In this document: one piece after another, positions 1-61,814 of the stretch
Layout: each line of letters starts with the position of its first letter
Position numbering within the stretch: position 1 is the stretch's first letter
Assembly (NCBI GenBank): GCA_964387675.1
Contig: CAYLWL010000004.1
Location: forward strand, 1-61,814
Direction of reading: 5' to 3'
Source: an uncultured Candidatus Saccharibacteria bacterium
GTDB taxonomy: Bacteria > Patescibacteriota > Minisyncoccia > UBA6257 > 2-01-FULL-56-20
DNA length: 61,814 bases
Notes under the pieces: generated by a model
What the model was told of the DNA's origin: nothing
Database searches by the model: none
Seen by the model: the letters and a program-made list of their open reading frames with translations, nothing else
Made by a program: the position numbers and the translations under genes

Positions 1-1125
1 GCGCTTCGGCGGTTCGACACGGCTCACCGCAGGCAGTCCGATGCGGCTCACTGCGAGTGGTTCGGCTGCTCGGTGCGCGGCATCGTTTCCCACGGCAAGC
101 AGAGACGCGGAAAGTTTGTCGGGAGAAACATCCTTTTCGTCGGTATGGCGAATCCCGCCGGTCAGTAGTTCTTTGGCGAGCGCGACGCCTGCCGCTATCA
201 TCTTCGCCGCCTCGCGCGCCGTGTCCACCGCCACCGCGACTCCGGCATAGACGCCAACTCCCGTTGCGGCGATGCTTCTGCCCGAAACCGCGACGCCGGT
301 CGCCGCGATACGGGAGAGCGGATCCGCGACAGCGAACATTGCTTTCTTGGAACGGTACGAGAAATCTTCGTCCGGCGGAGTGAAGCAACCGGCATCCGTA
401 CCATTGGGAACTTCCGTAGCGATAAGTTTTTTGAGCGCGCCATCGATGTCGGAAACGATGCGGATGGAATCGTGAGCAAGGTATACTCCGCTCAACGAAT
501 GCCCGCCCGTGGGCTTGGCTGATTCCTCCGGCGAAAGCGGAATCGCGCTATTTGCGGCGAGGGGTTGCTTGGCTCCCACTTTCGAAGCCGCCACGCGCAC
601 CGCGTTGATGACTTTATCGTTTGCGGAAGTAAGATACGCTCCTTGATTCGGAGTGTTTTCATAACCCGCAACGAAGCTTGCCGGCGTTGCAATGTTATAC
701 ACGCCGATTGCCTCCTTCTCTTCGCCGTGCGCGAGGAGATAATCGTACATTTCATTCGTGTAAAAGGTTCCTTGCGAGTGTCCCACGAGGAGCATTTTCC
801 GCGTGGTAACTCCCGTATGGATCTGCAGAAGAATCGTTTTGAGGTCTTGGTCGCTCAAAGGAGAACCGAGCAACTGCGATGCCGACTCGATAAGATCGCC
901 TGCGCCGGCAAGGTGGGATTCGTTGTAGCCGGTAGTAAATTTGAGAGAATAATCGCCAGTTTTCTTTATATATTCAATCTGCAACGCACTCAAATCTTTT
1001 TGTGCATCGGAATAAGTTGTAAGTATTCCATTAACGTAAATTACTGTCGTCCCTGACGAGCTGCAAGAAGCAAGAGTAATAAAAGGAAAAAGTATAATAA
1101 CAACTACCGGAATGAAAATCCGCAT
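1..1125 (-). CDS. Secreted/lipoprotein alpha/beta-hydrolase (lipase-like), runs off the left edge
   Basis: Not in the ORF track because it has no stop in the window. Manual translation from ATG 1125 is open to position 1: MRIFIPVVVIILFPFITLASC (lipobox-like LASC), VIYVNGILT, nucleophile elbow GHSQG at 769-783, candidate catalytic His in GGHSLSGVY. Confidence 0.8.
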   Translation of the reverse strand, partial: MRIFIPVVVIILFPFITLASCSSSGTTVIYVNGILTTYSDAQKDLSALQIEYIKKTGDYSLKFTTGYNESHLAGAGDLIESASQLLGSPLSDQDLKTILLQIHTGVTTRKMLLVGHSQGTFYTNEMYDYLLAHGEEKEAIGVYNIATPASFVAGYENTPNQGAYLTSANDKVINAVRVAASKVGAKQPLAANSAIPLSPEESAKPTGGHSLSGVYLAHDSIRIVSDIDGALKKLIATEVPNGTDAGCFTPPDEDFSYRSKKAMFAVADPLSRIAATGVAVSGRSIAATGVGVYAGVAVAVDTAREAAKMIAAGVALAKELLTGGIRHTDEKDVSPDKLSASLLAVGNDAAHRAAEPLAVSRIGLPAVSRVEPPKR

Positions 1126-1127
1126 GA

Positions 1128-1718
1128 TCAATTAGCAAACGTTTTAGGATCAATATCACAATAATCCGAACTCGGAAGAGTATATGATGTCATAAACTTC
1201 TTAAATAAATCCTCCTTAGTTTTTTTACGAATCTCCGTGTTAAACACAAGTTCTTCTACCTGCTCGGTTCTTTTCAAATCTAAAATACAAACATTACCCC
1301 TTCCCTCCTCCTGTATCGCCGCCACCAACGTTTCGCTATTAAACACATTTCCTAATTCATTCTGCAACGCCATCGCGTACTGCAACTCTGCCGCGCGAAT
1401 TCGAGCGGAATCAGGATACAACTTGAAAATCGCGAGTTCCACGTCGTCGCGGATGCCGTTCCCGTTGGCGTCAATGCCGGCAACGGTTGCGTCTTTGAGA
1501 ACCGGATCGGGTTCTGGCGGAAGATTTTCTCCCATAACGTCTTTAAGAGTCAATTTCTGTGCGTGGATCTTTGCCACGGCTTCTTCGGTTTTCTTTCGTT
1601 CAAACGCGGCGGGAATGCGATAGATCACCAGACCCGCATAGAGGAGAGCAATGACAATGACCGGAATGCGAGCGACGCGCCAGATGCGATGCGGCAAACT
1701 GCTTTTTTGAGGGTCCAT
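1128..1718 (-). CDS. Membrane-anchored protein with GIDANGNGIRDDVE (Ca-binding-like) motif
   Basis: ORF 1128..1754; ATG 1718 (MDPQK) preferred as start. One N-terminal TM helix. Stop lies 2 nt before the hydrolase ATG. Confidence 0.7.
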   Translation of the reverse strand: MDPQKSSLPHRIWRVARIPVIVIALLYAGLVIYRIPAAFERKKTEEAVAKIHAQKLTLKDVMGENLPPEPDPVLKDATVAGIDANGNGIRDDVELAIFKLYPDSARIRAAELQYAMALQNELGNVFNSETLVAAIQEEGRGNVCILDLKRTEQVEELVFNTEIRKKTKEDLFKKFMTSYTLPSSDYCDIDPKTFAN

Positions 1719-1839
1719 TAAGAATAATTTACAAAAACGCGCGCAGGGTGTCAATAATTCAGCCGTTCCCGTTGTAATTCCATTTTTTATTCTCTTGCCT
1801 CGCAGGCGCTATGACGCGTCATAGGCGGTTCTTTATTTC

Positions 1840-2289
1840 TCACCTCTCTTCAATCTCCGCAATCTGCGCCAACCTTCTTTTGTACCGCTCATCCCCGCCG
1901 AAGGGAGTCGCAAGAAAAACGCGGACGATATTTTTGACTTCTTCTTCGCCGGTAAAGTCCGCTGATATGCTCAAAACGTTGATGTTGTCGTCGTGACGGG
2001 CCGCGTGCGCCTGATCCGCGGAAAGAGCCAAGCCACACCTCACTCTTTTGAATTTATTGGCCGCGATGTCTGCTCCAATACCAGAACCGCATACCAAAAT
2101 CCCCCGGCTCGCGTCTGGATCGGCGGAAACCTTCTCTCCGACCGACCTGGCGAATACGGGATAATCGTCGTCCTTGTTATACATCGCGGCTCCCATATCG
2201 GCCACTTCGTAGCCCCGCTCTTTCAGGTCGGCCTTAATTTGCTCTTTAAAGTTGAATCCGCGATGGTCGGCGCCGATGTAAATGAGCAT
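1840..2289 (-). CDS. rpiB: Ribose-5-phosphate isomerase B (RpiB/LacA/LacB family)
   Basis: GADHRG, CGSGIG, ANK, AR.HDD.N motifs. Confidence 0.93.
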   Translation of the reverse strand: MLIYIGADHRGFNFKEQIKADLKERGYEVADMGAAMYNKDDDYPVFARSVGEKVSADPDASRGILVCGSGIGADIAANKFKRVRCGLALSADQAHAARHDDNINVLSISADFTGEEEVKNIVRVFLATPFGGDERYKRRLAQIAEIEER

Positions 2290-2298
2290 TGTTGAAAA

Positions 2299-3198
2299 TT
2301 ATTCGACGTTGAGCTCTCCGTCTATCGCCTCTTGCATCCTTCGCTCCCATTCTTTGTCATTCATGCCGATGACAGGATGATAAATCTGCATAGCCGCGCC
2401 CGTCGCTCTGGCCTCTTTTTTCCTTAAGCCGGAAATATCCTTCCACTCTCCATCAATAAACCCCTGCCGCTCTTCTTTGCTCATTCGCTTTGCCGGAGGC
2501 AGCTTGAATCTTCCCGGAAGAACCTGGAGCGGATTCTTCAACGCAAAAACATATACCGCATTCCTCACTTTTGGGCTTTCGCGAATAACCCTGTCAGGGA
2601 ATACAAAACTATAATAACCGTTAAAACTCTGGCTCTGGCCCGTAATCCCAAAAAGAACTTTTGGCTGGTTTTTCATGAAGGCGAGGCGGCGAGGATCAAT
2701 CACGGCCGGCTCTCCTCCGTCGCTTCCCTCGCCCCCGCCTCCTCCTCCCGGAACTTTCTTGGGCTCCGGCGATACCTCGTCATTTACGATCTCGAAAAAT
2801 TCCAGATCGATGGTCTCCACGGTATGCATAACATCCGCCAGAATATCTTCTTTTGTAACCTTAAGGCCGCTTGGAATTTCTCCGCTTATTTTGCCGCCGC
2901 CAAGAAGCGAGAGTGTTGCGTATCTCGCTTCCCCGTTGCTCCGATACGCCAAAACAATATTGATGCTTTCAACATGGCCGGTTTTCTGGCTGGGTTTGGG
3001 ACGAGCAAGGATAACATAGTCAACGCCGGCAAGTGTTGTCATAAAGTGCCCGCCGGGAAACTGATCAAACCCACCCCCAAGGAGCCGATCAAACTTTTCA
3101 TTGGGTGATTCTTTGCTTTTTTCTTTCACAACCGGACGCCCCATAGCCCTACCAAAATCTTCAAACCCACCCCAACTTTTTTTATCTTTTTGAGACAT
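2299..3198 (-). CDS. Hypothetical protein (two domains joined by a Gly-rich linker)
   Basis: 299-aa ORF packed between gap and rpiB on the same strand; no family recognised. Confidence 0.75.
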   Translation of the reverse strand: MSQKDKKSWGGFEDFGRAMGRPVVKEKSKESPNEKFDRLLGGGFDQFPGGHFMTTLAGVDYVILARPKPSQKTGHVESINIVLAYRSNGEARYATLSLLGGGKISGEIPSGLKVTKEDILADVMHTVETIDLEFFEIVNDEVSPEPKKVPGGGGGGEGSDGGEPAVIDPRRLAFMKNQPKVLFGITGQSQSFNGYYSFVFPDRVIRESPKVRNAVYVFALKNPLQVLPGRFKLPPAKRMSKEERQGFIDGEWKDISGLRKKEARATGAAMQIYHPVIGMNDKEWERRMQEAIDGELNVE

Positions 3199-3214
3199 AT
3201 GCCGTAGAGGAATT

Positions 3215-4255
3215 TTATTTTATGGCCTCCGCGACTTTGAGCACGTGGGCAACGAGAGAATTGGTGTACCCGAACTCATTGTCATACCATGAATAAACAG
3301 CGCACAGATCGCCGTCCACGACTTTTGTGAGCGAAAGATCGGCGATCGCGGCGTGAGGGTCTCCTACGACATCCGTTGAAACGAGGGGTTCGCTTGTCGC
3401 GCGGAAAATTCCCTGCCAGCGGGGCTCTGTTGCCGCATCGCTCAAAATTTTATTTATCTCCTCTGCTGTCGTAGGCCGCGCGGAAACAAAAATGATTGCT
3501 GAAAGCGAACCCGTTGCGACCGGCACGCGCATCGCCACTCCCTCAAACTTATTTTCGACGGCTTTGACCGCCCGCCCGACGGCAATCGCGGCGCCCGTGT
3601 ACGAGGGCACAATATTCACGCCCGCTGCACGGCCGCGGCGGAAATCGTGCCCCCGAACGGGACCGTCGACGAGGTTTTGAGTCGCCGTATAGCCGTGCGC
3701 GGTATTCAAAAACGCTTTTTTGACGCCGATCGTTTCTAACAAAATCTGCAGTACCGGCGAGGCAGAGTTCGTGGTGCACGAGCCGTTCGACGAAATCGAA
3801 CACGTTTTGAGATCGTCCTCATTAACTCCCATTAAAACCGTCCGCGCGTCTGCCGAATCCTCGTCTTTCGCCGGCGCGGTGATCACCACTCTCTTCGCTC
3901 CCGCCTGCTTATGCACCGCCGCTTTCTCAAAACTCTCAAAAACGCCCGTTGATTCCACCACGATATCAACGCCGAGCTTTTTCCACGGAAGTTTTGTGGC
4001 ATCTTTCTCTTGGATAAATAAGTACTCTTTTCCGTCGACTACCAGCTTTCCTTTTTCCTTGTCACTTGTCACTTGTCCCTTATATTGTCCGTAAACGGAA
4101 TCGTATTTCAAAAGGTATGCGAGGTTCGCCAAGTCGCCCAAGTCGTTGATCGCCACCACTTCGAGTTTATCCTGAGCTTGTCGAAGGACGAGTTTAAAAA
4201 ACGCCCTGCCGATGCGCCCGAAACCGTTGATTGCTATACGAGTTGTTTTCATCAT
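3215..4255 (-). CDS. gap: Type I glyceraldehyde-3-phosphate dehydrogenase
   Basis: INGFGRIGR, catalytic SCTTN, WYDNEFGY. Confidence 0.97.
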   Translation of the reverse strand: MMKTTRIAINGFGRIGRAFFKLVLRQAQDKLEVVAINDLGDLANLAYLLKYDSVYGQYKGQVTSDKEKGKLVVDGKEYLFIQEKDATKLPWKKLGVDIVVESTGVFESFEKAAVHKQAGAKRVVITAPAKDEDSADARTVLMGVNEDDLKTCSISSNGSCTTNSASPVLQILLETIGVKKAFLNTAHGYTATQNLVDGPVRGHDFRRGRAAGVNIVPSYTGAAIAVGRAVKAVENKFEGVAMRVPVATGSLSAIIFVSARPTTAEEINKILSDAATEPRWQGIFRATSEPLVSTDVVGDPHAAIADLSLTKVVDGDLCAVYSWYDNEFGYTNSLVAHVLKVAEAIK

Positions 4256-4282
4256 CCTCTATTGTATCAAATTGCTTCGAGA

Positions 4283-4314
4283 TAAAAAAGGCGCGCCGAC
4301 CAGTGCCGGCGCGC
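4283..4314 (-). terminator. Rho-independent terminator after adenosine deaminase gene
   Basis: GCGCGCCG-8nt-CGGCGCGC stem followed by CTTTTTT on the minus strand. Confidence 0.7.
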
Positions 4315-4331
4315 ATACAAAACCGTAATCG

Positions 4332-5429
4332 TTACATCAAGAGTGACCTGCTCAAGCCCCTCGCGACAAACGCCTCCTTCACCCTCTTCGCCTGGGCCTC
4401 ATCGCGATAGAACGCGTAGTTCACGCTGTTTGCGACAAGCCGCTGCATTTCTGCTTCGCCCCAACCGTAGTGATTGAGAAGCGCGAAGAAATTTTGGGAA
4501 AGGGATTTCCTCATCAGCGCCGGGTCGTCGGAGATAATGCAAAGCGGCACTTCTTCTGCGAGAAGCACATCCTCGCCCGCACCATCAACACTGGCCACAA
4601 GATTAAACGGATCTCGTTCAACGCGAATTCCCCCCGCCTTCACTTGCCGAATAATCCCTGGCGCCTTCCAAAGCGGAAGCGCATGGCCAAGGCCATCAGC
4701 GCAAAGATCATAAATGCAAGTTTCTATGTTTCTCAAACAACTTGCATCGTCCCCCATCTCTCCGGCATGCGGATTGCGCCGGATTTTTGACCCGATGGTG
4801 CTCTCGAAAACCGGGGCGTAGACGTCCGGTCGATACGTGAACTCATCGCAAGCGAGGTCGAGAGAGACAACGCCTCGATCTTGCCAGCGCATTGCAAGCC
4901 GAGCGATATCATACGCGCTCCGCAATCCGTACTGCTTTTTGCACTCTCGCGCGATGCTGAGCGTAGCGTTCACTTCGACGCCCGTTTCTTTATACCCTTG
5001 CTCGAAACCCATGAGCGCGTACTTCACGGCATCGTCCAGCGACATCGGCTCGAACGGCTCCACTTCAAAGTCCTCCGGCTTGTACCACGGCGGCGGATAA
5101 ATGCTTTGATACCCAGGGGCGTCTCTCAACTCTGCAAAAAGAATGTTTTCTTCCGCAAGGTCGCAAACCTGCCGGTAAGCCGCCCAACTTCGTCCCTCTG
5201 GCGTCCGCATAAGGGCGATAGCCCAACCAAACCGCTTCAGAAGCTCGTCAATCGACATCGGTTCAACAATCTGATACAACTTGGCGAATTCCGCCGGGTC
5301 ATCGGTCGGCAATTTTACGCCAAAACGCCTGGCGGCTTTGAAGAATCTGTCGTCTTTGTTGCTCACCGCGCCGTCAAGATGCCGATGAACGTCTGCCTTC
5401 GGAAACGCGAGCATGTCGTCCAGAGTCAT
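4332..5429 (-). CDS. add: Adenosine/adenine deaminase family protein
   Basis: HRHLDG, HAGE, GHA and SDDP metal-binding motifs. Confidence 0.88.
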   Translation of the reverse strand: MTLDDMLAFPKADVHRHLDGAVSNKDDRFFKAARRFGVKLPTDDPAEFAKLYQIVEPMSIDELLKRFGWAIALMRTPEGRSWAAYRQVCDLAEENILFAELRDAPGYQSIYPPPWYKPEDFEVEPFEPMSLDDAVKYALMGFEQGYKETGVEVNATLSIARECKKQYGLRSAYDIARLAMRWQDRGVVSLDLACDEFTYRPDVYAPVFESTIGSKIRRNPHAGEMGDDASCLRNIETCIYDLCADGLGHALPLWKAPGIIRQVKAGGIRVERDPFNLVASVDGAGEDVLLAEEVPLCIISDDPALMRKSLSQNFFALLNHYGWGEAEMQRLVANSVNYAFYRDEAQAKRVKEAFVARGLSRSLLM

Positions 5430-5502
5430 TATTCACTCCAAATTCAAAATATTGCTAAGAGTCATCCTAGTAGATTTACGGCATTATGCAATGCCATGCT
5501 AC

Positions 5503-5536
5503 AACATCCTTACAAACTCCAGTTTATAAGGATATT
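5503..5536. repeat. Palindrome family P1, copy 1 (AACATCCTTACAAAC-TCCA-GTTTATAAGGATATT)
   Basis: Matches copies at 21204, 59387 and 59729; overlaps the stop codon of the DUF192 gene. Confidence 0.9.
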
Positions 5537-6017
5537 ACTTTAGGAAAACCTCGTCGCCAGCCTTGATTCCGTTCTTCGCAACGAAACCGGCGTTCACTTC
5601 AAGCACGGAGTCGATAGCGTCGGGAGGGTAATATATTTTCAAACCCCAGACGTGCTTGCCCGGCTCGGGCACGGCATTCTCGGAAAATCCCGCGACCCTC
5701 CCGTCTCGGATCCAAATCATGTCAATGGGAAACTTCATATCTTTCATCCAAAATCCATAGTTGCCCTCTTTGTCGAAAATAAAAAACATCCCCTCCCGCT
5801 CTCCCAGGGAATCTCTGCCGGAGAGACCCCACATTTTCTCCGTCGCTCCCCGCGCGACTTCGATAGACAAGGTTTTTCCGCCGATTGAGAGTTCCGACTT
5901 GGGAAGAGATTTCGCCCCGCCGCGGAACACGAAAAAGGCGAAGGCAAAAATCAATGCCGCGGAAACAATCCCGATGAAAAGCAGAAAAATCAAAAATTCC
6001 ATCCTAAAAGAACCCAT
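5535..6017 (-). CDS. DUF192 family protein with N-terminal TM anchor
   Basis: GLSGR..L...GMFF.F, FWMKDMKFPIDMIWI, VLEVNAG pattern. Confidence 0.88.
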   Translation of the reverse strand: MGSFRMEFLIFLLFIGIVSAALIFAFAFFVFRGGAKSLPKSELSIGGKTLSIEVARGATEKMWGLSGRDSLGEREGMFFIFDKEGNYGFWMKDMKFPIDMIWIRDGRVAGFSENAVPEPGKHVWGLKIYYPPDAIDSVLEVNAGFVAKNGIKAGDEVFLK

Positions 6018-6040
6018 CCTGTTCGTATTATAACAAAGTT

Positions 6041-6090
6041 AAGATCGTTTCCGTTATAACATAATATTATGTTATAACGGAAACGATCTT
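6041..6090. repeat. Palindrome family P2, copy 1: perfect 50-bp palindrome
   Basis: AAGATCGTTTCCGTTATAACATAAT|ATTATGTTATAACGGAAACGATCTT with no mismatch and no loop; 36-bp core repeated at 48466. Confidence 0.95.
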
Positions 6091-6109
6091 TCTTTTCTTT
6101 AATCCGGAG

Positions 6110-6141
6110 AAAAAATCCCACACAGGCGCGCGCCTGTGTGG
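6110..6141 (-). terminator. Rho-independent terminator of the sigma54-activator gene
   Basis: Perfect CCACACAGGCGC/GCGCCTGTGTGG stem followed by GATTTTTT on the minus strand, 7 nt after the stop. Confidence 0.75.
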
Positions 6142-6147
6142 ACTTCA

Positions 6148-7410
6148 CTACGACTTTTTGAGACCCAATCTTTTGATGTCGTTCAGGAGGCTCTTATATG
6201 ATCTGCCCGCTCTTCGCGCCACCTGGCGCTTGTTCCACCGGCACTCCGCAAGAAGTTCGAGTAGATATTCTCTGGCCGCTTTGTCGGCTGCGGTCTGCAT
6301 AACTTCTTCGAGCGATCTCGTCGTATCAACGCCCGCCTCTTCCTCTTTCCGAACTGCGGTTCTCGTCCACTGCGCCACAAGGAACCTTCTTGATACGTCT
6401 TCCGCGGAAATCTCCGGCCCTACCGCGAAAATCGAGGCCGCCTCGATCACTTCGCGCAATTGACGGACATTTCCCGGCCAGCGGTACGAAAGAAGAACCT
6501 CCTCGGCTTCGGGAGAAAGAAAAAACGGTTTTCCTTTCTGCCTCGGCGTACAATGCTTGAGAAATTCCTTCGCCAGAAACAAGATGTCTGCCGGCCTCTC
6601 GCGAAGCGGCGGGACACAGATTTTCACGACACCAAGCCGCCAGAAGAGATCTTCGCGGAACTTCTTTTCTTCCACGAGACGGCAAAGATCCTGGTTGCTC
6701 GCCGCGATTACGCGAACATCCACGGTCTTGCTCGTCGGAGAGCCGACCACGGCGATCTCGCCGCTTTCGAGCACCCGGAGCAATCTTGTCTGCACACTCC
6801 AGCTCATATCGGCAATCTCGTCGAGGAAGAGGGTGCCTCCATCGGCCGCCGCGAATTTTCCGATTGTCTTTTTGTCGGAACCAGTAAAGGCGCCGCGCTC
6901 GTGTCCGAAAATCTCCGATTCGATGAGCGTCTCGGGGACCGCCGAGCAGTTGAATGCTATGAACGGGTTATGCCTGCGAGGGCTGTTCGCGTGAATAGTT
7001 TTCGCGACGATTTCTTTGCCCGAACCGCTTTCTCCGTCGATCACGACGGTGCAGTCGGCCGGAGAAACCAGAAGCAAAATCGGGGCGAGTTCTCGCCGCA
7101 AATCGTCTCCCACGCTCACTGCCCAATCGAGCCAGTTTGGTTCCGGCATCCGCTTTTCCCCTTCTCTTTCTCGCTTATCGCCTTCCGCACCCTGCCCCGT
7201 CGCAGGAGGAACGGTTTCGGTGGCATCCGCGCCTTCTTTTTGCGAAGCTCCCGGAGGGATTGTTTCGATTCCCTTGTCCCCTTCTTCTGTTCGGGGAAGA
7301 GGAGAAAACGGTTCGCCTAACGACCTCTGGAGATCAGCCAGGTCAGCTGCCGAGTTCACCGCAATAGCCATCTCTGCCTCACTTATCAAAATTGATTTGC
7401 TAGCAACCAT
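6148..7410 (-). CDS. Sigma54-dependent enhancer-binding protein (AAA+ and Fis-type HTH), no receiver domain
   Basis: GESGSGKE, ESEIFGHERGAFTGS, LFLDEI, FREDLFWRL, WPGNVRQL, C-terminal HTH. Start uncertain (7410, 7371 or 7149). The track's 7824 start overlaps infC and is rejected. Confidence 0.9.
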   Translation of the reverse strand: MVASKSILISEAEMAIAVNSAADLADLQRSLGEPFSPLPRTEEGDKGIETIPPGASQKEGADATETVPPATGQGAEGDKREREGEKRMPEPNWLDWAVSVGDDLRRELAPILLLVSPADCTVVIDGESGSGKEIVAKTIHANSPRRHNPFIAFNCSAVPETLIESEIFGHERGAFTGSDKKTIGKFAAADGGTLFLDEIADMSWSVQTRLLRVLESGEIAVVGSPTSKTVDVRVIAASNQDLCRLVEEKKFREDLFWRLGVVKICVPPLRERPADILFLAKEFLKHCTPRQKGKPFFLSPEAEEVLLSYRWPGNVRQLREVIEAASIFAVGPEISAEDVSRRFLVAQWTRTAVRKEEEAGVDTTRSLEEVMQTAADKAAREYLLELLAECRWNKRQVARRAGRSYKSLLNDIKRLGLKKS

Positions 7411-7497
7411 TATATGCCGCTGCCAGCGTAATGTCAATCTTTTTCCGGCTTTGACAATGAAAGTCGCGGAGTGTACACTGAATGCAATTATTAACCG

Positions 7498-7989
7498 GTG
7501 AAGATTAACACACAAATAACCGCTCTTGAACTGCGGGTCATCGATGAGCAAGGGAACAATCTCGGCGTTTTGAAGCGCGAGGAAGCCCTCGCCCTCGTGA
7601 AACCGGGGATCGACCTCATCGAGATCGTGCCGACGGCGAAACCCCCCGTCGCTCGGCTCATGAGTTTCGACAAGTACCGATACGAAAGAGCCAAGCAGGA
7701 AAAGAAGGAGCGGATGGCGCAGAAAAGCACTTCGCTCAAGCAGGTGCAAATCACGGCACGAGCCGCTACCAACGACCTGATGATCAAAGTCCGGCAATTG
7801 GAAAAATTTCTCGAAGAGGGTCATACGGTGGAAATCAATTTATTCCTCCGCGGCCGCGAGAAATATAACAAAGAATGGGCCCGGCAAAAGTTAGACGAAT
7901 TTTTAAAGATGATAACCGCGGAATATAAACGGCTCACCGAGCCGAGATTCGGCGGAAGAGGAATGACGATGCAAATTAGTAAAAAGTAA
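7498..7989 (+). CDS. infC: Translation initiation factor IF-3
   Basis: IN..I...ELRVID, DLIEI.PTAKPPVARLM, followed by rpmI-rplT. Confidence 0.95.
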   Translation: MKINTQITALELRVIDEQGNNLGVLKREEALALVKPGIDLIEIVPTAKPPVARLMSFDKYRYERAKQEKKERMAQKSTSLKQVQITARAATNDLMIKVRQLEKFLEEGHTVEINLFLRGREKYNKEWARQKLDEFLKMITAEYKRLTEPRFGGRGMTMQISKK

Positions 7990-7991
7990 GT

Positions 7992-8071
7992 AGACATGAG
8001 ATATGAGAAATGAGGAACGCCGAACTATTTCATTTCTCCCCCTCATCTCTCATTTCTAACTTCTCATATCT
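7992..8071. repeat. Mirrored heptamer-period tract (AGAYATG arm / CTCATYT arm)
   Basis: agacatg agatatg agaaatg ... ctcattt ctaactt ctcatat between infC and rpmI. Confidence 0.75.
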
Positions 8072-8077
8072 ATCATC

Positions 8078-8245
8078 ATGAAAAAAAGCTTATCAAAACG
8101 AATCCGAATAACGAGAACCGGAAAACTGATCCGACGCCCCATGGCGGTCGATCATTTCCGCACACGATCCACCGCAAAAAAGATCAGAGGAAAGAGAAAG
8201 TCGAGATCGATTGACTATTTGAGGAAAAAAATACTCAATTATTAG
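8078..8245 (+). CDS. rpmI: 50S ribosomal protein L35
   Basis: Below track cutoff. Manual translation MKKSLSKRIRITRTGKLIRRPMAVDHFRTRSTAKKIRGKRKSRSIDYLRKKILNY; position between infC and rplT. Confidence 0.88.
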   Translation: MKKSLSKRIRITRTGKLIRRPMAVDHFRTRSTAKKIRGKRKSRSIDYLRKKILNY

Positions 8246-8250
8246 CAAAA

Positions 8251-8318
8251 GGCCGAGGGCGAAGGGCAAAGAGATCGTTAGCGATATACCCTTAGCTCTC
8301 AGCTCTTTGCCCTTAGCC
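8251..8318. repeat. Mirrored heptamer-period tract (GGCRAAG arm / CYCTTWG arm)
   Basis: ggccgag ggcgaag ggcaaag ... cccttag ctctcag ctctttg cccttag between rpmI and rplT. Confidence 0.7.
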
Positions 8319-8326
8319 AATACACC

Positions 8327-8671
8327 ATGCCACGAGTCAAACGAGGAAAACACGCCCATAAACACCGGGAGAAACTCTTGAAACATACCAAGGGCTTCCG
8401 TTGGGGGCGCAAATCGAAAGAGCGGGCCGCGAAAGAGGCCTTACTGCACGCCTGGTCTCGCGCGTTCCGCGGCAGAAAAGAAAAGAAGAGGGTTTTCCGA
8501 CAACTTTGGAACGTCCAGATTAACGCGGCCTCCCGCGAGCACGGAACCAAATACAGCGCCCTCATATCCGCCCTCCAGAAAAAGAAAGTGAAAATAGATC
8601 GGAAGATGCTTGCCGAGCTCGCGAAAAACGAACCTGCCGTGTTCAAAAAGATTGTTGAATTTGTTCGTTAG
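8327..8671 (+). CDS. rplT: 50S ribosomal protein L20
   Basis: MPRVKRG, FRQLWNVQINAASR, IDRKMLAELA. Confidence 0.97.
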   Translation: MPRVKRGKHAHKHREKLLKHTKGFRWGRKSKERAAKEALLHAWSRAFRGRKEKKRVFRQLWNVQINAASREHGTKYSALISALQKKKVKIDRKMLAELAKNEPAVFKKIVEFVR

Positions 8672-9138
8672 CGCCGCCGCAGGATATAATCGTTCGCCTG
8701 TTTCAACACTTTCTTGGTAGATTCGTATTTGTTACCCAGGGCCTTGAGAGCGTCGGGATAGGTGAACCACGCGAAGCCGCTGTGCTCTCGGGGCAAGATG
8801 CGTATGTCGGCCCGCCTGGTTTCCGCAAGATACAAAATGACCGTATCATAAATCCCCTGCTTGCCTACCCGGAAATAAAACCGTTCATACGCCCTGAATC
8901 CGTGGATAATGCGCAGGTCGGATTTATGCAATCCCGTTTCCTCCCTCACTTCGCGGAGCGCGGTGTCGATGCTATTCTCGCCCGGTTCAAAATGGCCTTT
9001 CGGAAAATTCCAATATGTTCCCCGCCGGTACAAAAGAAGAAATTTAATGCCCTCGTGAGTGCGGCGATAGACCACAAAACCGGCGACGATCTGCTGTTTC
9101 ACATTTCTAACTCCGGACTTATATGGCGGTTTATCCAT
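8668..9138 (-). CDS. NUDIX hydrolase (Ap4A hydrolase-like)
   Basis: Nudix box WNFPKGHFEPGENSIDTALREVREETG. Confidence 0.9.
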   Translation of the reverse strand: MDKPPYKSGVRNVKQQIVAGFVVYRRTHEGIKFLLLYRRGTYWNFPKGHFEPGENSIDTALREVREETGLHKSDLRIIHGFRAYERFYFRVGKQGIYDTVILYLAETRRADIRILPREHSGFAWFTYPDALKALGNKYESTKKVLKQANDYILRRR

Positions 9139-9141
9139 GGC

Positions 9142-10893
9142 TTATTTCAAAGATTTTAACATTTTTAACATCTCCTCTAATGGCCAAGCATTGACAACAT
9201 CTCTCCGCTTTGCCCAGCCGCGCCTTGCTTGAGCGACACCGTACTCGAGATACGCAAAATGAGTCGGCGAATGGGCGTCGGAGTCGATGGACATTTTCAC
9301 GCCGGATGCAACGCACTTTCTCACATATTCGTCTTTCAAATCGAGCCGGTCGGGATAGGCGTCAATCTCCATAACGGTGCCCGTCTTTTTTGCCGCCGAA
9401 ATCAATTCGTCCATGTTGACCTCATAGGCCTCGCGCTTATTGATAATCCGGCCGGTCGGATGAAACAGTATATCGACGTGCGGATTTTCCATCGCTTTCC
9501 TAATTCTCTTAGTTTGCGCTTCGCGGGGCAAATTGAAATACGAATGCACCGAAGCCCCCACGATATCGAGCTTCGACAAAATCCTGTCGGGCAAATCGAG
9601 CGAGCCGTCTTTCAAAATATCGCATTCGCTTCCTTTCAAAATTTTTATTTTGCCGGCGAATTTTCTGTTCAGCCGATCGATTTCCGCCATTTGTTTCAAA
9701 AGCCGTTTTTCGTCCAATCCGTGTGTCATAGCAAGCCGCTTGGTGTGGTCAGTGATCGCAATATAGGCGAGGCCATGTCTGATTGCGGCTCGTGCCATAT
9801 GTTCAATCGAATCGGATCCGTCGGTCCAGTTCGTCTGCACCTGGAGATCTCCCCTTAAATCACCATACGCTATAAGTTTGGGGAGTTTGTGGTTTTTAGC
9901 GGCTTCGATTTCTCCGGTATTCTCCCGCATTTCCGGCTCAACATAATCCAGCCCCAACGCTTTATAAATTTCTTCTTCGGTTTCTCCGGCAACTATTTGC
10001 TCTTTGCCCTTTGCTATTCGCCATAATCCGTACTCGTTCAATTTATATCCTTTTTTCATCGCTATCTGCCGCAAAGCGACGTTATGGCTTTTGGAGCCGG
10101 TAAAATAGCTCAAGGCCGCGCCGTACGATTCCGGAGCAACCACGCGCACATCGACATCAAACCCGGATTTCATTTTCACGGCGGACTTGGTGGCTCCGTG
10201 CGCCAACACGCGAACAACTCCGGGCATCTTGGTAAAACGATCTATAGCTTCCAAGGCCGCTCTTTTTTCCTTTACCGTAACCAGGATGTCGACGTCGCCG
10301 ATCGTTTCTTTCATCCTCCGCGTGGAGCCGGCGACGACCAGTTTATCAACCCCATGAATCCGCCGAAGCCGATCCGCGATGGCTCTGATCTCGGGCATCA
10401 CAAACCCCAACACGAACCGCCCTTCGGATTTTTTCATAAAGCCGATCCCTTTCAAAATATTTTCTTCGCTCTTCTTGCCGAAGCCCTCGAGCTTGCCGAT
10501 ACGCCCGGCGAGCGCCGCCTTCTCCAAATCCTTCAAGTCCTTAATCCTCAGCTTTTCGTAAAGTTTCTTGATGGACTTCGGCCCCAAACCCTCAATCCCG
10601 CGAAGCTCGGCAAGATTGACCGGGGTTTCCTTTTTCAGTTTCTCGTAGTATTTGAGGCGGCCGGTTTTTATAAGCTCTTCGATTTTTTCTGCAATGGAGA
10701 CACCGACACCGGGAATGTCTTCGACTGCTCGTATGCCTCCTTTACGGTAGATTTCTCCGGCTTCTTCTTCTAATCCCTCAATCACGCCGGCAACCTTTTC
10801 GTACGCCCGTGGCTTGAAGGGCACGTCTTGCATCTCAAGATACGCCGCAATTTCGTAGAGTATTTCGGCTATCTGTTTATTAGAAATCGGCAT
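9142..10893 (-). CDS. polX: DNA polymerase X / PHP 3'-5' exonuclease
   Basis: HhH motifs, GSTRR, GDVDIL, YFTGSK.HN, C-terminal PHP domain (ITDH, HPTGR, DSDAH). Confidence 0.95.
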   Translation of the reverse strand: MPISNKQIAEILYEIAAYLEMQDVPFKPRAYEKVAGVIEGLEEEAGEIYRKGGIRAVEDIPGVGVSIAEKIEELIKTGRLKYYEKLKKETPVNLAELRGIEGLGPKSIKKLYEKLRIKDLKDLEKAALAGRIGKLEGFGKKSEENILKGIGFMKKSEGRFVLGFVMPEIRAIADRLRRIHGVDKLVVAGSTRRMKETIGDVDILVTVKEKRAALEAIDRFTKMPGVVRVLAHGATKSAVKMKSGFDVDVRVVAPESYGAALSYFTGSKSHNVALRQIAMKKGYKLNEYGLWRIAKGKEQIVAGETEEEIYKALGLDYVEPEMRENTGEIEAAKNHKLPKLIAYGDLRGDLQVQTNWTDGSDSIEHMARAAIRHGLAYIAITDHTKRLAMTHGLDEKRLLKQMAEIDRLNRKFAGKIKILKGSECDILKDGSLDLPDRILSKLDIVGASVHSYFNLPREAQTKRIRKAMENPHVDILFHPTGRIINKREAYEVNMDELISAAKKTGTVMEIDAYPDRLDLKDEYVRKCVASGVKMSIDSDAHSPTHFAYLEYGVAQARRGWAKRRDVVNAWPLEEMLKMLKSLK

Positions 10894-10896
10894 AGA

Positions 10897-10995
10897 TCCA
10901 AATCAAAGATCAAAAGTCAAAATGAAAGATTGAAAATGAAAAAATACTTTGAATTTTGCATTGTCATTTTAATATTTGATTTTTGATTTTTAATC
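10897..10995. repeat. Mirrored heptamer-period tract (CAAARAT arm / ATTTTTG arm)
   Basis: A-rich 7-nt-period arm and complementary T-rich arm upstream of polX. Confidence 0.7.
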
Positions 10996-11004
10996 TTCCC
11001 TAGT

Positions 11005-11649
11005 TCACAACGTCTTGTGATCTTGAATCACGGGTTTCGCGGCAGCTGCCTTCGGCAACACAATATCCGGCACCATAATAAGGATGAGGGCCGAAACAGC
11101 GGATAAAACTCCGACCGAAACAAAAACCGCCGAGAATCCAAGCCAGCTCGCGACTATGCCCCCCACAAGACCGCTCACTCCTGTCGCGATTCCGATTGCG
11201 GTGCTGTCCAGCGCCCAGTCAAAAGAGACCCGATCTTTATCAAGATGTCGCGAAAAAATTGACTGCCAAGAAACCGCGTACAACGCCAACCCCGCGGCGT
11301 GCAGGGCTTCCACGATATACACTCCGCCAGCCGTTTGCACCAGAACGAAAGCGAAGGCGCTTAGAGACGCGATAATCAAGCCAACGATGAGGGCGTAAAA
11401 ATCGTCTTTTTCTCCGTCCGTCCGATCCAAAAAACTTGCCAACGGCAACTGGATTACGGACCTCGTAATCCAATAGGTGGCCGCAGCGATACCTACCGTG
11501 ACCAATGTGGCGCCCGGAATCTGTTGAACTATAAAAACGGAAAAAACGGGGGACATCATGCCCCAGCCGCTCCAGAAAACAAGGTCACTGATGATAAAGT
11601 ACTTCACCAGGCGATTCACTTTTATGTCGATATTGATGTGGATGCGCAT
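11005..11649 (-). CDS. Half-size MFS transporter (about 6 TM)
   Basis: 214 aa, hydrophobic helices, MFS-like LASFLDRTDG loop. Confidence 0.75.
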   Translation of the reverse strand: MRIHINIDIKVNRLVKYFIISDLVFWSGWGMMSPVFSVFIVQQIPGATLVTVGIAAATYWITRSVIQLPLASFLDRTDGEKDDFYALIVGLIIASLSAFAFVLVQTAGGVYIVEALHAAGLALYAVSWQSIFSRHLDKDRVSFDWALDSTAIGIATGVSGLVGGIVASWLGFSAVFVSVGVLSAVSALILIMVPDIVLPKAAAAKPVIQDHKTL

Positions 11650-11655
11650 ACTGAG

Positions 11656-11717
11656 TAGATATTAGAAATTAGAGATGAGAAATTAGGTCGTTAAACGTTC
11701 CTAATGTCTCATGTCTA
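11656..11717. repeat. Mirrored heptamer-period tract (AGAAATT arm / CTAATGT arm)
   Basis: tagatat tagaaat tagagat gagaaat tagg ... cctaatg tctcatg tcta. Confidence 0.65.
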
Positions 11718-11726
11718 TTTTCTTTT

Positions 11727-14249
11727 TTATCCTTCGACAAACTCGACTTCCTCGCCCACCACCTTTAATGTTATGCTACTCCCTCTCGAAACCTTCTGTC
11801 TCAAGATTTCTTCGGCAAGCGGGGCCCGCAATTTCTCATCGATCACTCGCCGCAGGGGCCTTGCCCCGAACGCCGGTTCATAACCCCACTTGGCAAATTG
11901 TTTGATGACCGACTCGTCGAACTTGAGTTCGATACCCTGGTTTTTGGCGAGCGAAGCCACGTCCTTTAAGTTTAACACCACGATCTTTTCCAGATCGGCG
12001 GGTTCGAGGTCTTTGAAAACCACCACTTTCGTGAATCGGTTCAGCAATTCCGGCCTGAAAACGTCTATCAGTTTTTTCTTGAGGTATTCGGCGATGCCCT
12101 TCATCGACTCACCTTGGCTTAGGGCCTGGTTGATAATATCCGAATGGGCATTCGAAGTTGCGATAATAATCGAGTTTTCGAAACTGGCAACGCGCCCCAG
12201 GTTGTCGGTCAGCCGCCCGTCGTCGAAAACCTGCAAAAACAAATTCAAAATGTCCGGGTACGCTTTTTCAAACTCGTCCAAAAGAACCAAACTGTACGGC
12301 TTCTGCAGCATTGCGTCGGTGAGGGCCCCCGAAACCGTTCCGTCCGGAGAACCGATGAATCGATAAAAACTCTGCTTGTCCTGGTATTCCGTCATATCGA
12401 ACCGGATCATTTCCCGCTCCGAACCGAACTGTATCTTCGCGAGAATTTTCGCGAGCTCCGTCTTTCCCACGCCGGTCGGCCCGACAAACAAGAAACTCGC
12501 GATGGGGCCGCCGGAGCGCGTAAGGCCGCTTCGATATTCCCGCAAAGAATCCGAGACGACGCGCACGGCTTCCTCTTGGTCGATGAGCCGCTCGTGAATC
12601 AACGCTTCGAGATTCAGCAACTTTTGCGCCTCTTCTCCTCTCGCTTCGTGGATGGGAACGTGCACTTTCTGTTCGGCAACGCTCTCAACGATTGCCGGCC
12701 CCAGAAACTTTTCTTCCCGCCGCTTGGTTTCCGTCAAGGCGCTTTTCAAGAGCTCTTCGGCGCTCGACGGCAAGAATTTGTTCCTGAAGTACTTTTTGGC
12801 CAAAAATACGGCTTTCTTCACAGCCCCGAAGCTGATCGTCACTCCGAATTGATTTTCTAGGAGCAAACTTTCGTATATCAGCACCTTCTTGGCGTCAAGC
12901 TCGGAAATCTCCTGCACCCGTATCACTTCGAACGCTCCCGAAAAGTCGCTTCTCGGCTCTATCCACTGTTTGAACTCGCGCGGATACGTCGCCCCGATCA
13001 CGGGAAAACTGTTGCTCATGATAATGGGCATCAGGGCGTCCGCGGCGGACAGATACGCCGTTCCCGACGTGCGAACCAAATTATGAATATTCGGCATGTA
13101 AAGGATCACGTTGCCCGCCACCAAAATTTCCTCGACGATCGTCTTGAGGCGCGCGTTCAACTCTTCGGGCGGCGCCCCGGCAACCAAACTTTCGAGTTCC
13201 AGAGCGACGAGGCGCTTGTCAAAAAGCGGCGGCGGGACTTCGTCTTTGGATAATCGGAAAGCCAGATGCGCCACCATCGTCTCTTTGCCGATGCCCGCCT
13301 CGCCCACCAAAAGAGCATTGGGGCTTATCGGCCGAGCCAATGTGTTCATCAGCAGATCGAACTCTTCCGTATGGCCAACCAGAAATCCGACTTCGTTTTG
13401 CCTCGCGAGATCCGTGAGGTCTTCCGCGTACCTGTCGAGCGTCGGAGTAGGCCGGGCCGTCCACGCCCGGTTCATAATCCGATGCCTCACGTTCGTTTGC
13501 GAACCCGACACAAAACCGCCGAGCGCTCTCGGTAGCTTTTTCATGAAACCCTGGCGCTTTACGGAACTGAAAATCAAAGCGAGTTCCAAATCGCCGATTT
13601 CTATGGAGAACGTATTCAGAACCCTTTCGATGGCGGGATCGCCCGCGGCGGCTAATCCGGAAAAAAGATCGCCGAGCTCGATACACTGGTGCTTGGCCTT
13701 CACGGCTTCCGCGAATGATTTGAGAACCAGAAGTTCGACGCTTGCCATCCTTTCTTGTTTGGAGAACATCTTCGAGGCATCGTTCGGTTTCAACAACTCT
13801 TCGATCTTTTGTCTGAATTCTTCCGGGGACACGTCGAGCCGCTTCAGCCCTTCGCTTATCTGGCGAAACGCGAGAAGTCCGCGGGCTACCTCGAGAAAAA
13901 AGTTCTGCCGTGGAATAAAAACGCTCCGGTCGAACGCCCGTTCAATGACGGAAAAAGACCTCGGCTTCACATACGCCGCCGCGTTGATCTTGCCGAACAA
14001 GGGCATTTCGGAGATCTGGCGATCCGCTTCGCTCCAATGTCTCGCTCGCTGGATCAAAAAGAGAACCAAGAGAACTCCTGTGGCGCGAAGCCACTCTACA
14101 TCCGTCACAAGAAACGTCGCGGCCGCCACGATCGTGACAAGATATCCGATATAGGCGGAGATTCTCACCAAAAGCCGGCCGGGAACCGTCATCCGCAAAC
14201 GCGGCTCGTCGAAATAGAATTCGCGGTCAGAAGAGGTGGCTTGCGGCAT
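11727..14249 (-). CDS. ClpA/B-type AAA+ ATPase with N-terminal TM segments and degenerate first AAA domain
   Basis: D1 Walker A GEAGIGKET, Walker B replaced by LYMPNIH; D2 GPTGVGKT, LLDEFEK, FRPELLNR, GARPLRR. Confidence 0.9.
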   Translation of the reverse strand: MPQATSSDREFYFDEPRLRMTVPGRLLVRISAYIGYLVTIVAAATFLVTDVEWLRATGVLLVLFLIQRARHWSEADRQISEMPLFGKINAAAYVKPRSFSVIERAFDRSVFIPRQNFFLEVARGLLAFRQISEGLKRLDVSPEEFRQKIEELLKPNDASKMFSKQERMASVELLVLKSFAEAVKAKHQCIELGDLFSGLAAAGDPAIERVLNTFSIEIGDLELALIFSSVKRQGFMKKLPRALGGFVSGSQTNVRHRIMNRAWTARPTPTLDRYAEDLTDLARQNEVGFLVGHTEEFDLLMNTLARPISPNALLVGEAGIGKETMVAHLAFRLSKDEVPPPLFDKRLVALELESLVAGAPPEELNARLKTIVEEILVAGNVILYMPNIHNLVRTSGTAYLSAADALMPIIMSNSFPVIGATYPREFKQWIEPRSDFSGAFEVIRVQEISELDAKKVLIYESLLLENQFGVTISFGAVKKAVFLAKKYFRNKFLPSSAEELLKSALTETKRREEKFLGPAIVESVAEQKVHVPIHEARGEEAQKLLNLEALIHERLIDQEEAVRVVSDSLREYRSGLTRSGGPIASFLFVGPTGVGKTELAKILAKIQFGSEREMIRFDMTEYQDKQSFYRFIGSPDGTVSGALTDAMLQKPYSLVLLDEFEKAYPDILNLFLQVFDDGRLTDNLGRVASFENSIIIATSNAHSDIINQALSQGESMKGIAEYLKKKLIDVFRPELLNRFTKVVVFKDLEPADLEKIVVLNLKDVASLAKNQGIELKFDESVIKQFAKWGYEPAFGARPLRRVIDEKLRAPLAEEILRQKVSRGSSITLKVVGEEVEFVEG

Positions 14250-14577
14250 AGATGATTAAAACGAGCGGGACGAGAAGCCACATCACGTAGACGATGAAAA
14301 ACACGACGGCGATAAAAAGATACACGGCGCCGCCGATGAGAATTCTGCCCGACCTGAACACCATCCCCAAAATTCTGCCCAAGAATGTGTAGTCCTTATA
14401 GAGCGGTTCGAAGAAGTGCTGAAGGGTGATCTTGATGGCGAACGTCCGGTCGAGACGCTCAAGAAACGATATAAAGGCGCGGGCGAGAACCCGGGAAGCG
14501 TGGAAATACCAGTGATGAAAAAAATCCGCCACGCGGTACAAAAAACGATTGACTATGTAAACCAAGGCGAAGTCCAT
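14227..14577 (-). CDS. Small membrane protein overlapping the Clp ATPase start
   Basis: ATG 14577 (MDFALV) lies 6 nt after a TATAAT; C-terminal TM hairpin; overlaps the Clp ORF by 23 nt. Confidence 0.75.
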   Translation of the reverse strand: MDFALVYIVNRFLYRVADFFHHWYFHASRVLARAFISFLERLDRTFAIKITLQHFFEPLYKDYTFLGRILGMVFRSGRILIGGAVYLFIAVVFFIVYVMWLLVPLVLIIYAASHLF

Positions 14578-14642
14578 AGGTTCATTATAACTGACCCTTA
14601 TAAAAGAAAGAAACGGCCCGTAGGAATACGGGCCTTGTTCTA

Positions 14643-16421
14643 TCAGAAAAATCTCCATGAGCCGTCAAGATAGGAATCCGCGACAAAACGCGCGCGTCCA
14701 ATGCAGTCCTTTGATTCATACTTGGTAAGTCTTCGTATCACCGACTGATACACCCTCAATTCATCCCCCTCCGCAAGCCGCCCGGCTACGTCGCGCGCTT
14801 CAATCGCTATCTTCTTTACGGCATCGTCCACCGCGATTTCCGCAATCCCCACCTCAACCTCGGCCGGCGCGCCGCGCGCTAGTTTCTTTCTTGTTCTCAC
14901 AAGACCGCTCTCCAGAGCAAACACATACATCGCGCAATTCATGATTTTCGCGAGCACTTCCTGCTCGTCGGGAAGCTGTTTGTGCCACTTTTGGACGCTT
15001 GCGCCCAAAAGGAGAACGGTCAGCTTCTTAAGGCCGAGAAGGGCCTCCCATTCCGGAGCAAGCGGATTTTCTTTTCCGAGTTCCGCAAGCGCGGGACCGC
15101 CGGTCAGTTCTTCAAAATATTTTTGGGCAGAAGCGAAGATTGGCAGGGTTCCTTTTTGGGTTTGATCCGAACGAATCATTCTGTCCGCCGCAAACAAACG
15201 GTTGATTTCGTTTGTTCCCTCAAAAATCCTGTTCACTCGCGCGTCGCGATAGGCGCGCGCCGGCGGCGATCCGTGTTCAAAACCCATGCCGCCGTAGATC
15301 TGCAAACACTCATCGATCACTTCATCGAGCATCTCCGAAGCGAAAACTTTGTTGATCGAGCATTCGGCGGCGTATTCGGCGACCGCCGCCATCACCGCCT
15401 TCGTGTCTTCCGTGTCAACTCCTTTAAGCGCGTCTTCCAGGAGCCCCGCGGTGCGATACAAGGCTGATTCGGCAAGCCATAGTTTCGCGATCATTGTCCC
15501 GAACTTATTTTTGATGAGCCCGAACGACGCGATCGGCTTTCCAAAAGCGACGCGCATCCTTGCGCGAACCGAGGTTGGAACAAGAAGCGCCTTCGCTCCG
15601 CCGACACAGCCGGCGGCAAGCTTGAGGCGTCCGAGATTCAAGATGTTGAGCGCTATCTTAAAACCTTCACCGACTTCGCCCAGAACATTTTCTTTCGGAA
15701 CGGGAGTGTTATCGAAAGTCAGCGGACACGTTGACGATCCGTGAAGTCCGAGCTTGTGTTCTTCGGGACCAATAACGAAACCGGGGGAACCTCTCTCGAC
15801 AAGAAACGCGGTAATTTTCTTGGGGTCGCCGTCGACTTTCGCGAAAACCGTGAAGAGATCGGCAAAGCCGGCGTTGGAAATCCAGATTTTTTCTCCGTTC
15901 AAGATATAGTGAGTCCCCTCCGGAGACAAAATCGCGTTCGCCTTTATCGCGGCGGCATCGGATCCGGCAGATGACTCGGTAAGCGCGTAGGCGCCCACGA
16001 GATCCGCCTGCGTCAGACGTTTGAGATATCTCTTCTTTTGCTCGGCATTTCCAAAAAATCTCAAAGGGAGCGTGCCGATGCCGATGTGAGCCGCAAAGGC
16101 GACCAAAAAGTAAGAAGAGGCGCCCAATTTTTCGCTAATAATCGCGGAGGCAATCTTGTCAAAATCCAAACCTCCCCATTCTTCCGGGATATCAGCGCCG
16201 AGAAGCCCCAGTTCGGCAGACCGCTTCAATAATCCCCTCACTACGTCAAACCGCTTCTCTTCAAATTGAAGTTCCTGAGGCAGAATTTCTCTATCAAGAA
16301 ACTCCCTGGTTGTCTGCGCAATAAGCCGATGATCCTCGGTAAAATCTTCCGGAGTAAAAACGTCTTCCGGCGAAGCCGATGAAATCAAAAAGGAACAGCC
16401 GGGAACTTTTACGGCATCCAT
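14643..16421 (-). CDS. Acyl-CoA dehydrogenase (long FadE-type)
   Basis: AYALTESSAGSDA, GEKIWISN, LNLGR, IFEGTNEINR. Confidence 0.92.
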   Translation of the reverse strand: MDAVKVPGCSFLISSASPEDVFTPEDFTEDHRLIAQTTREFLDREILPQELQFEEKRFDVVRGLLKRSAELGLLGADIPEEWGGLDFDKIASAIISEKLGASSYFLVAFAAHIGIGTLPLRFFGNAEQKKRYLKRLTQADLVGAYALTESSAGSDAAAIKANAILSPEGTHYILNGEKIWISNAGFADLFTVFAKVDGDPKKITAFLVERGSPGFVIGPEEHKLGLHGSSTCPLTFDNTPVPKENVLGEVGEGFKIALNILNLGRLKLAAGCVGGAKALLVPTSVRARMRVAFGKPIASFGLIKNKFGTMIAKLWLAESALYRTAGLLEDALKGVDTEDTKAVMAAVAEYAAECSINKVFASEMLDEVIDECLQIYGGMGFEHGSPPARAYRDARVNRIFEGTNEINRLFAADRMIRSDQTQKGTLPIFASAQKYFEELTGGPALAELGKENPLAPEWEALLGLKKLTVLLLGASVQKWHKQLPDEQEVLAKIMNCAMYVFALESGLVRTRKKLARGAPAEVEVGIAEIAVDDAVKKIAIEARDVAGRLAEGDELRVYQSVIRRLTKYESKDCIGRARFVADSYLDGSWRFF

Positions 16422-16478
16422 GGAAACCTCCGTTTTTCAATCCTTCTGCGGTTAATGTACCGCTTGTCGGGGCGGAGG

Positions 16479-17108
16479 TCAATAGAACAGCGACTGGCCT
16501 TTCTTGGGTTTTTTTGCGGCTTCTACTCGCTGGGGCAATGCTTCTTCCGTGAGCGAACTTCCGGTTTTAATTATCTGCGGCAGTTTGCGAAAACTTTCCC
16601 GCAACTGGTTTGTGACTTCCGTTGAGCGAAGCGCGGCCGCGGGATGGAAGAGCGGCACAATCAATCGTCCGCCAATTTTAAAAACCTTCCCCTGATCGCG
16701 GCTGATTTTCGCTTCGGGCAAAAAATAGTTCATCGCGAAGCGGCCGAGAGGAACAATAACTTTCGGACTAATAATTTCTATTTGCCGCGTGAGGTACGGC
16801 TTATATGATTCTATTTCTTCGGGGAACGGGTCTCTGTTCTCCGGCGGGCGGCGCTTCACGATATTCGTAATGTACACATCCTCGCGCTTCCAGCCGACTT
16901 CTTTCATTAATTGGTCGAGGAGCTGCCCTCCGCGGCCCACGAACGGGCGCCGCAATTCATTTTCATGAAATCCCGGCGCCTCGCCCACGAACATCACCAC
17001 GCAATCGGGACTCCCTTCACCGAAAACCAAACTCGATTCTTGGAGAGGCAAAGATTTGTCGGAGGCGATTTCCGATTCTAACTTCTTAAGTTTTGCGAGC
17101 TTATCCAT
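16479..17108 (-). CDS. udg: Family 4 uracil-DNA glycosylase
   Basis: GEAPG, RPFVGRGG, YITNIVK.RPP.NRDP, HPAA.LR. Confidence 0.93.
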   Translation of the reverse strand: MDKLAKLKKLESEIASDKSLPLQESSLVFGEGSPDCVVMFVGEAPGFHENELRRPFVGRGGQLLDQLMKEVGWKREDVYITNIVKRRPPENRDPFPEEIESYKPYLTRQIEIISPKVIVPLGRFAMNYFLPEAKISRDQGKVFKIGGRLIVPLFHPAAALRSTEVTNQLRESFRKLPQIIKTGSSLTEEALPQRVEAAKKPKKGQSLFY

Positions 17109-17295
17109 TAATCAAGTTATATTATACGAAATTCGGCTTGTCTTCGAAACAATAGTGACGCCACTATGCTATAGCATAGTACTATGACAGAGAGCATCGG
17201 CGGTGCGTGATACATGATAGGGAGTATAGATTTGTAATCAAAAGGTTCTCGTGTTAAAAAGAAAGGTAGAAGAACTTGAAATTTGGGGGTGAAGC

Positions 17296-17514
17296 TTGGC
17301 TCACGAAGCAAAGGTAGAAAAAACCGGAAAAACGGTGATCGTGCATCAAAAGTTACAGTCAGAGCCAATCGTCCTTGAGGACGTATTTAACTCATATGAA
17401 AAGGGGTCGTTTTTCTGTGTGATGATGGACGCTGATGGAAGGGTTACCTACAAATTCCCGATAGCAGACATCTGGCGCGTTACCGAAATCGGAAATCGCG
17501 TTTACGAGAATTAA
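17296..17514 (+). CDS. Small phage-like hypothetical protein
   Basis: 72-aa ORF with TTG start, coupled to the next ORF (1-nt gap), opposite strand to its neighbours. Confidence 0.6.
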   Translation: MAHEAKVEKTGKTVIVHQKLQSEPIVLEDVFNSYEKGSFFCVMMDADGRVTYKFPIADIWRVTEIGNRVYEN

Positions 17515-17515
17515 T

Positions 17516-17830
17516 ATGGAGAATAAACCTGCCATGCCAAAACTAACCCGCGAACAAGTACGCACGATTGTTGATGAAGAAGCGCGTTTTTCCGAAAAGT
17601 GGGATCGAGAGCGTCCGCCGGGAACCATCGCCGATGCCGACAAGCCAGTTGAAGTCTGGCTCGCGTGGATGATGGTATATCTACAGGAAGCGATGAAAGC
17701 GACCGTACTTGGCTATGACAAGACAGCCGCCCTTCACAATCTTCGTTGCGTCCTCAATCTCGGAGAAGCTTGTGCCCAGCACCACGGGCTACCTCAACGC
17801 ACTGAAGACGACAAGAAAGATATCTACTGA
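17516..17830 (+). CDS. All-alpha MazG-like nucleotide pyrophosphohydrolase (phage-type), tentative
   Basis: Helical pattern EE..F.EKW...PVEVWL..M..YL.EA...ALHNLRCV..LGEACAQHHG resembles short phage MazG-like proteins; recognised by eye only. Confidence 0.5.
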   Translation: MENKPAMPKLTREQVRTIVDEEARFSEKWDRERPPGTIADADKPVEVWLAWMMVYLQEAMKATVLGYDKTAALHNLRCVLNLGEACAQHHGLPQRTEDDKKDIY

Positions 17831-17892
17831 TTGCCTGCGACGTCTCGTCGCACAACGCTATCTCGATCGGCTGCCGCGCGGCAGCCGGTTTT

Positions 17893-20517
17893 TTATCCGC
17901 TTGCTTCGCTCGCGGAGGAGGGTAAACGAAAAACTCTTTTCCCCAGCTCTACGGCAACAATATTCAGCAAACCGACCAGCACGACGCCCAGTAACCAAGA
18001 GGGCGGCAAGGCAACGGTGCCGAGCAAGGATTGCAGGAACGGGACGTAGATCGCCGCAAACATAAGCAAGGTCCCGGCGCCAACCCCCGCCAGCAAGTAA
18101 CGATTCGAGAATACGGGGTACTCCAAAATGCTTTTTTCCAAGCTCCTCACCGAAAAAGCCAGGAAGAGCGTGTAACTTCCGAAGCTTGCGAAAATAAACG
18201 TTTTTACCAAATCCGCGGGGAAGCCAAAGCGCAGCAACAGCCAATATAAGACGAATAACAGGGCGCTTGTTGAGATTCCCACGAATACGATTAAAAACCT
18301 CACCAAGGGGTCGAATAAGCCCTTTTTCATGCTCCTCGGACGACGGGAAAAACCGTCAACATCTTTTTCAAACGCAAACGCGATAGCCGGGAAGCTGTCC
18401 GAAAAAAAGTTTACCCAGAGGAGTTGAAGCGCGTTCAAGGGAAGCGCGAGACCGGTTACGAGGGCGCCTCCGATCAAAAAAAGTTCATCGGTCACGCCCG
18501 AGAGCAGATACACCATCACTTTGCGGATATTATTCAGGATTTTTCTGCCTTCTTCGACAGCGGCGGCGATCGTCTCGAAATTGTCGTCGAGAAGCACGAG
18601 GTCGGCAACATCTCGCGCCACCTCCGTCCCCGATCCCATCGCGATACCCACATCCGCGCGTTGGATGCTCGGCGCGTCGTTCACCCCGTCGCCGGTCATG
18701 GCAACCACCTCTCCCGTCTCCTGGAAAGCGTTCACAATTCTCATTTTGTCCGTAGGCGATACGCGCGAGATAACCCGGAGAAAAGGCAATTTCTCTTTAA
18801 GGTCATGATCCGATAATATCCGAAGCTCCTCGGCGTCAAGCACGCTCTTGCCGTCTATCCGCATGCCCACCTCCCGCGCGATCGATTCCGCGGTGCCGCG
18901 ATGGTCGCCCGTCATAATGACGGTTTTTATTCCCGCCAGCTCAACACGATGCAAGGCGTGCTCGACGCCCGGCCGGATCGGGTCGCGCAAGGTGATCAAT
19001 CCCCGGAAAGAGAGGTGATCAAACTTCAAGTCCTTCGAAAACAGAAAGTCCTTTTTCGCCTCTATTTCTTTGGTTGCCACTCCGAGCACAAGCTCGCCCG
19101 CGCCCGCCAGCGCGTTGATGCTTTCCAAAACCCCGGCTCTTCTTGCGGCATCAAGCGTCGAATGGTTGACGAAAATATCCGGCGCTCCAAAAAAGACCAG
19201 CCGATGCCTTCCGCGGTCGTGTATAAGCGAGGCGGAAAACTTGTTGACCGCGTTAAACGGCAGGAAATTGAGCGTGGAGACCTTCCTTCTGGCCGTTTCG
19301 AGCGTTATGCCCCGGAGCGCGGCGGATCGCACGAGCGCAGCTTCCAACGCCCGGCCATTGATTCGCCATTCGGGCGGAGGATCTTGCGGGTTCTCTACGA
19401 GAACGCTGGTATTCAAAAGCGCGGATTCAAGCACTTCCGCTTCTTTCCCTTCCTCCACCGGCAATATTTTGCCGAGTTCCATTTTCGCCATGGTGAGGGT
19501 TCCCGTTTTATCGGTCAGAATAACCGTGGTACTGCCCAAGGACTCCGCGGCAACCAATTTTCTCACCACGCCCTTGCGCCGCGCCATGCGCTGTACTCCT
19601 ATCGCGAGAATAATGGTCATCGCGACCGGAAGCCCCTCGGGAACCGCGGAGACAACGATCGCAACCGATGTAAGAAACATTTCCGCGACAGAGTGCCCCA
19701 CGGCAACGCCAATGCCGAAAATGACCAGCGTAAGAACGCCCAACAACGCTCCCGCTTGTATGCTAAAACGCTTAATCGCTTTCTGTAACGGCGTTTCTTC
19801 CCTGCTGGATTCGGCGACAAGGGACGCGATTTTCCCCAATTCCGTGGAAAGATCGGTGCGGCAAACTATGGCAGTGGCAACGCCCTGCACCACAAGCGTG
19901 CCCGCGAAAATCATGGAGTGCTGGTTGCCCAAAGCCGCGTCGGCCTTCACCGGCTCAACCGACTTGGAAACGGGCAAGGACTCGCCGGTAAGAATCGACT
20001 CGTCAACCTGCAAATCGTTCACGAAGAAGAGACGTCCATCCGCCGGAACGCGATCCCCTTGAGTGAGACGGATAATATCTCCCGGCACGAGCATTGCCGA
20101 GTCAATTTCGCGTTCGGCGTCGCCGCGAATAACCCGCGACCGCTGTTTCAGATACGTTTTGAGTTCCCCGAGGGCTTTCTCGGCTTTATACTCCTGATAA
20201 AAACCCAGAGCGGCGTTCACGACAACGGCGGCAAGAATAAAGAAGGCGTCGCGATGATGAGAAATAAAAAACATAACCACGCCCGCAAAAAGCAGGGTTG
20301 CGATCAGCGGACTCTTAAACTGGTTTAACAGAAGAAGCAGGCGGGCGGGCGCCTGCCGTTTTTCAATCACGTTCGGGCCGAAGGTTTTTAACCGCGTTTC
20401 GGCTTCATCTTCCGAGATGCCGCTTTGAAGGTCTGTTTGCGCTATCTCGGCAACCTCCTGCGCGGAGAGTGCCCAGAAAAAACGTTTTTGCGATTCACCG
20501 ATGGATTCTTCCCGCAT
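17893..20517 (-). CDS. Cation-transporting P-type ATPase (type II, Ca2+-like)
   Basis: TGES, PEGL, DKTGTLT, TGD, GDGVNDAP. Confidence 0.95.
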   Translation of the reverse strand: MREESIGESQKRFFWALSAQEVAEIAQTDLQSGISEDEAETRLKTFGPNVIEKRQAPARLLLLLNQFKSPLIATLLFAGVVMFFISHHRDAFFILAAVVVNAALGFYQEYKAEKALGELKTYLKQRSRVIRGDAEREIDSAMLVPGDIIRLTQGDRVPADGRLFFVNDLQVDESILTGESLPVSKSVEPVKADAALGNQHSMIFAGTLVVQGVATAIVCRTDLSTELGKIASLVAESSREETPLQKAIKRFSIQAGALLGVLTLVIFGIGVAVGHSVAEMFLTSVAIVVSAVPEGLPVAMTIILAIGVQRMARRKGVVRKLVAAESLGSTTVILTDKTGTLTMAKMELGKILPVEEGKEAEVLESALLNTSVLVENPQDPPPEWRINGRALEAALVRSAALRGITLETARRKVSTLNFLPFNAVNKFSASLIHDRGRHRLVFFGAPDIFVNHSTLDAARRAGVLESINALAGAGELVLGVATKEIEAKKDFLFSKDLKFDHLSFRGLITLRDPIRPGVEHALHRVELAGIKTVIMTGDHRGTAESIAREVGMRIDGKSVLDAEELRILSDHDLKEKLPFLRVISRVSPTDKMRIVNAFQETGEVVAMTGDGVNDAPSIQRADVGIAMGSGTEVARDVADLVLLDDNFETIAAAVEEGRKILNNIRKVMVYLLSGVTDELFLIGGALVTGLALPLNALQLLWVNFFSDSFPAIAFAFEKDVDGFSRRPRSMKKGLFDPLVRFLIVFVGISTSALLFVLYWLLLRFGFPADLVKTFIFASFGSYTLFLAFSVRSLEKSILEYPVFSNRYLLAGVGAGTLLMFAAIYVPFLQSLLGTVALPPSWLLGVVLVGLLNIVAVELGKRVFRLPSSASEASG

Positions 20518-21074
20518 TACAGTGTTTTCGCAATCAAACCGACCAAAAAGATGCCAACGAAGTTAGAAACCAGCGAAAGAGGGATGAACCAAAACGTCCC
20601 CATCTTCGAAAAACCCAAGAGCCCGATCCCCAGCTCGTCGGGGAGGGGAGAGGCGAGGATCAATCCTCCCGCGAAAAACGTCAGCCACCTCACCATTCTC
20701 AACCGCAACAACGCCTTGACTCTCTTGCTTGGTTTTTGGTGACTCAACAACTCCGCGAGGTGCTCGGAGGCCATGTCTCGGACAAAACGGAAGATGATTA
20801 AATCTCCAACCGTCGCCCCCAACGCCCCGACAAGAGCCGTCAGCGCCACGGAATTCGCTCTCGCAATTTCGCCAAGCGTAACGAGCGCCGGAGCAGTGGT
20901 GAAAACCGAGGTAAAAAACAAACCGGCGATAAAGGTCCCTATGAGTTTGGTCTCCCGCGTCGAGGTCAATATCTCCGCAAGAACCCCCGTCTTCACCAAC
21001 ATCAACGCGATAACAATACTAAGAGCAATTATCCCGACATCTCTCATGAAACCGTTTGTGTGATTTTTTTTCAT
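20517..21074 (-). CDS. Membrane protein (DedA/VTT-like), coupled to the ATPase by TAATG
   Basis: 185 aa, about 5 TM, SPLPDELG motif; stop overlaps the ATPase start. Confidence 0.7.
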   Translation of the reverse strand: MKKNHTNGFMRDVGIIALSIVIALMLVKTGVLAEILTSTRETKLIGTFIAGLFFTSVFTTAPALVTLGEIARANSVALTALVGALGATVGDLIIFRFVRDMASEHLAELLSHQKPSKRVKALLRLRMVRWLTFFAGGLILASPLPDELGIGLLGFSKMGTFWFIPLSLVSNFVGIFLVGLIAKTL

Positions 21075-21085
21075 GATCTTTTGTG

Positions 21086-21157
21086 TGCGCTCGCGGGGAA
21101 TTGAACCTCGATCTCATCCTTCGGAGGGATGCATTCTATCCGTTGAACTACGAGCGC
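21086..21157 (-). tRNA. tRNA-Arg(CCG)
   Basis: GCGCTCG/CGAGCGC acceptor stem, CATCC-CT CCG AA-GGATG anticodon arm, GGTTCAATTCC T arm. Confidence 0.95.
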
Positions 21158-21203
21158 TTTCCCGTTTATCCTAGAACCCAGCTCAAAAATAATCAATTCG
21201 CAC

Positions 21204-21237
21204 AACATCCTTACAAACTCCAGTTTGTAAGGATGTT
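21204..21237. repeat. Palindrome family P1, copy 2 (perfect 15-bp arms)
   Basis: AACATCCTTACAAAC-TCCA-GTTTGTAAGGATGTT between the permease stop and tRNA-Arg. Confidence 0.92.
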
Positions 21238-21249
21238 TTCGAGGTTGCT

Positions 21250-22371
21250 TCAAGTATTTATTTTTAAAATTGGTTCCACTACAAAATAGTAGATTTCATA
21301 AACCGCCCCGAGGATAAACACGAGCGCGGCGAGGTGCACCGCGAGACCCTGGAGGCGCGGCAATCGCAAGGCGCGGCGGGCGACGAAAATAATCAACAGA
21401 TATTCCAAGCTCGCGAAGAGCCCCCCGGCGAGCCCGATCACTTTCAAAAAGTTGTTCACGCCGGCAAAAACGAGGAGAAGCGGCAAAAAAATCACGGCGG
21501 GCACCACGAAACTTTTCGGCCAGCGCAGATCTTCCGTAAGGGCGTTTTTTATCTCAAGCATAATCAAGCCGTAGGACTTCCAAACGGCGACGGCGCCGAA
21601 AACGGCGAGGAGCAGTTTAATCCATAGAAAATCTCCCGCGAAGCTCGAGATCGTATCGGGCAAAACGCGGGGCGCAAGAGATAAAATCCCCAAGACGAAT
21701 ACAATATAAAGAATCGCCGCGATGATGGTGCCAAGCGGCAATGACACGTTCCACGAAGAACCGCCCCGCGTCTCTCGACGCATCCCATACAACGGCTCGA
21801 TCGCCGTCCATCCCGCCAAAGAAAAAAGCAAGGCGCCGAAAGGCAAAAACAAATCGTTAAAACGGGAAGCGGTCGGCGGCAATGTCCGCGGCAAACCGCC
21901 CAGTAAAAAAATAGATGCCATAAGAATCGCGGTGAGTATCGCCCCGATATTTTCCAGGAAGAGCGCTTTCTTTTCTTTGAAGAGAAGCGGCGCGGCGCAT
22001 ACGAACCAAAACACAAGCAATGCCGGCTGTTCGCTCCACGACGGCAACAACGCGACAATAAACCTGCTTCCCAAAATGAGGTAGACGACAAGAACCAAGA
22101 GGAGTCCGAGTACGATTGTGGCAAACCCAAGAACATACCCGATGCCGCCAAGATGCCTCTTCGCGAGTCCGAGCAATCGTTCGCGCTCGCCGACGGCATC
22201 GAGCATTTGCCAATATACCCTGTGCACGAAAATGACGATGACACTCAACACCGCAATATAGAGAACGCTTACCCAAAAACCCGCCGTCGAAAAAACATAC
22301 GGGAGGGCAAACACGCCCGCTCCGATCGTAGCGGCAACAACAACTCCCGCTTCGCGCAAAACCCTCATCAT
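21250..22371 (-). CDS. Amino acid permease (aromatic amino acid transporter-like)
   Basis: N-terminal TIGAGVFALPY, about 11 TM, FGALLFSLAG. Confidence 0.85.
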   Translation of the reverse strand: MMRVLREAGVVVAATIGAGVFALPYVFSTAGFWVSVLYIAVLSVIVIFVHRVYWQMLDAVGERERLLGLAKRHLGGIGYVLGFATIVLGLLLVLVVYLILGSRFIVALLPSWSEQPALLVFWFVCAAPLLFKEKKALFLENIGAILTAILMASIFLLGGLPRTLPPTASRFNDLFLPFGALLFSLAGWTAIEPLYGMRRETRGGSSWNVSLPLGTIIAAILYIVFVLGILSLAPRVLPDTISSFAGDFLWIKLLLAVFGAVAVWKSYGLIMLEIKNALTEDLRWPKSFVVPAVIFLPLLLVFAGVNNFLKVIGLAGGLFASLEYLLIIFVARRALRLPRLQGLAVHLAALVFILGAVYEIYYFVVEPILKINT

Positions 22372-22679
22372 TACTCAACGGCAAAAACCAAGTCCCCTTC
22401 CCGAACCCGCTTTTTTACTTTCACGCCCACCTGTTTGCCTTTGGGCGCGGCGGCAAGCGGCTTGTGGTCATACTGCATTGACTTTGCCGTATCGATAAAG
22501 TCCGTCGTCGCTCCGCGAAATTGCAATTTCGAGCCGGCGGGAACCTTTGTATTGAACTTCACGATGGCGACGCGGATGCCGGTATAAAAATGCGTTACTT
22601 TGCCGATCGGTTTCTGCTTGCGCGGTTTCCCTCGCGTCTTCGTTTCTTTTGCTTTCTGATTCCCTTTTGTTTTTGCCAT
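22371..22679 (-). CDS. Small beta-barrel protein (EF-Tu domain II / U32 peptidase C-terminal-like)
   Basis: IGKVTHFY..I.VAIV, F.G..TDF..T..SMQ..H, G..VGVKV..RVREGD.V; Lys-rich N-terminus. Confidence 0.75.
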   Translation of the reverse strand: MAKTKGNQKAKETKTRGKPRKQKPIGKVTHFYTGIRVAIVKFNTKVPAGSKLQFRGATTDFIDTAKSMQYDHKPLAAAPKGKQVGVKVKKRVREGDLVFAVE

Positions 22680-22699
22680 ATCACTTATTCCTTGTTGCT

Positions 22700-23290
22700 C
22701 TACGAAATTTCTTTTTCTTCTTGCTCCATCATAACAATAACCTTCTCAAGCAACTTTCGAGGATCGGCTTCGAATATCACTTTTCCTTGTCCGCGGTGAG
22801 CGGCTTCCAAAATTTGCGGGAGCAAGCTCGTCGTGCCTCCGGCCCCCGAAAGAACTCCTTGGGGCTTTCCGTCTTCGAACGCATCGGTAAATTCGTTAAG
22901 CGTCCCGATCCTTCCGGCAAGCGTGATGACGGCGTCCGACGCTCTCGTGAGCAGTAAGTTCCGGCCGGAATATCCGAAACCGGTGTAGATGATGAGATCA
23001 TGGTAATCGATGGGCAGTTTGTAAACGTTGACGTGCTCGCGTTTCGTGGCCGCCGGAGAAATTCCCACCACAAACCCGCCGGCTTCTTTGGCGCCCTTGG
23101 CGGCCCAGTACGGCGCGCCCGTCGTCGCGCCCGTTACCAACGTCAAGTTTTTCTCGGCGATCAATCTGCCTAAAAGCTCGGAGTTCGCAAGTGTTTCTCC
23201 GTTAAAATGAGAAGTGTCGGCGGCTCCCGAAACGCACACTTTGTAGCGAGGATAGAACGAGCCCTCCCGGTGAGTTGGGTCTTTATGCAT
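22700..23290 (-). CDS. LOG/SLOG family protein (TIGR00725-like)
   Basis: VSGAA, LVTGATTG, GGRIGTLNE-like segment. Start set at ATG 23290, 7 nt after TATAAT. Confidence 0.85.
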   Translation of the reverse strand: MHKDPTHREGSFYPRYKVCVSGAADTSHFNGETLANSELLGRLIAEKNLTLVTGATTGAPYWAAKGAKEAGGFVVGISPAATKREHVNVYKLPIDYHDLIIYTGFGYSGRNLLLTRASDAVITLAGRIGTLNEFTDAFEDGKPQGVLSGAGGTTSLLPQILEAAHRGQGKVIFEADPRKLLEKVIVMMEQEEKEIS

Positions 23291-23298
23291 ACCACTTA

Positions 23299-24690
23299 TT
23301 ATAACACGACTTCCCGGCCGATTTCCGGAATAACGGCGTCGACGGCGAGTTTGTCTCTGATTTTTGCGACCAATGCTTCGCTCGACCGCCCTTCTCCCTG
23401 CACCACAAACACCTTTTTCAGCGTCGTTCTCATCGGCGAAAGCCAAGCGAGAAGGCGCGGCTGGTCGGCATGCGCGGAATAGGCGGGAATGGATCTTTTC
23501 TTGCAAAGAATCTGGATATCTTCTCCAAAAATCCGCACCGTCTCCGCGCCGTCTAAAATAGCCCTCCCAAGAGACCCTTCGGCCTGATAACCAACAAACA
23601 AAATGGTGCTTTTCGGATCGGGAAGATAGCGAATTTCGTGGTGCAAAATTCTCCCTCCTTGGGACATACCGGAGCCGGCAATGATAATCTTCGGCGGCGG
23701 CACATCGTTGATCTCTTTCGACTGCTCCGTCGTGAGTGTCAAGCGAAGCCCGGGAAAATGCAAAATATCGTCGCCGGAGCGGGCGATGGCCCGCGTTTCT
23801 TTGTTAAAATAACGCTCGTATTTTTTATACACGGCGGTCAGTTTAATGGCCAAAGGGCTGTCGATAAAAACCGGCACGCGCGGCACTCGTCCTTCTTCGA
23901 AGAGTTGATGCATGTGGTACAAGAGTTCCTGGGTTCTCTCCATCGCGAATGTCGGAATGAGGAGCGTCCCTTTGGTCTTCACGGCATCTTCGATGACGTC
24001 TTCAAGGATTTCCCGCCTTGTATCGACATTTTCATGCACTTTGTCGCCGTAGGTCGATTCGATGAGCGCATAATCGGCGGCGTCAATCGTTTCTGTAGGA
24101 TGAATGATGGGCGCCGGAGAGTTGCCAAGATCGCCGGAAAAAATAATCGTCTTCCCCCCTGCGACAACCTTTATAAAAGCCGAGCCCAGAATATGCCCCG
24201 CGTCGAAAAATTCAACCGAAAAACCGCTCACGTCCACGGGCGCGTGATAGTCGACTCCCTCCCATGCTTTCATTACAACTAACACATCTTCTAATCCGTA
24301 AAGCGGCTTCTTGCCTTCCCGCTCCGCTTCTTTCGCAAGAATGTGTTCCGAATCCAAGAGTAGTAATTCAGAAAAATCCTTAGTGGCCGGGGTCGAGTAA
24401 ATCTTCCCCCGAAAACCGTTCTTCACGAGCGTGGGCAGGCGGCCAATATGGTCGAGGTGCGAGTGGGTAATAAAAACCGCCTCGATGGTTTTGGGATCGT
24501 ACGGGAACGGCTCGAAGTTCCGGCGTTCCGCGTAGTGGCTCCCTTGGTGCAGTCCGCAGTCGATCATAATCTTCCTTGACTCATGCCTGCCCGCCGAAGC
24601 CTCGGCGAAGGCGGGACCCTTGACTCCCGACTCTAAAACATAATTCGAGCCGGTCACCTCTCCCACGCCGCCGTAAAAAGTAATCTTCAT
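23299..24690 (-). CDS. MBL/beta-CASP ribonuclease (Ysh1/CPSF-like)
   Basis: MKITFYGGVGEVTGS, HSHLDHIG, DAGHILGS, ESTYG, YSAHADQ. Start at ATG 24690. Confidence 0.92.
   Translation of the reverse strand: MKITFYGGVGEVTGSNYVLESGVKGPAFAEASAGRHESRKIMIDCGLHQGSHYAERRNFEPFPYDPKTIEAVFITHSHLDHIGRLPTLVKNGFRGKIYSTPATKDFSELLLLDSEHILAKEAEREGKKPLYGLEDVLVVMKAWEGVDYHAPVDVSGFSVEFFDAGHILGSAFIKVVAGGKTIIFSGDLGNSPAPIIHPTETIDAADYALIESTYGDKVHENVDTRREILEDVIEDAVKTKGTLLIPTFAMERTQELLYHMHQLFEEGRVPRVPVFIDSPLAIKLTAVYKKYERYFNKETRAIARSGDDILHFPGLRLTLTTEQSKEINDVPPPKIIIAGSGMSQGGRILHHEIRYLPDPKSTILFVGYQAEGSLGRAILDGAETVRIFGEDIQILCKKRSIPAYSAHADQPRLLAWLSPMRTTLKKVFVVQGEGRSSEALVAKIRDKLAVDAVIPEIGREVVL
24586..24615. repeat. REP-like 30-bp palindrome inserted in frame in the MBL nuclease gene
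   Basis: CCTGCCCGCCGAAGCCTCGGCGAAGGCGGG; read on the minus strand as PAFAEASAGR inside a loop that is normally short. Confidence 0.65.
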
Positions 24691-24718
24691 CCCATTATTA
24701 TAATCTAACCGCGCGATA

Positions 24719-25000
24719 TTGACACTCGCGACTTGCGTCCTGAAATATCGGGGTACCATCGCGCAAAGGTGGAAATGGGCGTCGTGCGACGACGAATTCG
24801 ACTGCCAGGAAATATTGAGGCGTCCCGGCGTAAATGAAGTGGAGATACTCTGGAGGAGCAGGGAGTTCGAGGCAACTTGCCGAGAGAGAACCAAAAAAGA
24901 GATGTTTTTGAGAAACGCCCTCGAAAAGTCCGAGGCGGGCGAAACGCTCACCGAGAAGGAACAAGGAGCGATCGAGGAAGACGCTTTTGTGTGCTGGTAG
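24719..25000 (+). CDS. Possible small hypothetical protein
   Basis: Fills a 330-nt gap between minus-strand genes; start doubtful because TTG 24719 coincides with a TTGACA box. Confidence 0.35.
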   Translation: MTLATCVLKYRGTIAQRWKWASCDDEFDCQEILRRPGVNEVEILWRSREFEATCRERTKKEMFLRNALEKSEAGETLTEKEQGAIEEDAFVCW

Positions 25001-25025
25001 AATTCGCGAAGTGAGGACTCTGTCG

Positions 25026-26345
25026 TCAATCGGCGACCCGATCATCTCGGGCCGCTTTTTTTAGCGTCTCCTCCACAACTTTTCTGTCGTTCCAGGAAAT
25101 TTTTTTGCCGTGGGCAACGTGGATAAAATCTTCGCTACCCTTTCCCGTAATAACCACCGTGTCCCCTTCCTTAGCAAGCGAAATTGCCTTGGAGATGGCT
25201 TCTTTTCTGTCGACGATTTTAAAAAGCTGGGACGGCGGCTTCAACTCTTCAAAACCTCTTGCAAGCTCTTCGACAATATCTCCGGGCTTCTCGTCGTACG
25301 GATCTTCGCTCGTGAGAATGACTTCGTCGCAGTATCCCGCGGCAATCTTTCCCATCACGGAACGCTTCCATTTGTCCCGCCCGCCCCCGGCCGCGCCAAG
25401 CACGCAGATGAGCTTAGAGACAAGAGCCGAGGGCGAAGAGCCAATTTCACCTTGCCCTTTGCTCTTTGCGATTTGCTCTCTTAAAAAATCATACACCTTT
25501 TTAAGGGAATCCGGCGTGTGGGCGTAATCCACAACGACGGAAAACGGCTCACGCGCCACAAACTCCATCCGGCCCGGCACGCCGTCGAATCCGCGCAATG
25601 CCTCTTTGATCGACTCTTCATCAATGCCGAGATCGCGCGCCACGACGATCGCGGAAGCGGCGTTATCTTGGTTGAAGTCGCTCGACAAAAATGGATTGTG
25701 GCTGTCCGCCGAAGACAGCAAGTTCCTCGTATTCGGATCGTTTCGTGAATATGTTTCCGCTCCGGACCCGCGAAGCTTCTCGGTGAAAAACTCGGAGTTT
25801 TTGTCGTCGCGATTGATAAACACCTTGCCTTTTCTTCGAAGCACGTACTCCAAAAAAGAAAGTTTTGCGTTTCGATAATTCTCGAAGGAGCCGTGCGACT
25901 CGATGTGCTCGGGCGCCAGATTCGTGAGCACTCCGACATTCCAAGAAATAAATCTGTGCCTCGAGCACGCTACGCCCTGCGACGTAACTTCTAGAAGCGC
26001 GTATGTGCATCCTGCCTTCACCGCCCTCCGTAAAAAATGCCTGATGTACGCGCGGCCGGGCATTGTATTGCCAAGCCGATTCTTCTCGCTCGTCTCGCCG
26101 ATTTTCACGCGCAAAGAAGAAAGCAAGGCGGTTTTTTTGCCGGCTTGCTCCAATATCGAATTCAAGAGCTCGAGCGTGGTCGTCTTCCCTTTCGTTCCCG
26201 TGATGCCGATCACGAAAAGCTTTTTGTCCGGCCGGCCATAGAGGATAACCCCGAAGAAAGCCCACAGATAATGATACAGCCACACCAGACCGGGCAGTTT
26301 ATACGCTTGTTGAACGACCGTGCTGTTTTTTATCTCATCAAGCAT
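25026..26345 (-). CDS. murE: Mur ligase, MurE-like (UDP-MurNAc-tripeptide synthetase)
   Basis: GITGTKGKTTT, EVTSQG, TNL.PEHIESH, VVVDYAHTPDSL. EDPY replaces DNPR, so the added amino acid is uncertain. Start ATG 26345 abuts the MITE. Confidence 0.88.
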   Translation of the reverse strand: MLDEIKNSTVVQQAYKLPGLVWLYHYLWAFFGVILYGRPDKKLFVIGITGTKGKTTTLELLNSILEQAGKKTALLSSLRVKIGETSEKNRLGNTMPGRAYIRHFLRRAVKAGCTYALLEVTSQGVACSRHRFISWNVGVLTNLAPEHIESHGSFENYRNAKLSFLEYVLRRKGKVFINRDDKNSEFFTEKLRGSGAETYSRNDPNTRNLLSSADSHNPFLSSDFNQDNAASAIVVARDLGIDEESIKEALRGFDGVPGRMEFVAREPFSVVVDYAHTPDSLKKVYDFLREQIAKSKGQGEIGSSPSALVSKLICVLGAAGGGRDKWKRSVMGKIAAGYCDEVILTSEDPYDEKPGDIVEELARGFEELKPPSQLFKIVDRKEAISKAISLAKEGDTVVITGKGSEDFIHVAHGKKISWNDRKVVEETLKKAARDDRVAD

Positions 26346-26619
26346 AGAACCCATCTCGAAAGTATCTTCAGCCGCGATACGAGCCAATTTCGGCTGACGC
26401 AAGGAGCGAGGACGAAGGTGTATCCCTAGATACTCCGAGTCCGAAGCGACACAGCGACAGGTGAAATTGGCCGTATCCCTTCGGGTTTTCGCTATTTTCC
26501 CGCTCCGCTGCGTTGCACCTTCGTCGGAGTACCAATGGGTACACCTTCCTCGTCGCGCCTTGCGGAGCGGAGAAAATATCAGAAAACGCGGCTTGAAGCA
26601 TACTTTTGAGATGGGTTCT
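26346..26619. mobile_element. MITE-like element family A, copy 1 (274 bp)
   Basis: Terminal inverted repeats AGAACCCATCTCGAAAGTAT / ATACTTTTGAGATGGGTTCT (19/20); internal sequence homologous to 48584-48855 in reverse orientation; no transposase. Confidence 0.8.
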
Positions 26620-26625
26620 GGTCAT

Positions 26626-26892
26626 TTATCGCGAACGAAACCTTTTTAACCAGACCTTCTTCATAACTCCGAGCGACAACGTGGAAAGCGCGAAAGCCGC
26701 GGTCGGGACTATTGCGGCAAGCCATGGCACTTCAACACCCAGCACCAGAAACGAAGCCACCGCCACCGCGTAGGTCAAAATCGCGACGGATACCTTCCTG
26801 ATCCAGCTCACCTCCCACGCCTTGTCGGCTTCAACGCGCAGGTTCCGTTCTTTGATTCTCTGTATCTCGTTTTCTAGTTGTTGTACGTCCAT
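26626..26892 (-). CDS. Small 2-TM membrane protein
   Basis: I..IKERN.RVEADKAWE.S..RK followed by two TM helices. Confidence 0.75.
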   Translation of the reverse strand: MDVQQLENEIQRIKERNLRVEADKAWEVSWIRKVSVAILTYAVAVASFLVLGVEVPWLAAIVPTAAFALSTLSLGVMKKVWLKRFRSR

Positions 26893-26936
26893 GAAAACCG
26901 GTCAATTTATTATACTCTCACCAACCCCGGGAGCGA

Positions 26937-27069
26937 AAACTTTCGTGTCGGAAGGAGCTCTTGGACCCAGCCGCAGCTTGGTCTCCGCGAAGCGGAGTGC
27001 GGCCGGGGAGAGGCAGCGATGGAATTCCGCAGGAGAATTCCAATCGCGGTCCTTCCGACACGAAAGTTT
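26937..27069. repeat. Nested-hairpin element B (133 bp) with perfect 20-bp terminal inverted repeats
   Basis: AAACTTTCGTGTCGGAAGGA ... TCCTTCCGACACGAAAGTTT; inner stem capped by TTCCGCAGGAGAA. Confidence 0.75.
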
Positions 27070-27076
27070 GAGCAAC

Positions 27077-27655
27077 CTACCTGCCACTCAAGACCTTGAG
27101 CGCCGCCTTCAGGCGCGCCTCCGTTCCGACAACCGTTTCCTCAACCTTCGAGAGCGCGGCTCGTACCTCGTCTCTCCGATACCCCAAACCCACCAGCGTT
27201 TCCACTAAATCCGCGTCGGATTCCATTTTTCTCACAACCACGTCGGACTGTTCCGCCTCGACTTTGCTTTTTAATTCGAGAATAATCCGCTCCGCGGTTT
27301 TTCTGCCGATGCCGGAGGCCTTCGTCAAAAGATCCGGTCTGCCCTCTTTGATGGCGGCGGCCAGATTTTTGAGTTCCGCGATATCCAAAATGGTAAGCGC
27401 GGATTTTGGCCCGACGCCGGAAACGGAGATGAGCATCTCGAAAAATCGGAGTTCTCTTTCGGAAACAAAACCATAGAGCTCAACGCCGTCTTCTCGAAGA
27501 TAAAAATATGAAAAAAGTTTCACGTCGGTTCCGGCGCTTGGCAATTTTCCAAGAGTGCGCTTGTTTACAAAAACCTTAAGGCCGAGGCCGGCGGCCTCGA
27601 CAACCACAAAGTGTTGGCATTTTGAAACCAGTTTGCCGGAAATGCTGTAGATCAC
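27077..27655 (-). CDS. ruvA: Holliday junction branch migration protein RuvA
   Basis: MIYSISG, LYGF, LISVSGVGPKSAL, GIGRKTAERIILELK. GTG 27655 lies 6 nt after TATAAT. Confidence 0.95.
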   Translation of the reverse strand: MIYSISGKLVSKCQHFVVVEAAGLGLKVFVNKRTLGKLPSAGTDVKLFSYFYLREDGVELYGFVSERELRFFEMLISVSGVGPKSALTILDIAELKNLAAAIKEGRPDLLTKASGIGRKTAERIILELKSKVEAEQSDVVVRKMESDADLVETLVGLGYRRDEVRAALSKVEETVVGTEARLKAALKVLSGR

Positions 27656-27727
27656 CTTTTCATTATACCCGATAATCACCTCAAGAAGCATGCTGCGGGA
27701 TAAAAATTAGCAAAAAGCTTCGGAACT

Positions 27728-27756
27728 TTGACAAAGCTTTTGTTTTCATATACAAT
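27728..27756 (+). promoter_or_regulatory. Consensus sigma70 promoter
   Basis: TTGACA-17nt-TACAAT, 38 nt upstream of ATG 27795. Confidence 0.8.
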
Positions 27757-27794
27757 CTGGGCAGCATTGAGTTCCAAGAAAGGGGGGCGTCCGG

Positions 27795-28439
27795 ATGGAC
27801 CCGCAACTGAAAACGTTCTGCGCAGTTCTGTCGGTCTTTTTTTCTACGCTCGCGTTCATTCCGTATGTGATCGGGACCTGGAAGATTAGAGGTAGCGGCG
27901 ACGTTCGTCCGGCCATATCCGGTTGGACTTCTTGGATGTTGTCGGATGCGGCAATTCTTGCGGCCATGATCGCGGCCGGCACTATCTCGTGGCAGATGGT
28001 ACCATACGTTCTCGGCTCGCTCGGCGTGATTATGCTCAGCTTACGGAAAGGCCTCAAAATCGCGCATATGCGAGGGGGGGCAGTTTCGTGGCGGGACGCG
28101 TTCATGGACTGGGGTCGAAAAGACACCTTTTGCGTTTCGATCGTAGCGATAGCAGTAGTGGCGTGGGGAATCAAACATAACCCCGACTACGCCATCTACC
28201 TGACTATACTTTCAACTTTCGTCGGCACCTGGGCTGTCGCAAAACCACTCGGCCATGACCCATACCGAGAATCGTTTGCCGCTTGGGGACTCTCCCTAAT
28301 CGGAGGACTCTTCGGCGTCCCTGCGATCCCGGCATGGAACATTACAGGAGCCCTGCCGCCGATAATGTTCGTCGGTGTCCAAGGCACGATATTCGGACTC
28401 ACGGCGCGGCGCTTCTTGCCGCGTTACACCAAAGGTTAA
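27795..28439 (+). CDS. Polytopic membrane protein of unknown function
   Basis: 214 aa, about 6-7 TM, own promoter and terminator. Confidence 0.75.
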   Translation: MDPQLKTFCAVLSVFFSTLAFIPYVIGTWKIRGSGDVRPAISGWTSWMLSDAAILAAMIAAGTISWQMVPYVLGSLGVIMLSLRKGLKIAHMRGGAVSWRDAFMDWGRKDTFCVSIVAIAVVAWGIKHNPDYAIYLTILSTFVGTWAVAKPLGHDPYRESFAAWGLSLIGGLFGVPAIPAWNITGALPPIMFVGVQGTIFGLTARRFLPRYTKG

Positions 28440-28476
28440 AATGGCCGTTCTAGCGATAGAGCGGCCATTTCTTTTT
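28439..28476 (+). terminator. Rho-independent terminator
   Basis: AATGGCCGTTCTA-GCGA-TAGAGCGGCCATT stem followed by TCTTTTT. Confidence 0.75.
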
Positions 28477-28553
28477 GTCGCAGAACTTGTAAAGATAGTT
28501 GACGGGTGGTATTTTTATTTCAGCCCATCCATCAACTCAATACGGAGGCGAAA

Positions 28554-31821
<3,268 letters not shown>

Positions 31822-31826
31822 CTGAC

Positions 31827-32963
31827 CTACGGCGCCACTTCTTTCAGTTTGCCTCCTGTCCACTCAAAGGCGCGGATGGTTGTGTTGTAGGAGTTTGACC
31901 CGCCACTGCCGGAACAGCTCAAGGTATAAGTCGTGTCTCTGTCCGCGGAAACGTTGGCGCTTCCGCTACTGCCCACAGAACCGACGCCGGATATACTGCA
32001 GCCGAAATTGGCGTTCACACAAGACCACGACAAAGTAATGTTTCGAGGCGGAGGGATAAGAATCCTGTCCGGTGACGCCGAGAAACTGCTACAGGAAGCG
32101 GGGGGCGGACAAGGAGGACCAGTCCGACTGCAACCATTGTCGCAACTATCCCTGCCATAGGTAGTTTCTCCGCAGGCCGGTGTTGACGCGTCGCAACCGC
32201 CAGCGCTACAGAAATTGTCGCCGCCACCGCCACCGCCACCGCACAAGGCAGAGATCATGCGACCCTCGTCTCCAGGATTGTCTGCCAGGAAGCGATCTTT
32301 CTCTTCTTGCGACGGGTTGCAGCCACCACTATTGCCGCCGTTGTTATTGTTATTATTATTATTGTTGTTGTTGCTACCACCGCAGTTTCCGGGTCCCGCG
32401 CTACTCCAAGTGCGGTCGGAACCGCAAACGTAATCGTAGCCATTCACACAGTTCCTTCTGTCTCCGGGAGTGCAGCCGGACACTGGACCTGGACAACGAG
32501 GTTGGCCCGGGTCACCGCATTGCGGCGGCCTTGGACAATCACCGCGCTCTTCGCAGGTGGTAGTTGGACAATCACCGCGCTCTTCGCAGGTGCTAGAACG
32601 GGGGCAATCACCACGCTCTTCGCAGGTAAGCTGGGTGGGAGAGGGCGTGGGCGTGGAGCCGCCGCCGCAAAATCCATTTAAACGTACCACGCAGGCGGTA
32701 ACCACCCCTGCGACCATATCTAGTGCCATAATAGCTCCTACAACCCCGCTCGCCGGTATTGTTGCCGGAATGAGAGTAGCTAAGGCCGGCGCCGCAAATA
32801 CAGCCACCACCACCACGACAGCTACTACCGCAACAACTTTAGCCAAGCCCTTGAAAAACCCTCCAAAAGAGAAAGCGTAAGCCGGTTGAGGGAAAACAAC
32901 CAAAACCACCAGCATAAATATAAGGGAGGCCACAAACGCGCTACGAAAATGCTTCATTTGCAT
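31827..32963 (-). CDS. Secreted Cys-rich surface protein with TCEERGDCP repeats, poly-Asn tract and C-terminal Ig-like domain
   Basis: Signal peptide ending AYA, hydrophobic segment, 3x TCEERGDCP, N10 run, F.ASP...TL.WS...C...TTYTL.C tail. Start 32963 or 32957. Confidence 0.75.
   Translation of the reverse strand: MQMKHFRSAFVASLIFMLVVLVVFPQPAYAFSFGGFFKGLAKVVAVVAVVVVVAVFAAPALATLIPATIPASGVVGAIMALDMVAGVVTACVVRLNGFCGGGSTPTPSPTQLTCEERGDCPRSSTCEERGDCPTTTCEERGDCPRPPQCGDPGQPRCPGPVSGCTPGDRRNCVNGYDYVCGSDRTWSSAGPGNCGGSNNNNNNNNNNNGGNSGGCNPSQEEKDRFLADNPGDEGRMISALCGGGGGGGDNFCSAGGCDASTPACGETTYGRDSCDNGCSRTGPPCPPPASCSSFSASPDRILIPPPRNITLSWSCVNANFGCSISGVGSVGSSGSANVSADRDTTYTLSCSGSGGSNSYNTTIRAFEWTGGKLKEVAP
32531..32627. 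repeat. Intragenic tandem repeat, 3 units of 33-36 nt
   Basis: CAATCACC(G/A)CGCTCTTCGCAGGT x3, encoding TCEERGDCP. Confidence 0.85.
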
Positions 32964-33059
32964 ATGGAATAATTGTAACAAAACAAATCTATCATTGAAA
33001 TAGACCGTGCCTGTGGATATCTTCGCGGGATATCTTGGCTTAATATGGGAAGAAAGACG

Positions 33060-33092
33060 TAAAAAAACGCCCCGGACGAACTTCGTCCGGGG
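33060..33092 (-). terminator. Rho-independent terminator inside the pilin region
   Basis: CCCCGGACGAA-G-TTCGTCCGGGG followed by CGTTTTTTT on the minus strand. Confidence 0.75.
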
Positions 33093-33114
33093 ACTGTGCC
33101 TAACTCGGCGGCCC

Positions 33115-33606
33115 TCACCATCGCAGGTGGTACGCCGCGGCCGCGCTGTTCTTGCCGACCGCGAATCCAACCTGACGATTCGCCTCCCTGCTTCCCCGCC
33201 GCCACTCCACGATACCGAAGCCAGCCAGAGTTCCTCCGCCAACGGCAAGCCCGTTAGCGATCAGGCCTTTCGTCCGATCGGCGCTGGAGCACTCTTGCCG
33301 CTCCAGACAACCTGCCGATTCAGTTGCGCCAACGACAGCCCCGCCGACGCCGATTGCGAGGCCCCAGAAGACCATCTTCTTGCCTCTCGCCTTCCTGGCG
33401 AGCGCCTTCTCGCGCGCCGACGCCCTATCCTGCGCCGACGTCGCTTGCGCCGTTGCGGACGCAAGCGCTTCCGACGGAACAACGAGCGACAACAGCGGCT
33501 GCGCCGTTGCGGTCGCCGCAGGCGCACTCCCATCATCCGCCGCGCTCACCGTGCCCGCACAGAGCAACGCGGCGAGCATAGACCCGACGAGAATCTTCAT
33601 TCTCAT
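33115..33606 (-). CDS. Hypothetical exported/membrane protein (GC-rich)
   Basis: ATG 33606 or 33600 after a purine-rich RBS; signal peptide; two Gly-rich hydrophobic helices. Confidence 0.65.
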   Translation of the reverse strand: MRMKILVGSMLAALLCAGTVSAADDGSAPAATATAQPLLSLVVPSEALASATAQATSAQDRASAREKALARKARGKKMVFWGLAIGVGGAVVGATESAGCLERQECSSADRTKGLIANGLAVGGGTLAGFGIVEWRRGSREANRQVGFAVGKNSAAAAYHLRW

Positions 33607-33679
33607 TTCCCTTCTCCTTTCAGTAAGAGGCCCGGACGCGAATGCGTCCGGGCACGTGAGAGTAGCGGTCGGCGATCCG

Positions 33680-34135
33680 CTACTTTGTAAGCGCGAACGT
33701 GCCGGTGACACGGTCGCGCTCGGGGTTCGGGAAAACCCCGACGAACGACCCGACGAGATTCGCGCCGTCGAACGCCGCCTTTCCCGACACGGAAAGACCG
33801 CTCGCGGAGTTCGTAAGGGAAAACGTCATGGTCGTGCCACGAATGGTCCCGACCAGCGTTCCCGACTGGAACTCTCCGTAGTCGTTGACCGACGACCACA
33901 CCCCGCGAACGTCGCCGCTGTCGTTGACGAGTGTCAGCGTCATCGTTCCGGAGCCGAACGGATCGGCGTCCTTGCCGATGGTCTCATTCACGGAACCCTT
34001 CCAGGTTCCGCCGAAGCTCGCCGACGCCTGCGCCGATACCGCCGAACCCTCCTGCCGCGCCGCCGCGGTCACGGAGTTGCCAGGGTTCACGACCGTGGCG
34101 AGCGCCACGATCGCGACGAGAAATGCACTCTTCAT
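33680..34135 (-). CDS. Hypothetical secreted beta-rich protein (GC-rich)
   Basis: ATG 34135 after AAGGAGG; signal peptide; GTWKG..GTMTLTL..G.W..G.L.G pattern. Confidence 0.7.
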   Translation of the reverse strand: MKSAFLVAIVALATVVNPGNSVTAAARQEGSAVSAQASASFGGTWKGSVNETIGKDADPFGSGTMTLTLVNDSGDVRGVWSSVNDYGEFQSGTLVGTIRGTTMTFSLTNSASGLSVSGKAAFDGANLVGSFVGVFPNPERDRVTGTFALTK

Positions 34136-34185
34136 GATATCCTCCTTGTCGAAGACGGGTTGCGTCCCATCTTCGTGCTGATTAC

Positions 34186-34215
34186 ATTGTAGCACGAAAT
34201 GGATGAAAAAGTCAA
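34186..34215 (-). promoter_or_regulatory. Internal sigma70 promoter for the two-gene insert
   Basis: TTGACT-18nt-TACAAT with extended TG; TTCGTGCT/AGCACGAA inverted repeat (34172-34198) overlaps the -10. Confidence 0.6.
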
Positions 34216-34243
34216 TAGGTCGTTTTGGCTTGAAAAACAAGGA

Positions 34244-34789
34244 TTAACCGTCGAGCGTCCGCGCGCTCACGGTCGTTTCTATGCGCAGAACGGTCGCGGA
34301 GGCGCCCCGCTCTTTCGAAGAAACGCCTAAAGATACGGTAATTCTCGGGGGCCAGCCGTCACCGCTTTGGTTGCCTCGCAAAAGAAAGCTCATGTCTTTG
34401 ACTACGACGTTCCCGCCCGTAATTTGCTGGAATGTCCCCGCTACGCCCCGCTCGATGGAGACATCGCTCAACCGATACGCTATCGTTTCGCCCGCGGCGT
34501 TCGTGAATATAAACTCGTTTGAGCCGGAACAAAGAGGATTGCCGTTCGCGTCGTGGCAAAAGTTGTAACCGGTTCTTATTTCTCTTGCCATCTGTTCCAA
34601 CGCCAAACTAATGCCGTTCTCGGCCGCGATCAAGCCGGCGATCTGCCGTTGGGCCCCCAATGACTGGATAAAACCGCCGACGGCAATACTCACAATCGCG
34701 AGAAAAAGCCCGACAGCGACGATGAGCTCGACGAGGGTGAACCCTTTACGAGTATCTAGTATCTGGTATCTGGTATCTAGGAACTTCAT
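34244..34789 (-). CDS. Minor type IV pilin (PilW-like)
   Basis: KG|FTLVELIVAVGLF N-methylation motif. Confidence 0.88.
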   Translation of the reverse strand: MKFLDTRYQILDTRKGFTLVELIVAVGLFLAIVSIAVGGFIQSLGAQRQIAGLIAAENGISLALEQMAREIRTGYNFCHDANGNPLCSGSNEFIFTNAAGETIAYRLSDVSIERGVAGTFQQITGGNVVVKDMSFLLRGNQSGDGWPPRITVSLGVSSKERGASATVLRIETTVSARTLDG

Positions 34790-34802
34790 ATATTAAGTAT
34801 CC
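34743..34802. repeat. 60-bp direct repeat, copy A (pilin leader and upstream region)
   Basis: Identical to 35303-35362; a second 34-bp block 34808-34841 is identical to 35399-35432. Confidence 0.92.
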
Positions 34803-34839
34803 AGTATCTAGATTCTAGTTTCTAGATACTAAATTCTCA

Positions 34840-35349
34840 TTACGGTCTAAAGTTCAAAAAGTGGTCTTCCAGGTTCACGCTCGACTTGGCAAGCCCGCTC
34901 GTCCAAGAAACAACGGAGTTCACCGCGATTTCGTCGGAATCAACAAGCGTGATCCTAACCCTCCTTTGAAATGGCGTCGGAGCGCCGCTCTCTTCATAAC
35001 CATAGAGGTTGGTTATGGGGTTGAAATACAAACTTCTGCCGGCATACGCGGAAAGGGCGATGCTTGACCAGTCAACTTCAAAGTCCCCGGTCGAAAAACC
35101 GCTCGACCACGAAGCCCCGGCAATCGCGTTGTGATCCAGTATGTTTTTTACGACCTCAATGCCTTCTGCCGCAAGATACGTGGCAAGAACATTGTCGGCA
35201 ATAATGCGGTTCGCGCGCAGTGAACTCGCAAGGAGAGTAAAAATTCCCAGAAACCCGGCAATAAGCACGCTGATCGCGACGATTGCCTCGACAATGGTCT
35301 GGCCTTTACGAGTATCTAGTATCTGGTATCTGGTATCTAGGAACTTCAT
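34840..35349 (-). CDS. Minor type IV pilin (PilV-like)
   Basis: KG|QTIVEAIVAISVL; A..LA.EGIE.V motif. Confidence 0.85.
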   Translation of the reverse strand: MKFLDTRYQILDTRKGQTIVEAIVAISVLIAGFLGIFTLLASSLRANRIIADNVLATYLAAEGIEVVKNILDHNAIAGASWSSGFSTGDFEVDWSSIALSAYAGRSLYFNPITNLYGYEESGAPTPFQRRVRITLVDSDEIAVNSVVSWTSGLAKSSVNLEDHFLNFRP

Positions 35350-35362
35350 ATATTAAGTATCC
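35303..35362. repeat. 60-bp direct repeat, copy B
   Basis: Identical to 34743-34802. Confidence 0.92.
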
Positions 35363-35431
35363 GATATCTAGAATCTGGCAACCAATAAACGGCGAATACT
35401 AGATTCTAGTTTCTAGATACTAAATTCTCAT

Positions 35432-36010
35432 TCAAAAGTCCACTTGGCCCGAAGAGTTGATGGTTATCGTTCTTTTGGCCTGGCCATCGTTCGTTTCGAG
35501 ATACACCTTGACCGGCGAACCGGTGAGCGACGCTCCCCCGTCGACGCTCAAGAGGGTCTTGGGATTCGGCGGCACGAACAACAGCACGCTCAAGCTATCC
35601 GCGTCCGCGTTCCTCAAAACCAAACCGGGGGCAACCGTATATGAGGAAATGGTCTTCCGGAAACCGGAGGGAATAGCGGCGAGAGAGGCGCAGTTCGGAG
35701 GATTCGGTTCTTCGTAGGTATACAGCGAGTATGTTTTTTGTGAATAATCGATTTCCATCCCGAAACCGCAGGTGTTGGGATTTCCGTCTTTCAACGCGCC
35801 GAGCGCGGAGGACTTCGCCCGAAAAATCACGTTGGCCATTTTTTGGGTTTCGACATACAAAGAAACCTGCCGCTCGCCGGTTTTGCTGTACGTTATCGCA
35901 AGCGCCGAAAGAAGCGCGGTAATGGATATGGCGACTAAAATTTCTATGACCGTAAAACCCTTGCGGGAACAAAGAAACTTCGTATGAAAATCCTGTCTTC
36001 CTGTTGCCAC
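35432..36010 (-). CDS. Minor type IV pilin (FimT/GspH-like)
   Basis: KG|FTVIEILVAISIT; C-terminal I.INSSGQV; start uncertain. Confidence 0.83.
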   Translation of the reverse strand: MATGRQDFHTKFLCSRKGFTVIEILVAISITALLSALAITYSKTGERQVSLYVETQKMANVIFRAKSSALGALKDGNPNTCGFGMEIDYSQKTYSLYTYEEPNPPNCASLAAIPSGFRKTISSYTVAPGLVLRNADADSLSVLLFVPPNPKTLLSVDGGASLTGSPVKVYLETNDGQAKRTITINSSGQVDF

Positions 36011-36036
36011 ATTCTCTATTCTACTACATTTACGTT

Positions 36037-36885
36037 CTATAATCCGAACAATCCGAAATATGCCCTCATCAGCTGGTGCCCGAAGAAAAATACGATAACC
36101 GATGACCCCGCGAGAAACGGGCCGAAAGGAAGATGGCTCTTGAGTGTTTTTTCTTTCGAAAATATTTTATAGATTCCGAAAAACGCGCCGATCACAAATG
36201 CCAACCCGACGACGAAGATCGTATCCGGCCAGCCGAAGATCAAGCCCAAAGGAACGGCCAACTTCAAATCCCCCGCCCCCATACCCCTGCCACGAGTTAT
36301 AAAAATCAGCGCCAGAAAAAAGAGGCCGGCGAGCAATACTCCTAAGGCGTGATTCAGCCAGACATTATCGCGGAACCCGAACAGGGGCGCGTAGGGTTCG
36401 AAAAAGGATTCGTACGTCAGTCCGAACGCCGGTCCGCTTACAAAAATCAAGAGCGCTCCCAAAACAAAAAGAGCGATATTCAATTCGTCGGGAATGATCG
36501 AGAGCCGGAGATCAATCAAGGCAATAAGAAGAAGAACGATAAAAATCAGAATCCAAACCGTAGAGAGAATAGAGAATAGAGAATAGAGAATAAAGGGGGT
36601 GTAGACGCGAAACGGAACGAAAACGAACGTTAGGCCGCTTAAGATTTCGACGATCGGATATTGCATATTTAACGCTCCCCGGCAACTCCGGCAACGCCCG
36701 AGCTGGAGCATAAAACTCACAATCGGTATGAGTTCGAACCACCGGAGAGTTTTCCGGCACCGAGGACAATGCGATCTGCCCAAAAGAGAGGAGCCGAACA
36801 CAAATCGTTCGGGATGGTAACGCAAGGAGACTACGTTCAAGAAACTTCCCATCGAAGCGCCGAAGACGAAAAGCAGAAAAGACAT
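36037..36885 (-). CDS. pilD: Prepilin peptidase
   Basis: GSFLNVV..R, RSHCPRC, GRCRSC, MGAGDLKL, LPFGPFL. Confidence 0.95.
   Translation of the reverse strand: MSFLLFVFGASMGSFLNVVSLRYHPERFVFGSSLLGRSHCPRCRKTLRWFELIPIVSFMLQLGRCRSCRGALNMQYPIVEILSGLTFVFVPFRVYTPFILYSLFSILSTVWILIFIVLLLIALIDLRLSIIPDELNIALFVLGALLIFVSGPAFGLTYESFFEPYAPLFGFRDNVWLNHALGVLLAGLFFLALIFITRGRGMGAGDLKLAVPLGLIFGWPDTIFVVGLAFVIGAFFGIYKIFSKEKTLKSHLPFGPFLAGSSVIVFFFGHQLMRAYFGLFGL
36564..36591. repeat. Perfect (AGAGAAT)4 heptamer tract inside pilD
   Basis: Four identical 7-nt units; read as ILYSLFSILS on the minus strand. Confidence 0.9.
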
Positions 36886-36892
36886 TTTTAGT

Positions 36893-37038
36893 TGAATAAA
36901 GAATTAAGAATTAAGAATAAGGAATGATGGACGGGGAATGAGGAATAAAGAATAGAGAATAACGTAACGGCAATTTATTCTTAATTCGTTATTCATTATT
37001 CTATAACCTTTATTCTTTATTCATTATTCGTTATTCTA
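36893..37038. repeat. Large mirrored heptamer-period tract (AGAATAA arm / TTATTCT arm)
   Basis: About 70-nt purine arm and about 65-nt complementary arm between pilA and pilD. Confidence 0.8.
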
Positions 37039-37108
37039 GTTTTGATTTTAACCAAAAAACCGCCCCGATGTAAATCAAAGCGGCTTTCTGAATCGGGGCA
37101 ATAAGTCC

Positions 37109-37609
37109 CTACAGTTGCGCGCAATAGACCGGATCGTTGCATTCCACGCCGTTCACCGTGCCGTCCACATCTTGCGCCAACCCGGAATTGCCGGCGTCTT
37201 CAAGCCGCGCGCCAAGAACATAGCTCGCGCCGCCAGCCGTGGCGCCGTAAAAGTAATGCGAACCGGCCGTGGGATCATCGGGAACGTTCGATATCCCCAA
37301 GTTACTGCCGACCAAAGAACTGGCAAGATTTTCCCAGGTCGAGATCGCGCTAAACGAACCGCAGGGACTCGACGCTTGCGCCGTACCCGGGTAATAACCG
37401 CACTTGTTAAAGTAAAGCTCAAGCCCGTTCTGCACCTGCCGCAAATCGCTGATACGCCTCGAGTCCCTCCCCAAACGCCTCGTGGGACCCAAGCCGACCA
37501 AAACCACCGAAGAAAGAATCGCCACAATCGCGACCACGATGAGCATTTCGATCAACGTAAAGCCCTTGCGGGAACGAAGCGTGGAAAATCGTGAATAAAA
37601 AAATTTCAT
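37109..37609 (-). CDS. Major type IV pilin candidate (PilA/GspG-like)
   Basis: KG|FTLIEMLIVVAIVAILSSVVL, RD.RRISDL..VQ.GLELY..YP, C-terminal Cys pair. Confidence 0.88.
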   Translation of the reverse strand: MKFFYSRFSTLRSRKGFTLIEMLIVVAIVAILSSVVLVGLGPTRRLGRDSRRISDLRQVQNGLELYFNKCGYYPGTAQASSPCGSFSAISTWENLASSLVGSNLGISNVPDDPTAGSHYFYGATAGGASYVLGARLEDAGNSGLAQDVDGTVNGVECNDPVYCAQL

Positions 37610-37656
37610 GTGTATGTTTGTTAAAAGTATTACTTCAACAGTATACCATATCGCGG

Positions 37657-38880
37657 CTAGCCGCCGCTACCCCCGATGGTGGAGGTGAGATTATAGAGCG
37701 GCACGAGAATCGAGGCAAAAAGAAGCGCGACCATGATGCCGATCAATATCATCAAAACCGGCTGGATCAGATCCACGAGGTTGCTGATCAACGTATCCGA
37801 TTCGTGGCTGTAAAAATTGGCGATGCGAACGAAAATCTGCTCCACCTTGCCCGTCGTTTCTCCCACCGCGACCATCTGTGACACGAGCGGAGGAAAATAT
37901 TCCGGGTACTGGGCAATACTTTGGCTCAACAGCTCGCCTTGGCGAACCTTCTCCGCCACCTCGTGCATGATATCCCGATAAAGAACATTCCCCACCATAT
38001 GGCCGATAATTTCCAGGGATTGGGCAATCGGTATGCCGCCGTGGATAAGGAGGGCTGTGGCATTCGAGAACCTGGTAATCACGATGGGCAAATACACTTT
38101 GTTTACTATCGGCAATCTGATCTTGGCGTCATCGAGGAGAGCCCTGCCTTCGGGAGTGTGAAGATAATCCAGGAGCATCAAGAATAATGCCACGACGACC
38201 AAAAGAAGCGCGGGCCACCACTTACCCAAAAAAGCGCCCGTATGCAAAAGGATGCTGGTGTACAGCGGCAACTCCACGCCCGACTGCGCGAACACCGGCC
38301 CGATTTGAGGAAACACGAACGCTATCATAATGAACCCGACGACCGCGAAGAGTCCCAAGACCAAGCCGGGGTAAATAAGAGCGGAAGAGACCTTACTCGC
38401 GAGCAAGCCCTCTTTCTCGGCATAGTCGGCCAGAAACCCGGCGGTCTCATTCAGATTGCCGGTGATTTCCGCCGCGCGCACCATCTCGATATAAAATTGC
38501 GGGAAGATGTTTTCTTGCCTCTCCATTGCCTGCGAGAGAGACAAACCGGCGTCGATATCTTCGCTTATCCGAAGAACCGCCTCTTTGAGCGTAGGTTGCT
38601 TGGTTTGTTCGTATAACGTTTTCAAAGCATTATTGAGCGGCAAATGGGCCTCAAGCAGAGTCGCGAGCTGTCTCGTGAAAATGATCAAATCCTTCCGCCT
38701 CACTCGGCCGAAGTAACTTGCGATGGTGTCGGAAAATCCTGGTTTTTCCGCGGACTCCAAGCTCAAGATAAACAGATCGTGGCCTCCCAAAATGCTTAAC
38801 GCCGAGTCGCGGTTGCCGGCATCGACGAAACCCATCTGTAATTCTCCTTCTTTGGTTTTTGCTTTGTATTTAAACTTCAT
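37657..38880 (-). CDS. pilC: Type IV pilus platform protein PilC (GspF family)
   Basis: Two GspF domains, F.RQLATLL, VAVGETTG; start MKFKYKA at 38880. Confidence 0.93.
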   Translation of the reverse strand: MKFKYKAKTKEGELQMGFVDAGNRDSALSILGGHDLFILSLESAEKPGFSDTIASYFGRVRRKDLIIFTRQLATLLEAHLPLNNALKTLYEQTKQPTLKEAVLRISEDIDAGLSLSQAMERQENIFPQFYIEMVRAAEITGNLNETAGFLADYAEKEGLLASKVSSALIYPGLVLGLFAVVGFIMIAFVFPQIGPVFAQSGVELPLYTSILLHTGAFLGKWWPALLLVVVALFLMLLDYLHTPEGRALLDDAKIRLPIVNKVYLPIVITRFSNATALLIHGGIPIAQSLEIIGHMVGNVLYRDIMHEVAEKVRQGELLSQSIAQYPEYFPPLVSQMVAVGETTGKVEQIFVRIANFYSHESDTLISNLVDLIQPVLMILIGIMVALLFASILVPLYNLTSTIGGSGG

Positions 38881-38971
38881 GTAGTATTCGCGAATAATGC
38901 TAATTGTTAGGTAATAACGCGAATGTATTAGCATTATTTGCTGGTATTCGCGTTATTAGCGATTACTCCGC

Positions 38972-40045
38972 TCACATTCTCTCCATCAATATGCGAAGCT
39001 CCGCCGGGTTTAAAGAATAGAGCTCCGCGTTCTCAAGGGAGATTTCTTTGTTTTTTACGAGATGCGCGAGAGAACGGTTCAGCGTCATCATGCCTTCCTG
39101 CAAACTCGTTTCTATCACTAAATCGATCTGATAAATCTTCCTTTCTCGAATGAGGTTTCTGATCGCGGGGTTCACGATCATAATTTCCGTGGCCGGCACG
39201 CGCCCGCCCGCGACTCTCGGCATCAATCGTTCGGAAACAATCGCAACGAGCGTTGCCGCAAGCTGCGAGATAACCTGTCCCTGCTGGGCAGGCGGAAAGG
39301 AATCGATGATCCGATCGATGGTTTGCGAAGCGGAATTGGTGTGCAAAGTCGAAAAAACCACGTGGCCGGTTTCTGCCGCGGTCATTGCGGTGGCGATGGA
39401 GGTGGCGTCGCGCATCTCGCCGATCATAATCACGTCCGGATCCTGCCGCAAAACGGTCCGCAAAGCAGAATGAAAAGTGAGCGTGTCGCCCCCCACTTCT
39501 CTTTGTGAAACGATGCATTTGTCTTGGGTGAATAAATACTCGATGGGGTCTTCGACGGTGATGATGTGGTCGGAACGGGTATGGTTGATTTCGTCGAGGA
39601 TGGCCGCGAGCGTCGAAGACTTTCCGTGGCCGGCGGGACCAACCACGATAATGAATCCCTGGGACAGCCGGGCAAAATCATGAAGAAGGGGCGGTAAATT
39701 CAATTCGTCGATGGTCTTGATCCGCGCGGGAATGAGCCGCAGGGCGGCGGCAAGATATCCTCTTTGAAAATACACGTTCACCCTGAACCTGGCCTTGTCT
39801 TCGAAGCTGTAGGCGAAATCAACCTGCTTATCCCTTTGCAATCTTTCTTTCTGTTCGGGAGTCAAAAATCCGAGAATCAACTCTTCGGCCACTTCGGGAG
39901 TCAGGAGCGGTTCTTTTTGGAGCGGAACAAGAACACCGTCGACTCTCAAGGTTGGTCGGCGACCGACAGCGAGGTGCAAATCAGAGGCGTTTTGCCGAGC
40001 GGTTGCGATAAGAAGTTCGTTGAGTTTTTCGTTTGGTTCGGGCAT
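38972..40045 (-). CDS. pilT: Retraction ATPase PilT
   Basis: GPAGHGKSST, TVEDPIE, LRQDPDVIMIGEMRD, STLHTNSA, AIRNLIRE. Confidence 0.95.
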   Translation of the reverse strand: MPEPNEKLNELLIATARQNASDLHLAVGRRPTLRVDGVLVPLQKEPLLTPEVAEELILGFLTPEQKERLQRDKQVDFAYSFEDKARFRVNVYFQRGYLAAALRLIPARIKTIDELNLPPLLHDFARLSQGFIIVVGPAGHGKSSTLAAILDEINHTRSDHIITVEDPIEYLFTQDKCIVSQREVGGDTLTFHSALRTVLRQDPDVIMIGEMRDATSIATAMTAAETGHVVFSTLHTNSASQTIDRIIDSFPPAQQGQVISQLAATLVAIVSERLMPRVAGGRVPATEIMIVNPAIRNLIRERKIYQIDLVIETSLQEGMMTLNRSLAHLVKNKEISLENAELYSLNPAELRILMERM

Positions 40046-40050
40046 AAGTT

Positions 40051-40172
40051 AATTCAAAATTCAAAAATCAAAGTTCAAAATGACAATGCAAAGTGTAAAA
40101 AAAGTGGTAAATTATAAAGTCGTGTCCGCAGGACTCCTAAACTTTGCATTTTGATCTTTGCATTTTGCATTA
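40051..40172. repeat. Mirrored heptamer-period tract between pilB and pilT
   Basis: aattcaa aattcaa aaatcaa agttcaa ... tttgcat tttgatc tttgcat tttgcat. Confidence 0.75.
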
Positions 40173-40180
40173 TGAATTAA

Positions 40181-41902
40181 TTATACATCTTCCGTCTCCC
40201 GTATCACCTCTTCCATCGAGACCTTTCCATCAAGGGCCTTGAGCACGCCGTCTTGGCGCAACGTTGACATTCCCTGGTTCTTGGCCTCTTTCAATATCTT
40301 TTGGATGGTAACTCCGCCGTTGATCGCTTCCTCGAGGACGGGCGTCATCATAAACACCTCGAAAAGCGCTTCGCGGCCGATCGTTCCCCGCCCCTTGCAC
40401 TTGCCGCAGCCCGCGCTTCGATATATCTTATATGGCTCCTTGTATTTGGAACGAACCTCTTCCGGCAAATCACCCAGCGCTTTTCTGATTAATTTATCAA
40501 CCGGGGGCGGCGCGTCGTCGGAACGCTTGCAGTCGGGGCATAGCATCCCGACCAATCGCTGGGAAACCATGAGATTCAAAGAAACCGGCAACAAGAACGG
40601 TTCCACCTTCATGTCGATAAGACGCGGGATAACGCCCGCGGCGTTATTCGTGTGCAAGGTCGAAAGGACGATGTGTCCCGTAAGCGCCGCTTGCACGGCG
40701 AGCGATGCGGTCTCGTTGTCGCGAATCTCGCCCACCATGATCGTATCGGGATCTTGCCGCAATATCTGCCGCAAGCCGGAGGCAAAATCATAACCGATCT
40801 CCGGCCGCACCTGCGACTGATTGACGCCAGAAATGAAATATTCCACCGGATCCTCCAAGCTCACGATATTCACGCTTTCCTTGTTCAACTCTTGGAGCAT
40901 GGCGTAGAGCGTGGTGGTCTTCCCCGATCCGGTGGGACCGGTTACCAGAATCATCCCGAATGGCTTTTCGAGGCCCTCCTTCACGATCTCCGCATTCTTG
41001 CCCACAATATCCAAGTCTTTGAAGTTCTTGATGCCTGTCGTCGGATCCAAAACTCTGATAGCTACTTTTTCTCCCAGCGGAGTCGGGAACGTAGAAACGC
41101 GGAAGTCGATGTCCTTATCGAACACCCTGGTCCGAAAACGGCCGTCTTGAGGAATCCTGGTTTCGTCTATTTTTAAGCTGGAAATAACTTTAACCCTCGA
41201 TATGACCGGCTGTGAAAGTTCCGTGGGGAGCGCGGCCACCTCTCGCAGATCCCCGTCAACCCGGAATCGTATCCGCAAATAATTTTCCTGCGGCTCGATG
41301 TGAATGTCGGATGCCCGTTCCAACACGGCCTCCCGCAAGGTGTTCGCGACGATTTTAATGATGGGGGCCTCTTCTGCCGCGCCTCCTTCTTCAAGGCGCA
41401 CGATTTTCTGCCCGCCCTCTCCTCGTTTCAAACTTAACGACCGAACCGCCGCCTCGACTTCCGTGCGATACGGAGAATATTTCCGAAGCGCCCCTTGCCA
41501 ATCGCCATATGAGATAAGGTACACCCCAAGATTCAATCTGCCTCGGCGGGCGATAAACTTCACCGCCTCCTGGGCTTTCGTGTCATCGGGATTTACCATT
41601 CCCACGACAAGCAAATTCTCTTTTTTTTCGAGAGGGGCGACTTCGTAGGTTCTTGCCGTTTCTTCCGGAATCAATTCCAACGTTTCGCTCGCGAGCGATT
41701 CCGCGTCGACTTTCTTGTACGGTATCTTGAGAGCCGCGCTTTTCACCTCGGCAACCTTGCGATCATCAACCAACCGCTGGTTCGCGATCAGCTGCTCGAC
41801 CGACTTGCCCGAAAGCAGCGACTCGCGCTTCAGCTTCGTCACAACGTCTTCGTCCAGGAGGCCTGCTTTCTGGATTTCTTTTAAAAGATCTTCGGAGGAC
41901 AT
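40181..41902 (-). CDS. pilB: Extension ATPase PilB (GspE family)
   Basis: ASDIHIEP, PQDGR, GPTGSGKTTT, LRQDPD, CPDC/CGKC zinc motif. Confidence 0.95.
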   Translation of the reverse strand: MSSEDLLKEIQKAGLLDEDVVTKLKRESLLSGKSVEQLIANQRLVDDRKVAEVKSAALKIPYKKVDAESLASETLELIPEETARTYEVAPLEKKENLLVVGMVNPDDTKAQEAVKFIARRGRLNLGVYLISYGDWQGALRKYSPYRTEVEAAVRSLSLKRGEGGQKIVRLEEGGAAEEAPIIKIVANTLREAVLERASDIHIEPQENYLRIRFRVDGDLREVAALPTELSQPVISRVKVISSLKIDETRIPQDGRFRTRVFDKDIDFRVSTFPTPLGEKVAIRVLDPTTGIKNFKDLDIVGKNAEIVKEGLEKPFGMILVTGPTGSGKTTTLYAMLQELNKESVNIVSLEDPVEYFISGVNQSQVRPEIGYDFASGLRQILRQDPDTIMVGEIRDNETASLAVQAALTGHIVLSTLHTNNAAGVIPRLIDMKVEPFLLPVSLNLMVSQRLVGMLCPDCKRSDDAPPPVDKLIRKALGDLPEEVRSKYKEPYKIYRSAGCGKCKGRGTIGREALFEVFMMTPVLEEAINGGVTIQKILKEAKNQGMSTLRQDGVLKALDGKVSMEEVIRETEDV

Positions 41903-41906
41903 AGGG

Positions 41907-41967
41907 TGTCACGCGTCATACATCAGGCATCAGGATTTCTTGACGCTTGATACTTGACGCTTGATGC
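41907..41967. repeat. Mirrored heptamer-period tract (CATCAGG arm / CTTGAYG arm)
   Basis: catcagg catcagg ... cttgacg cttgata cttgacg cttgatg. Confidence 0.7.
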
Positions 41968-42264
41968 TTAAGGACTGAACGGATTCGACTTTCCCGCGTT
42001 GCCCGGCCTGGGCGGAGTTACATATTGTTTGAGCGCTTGAAATTCCTCGCCGCTTATCACCTCTCCCGGATTCAGGTTGATACCGGCCAGAGGATCGATA
42101 CTTTTACCCTGAAGATTGGAAGGCACCACCACTTCTATGAGCTGGGGTTGCGCGAAGAAAATATAATAACCGGCAACCGCTATGATAAGAAGAATCAAAA
42201 ACCACATAATGATTCTCACCACCTTACTCGTCCCGTTTCCTCCTTCCTCAACGATAATAGCCAT
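41968..42264 (-). CDS. Small TM-anchored protein of the pil operon (PilP position)
   Basis: One TM, C-terminal GKSNPF; located between pilO and pilB. Confidence 0.7.
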   Translation of the reverse strand: MAIIVEEGGNGTSKVVRIIMWFLILLIIAVAGYYIFFAQPQLIEVVVPSNLQGKSIDPLAGINLNPGEVISGEEFQALKQYVTPPRPGNAGKSNPFSP

Positions 42265-42266
42265 AG

Positions 42267-42866
42267 TTATTGTTCCTGATGGTACGTTGCGACCGACACA
42301 TCGTACGCGTAAGGGGTTTGGACAAACTTGCCCCCCGATATCGCGCCCGGTTGAATAGACAAAGACCGGAGGTCGAAAACTCTCATATTCGTTTCTAGTC
42401 GGGCAAGAAACGTTTTCAGGTCTCCGTATGATCCCGCGAGCTTCATTTGGAAAACGGACGTGCCTATCGGCCGCGTGACAAGGCCGCCTCTTGTTTCTTC
42501 CGCGCTTTTGATTCTTTGCGCGCCGGCGCCGCCCGCGAGAGATACCGACTGCAAGCTCAATCCGCTGTTTTGAACCAATCCGTACAGTTGGGCGAGCGCT
42601 CCAACCGCGTCCTCTCCTTCGGGAAGAGCCAACGAAACTGCCTGTCTCAAGTCGCCCTGGCCGCGATAGTCGCTAATCAAACTCTGCACTTTTGTTATCG
42701 CTTGTTTTTCGCTATTCAACAAATTCTCCAAACTCAAACCTTCCGCTTTTAATTTTTGGGCATCCTCATATACCGGTTCAATAAAATCGAAATAGACGAT
42801 AATGGCCCCCACCAGGAATATCAAGCCCAAAATCATGCTAAGAAATCTTTTGGTTGTTTGCCTCAT
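42267..42866 (-). CDS. pilO: PilO-like alignment protein
   Basis: N-terminal TM, coiled coil, GSY..LK.FL..LE...R.FD motif. Confidence 0.8.
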   Translation of the reverse strand: MRQTTKRFLSMILGLIFLVGAIIVYFDFIEPVYEDAQKLKAEGLSLENLLNSEKQAITKVQSLISDYRGQGDLRQAVSLALPEGEDAVGALAQLYGLVQNSGLSLQSVSLAGGAGAQRIKSAEETRGGLVTRPIGTSVFQMKLAGSYGDLKTFLARLETNMRVFDLRSLSIQPGAISGGKFVQTPYAYDVSVATYHQEQ

Positions 42867-43441
42867 GGTTGTGTTGTCGTGGCGGCCGCAAGGCCGGAAC
42901 GGCTGAAATACCCTTCCTGAAACAGCAAGGTGGCCTCGAAACGCCAGACGCCCTCGGAAAAAGAAATATTGCCGGGAGCAACTCGCGCGACCTCCGGTTG
43001 CGATTGAAAAAGAACGAACTGCTGATTGATGTCGTCCATTGTCTTCGCAACGCCGCCCAGCGCGAGTTGGTTCGTTTGGGTGTTGAGGTTAAATTTATTA
43101 AAGTAAATATTCACCTGGGTATTCCTCTCGAGCGAGGAAAATAGCTGCGAAGAAAAAATATGTTTCGCGAGCGCCGTCTTCAAGTTATAGATTTGGGAAT
43201 AAAAGTTCACTATCCTTTTTTGATCCTCCGCCGGTATCTGCTGGCTGAAAACCGCGGCTTGACCCCGTAATTTCTGCAAATTGGAATTGAGATACACCGT
43301 ATAACCGAACGCAAGGCCGAAATAAATCACCAAACTGATAAAAAATATTGTTCCGGAGAACATCAAAACCTGACCGGCCCAACCGGGAGTTTTTGCCGGC
43401 TCGCGGCCAAGTTGTTCGATTACTTTTGGAGGTAGTGCCAT
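42863..43441 (-). CDS. PilN-like alignment protein
   Basis: N-terminal TM, ferredoxin-like tail; located between pilM and pilO. Confidence 0.7.
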   Translation of the reverse strand: MALPPKVIEQLGREPAKTPGWAGQVLMFSGTIFFISLVIYFGLAFGYTVYLNSNLQKLRGQAAVFSQQIPAEDQKRIVNFYSQIYNLKTALAKHIFSSQLFSSLERNTQVNIYFNKFNLNTQTNQLALGGVAKTMDDINQQFVLFQSQPEVARVAPGNISFSEGVWRFEATLLFQEGYFSRSGLAAATTTQP

Positions 43442-43445
43442 TTTG

Positions 43446-43515
43446 TGTCAGGTGTCAGGCGTCAGGTGTCAGGTATTTATATTTACTCTTGATACATGAC
43501 ACTTGATACTTGGCA
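43446..43515. repeat. Mirrored heptamer-period tract (TGTCAGG x4 / CTTGAYA x4)
   Basis: tgtcagg tgtcagg cgtcagg tgtcagg ... cttgata catgaca cttgata cttggca. Confidence 0.8.
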
Positions 43516-43519
43516 CTAA

Positions 43520-44608
43520 TTAAACGAATTCCCGAAGCGTAAGCCCCAACGCCACGCTCATAATCGGATTTAGTTCCGGGACGAACGGCTCTATCTCCGG
43601 GTTGTGCTCAAATTTAAGAAACGGGGAGGCCTTCACCGTCGTGATGCCAAGCTCGCGCTCGACGTACTTCGCAATACCAAGAAGGTTCGCGCCCCCTCCC
43701 GTAAGCATCGCTCTTTCCATTTTCCTCGCGGAGGGAAACTGCGCCTCATATTTATAGACCGCCTTTTTCACCTCATTAATTATAGCATCTAAAAACGGCA
43801 GCATTATTGTGGATAACTCATAGTTCGGACCAGTTCCCAACACGCCCCGTTCCCGCTTCAACTCCTCCGCCCGCAAAGGATTGATGCCCAAGCTTGAAGA
43901 CAGGGCTTGCGTCAACGAGAATCCCGCAAAATCACTCTGGACATCGAACTTTAGATCGCCGCCGTCCAGGAAGGCAATGTTGGTGGAGCGGCTGCCAATA
44001 TCAATGACAACTGTCGGCGTGGGGTCGGAACTGCCGAAGATTCTCGCCAAGCTCAAGCTTTCGATTTCGAGCGCCTTGAGGCGCAAGCCGGCTTCTTTGA
44101 AGATCGTTTGATACTTTTGAATGATTTCTTGAGGAACTGAAATCAAAAGTATTTGCTGCCGCTTAAACCCTTTCTCGTCTTGCGCCTCGCCCACTTTCAT
44201 CCAATCGAGAGCGACTTCCGAGAGGGGCTGCGGCACGTATTGCCGCGCTTGAAAAACAATCGCCTTCGAGAGATCGGATGGCGTCATTTCGGGGAAATCT
44301 ATAATGGTCGTGAAAGCGGAAAACGCGGGAATTGACGCGAAGGCGTCCGTTGTCTGCGGCTTCATTTCACGGAGAAGCGTTTTTAAGAACTCCTTTGCCT
44401 CCTTTTCGAACAGCTTTAAGTCGCTTGCCTGAAGGGCCTGATTGGCCCGCGCCAGATAACTCGACGATTCCAAAAAACCATAGTTCACCACTTCGGGGAG
44501 TTGCTTTCCTTGTTTCACTTCGACGACCTTGATCGAGGTCGTGCCGATATCAACTCCCAAGTACGACGGGAAAACGCTTTGCTTGAAAAGATTGAAGATA
44601 TTTGGCAT
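43520..44608 (-). CDS. pilM: Type IV pilus assembly protein PilM
   Basis: LGVDIGTTSIK, VIDIG...T, TGGGANL actin-like ATPase motifs. Confidence 0.93.
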   Translation of the reverse strand: MPNIFNLFKQSVFPSYLGVDIGTTSIKVVEVKQGKQLPEVVNYGFLESSSYLARANQALQASDLKLFEKEAKEFLKTLLREMKPQTTDAFASIPAFSAFTTIIDFPEMTPSDLSKAIVFQARQYVPQPLSEVALDWMKVGEAQDEKGFKRQQILLISVPQEIIQKYQTIFKEAGLRLKALEIESLSLARIFGSSDPTPTVVIDIGSRSTNIAFLDGGDLKFDVQSDFAGFSLTQALSSSLGINPLRAEELKRERGVLGTGPNYELSTIMLPFLDAIINEVKKAVYKYEAQFPSARKMERAMLTGGGANLLGIAKYVERELGITTVKASPFLKFEHNPEIEPFVPELNPIMSVALGLTLREFV

Positions 44609-44637
44609 CCTTGATAATTATAGCAGTAATGACATTT

Positions 44638-44907
44638 AGGCGCTCCGACCTCGTACGAAAACACGCTATCAATTTCCCCGGCGAGGAAATTGCGCTCTCT
44701 CTCGGCCTCGCTCGTCCTCCTGGCCTCTTTGAGGAAGCTCTCGCAGGCAACAAAAGCTTGGTATCTTTCGTAAGAAAGATTTTTGTTGCCGAGTGGCAAC
44801 GGGCAGTTTCCGCAGGAGAAACTGAACCGTGGTTCCGAAAAGAGGCCAGGAGGACACCATGCCCGCGAGGCCTCCGAGAAGGTTTTCTTAACGAGGTCGG
44901 AGCGCCT
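44638..44907. repeat. Nested-hairpin element C (270 bp) in the pilM/comF divergent region
   Basis: 17-bp perfect terminal inverted repeats AGGCGCTCCGACCTCGT/ACGAGGTCGGAGCGCCT; inner pairs CCTCCTGGCCTCTTT/AAAGAGGCCAGGAGG and GGCAACAAAA/TTTTGTTGCC; TTCCGCAGGAGAA loop. Confidence 0.78.
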
Positions 44908-44921
44908 CATCAAAAACGCGG

Positions 44922-45605
44922 ATGAATTCAATTCTCGACCTCATCTTCCCCTCTCTTTGCCTCAACTGCCGCAAAGGCGTGAAAGGCGGCGACGTTATCT
45001 GCGCGAGCTGTTTCTCCGCGATACCGCTCAACCAAACGCTCTTTTGCGGAACGTGCCGGGCGCGCCTCGCGGACAATAAAAAGATATGCCACAAGGACTC
45101 AAAGTTTATTCTCGGCAGTGCGGCGAATTACGATAACGATGCCGTAAAAAACCTGGTTCACGGATTGAAGTTTCGGTATTTGAGGTCAGCGGCTTCGCCC
45201 CTCGCCGAACTGCTTATCCGATACTTTATGGACCTCGGATTTTCGACGTTCAACTTTGTTGTGGTTCCCGTTCCCCTTTCGCGCGAACGGTTCCGCAAAC
45301 GGGGTTTCAACCAGTCCCTGCTCGTCGCCGAAATATTTTCCAAACATTTCGACTTGCCGATCGCCGCGGATGCCATTCTGCGAATCAAAAACACCAAGCC
45401 GCAGAGCGATACGAAAAATCTAGCGGAGCGAAGAGAAAACGTGAATGGCTGCTTCTCCGTAAAAAATCCCGAGGCGGCTTATGGCAAAAACATAATTTTA
45501 ATAGACGACGTCATCACCTCCGGCGCGACTGTATCGGAAGCGGTGTCGGCCTTAAAATCCGCCGGCGCAAAAAGAATAATAGTCCTTACGGTAACAAAGG
45601 CATAA
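44922..45605 (+). CDS. comF: Competence protein ComF
   Basis: FP..C..C zinc motifs, VPL...R...RGFNQS, LIDDV.TSGAT PRTase motif. Confidence 0.92.
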   Translation: MNSILDLIFPSLCLNCRKGVKGGDVICASCFSAIPLNQTLFCGTCRARLADNKKICHKDSKFILGSAANYDNDAVKNLVHGLKFRYLRSAASPLAELLIRYFMDLGFSTFNFVVVPVPLSRERFRKRGFNQSLLVAEIFSKHFDLPIAADAILRIKNTKPQSDTKNLAERRENVNGCFSVKNPEAAYGKNIILIDDVITSGATVSEAVSALKSAGAKRIIVLTVTKA

Positions 45606-45620
45606 ACATATAAACAAAGA

Positions 45621-45670
45621 AAAAATGTTCACATTATAAATGATTAGTCATTTATAATGTAAACATTTTT
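45621..45670. repeat. AT-rich hairpin P3 (23-bp arms, 1 mismatch)
   Basis: AAAAATGTTCACATTATAAATGA-TTAG-TCATTTATAATGTAAACATTTTT just after the comF stop. Confidence 0.85.
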
Positions 45671-45694
45671 GGGTAGGCGGAAAAAGCCGTGAAC

Positions 45695-45724
45695 TTGACT
45701 TTTTGTCGGGCACTATGCTACAAT
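45695..45724 (+). promoter_or_regulatory. Sigma70 promoter upstream of the tRNA-Leu region
   Basis: TTGACT-18nt-TACAAT with extended TG. Confidence 0.6.
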
Positions 45725-45842
45725 GATCATATATTCGAAAAACTCCTTTTCTGATTTACTCGTGAATACTTTTTCTGCCGAATAACTTTAATATTAGATT
45801 AGAAGGCCTTTCTGGTGGTAAGTTTGGTTTTACGCAACAACT

Positions 45843-45878
45843 GCCTCCGTGGCGAAACTGGAATACGCGCAGCGTTCA
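45843..45878 (+). pseudogene. tRNA-Leu 5' half (truncated in the anticodon after TTCA)
   Basis: GCCTCCG-TG-GCG-AAACTGGAATA-CGC-G-CAGCG-TTCA aligns position by position with the 5' half of the intact tRNA-Leu; no matching 3' half follows. Confidence 0.72.
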
Positions 45879-45929
45879 CCCTGTCACTAAAATTTGCGCC
45901 ATATCAATCTATACAAAGATAAAGGCTAT

Positions 45930-45984
45930 GCTGGGGTGGCGAAATTGGCAGACCTGCCTGCCGGTAGGCAGGCGCACTGGTTCA
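45930..45984 (+). pseudogene. tRNA-Leu 5' half interrupted by a 20-bp REP-like palindrome
   Basis: GCTGGGG-TG-GCG-AAATTGGCAGA-[CCTGCCTGCCGGTAGGCAGG]-CGC-A-CTGGT-TCA, then TCCCCAC. Confidence 0.7.
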
Positions 45985-46021
45985 TCCCCCACTTTTGGAA
46001 TAATATAATCAAGATATTAGG

Positions 46022-46103
46022 GGGCAGGTGGTGAAACTGGCAAACACGTACGCTTCAGGAGCGTATGCCGCGAGGCTTGAGGGTTCAAGTCCCTCCCTGC
46101 CCA
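46022..46103 (+). tRNA. tRNA-Leu(CAG)
   Basis: GGGCAGG/CCTGCCC acceptor stem, TACGC-TT CAG GA-GCGTA anticodon arm, long variable arm, GGTTCAAGTCC. Confidence 0.95.
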
Positions 46104-46136
46104 CCGAAGGAAGATCTCCCGCGGCACAAGTTAGAT

Positions 46137-46520
46137 ATGAAAACAATTTTAGTTGATGCAGTATACACATTTGTATCCGATACGGGAGTAATTTTCCAAG
46201 ATATGCTTGATTTACTGGAGAAATATCCAAACAAGAAGATAATCCTCACGAATGCAGATTACGATAAATATGAGCAATATGGTTTAAATAAGGTGCCGTA
46301 CGAAGTTTTTACTCTAAAGCATAACCCCGAAAAGACCGACCCAAAATATTACGAGAAAATGCTTGAACACTTTGGTTTAAAGAAAGATGATGTCATCTAT
46401 TTTGAACACGACGAGAACGCGGTGAAAAGTGCGCGGTCTTTGGGCATAAAAACCTATCACTACGACCCAGACAAAAAAGATATTGAGGCGCTGAAAACTT
46501 TTTTAATCGAAAACTTATAA
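46137..46520 (+). CDS. HAD-like hydrolase (short, degenerate motifs)
   Basis: ILVDAVYT, ILTNA, K.DP.YY, IYFEHD...V..A...GI; AT-rich relative to its flanks. Confidence 0.7.
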   Translation: MKTILVDAVYTFVSDTGVIFQDMLDLLEKYPNKKIILTNADYDKYEQYGLNKVPYEVFTLKHNPEKTDPKYYEKMLEHFGLKKDDVIYFEHDENAVKSARSLGIKTYHYDPDKKDIEALKTFLIENL

Positions 46521-46525
46521 ATAAT

Positions 46526-48358
46526 ATGGTCAATAAATCAGAACCTGGCCAACGGACGCAGATACGGCCGCCTTCAATTCCAAAACGCATGCCGCAAGCG
46601 CGGCCGCACCGTCCGCCTGCCGGGCGAAGAGGCCAGCAAGGCGGGCATTTTGCGCGCCCGATGGCAAGCGCGAGCCCCGCGGAAGAGTACAACGGCGTCG
46701 CGCCAGTTCGCTTTGTGCCGCTCGGCGGCCTCGAAGAAATCGGCCGCAACTGCATGTTCCTCGAATATAAAAATGAGATCGTCGTCATCGACGCCGGACT
46801 GCAATTCCCGGAAGAAGGCACGCCGGGGATAGACTTCATCATCCCGAACACAGCGTACCTCGAGCAAAAAAAACAGAACATCCACGCCCTGATCGTCACG
46901 CACGCCCACTATGACCACATCGGCGCGATCCCCTATATTATGGCGAAGCTCGGCAATCCTCCGATTTACACTTCGGCCCTCTCCGCCGCGATTATCAGAA
47001 AACGGCAGGAGGACTTTCCGAACGCGCCGAAGCTCGACATCCAAATCGTAAAGCCGCGGGATATTGTGAAGATTTCCAACAATTTCGAAGCGGAGTTCTT
47101 TATGATCGAACACACCATCCCCGACTCGCTCGGCGTGCTCATTAAAAATCCCGCCGGGAACTTTGTGAGTCTTGGCGACTTCAAAATAGAGTACGACGAA
47201 CACGGCAAGGCATATAATCTCGCCGAACTCGAGCGGATCGGCAAGATGGGCGTGCACGTGTTCGCGACGGACAGCACGAACGCGGACATCCTTGAACGGT
47301 CGCCATCGGAGAGGATCGTCGAAAAAAACCTCGAGGAGCTCTTTACGAAAGCGCAGGGGCGCATCATCGTCGCGATGTTCGCCTCCGTGATCACCCGCAT
47401 TGCCGAGGCCATTAAAATCGCGGAAAAACTCGGCAGGAAAGTTTCTCTTGCCGGCTATTCGATGAAAGCGAACGTGGAAATCGCCCGCAACCTTGGCTTC
47501 ATCAAGGCGAAGGAGGGAACGATCATTCCCAACGAAGAGGTCCATAAATACCGCGACGACAAAGTGCTTATCATTTCGACCGGAGCCCAGGGAGAATCGA
47601 ACGCGAACTTGATGAAGATTTTGACCGGCGAGCATCGGTTCCTCAAAATCAAGCAGGGTGATACGGTGGTGTTGTCGTCTTCTGTCATTCCGGGCAACGA
47701 ACGGAGCGTGCAGGCGATCAAAGACGACCTCGCGCGGCAAGGCGCCGTCATCTTCCATTCGAACATCGTGGACATCCACTCTTCCGGCCACGCGGCAAAA
47801 GACGACCTCCAGCTCGCGATGCGCCTCTTGAACCCAAAATACCTCGTGCCGGTGCACGGCTACTACTACAAGCGGTTCATCAACGCGCAAAACGGCATCG
47901 AGATCGGCATCCCGAAACAAAATATCTTTTTGATGGACAACGGCCAAGTCGCGGAATTCACCGGGGATTCTTTCCGCGTTACGAACGAAAACGTGCCCGC
48001 GTCGTATGTGATGGTGGACGGACTCGGCGTCGGCGACGTCGAAGAAGTCGTGATCCGCGACCGCCGCACGCTTGCCGCGGAAGGCATGATCGTAATCATC
48101 GTCACCGTGGATCGCGACAAGGGGAAACTGCTCAAGAGTCCCGATATCATTTCCCGCGGATTCATTTATCTCAAAGAAAGCCAGGAGATGCTCGACGAAA
48201 TCAGAAAGCGCTTGCGCGCTTTGATTTCCCGCTTGCCGACCTATCAGCCGGTGGAAGCGGATTACCTAAAAACTCTTATTCGGGATCAGATCGGCCAGTT
48301 TGTGTATACCAAAACAAAGCGCCGGCCGATGATTCTTCCTGTTATTATAGAAATATGA
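46526..48358 (+). CDS. rnj: Ribonuclease J
   Basis: PLGGLEEIGRN, THAHYDHIG, GAQGE, HSSGHA; Pro/Arg-rich N-terminal extension of about 55 aa. Confidence 0.96.
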   Translation: MVNKSEPGQRTQIRPPSIPKRMPQARPHRPPAGRRGQQGGHFARPMASASPAEEYNGVAPVRFVPLGGLEEIGRNCMFLEYKNEIVVIDAGLQFPEEGTPGIDFIIPNTAYLEQKKQNIHALIVTHAHYDHIGAIPYIMAKLGNPPIYTSALSAAIIRKRQEDFPNAPKLDIQIVKPRDIVKISNNFEAEFFMIEHTIPDSLGVLIKNPAGNFVSLGDFKIEYDEHGKAYNLAELERIGKMGVHVFATDSTNADILERSPSERIVEKNLEELFTKAQGRIIVAMFASVITRIAEAIKIAEKLGRKVSLAGYSMKANVEIARNLGFIKAKEGTIIPNEEVHKYRDDKVLIISTGAQGESNANLMKILTGEHRFLKIKQGDTVVLSSSVIPGNERSVQAIKDDLARQGAVIFHSNIVDIHSSGHAAKDDLQLAMRLLNPKYLVPVHGYYYKRFINAQNGIEIGIPKQNIFLMDNGQVAEFTGDSFRVTNENVPASYVMVDGLGVGDVEEVVIRDRRTLAAEGMIVIIVTVDRDKGKLLKSPDIISRGFIYLKESQEMLDEIRKRLRALISRLPTYQPVEADYLKTLIRDQIGQFVYTKTKRRPMILPVIIEI

Positions 48359-48465
48359 AGCAGAATCACTCCGCATAGTCGCAACAAGCGACTCATCGGA
48401 GCGATTCTTGCTGTGATTATCGAAATCTAAGAATATTCCGGAGTATTCTCTCGTGTCTCAAATTG

Positions 48466-48501
48466 TTTCCGTTATAACATAATATTATGTTATAACGGAA
48501 A
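48466..48501. repeat. Palindrome family P2, copy 2 (perfect 36 bp)
   Basis: TTTCCGTTATAACATAAT|ATTATGTTATAACGGAAA, identical to 6048-6083. Confidence 0.95.
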
Positions 48502-48545
48502 TGTTTCGCGGGAAGCAAGAGGTGGCAGGAGATAGAAAGAAAATG

Positions 48546-48579
48546 GAAAGAAAAACGGCGGCTGCGGGGAGCCGCCGTT
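48546..48579 (-). terminator. Rho-independent terminator (ClpP-like gene side)
   Basis: AACGGCGGCT/AGCCGCCGTT stem followed by TTTCTTTCC on the minus strand. Confidence 0.65.
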
Positions 48580-48583
48580 CTGA

Positions 48584-48855
48584 AGAACCCATCTCGAAAA
48601 TACCTCCAGCTCGCGTTGCGAGAGATTTTCTTGTATCCGCAAGGCGCGGCGAGGAAGCCGTAGCAGTAGCTACGGCGAGGAAGCCGCAACGCGGCGAGAC
48701 AAGAAAATCGCCGCAACCCGAATGGGATATGGCCAATTTCAGCAATGCCTGTGTCGCTTCGGACTCGGAGCGCACTAAGCGCGCCTTCGTCCTTGCTCCT
48801 TGGCCTTGCGGAAATTGGCTCATATCGCGAGCGGAGGTATTTTGAGACGGGTTCT
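48584..48855. mobile_element. MITE-like element family A, copy 2 (272 bp, inverted)
   Basis: AGAACCCATCTCGAAAATACCTCC ... GGAGGTATTTTGAGACGGGTTCT; shares GAGCCAATTTC, CTCCGAGTCCGAAGCGACACAG and GAAATTGGCC.TATCCC blocks with 26346-26619. Confidence 0.8.
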
Positions 48856-49347
48856 AGGTCTTTCGACAATTTCATCTATGAATCCGAGCTCAAGGGCTTC
48901 TTGGGCGGTGAATACTCTGTCTTCTCTGCCCCATGCGGCAAGAACCTCTACGGATTCGCCGCTGCACCTGGCAAGTTTCGTCAGGAGTTGTTGGTAGCTC
49001 TCGTCATCTTCAAGGATATCGTCTTCGTGGCAGTTCCAATCCTCGTTGGCGGGAATCCTCGGCGGATGAAACATAAACTCGGAATCCGGGTACGACGACC
49101 TACGAGCGCATGCATGCAACAGAAAGAAAGCGGCGGAGTTGGCACAACCGTCTGCAAGGCCATAGATCGGCGAGCGAGAGGAATTGATGACTTCCAACAA
49201 TGAGAACAACCACACCATAAACCCGCCTTCCGAGTGAATGATCAACTTTATCGGCAAGGCGCTTTCACGATCCAAATCCGCAATCGTCTCACAGACCTGC
49301 GGCACAAGAGGGAAATCAATGGCTCCCTCCAACCGAACTTCTCGCAT
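48820..49347 (-). CDS. ClpP-like serine protease (short, divergent)
   Basis: IHSEGG, ANSAA (Ser), FMFHPP (His), RED..FTAQEALELGFIDEI (Asp); ATG 49347 after GGAGG; last codons and stop lie in the MITE. Confidence 0.8.
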   Translation of the reverse strand: MREVRLEGAIDFPLVPQVCETIADLDRESALPIKLIIHSEGGFMVWLFSLLEVINSSRSPIYGLADGCANSAAFFLLHACARRSSYPDSEFMFHPPRIPANEDWNCHEDDILEDDESYQQLLTKLARCSGESVEVLAAWGREDRVFTAQEALELGFIDEIVERPRTRLKIPPLAI

Positions 49348-49440
49348 CTCTCCTCCATCCGCCTTCTTGAAAATGCTCCAGAAATTATATGCGAAAAAGG
49401 AGGATTTGTAAAGCAGGCGCGAAAAAAGTAAACTTATGAA

Positions 49441-50451
49441 ATGGCATCGACAAAATCGGCTATTGTTCTCACGGGCGACCGGCCAACCGGCAAGCTGCAT
49501 CTCGGCCACTATGTGGGCTCGCTGCAAACAAGGGTCAAACTGCAAAATCAATATGACCGCTGTTTCTATATGATCGCGGACATCCAAGCGTTGACCGACA
49601 ATGCCGAAAATCCGGAGAGGGTAAGAAATAACGTTCTTGAGGTGGCCCTTGATAACTTGGCGGTTGGAGTCGAACCCGAAAAAACAACTTTTTTTATCCA
49701 GTCCCAAATTCAGGAAATCGCGGAGCTCACCGTGCTTTTTTTGAATCTCGTTACCTTGGCGCGACTAAGAAGAAATCCAACAGTAAAAGACGAAATGAAA
49801 CAAAAAGGATTCGGCGAAAACGTCCCGGCCGGTTTTTTGGCATACCCGATAAGCCAGGCCGCGGACATTCTTTTCTGCGGAGGTAATATCGTCCCTGTTG
49901 GCGAGGACCAACTGCCCGTTATCGAACAGGCAAATGAAATTGTCGCGAAATTTAACTCCCTTTACGGAGAAACGTTCCAAAAAATCCAACCCGTTCTTTC
50001 CGACACGCCGCGTCTCGTCGGTATCGATGGAACCGCGAAAGCGAGTAAATCCCTGGGAAACGCCATCTATCTCGATGACTCGGCCGAAGAAATCGAAAAG
50101 AAGGTGATGGCAATGTATACAGACCCCGGCCACATTCACGCCAACGACAAGGGTAAAGTAAAAGGGAATGTTGTGTTCACTTACCTGGATATTTTTGATC
50201 CAAATAAATCAGAAATTAAAAAATTGAAACAACAGTACGAACGCGGCGGGTTAGGAGACGTTGCGATTAAAAAAAGATTGGCGGGTGTACTGGAAAACTT
50301 CATTTCGCCCATCAGAACAAAGCGCAGAGCGCTTGCGAAGAATCCCGAGCGAGTGATGGAAATATTGCGCGTTGGTACGGAGCGAGCGAGAGAGGTAGCC
50401 AAGGAAACGATGGCAAAAGTGAGGAAGGTTGTTAAAATCGATTACTTTTAA
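49441..50451 (+). CDS. trpS: Tryptophanyl-tRNA synthetase
   Basis: GDRPTGKLHLGH, YPISQAADIL, VPVGEDQ, KASKS. Confidence 0.96.
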   Translation: MASTKSAIVLTGDRPTGKLHLGHYVGSLQTRVKLQNQYDRCFYMIADIQALTDNAENPERVRNNVLEVALDNLAVGVEPEKTTFFIQSQIQEIAELTVLFLNLVTLARLRRNPTVKDEMKQKGFGENVPAGFLAYPISQAADILFCGGNIVPVGEDQLPVIEQANEIVAKFNSLYGETFQKIQPVLSDTPRLVGIDGTAKASKSLGNAIYLDDSAEEIEKKVMAMYTDPGHIHANDKGKVKGNVVFTYLDIFDPNKSEIKKLKQQYERGGLGDVAIKKRLAGVLENFISPIRTKRRALAKNPERVMEILRVGTERAREVAKETMAKVRKVVKIDYF

Positions 50452-50489
50452 ATAAAATCGCCCCGATACGCATCGGGGCGTTAGTGTTG

Positions 50490-51592
50490 CTACTCTATCC
50501 TGACTCTTCGCGACCTACTCCCTCCCTGCTGGGCCAGTGGCGGTCCCTTGTCCTCTTCCGGCTCCAAAATCTCAAGAGGGGCCGGCAAATACTTCCTGCC
50601 ACCACCATTGTCGACGCTGAAGATGGTCGCGGGTTCTCCGTCTTCGTGTTCCACATCAATATATAATGTTTCGTTGCCTTGAGAAAGCTGACCAGAATTG
50701 ATGAGCGATGCAAGCGGTTCATCAAGATACTTGCGCACTTTATCCTCCAGCAGCCGGGCTCCGTTTTCCGGATGATCCAAAGATTCGCGCAAAACCAACT
50801 GCTTTACCGCCGGGTCGATAATCACTTCGAAATCAAACCCCTGTTCATGCAGACGACAGAACAAGTCGTTCAGAAAAGTATCAAAAATCTTTGCCAACTG
50901 CTCCGGCGCGAGCAAGTGATAGACAACCTTGGAATGTCGGTTAAGATACTCTGTGCTAAAAAACCTTTTAGCTTCCTTCATGACCGATTTATGGATTTCA
51001 TCGTCGGTTTTCTCCTTCTTCCGGGAAACCATAAGGCCAATCTCGCCCTTTCCCTTGGCGATATTCGTGATCTGCTTTGATCCAACGTTCGAGGTCTCAA
51101 CGATCATCGAGTGCGAGAAATCCACCTCTCCGCCATTACCGAGCCGCGTTCTTCCTTTGGAAGTCACCTCGAGGAGAAAGTTGTGAAGCGCAGGATGCGC
51201 CTTCTCTATCTCATCGAATAAAACGATGCTGTGAACCGTTTTTCGTTGCACACTCCGTTCCACGTGCGCCTTCACATACGCGCGGAATTTGCTAAGTGCG
51301 CCGGCATATTTCTTCTCCAAAGTTTTTTTCTCCTCGGGATCGGTGGCCTCCTCTATCTCCTGGTACAATGCGACGATTTCCTCGTGGAGACGCTGGTACT
51401 TTTCTTCGGCGTGCATATCATTCTGCATTTTTTCGATCAAGAATCTATCGAGTTTGTCTTGAGCGATGATTGTCGGGTCTTTGTGACCAAGATATCCCGG
51501 CGGCGCGCCGATTAATTTTGAGATCTCGTGCCGTTCCACGAAGTTTTCGCATTCAACTTTGGTCATCGCCCGCGTTGAACCGAAAAAGTACA
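50490..51592 (-). pseudogene. C-terminal part of a single-domain ClpB-D2-like AAA+ ATPase disrupted by IS1595
   Basis: KLIGAPPGYLG, LFDEIEKAH, ETSNVG, EYLNR, NGARLL; joins in frame to 52345-52578 when the IS and one target copy are removed. Confidence 0.88.
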
Positions 51593-52344
51593 GGTTCAAG
51601 ACTAGGTAAAAAGGCTATTTCCTCGGCGATTTTTTCTTGAATAACGATAACAGTATAGCATATAAATCATCGCCGCGATAGTTGAATCTGAATTCGCACT
51701 CCTTGAGATGAAGCAAGAATGTCTGCGGATGCATGCCTCTGTATTTTGCGAGCCGGACTTTGGCCAGGCCCCAGAAATTCTCGATGCCGTTGATGTGCGA
51801 TTTCCCGCGGACAAATTCATCTTGTCCATGATGAACTCGGTAGTGTTTGCGATATCCCATATCCACCAGGCCATCATAAGCCGTCCAGCCATCAGAATGG
51901 ATTGTGCTTCCTGAACGCACTTTTTGCTTGATAATACGGAGTAAAACGGCTTTTTCCGCATTTGGTACAATGCGAGTGTAAACCTTGCCGTTGCGCTTCA
52001 AGATGCCGAAGACGATCGTTTTCCTGCCCGCGCCTCTGCCGCGCTTCCCACGAACTCGCCTCGGCCCGAAATACGATTCGTCAACTTCGACTGTGCCGCG
52101 AAACGGAGATTGCGATTCGCAATGTTCCGCGATTCTCTCGCGCACAATACGGCATAACCTATTGACAGTATTGCGGTTCAGTCCGGTGGCGCTCGCAAGC
52201 TGCACAGCCGTCATATCCAGGGAAAACAACTTCAAAAATTCACGAAATTTCTTGTTCGAAATTCGGGCGTGGGTCAGATAGCTGTTTTGCCTTGTCATTG
52301 TTGACTAGAATAGCATTTCACCGATGCTTATCTAGTCTTGAACC
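51593..52344 (-). mobile_element. IS1595-family insertion sequence, 752 bp
   Basis: TIR GGTTCAAGACTAG(G/A)TAA (16/17); 8-bp direct target repeat AAAGTACA at 51585-51592 and 52345-52352. Confidence 0.95.
51615..52298 (-). CDS. IS1595 (ISXO2-like) DDE transposase
   Basis: N-terminal HTH, VEVDESYFG, IHSDGW..Y, HINGIENFW, EC.FRFN. Confidence 0.95.
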   Translation of the reverse strand: MTRQNSYLTHARISNKKFREFLKLFSLDMTAVQLASATGLNRNTVNRLCRIVRERIAEHCESQSPFRGTVEVDESYFGPRRVRGKRGRGAGRKTIVFGILKRNGKVYTRIVPNAEKAVLLRIIKQKVRSGSTIHSDGWTAYDGLVDMGYRKHYRVHHGQDEFVRGKSHINGIENFWGLAKVRLAKYRGMHPQTFLLHLKECEFRFNYRGDDLYAILLSLFKKKSPRK

Positions 52345-52578
52345 AAAGTACAAAGCCAAAAGTTCCGCAAGATACGTCTTGCCGCTGCCGGACGGCCCCA
52401 TGGCTATCAGGCACAAGATCGGCTTTTCCGGCCGCCAAAGAGGCGACAGAAAGTAGTTATAGGATCTTACTGCTTGGTCGATAGCCCGATGCTGGCCGAT
52501 CAGCCGGGCTTCAAGAAACTCTTTCAGTTTTTGGGCTTCGGGGTGAAGCACTGTCGGGTCAAGCCGCCTTCTCGCCAC
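52345..52578 (-). pseudogene. N-terminal part of the IS-disrupted AAA+ ATPase
   Basis: LIGQHRAI, Walker A GPSGSGKT; GTG 52578 lies 7 nt after AGGAGGT. Confidence 0.88.
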
Positions 52579-52639
52579 AGGAATCACCTCCTTTTCTTAT
52601 GACGTACTGTTCAAAACTGCTGATTCAATTATACACCCC

Positions 52640-55600
52640 TTACGATTTTCGCACCGAGAGCCAAATATCCTGACCTTCCAAACGGGAACTCTCTTCGGCG
52701 TCGAATTTTTCCGACCGCTTCTCTTCGACGGCTTCGGCGCCAACCTCGCGCTTAATGAACCCTTCATTCCTTGCGATGATGCCGCGGACTGGTTCTTGCG
52801 CCTCAACCGAGAGAGCAATGGTGTCTTTCGGCTTAAGTCCGGCTTTTTGCCGCAATTCTTGAATCATCCTCACGAGATCGCGCACGACTCCTTCTTCTTT
52901 CAGTTCGGGAGTGATAACAGTATCAAGTTCCACCTCGTTCGCGATAGTGTTGTCGAGAACAATTTTTTTAACATTTATTTCGTCTTGTAATATCACAACA
53001 AACTCGTCGTCAATTTTGATTTTTGATTTTTTATTTTTTATTTTGAGCGAAGCGATTGGCTGCCTCACCCTTATTTTCGCTTTTGCCCTCTCCGCGAGCG
53101 CCAAACTCGCAAGACGCCGCACCTCCGCCATCGCCCCCAAAAGCTCTTTGCTCTTTGCTCTTTGCTCTTTGCTATATGTTGGCCACTCCGTAAGATGCGC
53201 CGATTCGGGCATATCGCCGGTTGCAAGTCCGCGATACAACTCCTCCGCGAGGAAAGGCATAAACGGCGCGATCACTTTGCTTGTCGTCAAAAGACACTCG
53301 CGGAGCGTATCGAAAAACGCCCCGTCTCTGCGTTTGCGGCTACGACGCAGGTACCACGTCGAGAGATCATCTATATATTCCTGAATCGATCGAGTAGCAT
53401 GCACCGTATCGTACGCGTCGAGGTATCCCGTTACTTTTTTCACGAGTTCCGCGGTTCTCTCTTTGATCCACAGATCGAGAACGCTCGGCGCAGATTCATC
53501 ATTCTTCTTTTCTCCGACATACGTCGTGAAGTAGTTATACACATTCCATAACAGAAGATTTACTTTTCGATATATGGTTGCGGCATCTTTTTCTGTCCAA
53601 AACAGATCGTCCGATTGCATGACCACGGAATTCATCAGCTGGAATCTCAACGCATCGGCGCCATATTTGTCGAGGGTGATCCATGGATCGGTGTAATTTT
53701 GTTTCGATTTTGAAAGTTTTTCTCCTTTCTCGTTGAGTACATTGCCGGTGGTGACGACATTTTCGAACGGCGCCTTGCCGAACAAAACCAGCGACACGAC
53801 ATGCATCACATAAAACCATGCCCGCGTCTGCGCGATGTACTCGGCAACAAACTGCGCGGGGAATCTGCCGTCGAATATCTTTTTATTCTCGAAAGGATAG
53901 TGATATTCGGCAAAGGGCATCGAGCCCGCTTCCATCCAGGAATCGAAAATTTCCGGTGTCCGGCGCATCCCGCCGCCGCACGCGCAAGCGAGTGTGATGT
54001 CGTCGATGTACGGCCTGTGGAGATCAACCAGGCCCGTGTCGTCCCTCGGGACGACTTTGAAATCCAGCTTATGCGCTTCTGCGGTTTCCACGAAATCGCC
54101 GTTTTTCTTCGTTTCTTTCCGCAGCACTTTTTCCGCAATCGCCCTTTTTTCGCTCCACGCGGAGGCGGTATGCAACAACATCCAAATCGGGTACTCGTGG
54201 CTCACAAGTAATATGTTTTTACCTGAATACTTTTTCTCGCATCCCTCGAGAAAACCCCATACTCTCGCCCGCAAATCCCGAAGCGATTCGCCGTCCTCGG
54301 GTCTTTGCTCGAATTTCGATTCGTACGTCGGAAAAAGCTCGTGGTACTTTTTGGAATGACACCCCTGCAGTGCGCCCAGGTGTATTTCTTCGAGGTTCGG
54401 GTCGAAGACGATTTCTTTAATCCCCAAGATTTCCGCGGCAAGTTCGGCGGTTTCCTTGGTTCGCGTAATCGGGGAAGCCACGATTGTGTCTATCCGCACT
54501 CCGCTCTTTGTAAGCTTCTTGACGGACGAGATCGCGGACGTTATGCCGCTCGGAGTCAGTTTGAAGTTCGCCTTGCCCGAGTCGATAATATGGAACACGT
54601 TGTTTTCCCCTTCGCCGTGCCGCATCACCCAATAATTATTTTTCGGTTTTCCCGCGCGCGCGGCGAGCTCCTCGATGCTCCCCATCACTTCTTCGCGCTT
54701 GCACTTCGGGCATTTCCACACCGGAATGGGATTCCCCCAATAGCGGTTCCGCGAAATGTTCCAGTCCGGCGCTTGCTCAACGCTTTTTTCGTAGCGGCCG
54801 TGTTTCAAATGTTCCGGGAACCAGTTGATTTCTTTCGTATTCGATTTCAGCAATCTCGGCTTGATCTTTTGGATATTCACAAACCATGCCGGGATCGCGT
54901 TGTAAAAAAGAACGTTGCCGCACCGCCAGCAGTGAGGATAGGAATGGATGTATTTTTCTTTTTTGAAAAGTAATCCGCGTCTTTCGAGATCGGCAACAAC
55001 CATCGGATCCGCTTTTTTGAAATATTCTCCGCGCAGAAACTCCGGCGCCTGCTCCTCGTTGAACTTTCCTTTTTCATCGAGAAGCGGCACGACGGGCAGG
55101 CCGATTTTTACGCCAAGATTGTAGTCGTCTTCGCCATAGACGACCGCCGTGTGTACAATTCCTGTTCCCTCTTCGGTGTTTACGAAGTCGGCGGCGTACA
55201 CCTTATACGATTTATCGGATTTGACGGCAGGCACGTCAAAAAGCGGTTCGTACTCGAGGTCAACGAGATCTTCTCCTTTTATATCATCATGCACGATTTC
55301 TATTTCCTGATTCTTAAAAACAGCTTTCACGAGGTCGCTCGCAACGATATATAATTCTTTCACGCCGCTTACGCGAAGAGCCGTGTAGGCAATATCTTCT
55401 CCGACAGCAAGTGCCACATTGCCAGGCAAGGTCCACGGCGTCGTTGTCCATGCAAGAATATAAGCCGTATCTTTGGTCTCATAATTATTGCCCCATCTCT
55501 GCCCCGGTTTCAGATGAAACTTCACCGTCACCGCCTCCTCTGTCACGTCTTTATAACTCTGATCCATCGCCACCTCAAAGTTTGAAACGGGTGTCTCGCA

Positions 55601-56143
55601 TCGCGGGCAATACATCAAGACCTTCCTGCCCTCGTAGACCAATCCTTTTTTGTAGATTTCTTTGAACGCCCACCAAACGGACTCCATATAATCGGCGTCC
55701 ATCGTCTTATACGAATCGTCGAACTCCACCCACCGCGCGATGCGTTCGATCATCCTCTTCCACTCGTTCGCGTATTCAAGCACCATATTCCGGCACGTCT
55801 CGTTGAACTTCTTGATGCCTATTTCTTCGATCTGTTTTTTGCCGGAGATGCCGAGCTTCCGCTCGACGACCTCTTCGATGGGAAGTCCATGGCAATCCCA
55901 GCCCCACCTTCGGCGCACGAATCTGCCCCGCATCGTTTGATAGCGGGGTATCACGTCTTTAATGGTAGAAGCCAAAATATGGCCGTAGTGAGGAAGCCCG
56001 GTCGCAAAGGGCGGGCCATCATAAAACGTGAATGGCTTTCCCTTGGCCGTTTTCTTCAGAGTTTTTTCGAAAATTCTATTATGCTTCCAAAACTCCAACG
56101 TCTTCTCTTCCGCTTTTGGCAAATTAAATCCTTCCTCTAGCAT
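52640..56143 (-). CDS. ileS: Isoleucyl-tRNA synthetase (type 2-like) with inserted histidine phosphatase domain
   Basis: DGPPFATGLPHYGH, GWDCHGLP, WTTTPWTLP, KLSKS; insert MRHGE...SHEY at about 54070-54645; start ATG 56143. Confidence 0.96.
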   Translation of the reverse strand: MLEEGFNLPKAEEKTLEFWKHNRIFEKTLKKTAKGKPFTFYDGPPFATGLPHYGHILASTIKDVIPRYQTMRGRFVRRRWGWDCHGLPIEEVVERKLGISGKKQIEEIGIKKFNETCRNMVLEYANEWKRMIERIARWVEFDDSYKTMDADYMESVWWAFKEIYKKGLVYEGRKVLMYCPRCETPVSNFEVAMDQSYKDVTEEAVTVKFHLKPGQRWGNNYETKDTAYILAWTTTPWTLPGNVALAVGEDIAYTALRVSGVKELYIVASDLVKAVFKNQEIEIVHDDIKGEDLVDLEYEPLFDVPAVKSDKSYKVYAADFVNTEEGTGIVHTAVVYGEDDYNLGVKIGLPVVPLLDEKGKFNEEQAPEFLRGEYFKKADPMVVADLERRGLLFKKEKYIHSYPHCWRCGNVLFYNAIPAWFVNIQKIKPRLLKSNTKEINWFPEHLKHGRYEKSVEQAPDWNISRNRYWGNPIPVWKCPKCKREEVMGSIEELAARAGKPKNNYWVMRHGEGENNVFHIIDSGKANFKLTPSGITSAISSVKKLTKSGVRIDTIVASPITRTKETAELAAEILGIKEIVFDPNLEEIHLGALQGCHSKKYHELFPTYESKFEQRPEDGESLRDLRARVWGFLEGCEKKYSGKNILLVSHEYPIWMLLHTASAWSEKRAIAEKVLRKETKKNGDFVETAEAHKLDFKVVPRDDTGLVDLHRPYIDDITLACACGGGMRRTPEIFDSWMEAGSMPFAEYHYPFENKKIFDGRFPAQFVAEYIAQTRAWFYVMHVVSLVLFGKAPFENVVTTGNVLNEKGEKLSKSKQNYTDPWITLDKYGADALRFQLMNSVVMQSDDLFWTEKDAATIYRKVNLLLWNVYNYFTTYVGEKKNDESAPSVLDLWIKERTAELVKKVTGYLDAYDTVHATRSIQEYIDDLSTWYLRRSRKRRDGAFFDTLRECLLTTSKVIAPFMPFLAEELYRGLATGDMPESAHLTEWPTYSKEQRAKSKELLGAMAEVRRLASLALAERAKAKIRVRQPIASLKIKNKKSKIKIDDEFVVILQDEINVKKIVLDNTIANEVELDTVITPELKEEGVVRDLVRMIQELRQKAGLKPKDTIALSVEAQEPVRGIIARNEGFIKREVGAEAVEEKRSEKFDAEESSRLEGQDIWLSVRKS

Positions 56144-56286
56144 ACTACAAATTAAAACAGATAAAGCGCTTAATTTCAAAAAAATCGGACTCTTGAGTTG
56201 TGAATTCAAGAGCCCTAAAAAAAGTTGCCGCCCGGGTCCTTGGACCGGGCGGGGAAAGAGAAAGAAACGCGTCGCGCCGCGTGTGG

Positions 56287-56910
56287 CTACGGGTAAACCG
56301 TGAAAGTCGCCAGACCATCGCCGCGCGGCGTGACCACGATACGGTGGCTGCCGTACGAGTCGATCGTGTAGGGGCCGCTGGGTCCCGCCACGTCGATCGT
56401 CACGTGGCTACGATACGGCCACACCCACCACGGCTGGTTGAGCCAGTTCCAGAACCGGCGAATGTAGCCGGGTCCTGGCACGGGCTTCTGCGTCGCGGCG
56501 CAGACCGGGCACGGCCGCTCGTCAATCCACTTCAGCCGGTTCCAGCAGTCGGGCAAATAGATCTGGTCACCTGCTGCATTCACGAGCACGATCGTCCCCG
56601 GAGGGAGACACTCGTACACGAACCGGCCGCCCTCCACCTCGCGGTGCTCGTTCAATCCGCACCAACGGTACCGAAGTGGCACCGGTCGCAGACCGAGCTC
56701 TGCCATCTTCGCGATGGCCTCGGCGCCCGTGAGTGCCTTCGGCGCGAGCGGGTACTTCACGAGATCCACACCTGCCGGAGTCGCCGCCGTTGTCGAACGG
56801 TGGTTTGCGGCTTCAGTCGCCGGTGTCGCACCGACTACCGCCGCCACAAAAAACAGGAACGCGATGAACCACAAAAACGGATTGACGAACAAGCTACGGA
56901 AATTTCTCAT
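56287..56910 (-). CDS. Hypothetical secreted protein (GC-rich, Cys-containing)
   Basis: GAGGAGG RBS, signal peptide; promoter TTGACA-17-TAATAT at 56986-57014; hairpin plus T-run at 56217-56252. Confidence 0.7.
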   Translation of the reverse strand: MRNFRSLFVNPFLWFIAFLFFVAAVVGATPATEAANHRSTTAATPAGVDLVKYPLAPKALTGAEAIAKMAELGLRPVPLRYRWCGLNEHREVEGGRFVYECLPPGTIVLVNAAGDQIYLPDCWNRLKWIDERPCPVCAATQKPVPGPGYIRRFWNWLNQPWWVWPYRSHVTIDVAGPSGPYTIDSYGSHRIVVTPRGDGLATFTVYP

Positions 56911-57045
56911 GTCTGCCTCCTCCTCGAAAATACCTTGAAAATCAAGCTCCGCGCACCCTCACGCATGAGCCATTTTGCTAGTGAGATATTAGCATATAAT
57001 AAACGGTTTGTCAACCCCCGAGGCGGAGCGGGTTGACGGGTCGAC

Positions 57046-57081
57046 TTGACAAGCCCAGTTCAATATGTTATCCTTTACAAT
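57046..57081 (+). promoter_or_regulatory. Sigma70 promoter of the divergent pair
   Basis: TTGACA-17-TATCCT, with TACAAT nearby; back to back with the minus-strand TTGACA at 57009-57014 across a GTCAACCC/GGGTTGAC hairpin. Confidence 0.55.
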
Positions 57082-57109
57082 AGTACACTGGTTTCGCGAG
57101 GAGGATGCA

Positions 57110-57508
57110 ATGAGAGAGACGAGGCGCAGAAGCAATGGTTGGGCCCCGGTCGTATTCGTGATGTTCTTCGGCTCCATCGTTGGAGACGCGATTCGGACGG
57201 CGGCAGTCACTATGCAGGCGCGGTGCGAGAACAACGCGTGCATCGGCGAAGTGACGATGCCGCGAGGCACGGAGACCATTGACGCGGCATCGGCGACGCG
57301 CGCCGGTGATCCCGCCAAGGTGATCCTGTTGATCCGGTACACGAACGACCGGGGGCAGGCACGCGACACGGTCTTCGATTACGACCGCATCAAAAGAGGA
57401 GGCATGCTCTCCGCTCGATCCACCGCCGACATCGCGAAGGTGGCGACGGTCGAACTCCGGAGCGTTGACGGGCGCGTCGTGCGGACCGTAGACGTCGTCT
57501 CCAACTAG
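57110..57508 (+). CDS. Hypothetical exported protein (GC-rich)
   Basis: ATG 57110 after GAGGAGG; hydrophobic N-terminus; long hairpin 57516-57556 after the stop. Confidence 0.65.
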   Translation: MRETRRRSNGWAPVVFVMFFGSIVGDAIRTAAVTMQARCENNACIGEVTMPRGTETIDAASATRAGDPAKVILLIRYTNDRGQARDTVFDYDRIKRGGMLSARSTADIAKVATVELRSVDGRVVRTVDVVSN

Positions 57509-57666
57509 TCCAGTCCCGGTAGACACCGCGCGCGCGACGCGCGGAAGGTCTACCGGGGCTCGCAATTTTAAATTGTCGAAATAGTAACCTGGGCCGCTCT
57601 CAATAGTCGGACTTTTTTTAATATCTCCCTCCATCTTAAAATGGCGTAGCAAAACTATGTGTAGGG

Positions 57667-59373
57667 TCAAATCTGCTCGAGAACCCTGATGCCAAGAAGT
57701 CCAAGCCCGGTTTTGAGAACTCGGGACGCCGCTTCTACTAAAGAAAGCAGAGCGGCGCGCCGCTCATCACCCTCCTCTTTTAAGATCGGCGTCGTTTCGT
57801 AAAGCTGATTAGAAAGGACTGCCAACTTGTAAAGAAAGTTCGCTATGTTGCTGGTCGAAAGATGCTCGCCGCTTCTTTTTACTTCGTCCGGGAACTCCAA
57901 AAGCTTGCGGATTATTCTCATCTCGATGTCTTGATTCAAGCCCGCATAGCTCTTCGCTCTTTGCTCTTTGCCATTTGCCTTTCGCAAGATGCTTCGCATT
58001 CTTGCGAAAGTGTACTGCAAGTACGGCGCGCTGTCGCCCGTTAGGTCAAGCATTTTCTCCCAATCGAACACGATATCGGAGGTGCGGTTTTCTTTGAGAT
58101 CGTTGTATTTCAAAGCGCCGACTCCAACCGCCTCGGCGATTTTCTCTCTTTCCGCCTCAGGAGTATCTGTTGCTTTTTTGTCAACAACCTCGCGGGCAAG
58201 CCGAATCACTTTTCCTAAAACCTCCTCCAAAAGAATCGCCCGGCCTTCGCGCGTGGCCAGTTTTTTTGAACCCTCGCCCAAGACCAAGCCATACTTGACG
58301 TGCTTGAGTTCCGCTCCTTTTAATCCAAGTATCTCCGCTATCGCAAAAAGTTGTTCAAAATGCAAAGATTGCTCGTTTCCCACAACATACAAAATCTTCT
58401 CGGGCTTGTATTTCGAGAGGCGGTATTCCAGATTGGCGATGTCGCGAGTGAGATACAAGCTCGCGCCGTCCGATTTTCGTATCAACGCCGGCGGCAAGCT
58501 GATTCCCCGCTTATCAAGCGCCACGATGACGGACCCTTCGCTCGTTTCGGCAACGCCTTGTTCGAGCAAACGCTCCACAAGCGGCTTCAAATCTTTTTCG
58601 TAGAAGCTTTCGCCTATCCAGGAATCGAATTTCACCCCCAGCGCCGCGTACATCTTCTCGAATTCTTTGAGCGACTCCTTTTTGAACCAGTGCCACAATG
58701 CCGCGTTTTCCTCGTCTCCTTCTTCCAATTTCTTGAATTCTTCTTGTCCGCGCTTTTCAAGCGCCGGGTCGCTTCTCATTTCGTCGTGAAATCTTACGTA
58801 CAGTTTTTGCAGTTCATCGATCGGATTTTGCTCAACTTTTTTTTTATCCCCCCACAACTTATAGGCGGCTATGAGCTTTCCGAACTGCGTCCCCCAGTCG
58901 CCCAGATAATTCCAGCGGATTACGTCGTAGCCCAAAAACTCGGAGATGTTCGCCAAAGCATCGCCAATGATCGTGGTGCGCAAATGGCCCACGTGCATTT
59001 TTTTGGCAATGTTCGGCTGGGAGTATTCGACGATAATAATTTTTTTCTTCCCGATATCGCTCCGTCCATAATCCTCGATGTTGTCGCGGATCGCGCCGAA
59101 CGCTTTTTGCAAAGCTTCGTTCGAAATCCAAAAATTTATAAACCCTGGCGCCGCGACTTCGATCTTCTCAAAAAAATCCTTTGGGGCCGCTTTCTCCAGT
59201 TTTTTTTTCAACTCCTCGGCCAGCGCCATGGGCGTTTTGCCCTCCTGCTTCGCGAGCCGCAAGGCAATGTTCGTGGCATAGTGGCCTTGGTTTTCGTGCT
59301 CGGGGACGAAAACTTCCGCACCACGCAGGCCAACCCCTTCTAATTCTAATATTTTTTCTATCGTTTTTTTCAT
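57667..59373 (-). CDS. argS: Arginyl-tRNA synthetase
   Basis: GHYATN.A, GFINF, EYSQPNIAK.MHVGHLR, GDWGTQFG, GDSAPYLQY. Confidence 0.97.
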   Translation of the reverse strand: MKKTIEKILELEGVGLRGAEVFVPEHENQGHYATNIALRLAKQEGKTPMALAEELKKKLEKAAPKDFFEKIEVAAPGFINFWISNEALQKAFGAIRDNIEDYGRSDIGKKKIIIVEYSQPNIAKKMHVGHLRTTIIGDALANISEFLGYDVIRWNYLGDWGTQFGKLIAAYKLWGDKKKVEQNPIDELQKLYVRFHDEMRSDPALEKRGQEEFKKLEEGDEENAALWHWFKKESLKEFEKMYAALGVKFDSWIGESFYEKDLKPLVERLLEQGVAETSEGSVIVALDKRGISLPPALIRKSDGASLYLTRDIANLEYRLSKYKPEKILYVVGNEQSLHFEQLFAIAEILGLKGAELKHVKYGLVLGEGSKKLATREGRAILLEEVLGKVIRLAREVVDKKATDTPEAEREKIAEAVGVGALKYNDLKENRTSDIVFDWEKMLDLTGDSAPYLQYTFARMRSILRKANGKEQRAKSYAGLNQDIEMRIIRKLLEFPDEVKRSGEHLSTSNIANFLYKLAVLSNQLYETTPILKEEGDERRAALLSLVEAASRVLKTGLGLLGIRVLEQI

Positions 59374-59383
59374 AACCTACCGC

Positions 59384-59423
59384 AACAACATCCTTACAAA
59401 CTCCAGTTTGTAAGGATGTTGTT
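59384..59423. repeat. Palindrome family P1, copy 3 (perfect 18-bp arms)
   Basis: AACAACATCCTTACAAAC-TCCA-GTTTGTAAGGATGTTGTT between the HTH stop and the argS start. Confidence 0.95.
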
Positions 59424-59429
59424 ATGCGC

Positions 59430-59705
59430 TTATATACGTTGAAAGGATTCCAGAAAACGGACGAAGACTTTCCCGTATGGAGAAAGAGAGTGTTCGACAA
59501 ACTTGCCGCGATATTTCTTGTTGATTAATCCTGCTTGGTGAAGCCGCCGCGCGTGCTCGCCTATCGTTTTTTCGTTCGCCCCAAGCTCCCCAATGATGTC
59601 ATCAAGGGTTATCCCTTCTCGCTCGGAAACAAGAAGCAGTATCGCAATTCGATAATGATTCGCCATTCCCTTGAGATGCCGCTCCATCTGTTTTGTTGTC
59701 TTCAT
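59430..59705 (-). CDS. Small ArsR-like winged helix-turn-helix protein
   Basis: KGMANHYRIAIL, ITLDDI...L....TIGEHARRL..AGLI.K...G..V.H.L; ATG 59705 lies 7 nt after TATAAT. Confidence 0.85.
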   Translation of the reverse strand: MKTTKQMERHLKGMANHYRIAILLLVSEREGITLDDIIGELGANEKTIGEHARRLHQAGLINKKYRGKFVEHSLSPYGKVFVRFLESFQRI

Positions 59706-59712
59706 TTTTTTA

Positions 59713-59753
59713 ATTATATACAACACAGAACATCCTTACAAACTCCAGTTTGT
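59713..59753 (-). promoter_or_regulatory. HTH gene promoter overlapping P1 copy 4 (59729-59753)
   Basis: TTGTAA (59736-59741, inside the palindrome) -17nt- TATAAT (59713-59718); the first 25 nt of P1 are exact and the distal arm is degenerate. Confidence 0.75.
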
Positions 59754-59809
59754 GGGTGTATTATATAAAACGGGTGGCAAAGAAAAAACTGTGTGTATAA
59801 TCTCATGAT

Positions 59810-59844
59810 AAAAAGAGAGCTCCGCCAAATATGGCGAAGCTTTT
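59810..59844 (-). terminator. Terminator-like hairpin after the DUF4159 gene
   Basis: AGCT.CGCCA/TGGCG.AGCT stem with T-runs on both strands. Confidence 0.55.
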
Positions 59845-59888
59845 AAGAACCGCTCTTCTTGGCTCGTGGAAAAGTCACGTTCATTTTC

Positions 59889-60746
59889 TCAATGTGTAAG
59901 GGCGTAGAGAAAGATGTTGATGCCCAGCTCGTATCCAATCGGCGAAAATTTGAAAAAATATTCTTTTGTGGTATCGAAACCCTCCCTCTCCCACGCGTCT
60001 CCAATGTCGGTGTTGTGAGTCATAACGGCCATGAGCCGTCCCCTCTTGTCCTCAATCCCCCTAAAATGGACATCCTTGCTGTCCTCGCCCCGCTCGGATG
60101 TTTGCCCTTTATTCCTGTACCAAAAACCGATGTTCGGTATCTGCGGCACGCGCGGTATTGAAAATAACTGATTCATGATCGGGTGCGTCGCGGGGATGTC
60201 AATCATCGAATACGATTCGGAGGGCAACACTCGCCGAATCTGTTGCTCCCAATGATTCCAACTCTGCGACCCCCAAAAGTCGTCCGCCCACAGAAATCCG
60301 CCTTTCTCGAAGTAAAGACGGAGATTGGCAACTTCGCTCTCGGTAAGTCCGATTGTTCCCGGGTCGGAAAGAAAAAGCACCGGGCAGTGAAAGAGCAGTG
60401 GGCTGTCCAAGCGCACGACCACGTAAACAGGGTCACGGTTAACGTCCCGCCGTATCCGCGCCTTCGTCAACTCGGAAAATCGCACCAAAAAATTGTAATC
60501 CGCTCCGGGATAGTCGGTGTACCAACCCCAAACTCCCTTCTCTTCGCGGTTCTGATTGTAATACCCCCTACAAAAAACAAGGGGACCCTCAAAATCAGAC
60601 AAGGTTGCCCAACGGGGAGGAACCATTATACTGCCATCGACTGGATTAACATCCGTCGGACCGACCCAAATCTGCCCCCATACCGGCTCAAACCCAAACA
60701 GGAGCAGCGAGAGCAAAGCGCATAGTACCGGCTTCCGCATATTCAT
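59889..60746 (-). CDS. DUF4159 domain secreted protein
   Basis: W.TDYP.AD.N, P.LFLSDPG, Y.EKGGFL.ADDFWG, HNTDIGDAWE; ATG 60746 after AAGGAG; signal peptide. Confidence 0.85.
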   Translation of the reverse strand: MNMRKPVLCALLSLLLFGFEPVWGQIWVGPTDVNPVDGSIMVPPRWATLSDFEGPLVFCRGYYNQNREEKGVWGWYTDYPGADYNFLVRFSELTKARIRRDVNRDPVYVVVRLDSPLLFHCPVLFLSDPGTIGLTESEVANLRLYFEKGGFLWADDFWGSQSWNHWEQQIRRVLPSESYSMIDIPATHPIMNQLFSIPRVPQIPNIGFWYRNKGQTSERGEDSKDVHFRGIEDKRGRLMAVMTHNTDIGDAWEREGFDTTKEYFFKFSPIGYELGINIFLYALTH

Positions 60747-60847
60747 CGCGAACTCCTTATGAACTGTGAAGATTCTTCTTGAAGGATAGCTCCTCTGCGG
60801 CCAAGATGGCAAATCCCCGCGGCAACAACCGCTATAATGATTACTAT

Positions 60848-61312
60848 ATGACAAAAACGCCCTCGGAAAATCGTCGGGCTTGCCTCGCCGAGAATAGGCG
60901 GGCTAGATTCGATTATGAAATTCGCGAGTCGATCGAGGCCGGAATCGAGCTTTTTGGTTTTGAAGTGAAAAGCGCCAAGCTCGGCAGAATGGGAATCGCG
61001 GGGAGCTATGTAATCATCCGCGGCAACGAAGGATGGCTTTTGAATTCCCGAATTCCGCCGTACCAAGAGAAGAATACGCCGAAAGATTATAACCCAAGCC
61101 GGACACGCCGGCTTCTTTTGCATAAGCATGAAATATCGAAGCTCGTGGGCCTGCTGAAAGAAAAATCTCTCTCGATTGTTCCTCTCCGGGCGTATCTCAA
61201 AAACGGTTTTATCAAAATAGAACTCGGCATCGGAAAATCGCGCAAGGCCGGCGACAAAAGAGAACTCTTAAAAAAACGGGCGGCGCGAAGAGAAATGCGG
61301 ATGGGCGGTTGA
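60848..61312 (+). CDS. smpB: SsrA-binding protein
   Basis: NRRARFDYEI, EAGIEL.G.EVKS, R.RRLLLHK.EI, GK..GDKRE. Confidence 0.95.
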   Translation: MTKTPSENRRACLAENRRARFDYEIRESIEAGIELFGFEVKSAKLGRMGIAGSYVIIRGNEGWLLNSRIPPYQEKNTPKDYNPSRTRRLLLHKHEISKLVGLLKEKSLSIVPLRAYLKNGFIKIELGIGKSRKAGDKRELLKKRAARREMRMGG

Positions 61313-61371
61313 CAATGAAAGATGGTAAGCAGAAAATAACTACAGCTTAAACTCTTGAAAAGGAGGTGGGC

Positions 61372-61779
61372 GTGAAAAGGCCCCTGGTCAAGATTTATGT
61401 TTTTCCGGGCGGGAAAAGGCCGAGGCGGCAAACCAAAAATGCCGTCGGTTACGATATTCATTTGCGAGCGCTCGTTTCACCGATTGAAATGGATCTCGAC
61501 AATCCCGCCGTTCGAAAAACGGTCTTCGATTTTGAAACGATGCCTCTTGATCCCGAAGTCGCGCGGCATATACGCAAAGAAGAAGTCGTACCCGGGCGCG
61601 GCGAGGAATGGGTGTATGTTCTGAAGCCGGGAGAATCGGTAGTCGGGGGGGTCGGGTTTGCGACTGAAATGCCGTTCCCCACCTACTATCTCGTGGGACA
61701 AAGAAGCGGAGTTTCATCCAAGCCCGGCGGAGTGAAGATTACAAATCTTCTGACACCGATAGCCCGCCCGACCCCCTGA
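61372..61779 (+). pseudogene. dUTPase-like protein lacking motifs 3-5 (truncated)
   Basis: AVGYDI (motif 1) and QRSG (motif 2) present; TGA at 61777 comes before any GxIDxDY; strong AAGGAGG RBS. Confidence 0.55.
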
Positions 61780-61814
61780 ATCCGAAAACCCTCACACGAG
61801 GCGTTTTTTGTTTC

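Follow-up and report, generated by a model that had tools for sequence, protein, structure and literature searches.

A palindrome-bracketed ArsR-like gene in Patescibacteria and a possible operator at its stop codon

Organization of the locus

The window analyzed here is a 61,814-nt stretch of DNA from an uncultured Candidatus Saccharibacteria bacterium (contig CAYLWL010000004.1), and it contains a gene for a 91-aa ArsR-like winged-helix (HTH) protein, with its ATG at 59705 and a TAA stop codon at 59430–59432 (minus strand), which is flanked on both sides by copies of a palindrome of roughly 34 bp (Table 1). The downstream copy is located 6 nt past the stop codon and 10 nt ahead of the argS ATG, and can be read either as 18-bp arms enclosing a TCCA loop or as 19-nt arms separated by 2 nt. 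At the other end, a terminator-like hairpin following the DUF4159 gene marks the upstream boundary of the module. Two orphan copies lie elsewhere in the window, one 46 nt upstream of tRNA-Arg(CCG) and the other 73 nt upstream of an adenosine-deaminase-family gene, and all four copies in these 62 kb share the same orientation. A search allowing up to three mismatches finds the 34-mer at three places (5503, 21204, and 59387) and yields no matches in 100 shuffles; a chance origin of the repeat is excluded. The window also contains an ORF at 60779–61312 that is presumably SmpB-like, as read from its translation.

Table 1. Features of the HTH gene module and related sites in the window.
Feature	Coordinates	Strand	Basis or context
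ArsR-like winged-helix gene, 91 aa	59430..59705	-	ORF list; Pfam HTH_5
Downstream copy, perfect palindrome, 34-nt core 59387-59420	59384..59423	-	Sequence
Upstream (promoter) copy of the 34-bp site	59729..59762	-	Sequence; matrix score 39.9 bits
-35 hexamer TTGTAA, within the promoter-proximal arm of the upstream site	59736..59741	-	Promoter scan
-10 hexamer TATAAT, 7 nt before ATG	59713..59718	-	Promoter scan
Intrinsic-terminator-like hairpin (GC-rich stem and T run) after the DUF4159 gene	59818..59841	-	Terminator scan
argS (arginyl-tRNA synthetase)	57667..59373	-	ORF; ArgRS homologues
Orphan copy, perfect	21204..21237	-	12 nt past the stop codon of an amino-acid transporter gene (21250-22371, minus)
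Orphan copy, 2 mismatches	5503..5536	-	Overlaps the stop codon of a DUF192 gene (5535-6017, minus)

The predicted promoter of the HTH gene, TTGTAA-17-TATAAT-7-ATG, matches the consensus at 10 of 12 positions, and no other minus-strand promoter match was found within 59200–59900. The short distance between the -10 box and the ATG implies that the mRNA is leaderless or nearly so. In the upstream copy of the palindrome the promoter-proximal arm and centre are intact, with a degenerate distal arm (ACACCC-ACAAAC): identity with the downstream copy is limited to 25 nt (59729–59753) that cover one whole arm with the loop and extend 6 nt into the opposite arm, and the far arm reads GGGTGT where the downstream copy has AAGGATGTT. 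The score of the upstream copy falls within the range of 31–56 bits spanned by the 150 homologous sites from which the matrix was built, and this hybrid-arm form is common upstream of homologues; by these comparisons the upstream copy is a genuine site despite its degenerate far arm.

A preliminary description of this DNA had reported the ArsR-like gene, the perfect downstream palindrome with its TCCA loop, and the promoter with its spacings, and all of these are borne out, the gene both as a minus-strand ORF and by an HTH_5 match above the cut-off. It also placed an upstream copy starting 23 nt before the ATG, which is correct, and described it as a second perfect palindrome, which it is not.

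The HTH protein

The 91-aa protein matches Pfam HTH_5 (PF01022) over residues 19–63 with 26.8 bits against a cut-off of 22. It has more than 2000 homologues (protein clusters), the top 120 at about 80% identity and most with a precomputed PF01022 assignment, and the family is present in at least 250 species-level genomes. Comparison of a family alignment profile with solved structures gives weak but consistent matches to CadC (1u2w; E = 2e-4), HlyU (4k2e and 3jth), and ArsR (6j05). Against the metalloregulator family NCBIfam NF033788 the protein scores 34.7 bits, below the curated cut-off of 55. There is no cysteine anywhere in the 91-aa sequence, hence no alpha3N Cys pair, and the alpha5 DxHx10HxxE metal site is absent, the C-terminal helix SPYGKVFVRFLESFQRI having no Asp, His, or Glu pattern. 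Four histidines (His10, His17, His51, and His72) are invariant and lie outside any known metal site. An AlphaFold2 model of the protein is of low confidence (pLDDT 63.6).

The bracketed layout is a family trait

We surveyed 81 homologous loci from different Patescibacteria lineages, with no shared synteny. The upstream site is present in 80 and the downstream site in 78 of these loci, with both in 77; the exceptions are explained by stretches of N, the end of a contig, and an insertion that splits one site, apart from locus L048, which has no upstream site. At 80 of the 81 loci the inverted repeat extends over the -35 box, and a TATAAT match of at least 5/6 is found behind 59 of 82 upstream sites, usually 3 nt past the site, with the ATG 5–8 nt further on in 53 of those 59. 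For 62 of the 78 downstream sites the first position falls at -2 to +6 nt relative to the stop codon, and 67 of the 78 are in the sense orientation, although the site is nearly symmetric. The genes that follow the module are varied, 47 of 71 being singletons. Judged from these loci, the bracket is a trait of the family and not a local oddity.

Searching the DNA of the collected homologue contigs located seven divergent paralogues (32–65% identity) with different recognition helices, and all seven are bracketed, each by its own palindrome, with the two copies 297–350 bp apart. The palindromes are ACATTCCAACATTCT..AGAATGTTGGAATGT in subfamily B, TTCTCTTATTCGCACGAATAAGAGAA in subfamily C, and CTTAAGTTCTTGAGAACA in subfamily D. 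Of the four subfamily B members, L130, L134, and L150 have the stop codon at the palindrome centre, and L010 has the site about 20 nt past the stop; in subfamily C the stop codon is within the left arm, and in subfamily D the site is within the last codons of the gene. The downstream site is thus tied to the stop codon in every subfamily compared. The co-variation of palindrome and protein is seen only between subfamilies; in the main family no single protein column is convincingly associated with arm type (minimum p = 0.013 over 35 columns), and the type of palindrome centre only tracks clades.

Both expectations of the preliminary description, that homologues carry flanking palindromes and that the palindrome changes with the protein, are upheld, the latter by the seven paralogues with distinct palindromes and the same layout. 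Its proposal of an autoregulated operator-HTH-operator module likewise fits the loci and paralogues compared, and its view that this is not standard ArsR architecture stands. The literature searched contains no published description of the promoter plus stop-codon operator layout, the HTH protein, or the palindrome, and the palindrome-flanked arrangement suggests a form of self-regulation that is yet to be described.

The palindrome and its additional copies

The consensus of the palindrome is AACATCCTTACAAACT[TG]GAG[AT][AT]TGTAAGGATGTT. In more than 150 sites, 12–13 positions are invariant. Among them is the centre CT..AG, whose two halves, only 2 nt apart, are too close for hairpin pairing; the oppositions at 13-22 and 14-21 are mostly A:A. 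With its invariant positions and non-pairing centre, the site looks like one that is recognised by a protein.

Orphan copies show a distinct distribution. Those in intergenic regions are between convergent genes in 23 cases and between divergent genes in six (p = 0.002), and in tandem regions 34 of 51 are nearer to a stop codon (median 22 nt) than to a start codon (median 76 nt); 17 of 46 are antisense to the gene ending beside them. In a sample chosen by DNA pattern alone there are 122 orphans to 67 HTH-flanking sites, a ratio of about 2:1 that implies only a handful of copies per genome. The further copies cluster near the HTH gene, and arrays of mostly co-oriented sites are found beside it (e.g. 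in L046, L032, L030, and L079). No target-site duplications were seen by eye around the orphan copies.

Some copies are in frame and in the sense orientation within coding sequences, including TspO (nine genomes), MnmA (two), PGA_cap (two), and others, and in the three named proteins they encode the peptide xH[PT][YN][IK]LE[NY]V[RG]M[LS]. In comparison with shorter orthologues of TspO, the in-frame copies read as 12-codon insertions. The TspO site is 94% identical over the nine genomes, compared with 61–65% for the flanking codons, and at third codon positions the difference is 94% to 50%, which indicates strong selection at the DNA level, and function rather than debris. The TspO copy provides a clean case of DNA-level selection within a coding sequence.

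The site at the stop codon

There is no room for argS to have its own promoter, and it is presumably transcribed through the downstream site. A similar proximity is seen elsewhere, with the next co-directional gene beginning no more than 20 nt after the downstream site in 20 of 57 homologous loci, and at many loci RNA polymerase must therefore traverse the site. Recurrent neighbours at other loci include TspO, mnmA, a membrane wHTH protein, MGMT-like and NUDIX proteins, and a 247-aa protein without a Pfam match that we take to be SWIM-like.

Several simple roles for the downstream site were considered and rejected. It does not correspond to an intrinsic terminator, as it has no T-tail and is not reported by a terminator scan of the region, which does report a canonical terminator 400 bp away (59841–59818), a kind that this genome evidently uses. 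Nor is it a promoter or operator of the next gene, since only 7 of 77 loci have a -10 box at promoter distance and the genes downstream, mostly singletons, are unrelated. An arginine regulon might be supposed from the copies preceding argS and tRNA-Arg, and it is unsupported, as the argS of a relative with a 75% identical ArgRS has neither an adjacent site nor an HTH gene.

The interpretation that we favour, and consider fairly probable, is an autorepressor that has operators at both its promoter and its stop codon, the stop-codon operator probably blocking RNA polymerase. A minimal ArsR-like winged-helix repressor would recognise the palindrome, and protein bound at the upstream copy, which covers the -35 box and spacer of its own leaderless promoter, would stop initiation and provide negative autoregulation. 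The stop-codon copy would belong to the unit of the HTH gene itself, and not be an operator of the next gene, and would most likely act as a protein roadblock for elongating RNA polymerase, restricting read-through into the downstream gene (argS here). A polymerase halted at the edge of the site would have the stop codon still untranscribed, and the resulting truncated, non-stop transcripts would be cleared by tmRNA-SmpB, adding a further, post-initiation level of autoregulation. The extra genomic copies would be further binding sites of the HTH protein and act in the same way at 3′ ends, in convergent regions, and in frame (e.g. in TspO). The comparisons show that the layout is conserved, that it co-varies with the protein subfamily, that the upstream site overlaps the promoter, and that the sites are under selection; from these we infer the binding, the roadblock, and the non-stop mRNA step. 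Precedents for tmRNA handling of mRNAs truncated by a roadblock are LacI, which is subject to trans-translation in E. coli (Abo et al. 2000, cited in PMC3985003), and CcpA, for which mRNAs cut short at cre sites are tmRNA substrates (Ujiie et al. 2009, cited in PMC3985003).

Several considerations speak against this interpretation: an efficient block would starve essential downstream genes such as argS, the nearly symmetric site is biased in its orientation, and the HTH protein has no recognisable sensing site.

Alternative interpretations

A DNA loop, which we regard as possible though on balance unlikely, would form if dimers at the promoter and stop-codon sites associate, enclosing the gene in ~335 bp and giving cooperative, low-noise autorepression; the downstream copy would then be an auxiliary operator like lacO2 or galOI, a role compatible with a roadblock. 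The modal centre-to-centre distance is indeed 335 bp (~32 helical turns), with exactly 335 bp in 27 and 334–338 bp in 47 of 77 loci, and the roughly constant spacing of 297–350 bp kept by subfamilies with unrelated palindromes would suit a loop as well; arrays in which an upstream site is followed at 335 bp by a downstream site, and this at 258–293 bp by a TspO-internal site, are reminiscent of a primary operator paired with an auxiliary operator inside a gene. However, the two parts of the distance are conserved separately (53 nt from the upstream centre to the gene and 282 nt from the gene to the downstream centre) and do not compensate for each other (r = 0.04; total variance of 194.6, close to the sum of 186.8), no 10.5-bp phasing is seen in the 51 loci whose spacing departs from the mode, and the subfamily distances correspond to 29.2–33.3 turns and are not integral. 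Nothing points to tetramer formation by the 91-aa protein, for which the AlphaFold2 model is poor. Each of the two sites is anchored to its own gene end, and the suggestion of the preliminary description that the module is able to loop finds no support. We consider it distinctly unlikely that the downstream and orphan copies function as 3′ stem-loops in mRNA, through 3′-end protection, attenuation, or REP-like ribosome stalling, leaving only the promoter copy as a protein operator. Sense-strand RNA of the downstream copy does form a strong hairpin (-31.9 kcal/mol, z = -7.9), as do the orphans (-23.2 and -18.7 kcal/mol), and the arms of downstream and orphan sites co-vary beyond what is expected of independent half-sites, with Watson-Crick matches at 4.23 or 4.69 of 6 variable pairs compared with 3.55 or 3.69 for shuffled arms (z = 7.0 and 8.4). 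Upstream sites are also less symmetric than downstream and orphan sites, T:G mispairs exceed C:A in the sense orientation, and the preference for 3′ ends and convergent regions is that of REP elements. The invariance of the CT..AG centre and several arm positions nonetheless goes beyond pairing, as do the A:A oppositions within the site, 12 of 58 downstream sites have hybrid arms, and downstream sites average 11.9 Watson-Crick pairs of 15, barely above the 11.1 of promoter copies. There is no U-tract, some orphans are antisense to the gene ending beside them, and the downstream palindrome is always the same as the promoter copy and differs from one protein subfamily to the next, which would not be required of a generic hairpin. 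Given the arm co-variation and the RNA folding, a hairpin in RNA or single-stranded DNA may also matter.

Least probable in our view is that these are selfish or mobile DNA, either a palindrome-gene-palindrome cassette or a small family of REP-, MITE-, or RPE-like repeats that propagate through copying and recombination and whose presence is tolerated in protein loops and at 3′ ends. Synteny is not conserved, and in the relative with the 75% identical ArgRS smpB adjoins argS, with neither the DUF4159 nor the HTH gene present. Copies are homogenised within genomes, sites being more alike within than between them (28.45 and 26.36 of 34 positions, respectively; z = 11.3), the in-frame TspO copies have the character of insertions, and there are rearrangement scars, including a deletion of the TspO 5′ end in L060 exactly between two copies, and stubs of the HTH 5′ end at L060 8440 and L064 573. 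The HTH identities are also star-like, with 79.6% within and 79.3% between named lineages. But a single HTH gene is present per assembly in 80 assemblies, copies number only a handful per genome, and no transposase or integrase is found among the annotated neighbours. Phage and plasmid collections and IMG/VR contain no relatives of the protein, and the site is on only one IMG/VR contig, which although labelled viral is the same contig as a metagenome match. The TspO copy has been kept while the surrounding gene diverged, and four subfamilies with unrelated palindromes share the same layout. The minimal mobilisable cassette offered in the preliminary description is thus improbable, the unconserved context and the scars notwithstanding.

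The recognition helix hardly varies, yet sites are more alike within than between genomes, and this is not predicted by a pure binding-site model.

A broader proposal, which we put forward tentatively and regard as somewhat doubtful, is a family-wide 'bookend operator' design, in which minimal ArsR-like repressors of Patescibacteria would halt RNA polymerase at their own stop codon, with non-stop transcripts passing to tmRNA-SmpB, and copies of the operator would serve as portable, protein-dependent punctuation (3′-end roadblocks and in-frame intragenic sites) for genes inside operons of promoter-poor and terminator-poor genomes, having been spread and homogenised by recombination between sites.

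Implications and comparison with known systems

To our knowledge, almost nothing is known of gene regulation in the Patescibacteria (Candidate Phyla Radiation), a largely uncultivated lineage, and here a regulator-operator pair is legible straight from sequence. The system brings a precise predicted binding motif and four orthogonal protein-palindrome pairs, which are small (about 90 aa and about 34 bp) and could become regulatory parts. If the stop-codon operator is a roadblock, it would offer a general and compact route to autoregulation and to insulation of a gene inside an operon, and would be the first example in which a stop-codon operator is conserved as part of the design, rather than arising incidentally from the order of the genes.

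The HTH protein is similar to the ArsR/SmtB regulators (SmtB, CadC, ArsR, and HlyU) in being a small winged helix with an HTH_5 match, in having CadC, HlyU, and ArsR as its best solved relatives, and in having an inverted repeat over its own promoter, which would imply negative autoregulation. It differs from them in lacking the alpha3N cysteines and the alpha5 DxHx10HxxE motif, in its operator organization (15-4-15 rather than 12-2-12), and in the presence of a second identical operator at the stop codon with further copies at gene 3′ ends and inside genes.

The lac system also has a primary promoter operator with auxiliary operators hundreds of base pairs away, O2 inside lacZ and O3 at the end of lacI, the gene of the repressor itself; O3 overlaps the lacI 3′ end and roadblocks lacI transcription. 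However, the lac repressor belongs to an unrelated family (LacI/GalR) and is a tetramer, and the lac layout is a by-product of the position of lacI beside lacZYA, whereas the putative stop-codon operator described here is conserved in four subfamilies regardless of the downstream gene. In Bacillus subtilis, the palindromic cre sites of CcpA within or at the ends of genes resemble the in-frame TspO, mnmA, and PGA_cap copies, although CcpA, a global regulator of the LacI family, acts at many sites and is not known to have a conserved one at its own stop codon.

Among repeat elements, the REP/BIME sequences of enterobacteria are similar palindromes just past stop codons or between convergent genes, rare between divergent genes, homogeneous within a genome, and with hairpin potential. 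The sites here have REP-like locations and a handful of copies rather than the tens to hundreds per genome of REP elements, their invariant positions reach into the 'loop', and one copy is the putative promoter operator of a dedicated HTH gene whose palindrome changes with the subfamily; no RAYT (Y1) transposase is present among the Pfam-annotated neighbours of the loci examined. Integron attC sites likewise lie at the 3′ ends of successive genes as imperfect palindromes that mostly share one orientation, are alike within a genome, and form arrays beside one particular gene. The sites here are much shorter, the genes between them have promoters and mixed orientations, and the site doubles as a promoter operator; there is no Phage_integrase family member among the called genes of L001–L006 and L207–L210, and the gene beside the arrays is the HTH gene. 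The Rickettsia palindromic elements (RPE) are also in frame within coding genes and add a peptide segment, but are 100–150 bp in length, compared with the few 34-bp copies here, which are tied to a cognate DNA-binding protein and of which the one in TspO is under strong selection at the DNA level.

Protein family and local organization

The 91-aa protein matches the Pfam ArsR family HTH_5 (26.8 bits, cut-off 22), and CadC, HlyU, and ArsR structures are reached weakly by the family profile (E around 1e-4). It does not reach the NCBIfam metalloregulator model (34.7 vs 55 bits), and has no cysteine and no α5 metal motif; by its sequence it belongs to the ArsR superfamily without being a recognizable metalloregulator. 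Autoregulation via a palindrome at the promoter is in itself ordinary. There are more than 2000 homologues; the best 120, all ~80% identical and 91–107 aa long (one of 142 aa), belong to Lipton-, Sung-, Uhr-, Kaiser-, Nomura-, Giovannoni-, Harrison-, Doudna-, Moran-, Levybacteria, and others. The near-invariant recognition-helix region in the family alignment is ANEKTIGEHTRRLYQAGL, and ArgRS comparison sets the window near Kaiserbacteria (83% identity).

The HTH gene likely starts at the ATG, because starting at the GTG that precedes it would run into the -10 box. Its minus-strand promoter reads TTGTAA-17-TATAAT-7-ATG and a perfect palindrome lies 6 nt from the stop codon, both as in the preliminary description; this downstream palindrome is 10 nt from the argS ATG. 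The second copy reported before the ATG is present as a site (39.9 bits on the family matrix, where training sites score 31–56 bits) but is not a perfect palindrome, as its far arm differs. Two orphan copies lie elsewhere in the window, where no 34-mer is expected by chance (shuffled sequence), and all four copies have one orientation. GC skew is negative across the entire window, which makes the minus strand, on which these genes lie and the sites read in sense, the leading strand.

Features of the window
Feature	Coordinates	Strand	Remarks
HTH gene	ATG 59705; stop TAA 59430-59432	minus	91 aa
Downstream palindrome, perfect	59384-59423		18-bp arms around TCCA, or 19-nt arms 2 nt apart
Upstream copy, part identical to downstream copy	59729-59753		beyond, far arm GGGTGT in place of AAGGATGTT
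Orphan copy, perfect 34-mer	21204-21237
Orphan copy, 34-mer with 2 mismatches	5503-5536
argS	57667-59373		preceded by palindrome
tRNA-Arg(CCG)	21085-21157		preceded by palindrome
Intrinsic-terminator-like hairpin with T run	59818-59841	minus	after DUF4159 gene
ORF	60779-61312		presumably SmpB-like (judged from translation)
36-bp palindrome, perfect	6049-6084; 48466-48501		TTTCCGTTATAACATAAT|ATTATGTTATAACGGAAA
GC-rich hairpin	6118-6141
Large ORF	6148-7824	minus	by eye presumably a sigma-54-type activator
Inverted repeat	45621-45670		23-nt arms AAAAATGTTCACATTATAAATGA / TCATTTATAATGTAAACATTTTT, 96% complementary

Palindromes ahead of both argS and tRNA-Arg(CCG) would suggest a link to arginine, but in a relative with a 75%-identical ArgRS (L207) argS has neither site nor HTH gene, and the arrangement is probably a coincidence.

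The bracket across homologous loci

Sites were located in 80 loci from 80 different assemblies together with the window (81 loci), using a 34-nt matrix that gives zero matches of ≥5 bits in 415 kb of shuffled sequence. An upstream site is present in 80/81 loci, a downstream site in 78/81, and both in 77/81, the exceptions being due to an N run, the end of a contig, an insertion of 35 nt that interrupts a site, and the lack of an upstream site in one locus (L048). Relative to the last base of the stop codon, the downstream site begins between -2 and +6 nt in 62 of the 78 loci, and in 20 of these the TAA forms part of the AACAT arm. Of the 77 loci with both sites, 27 have the two centres 335 bp apart and 47 have them 334–338 bp apart. 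Synteny around the HTH gene is not conserved (47/71 downstream genes are singletons), and on these comparisons the bracket is a trait of the family.

In locus L047, one of few with a displaced downstream site, an (ACGTATA)n tandem repeat lies between the stop codon and the palindrome (~10270-10310). A small gene, GIY-YIG-like as judged from its sequence and with a conserved C-terminus (...NIEITAHAKENK), is directly upstream of the HTH module in L045 (1320-1664) and in the upstream flanks of L027, L052, L053, L064, and L076, which are unrelated genomes.

Of 82 upstream sites, 59 have a strong -10 box behind them, usually at a distance of 3 nt, and in 53 of those 59 the ATG is 5–8 nt past the box. 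The family is therefore transcribed as leaderless mRNA with the -35 box and spacer inside the palindrome, which is the classical geometry of an autorepressor. The downstream copy does not serve as the promoter of the next gene, as a -10 box at that distance is present in only 7/77, nor as an intrinsic terminator, as it lacks a T-tail and a canonical GC-stem and T-run terminator is 400 bp away, after the DUF4159 gene; the organism therefore also uses ordinary terminators. The next co-directional gene starts ≤20 nt past the downstream site in 20/57 loci, such that transcription must cross it.

Anatomy of the 34-bp site

The site consensus is AACATCCTTACAAACT[TG]GAG[AT][AT]TGTAAGGATGTT. Positions C3, A4, C7, A10, A12, A14, C15, and T16 are essentially invariant, as are their mirror positions except that of A14; the CT..AG centre is invariant despite the 2-nt gap between the halves, and positions 13-22 and 14-21 are mainly A:A. 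There are two arm types, CATCCTTACA and CATACCAACA, and sites with hybrid arms are common upstream (24/65) and rarer downstream (12/58) and among orphans (4/39). Arm co-variation of downstream and orphan sites exceeds that of shuffled arms (z = 7.0 and 8.4), and sites are more alike within than between genomes (28.45 vs 26.36 of 34 positions; z = 11.3).

Divergent paralogues have different palindromes

Among 1.84 billion cluster representatives searched, ~90-aa relatives with 35–60% identity make up a wider family. Seven divergent members are present within the DNA of the collected loci and all seven are bracketed, with paired palindromes 297–350 bp apart and a leaderless-type -10 box at each gene.

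Divergent subfamilies and their palindromes
Subfamily	Identity to window protein	Recognition helix	Loci	Palindrome	Stop codon
B	55-65%	CNFKTISEHTRRLVQAGL	L010, L130, L134, L150	ACATTC[CT]NACATTCT..AGAATGTNGGAATGT	palindrome centre (L130, L134, L150); ~20 nt before site (L010)
C	32-34%	LSFKSTSRHLGLLSAADIV	L042, L044	TTCTCT[TA]A[TG]TCGC[AT]CGAAT[AT]AGAGAA	in left arm
D	33%	INYKTVAEHIRRLAIAGLV	L029	CTTAAGTTCT[TC][GA]AGAACA	after site, which lies in last codons

In L150 the C-terminus TFQHS* is encoded by ACATTCCAACATTCTTGA. In L010, 1.6 kb separates a gene of subfamily A (that of the window protein) from one of subfamily B, both with palindromes of their own type, and the B palindrome corresponds to a 'second family' of low-scoring orphans in seven other loci. 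The co-variation of palindrome and protein raised in the preliminary description is thus found, the palindrome differing by subfamily while the layout is constant, and it offers the strongest available evidence for the predicted protein binding and for a functional stop-codon copy.

Orphan and in-frame copies

The 81 HTH-centred loci (1.15 Mb) contain 53 further sites, which are over-represented at distances up to about 2.5 kb from the HTH gene, and 43 of these share its orientation. A second sample of 120 metagenome contigs (725 kb), chosen by DNA pattern only, has 67 HTH-flanking sites and 122 orphans, so that each genome would have a handful of orphans. By approximate counts from crude gene calls (greedy longest ORFs), intergenic orphans lie in 23 convergent and 6 divergent regions (p = 0.002; background 134 and 105), and in tandem regions 34/51 are nearer a stop (median 22 nt) than a start (median 76 nt).

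Sense copies in frame within long genes encode xH[PT][YN][IK]LE[NY]V[RG]M[LS] and are found in the TspO of nine genomes, in the MnmA of two (where their positions differ), and in a PGA_cap protein of two. Set against shorter orthologues, the TspO copy reads as an insertion of 12 codons, yet it is 94% identical between genomes, compared with 61–65% for flanking coding DNA (94% vs 50% at third codon positions); the flanks were compared without gaps, which makes their identities somewhat too low. In many loci TspO is the gene immediately after the HTH gene, usually in the array upstream site, 335 bp, downstream site, 258–293 bp, TspO-internal site. Arrays of 4–6 copies also punctuate consecutive, functionally unrelated genes near the HTH gene (L046 6800-10311, L032 7999-11382, L030 7700-10314, L079 7883-9975), whose translations read by eye include RarA-like ATPase, MazG-like, PRiA4_ORF3-like, FAD-dependent, and TPR proteins.

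Models for the stop-codon copy

Common to the four subfamilies is a predicted operator abutting or overlapping the stop codon, whatever gene is downstream. Throughout, we infer function from comparative sequence analysis, and rank first promoter autorepression combined with a putative roadblock at the stop codon. Because the leading edge of RNA polymerase is ~15–20 nt ahead of the active site, a repressor on this site would halt polymerase with the stop codon still untranscribed, both reducing read-through to the next gene and yielding a truncated, non-stop mRNA. The 3′ end of lacI is itself overlapped by lacO3. In the cases of LacI and of CcpA acting at cre sites, roadblock products are known tmRNA-SmpB substrates (review, PMC3985003). 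DNA looping between the two sites, as the preliminary description envisaged, is compatible with autorepression and roadblocking and ranks second, but helical phasing is not supported: upstream-site-to-gene (modal 53 nt) and gene-to-downstream-site (modal 282 nt) distances are independent (r = 0.04), and loci off the modal spacing have no 10.5-bp periodicity. An RNA hairpin with REP-like action near the stop codon ranks third. The invariant CT..AG centre and A:A positions fit sequence-specific recognition rather than a stem; arm co-variation and within-genome likeness are not explained by simple protein binding, and suggest either homogenization by copying or an added hairpin constraint.

Mobile or selfish DNA, the other reading offered previously (a mobilizable cassette), ranks fourth. 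The genomic context of the module varies and HTH identities are star-like; in the relative with a 75%-identical ArgRS, smpB adjoins argS without the DUF4159 and HTH genes, and an identical palindrome lies elsewhere on the contig, in a convergent region 1 nt past a stop. At L060 10278-10630, TspO lacks its first ~70 codons and the HTH downstream site is fused to the TspO-internal site of relatives, the missing part falling exactly between two copies, which points to a deletion by recombination between them. HTH 5′-end stubs (L060 8440-8520, L064 573-650), 1.5–2.6 kb upstream of the intact gene, consist of a site, -10 box, and first 6–9 codons (MGKIKTAKQ / MAKIKT) followed by unrelated sequence, and look like rearrangement scars. 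However, there is one HTH copy per assembly and sites are few, the annotated neighbours include no recombinase, nothing links the module to phages or plasmids, and intragenic copies are under selection.

The literature searched yielded no second, conserved, predicted operator at the stop codon, no recurrence of one with different sequences in four subfamilies, and no predicted operator shared between gene 3′ ends and in-frame positions inside genes; all three appear to be undescribed.

Other repeats

The window's second perfect palindrome, of 36 bp, is probably another regulator's operator; one copy lies immediately before the start of the DUF192 gene, beyond the GC-rich hairpin that follows the large ORF. 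The inverted repeat with 23-nt arms is ~350 bp upstream of tRNA-Leu(CAG). A small GC-rich repeat (e.g. CTTCGCCCTTCCGAAGCCTTGCGCGAAGGAGGG) is inserted into the centre of the L079 downstream palindrome (~10280-10350), a similar sequence (~12300-12340) adjoins the palindrome copy at L032 12261, and in some TspO genes a stretch similar by eye (L045 ~2460-2530) adds 24 aa in frame, SSHKATEGQGHPSSSWWTTEGHGKL; this repeat may be another insertion-prone element.
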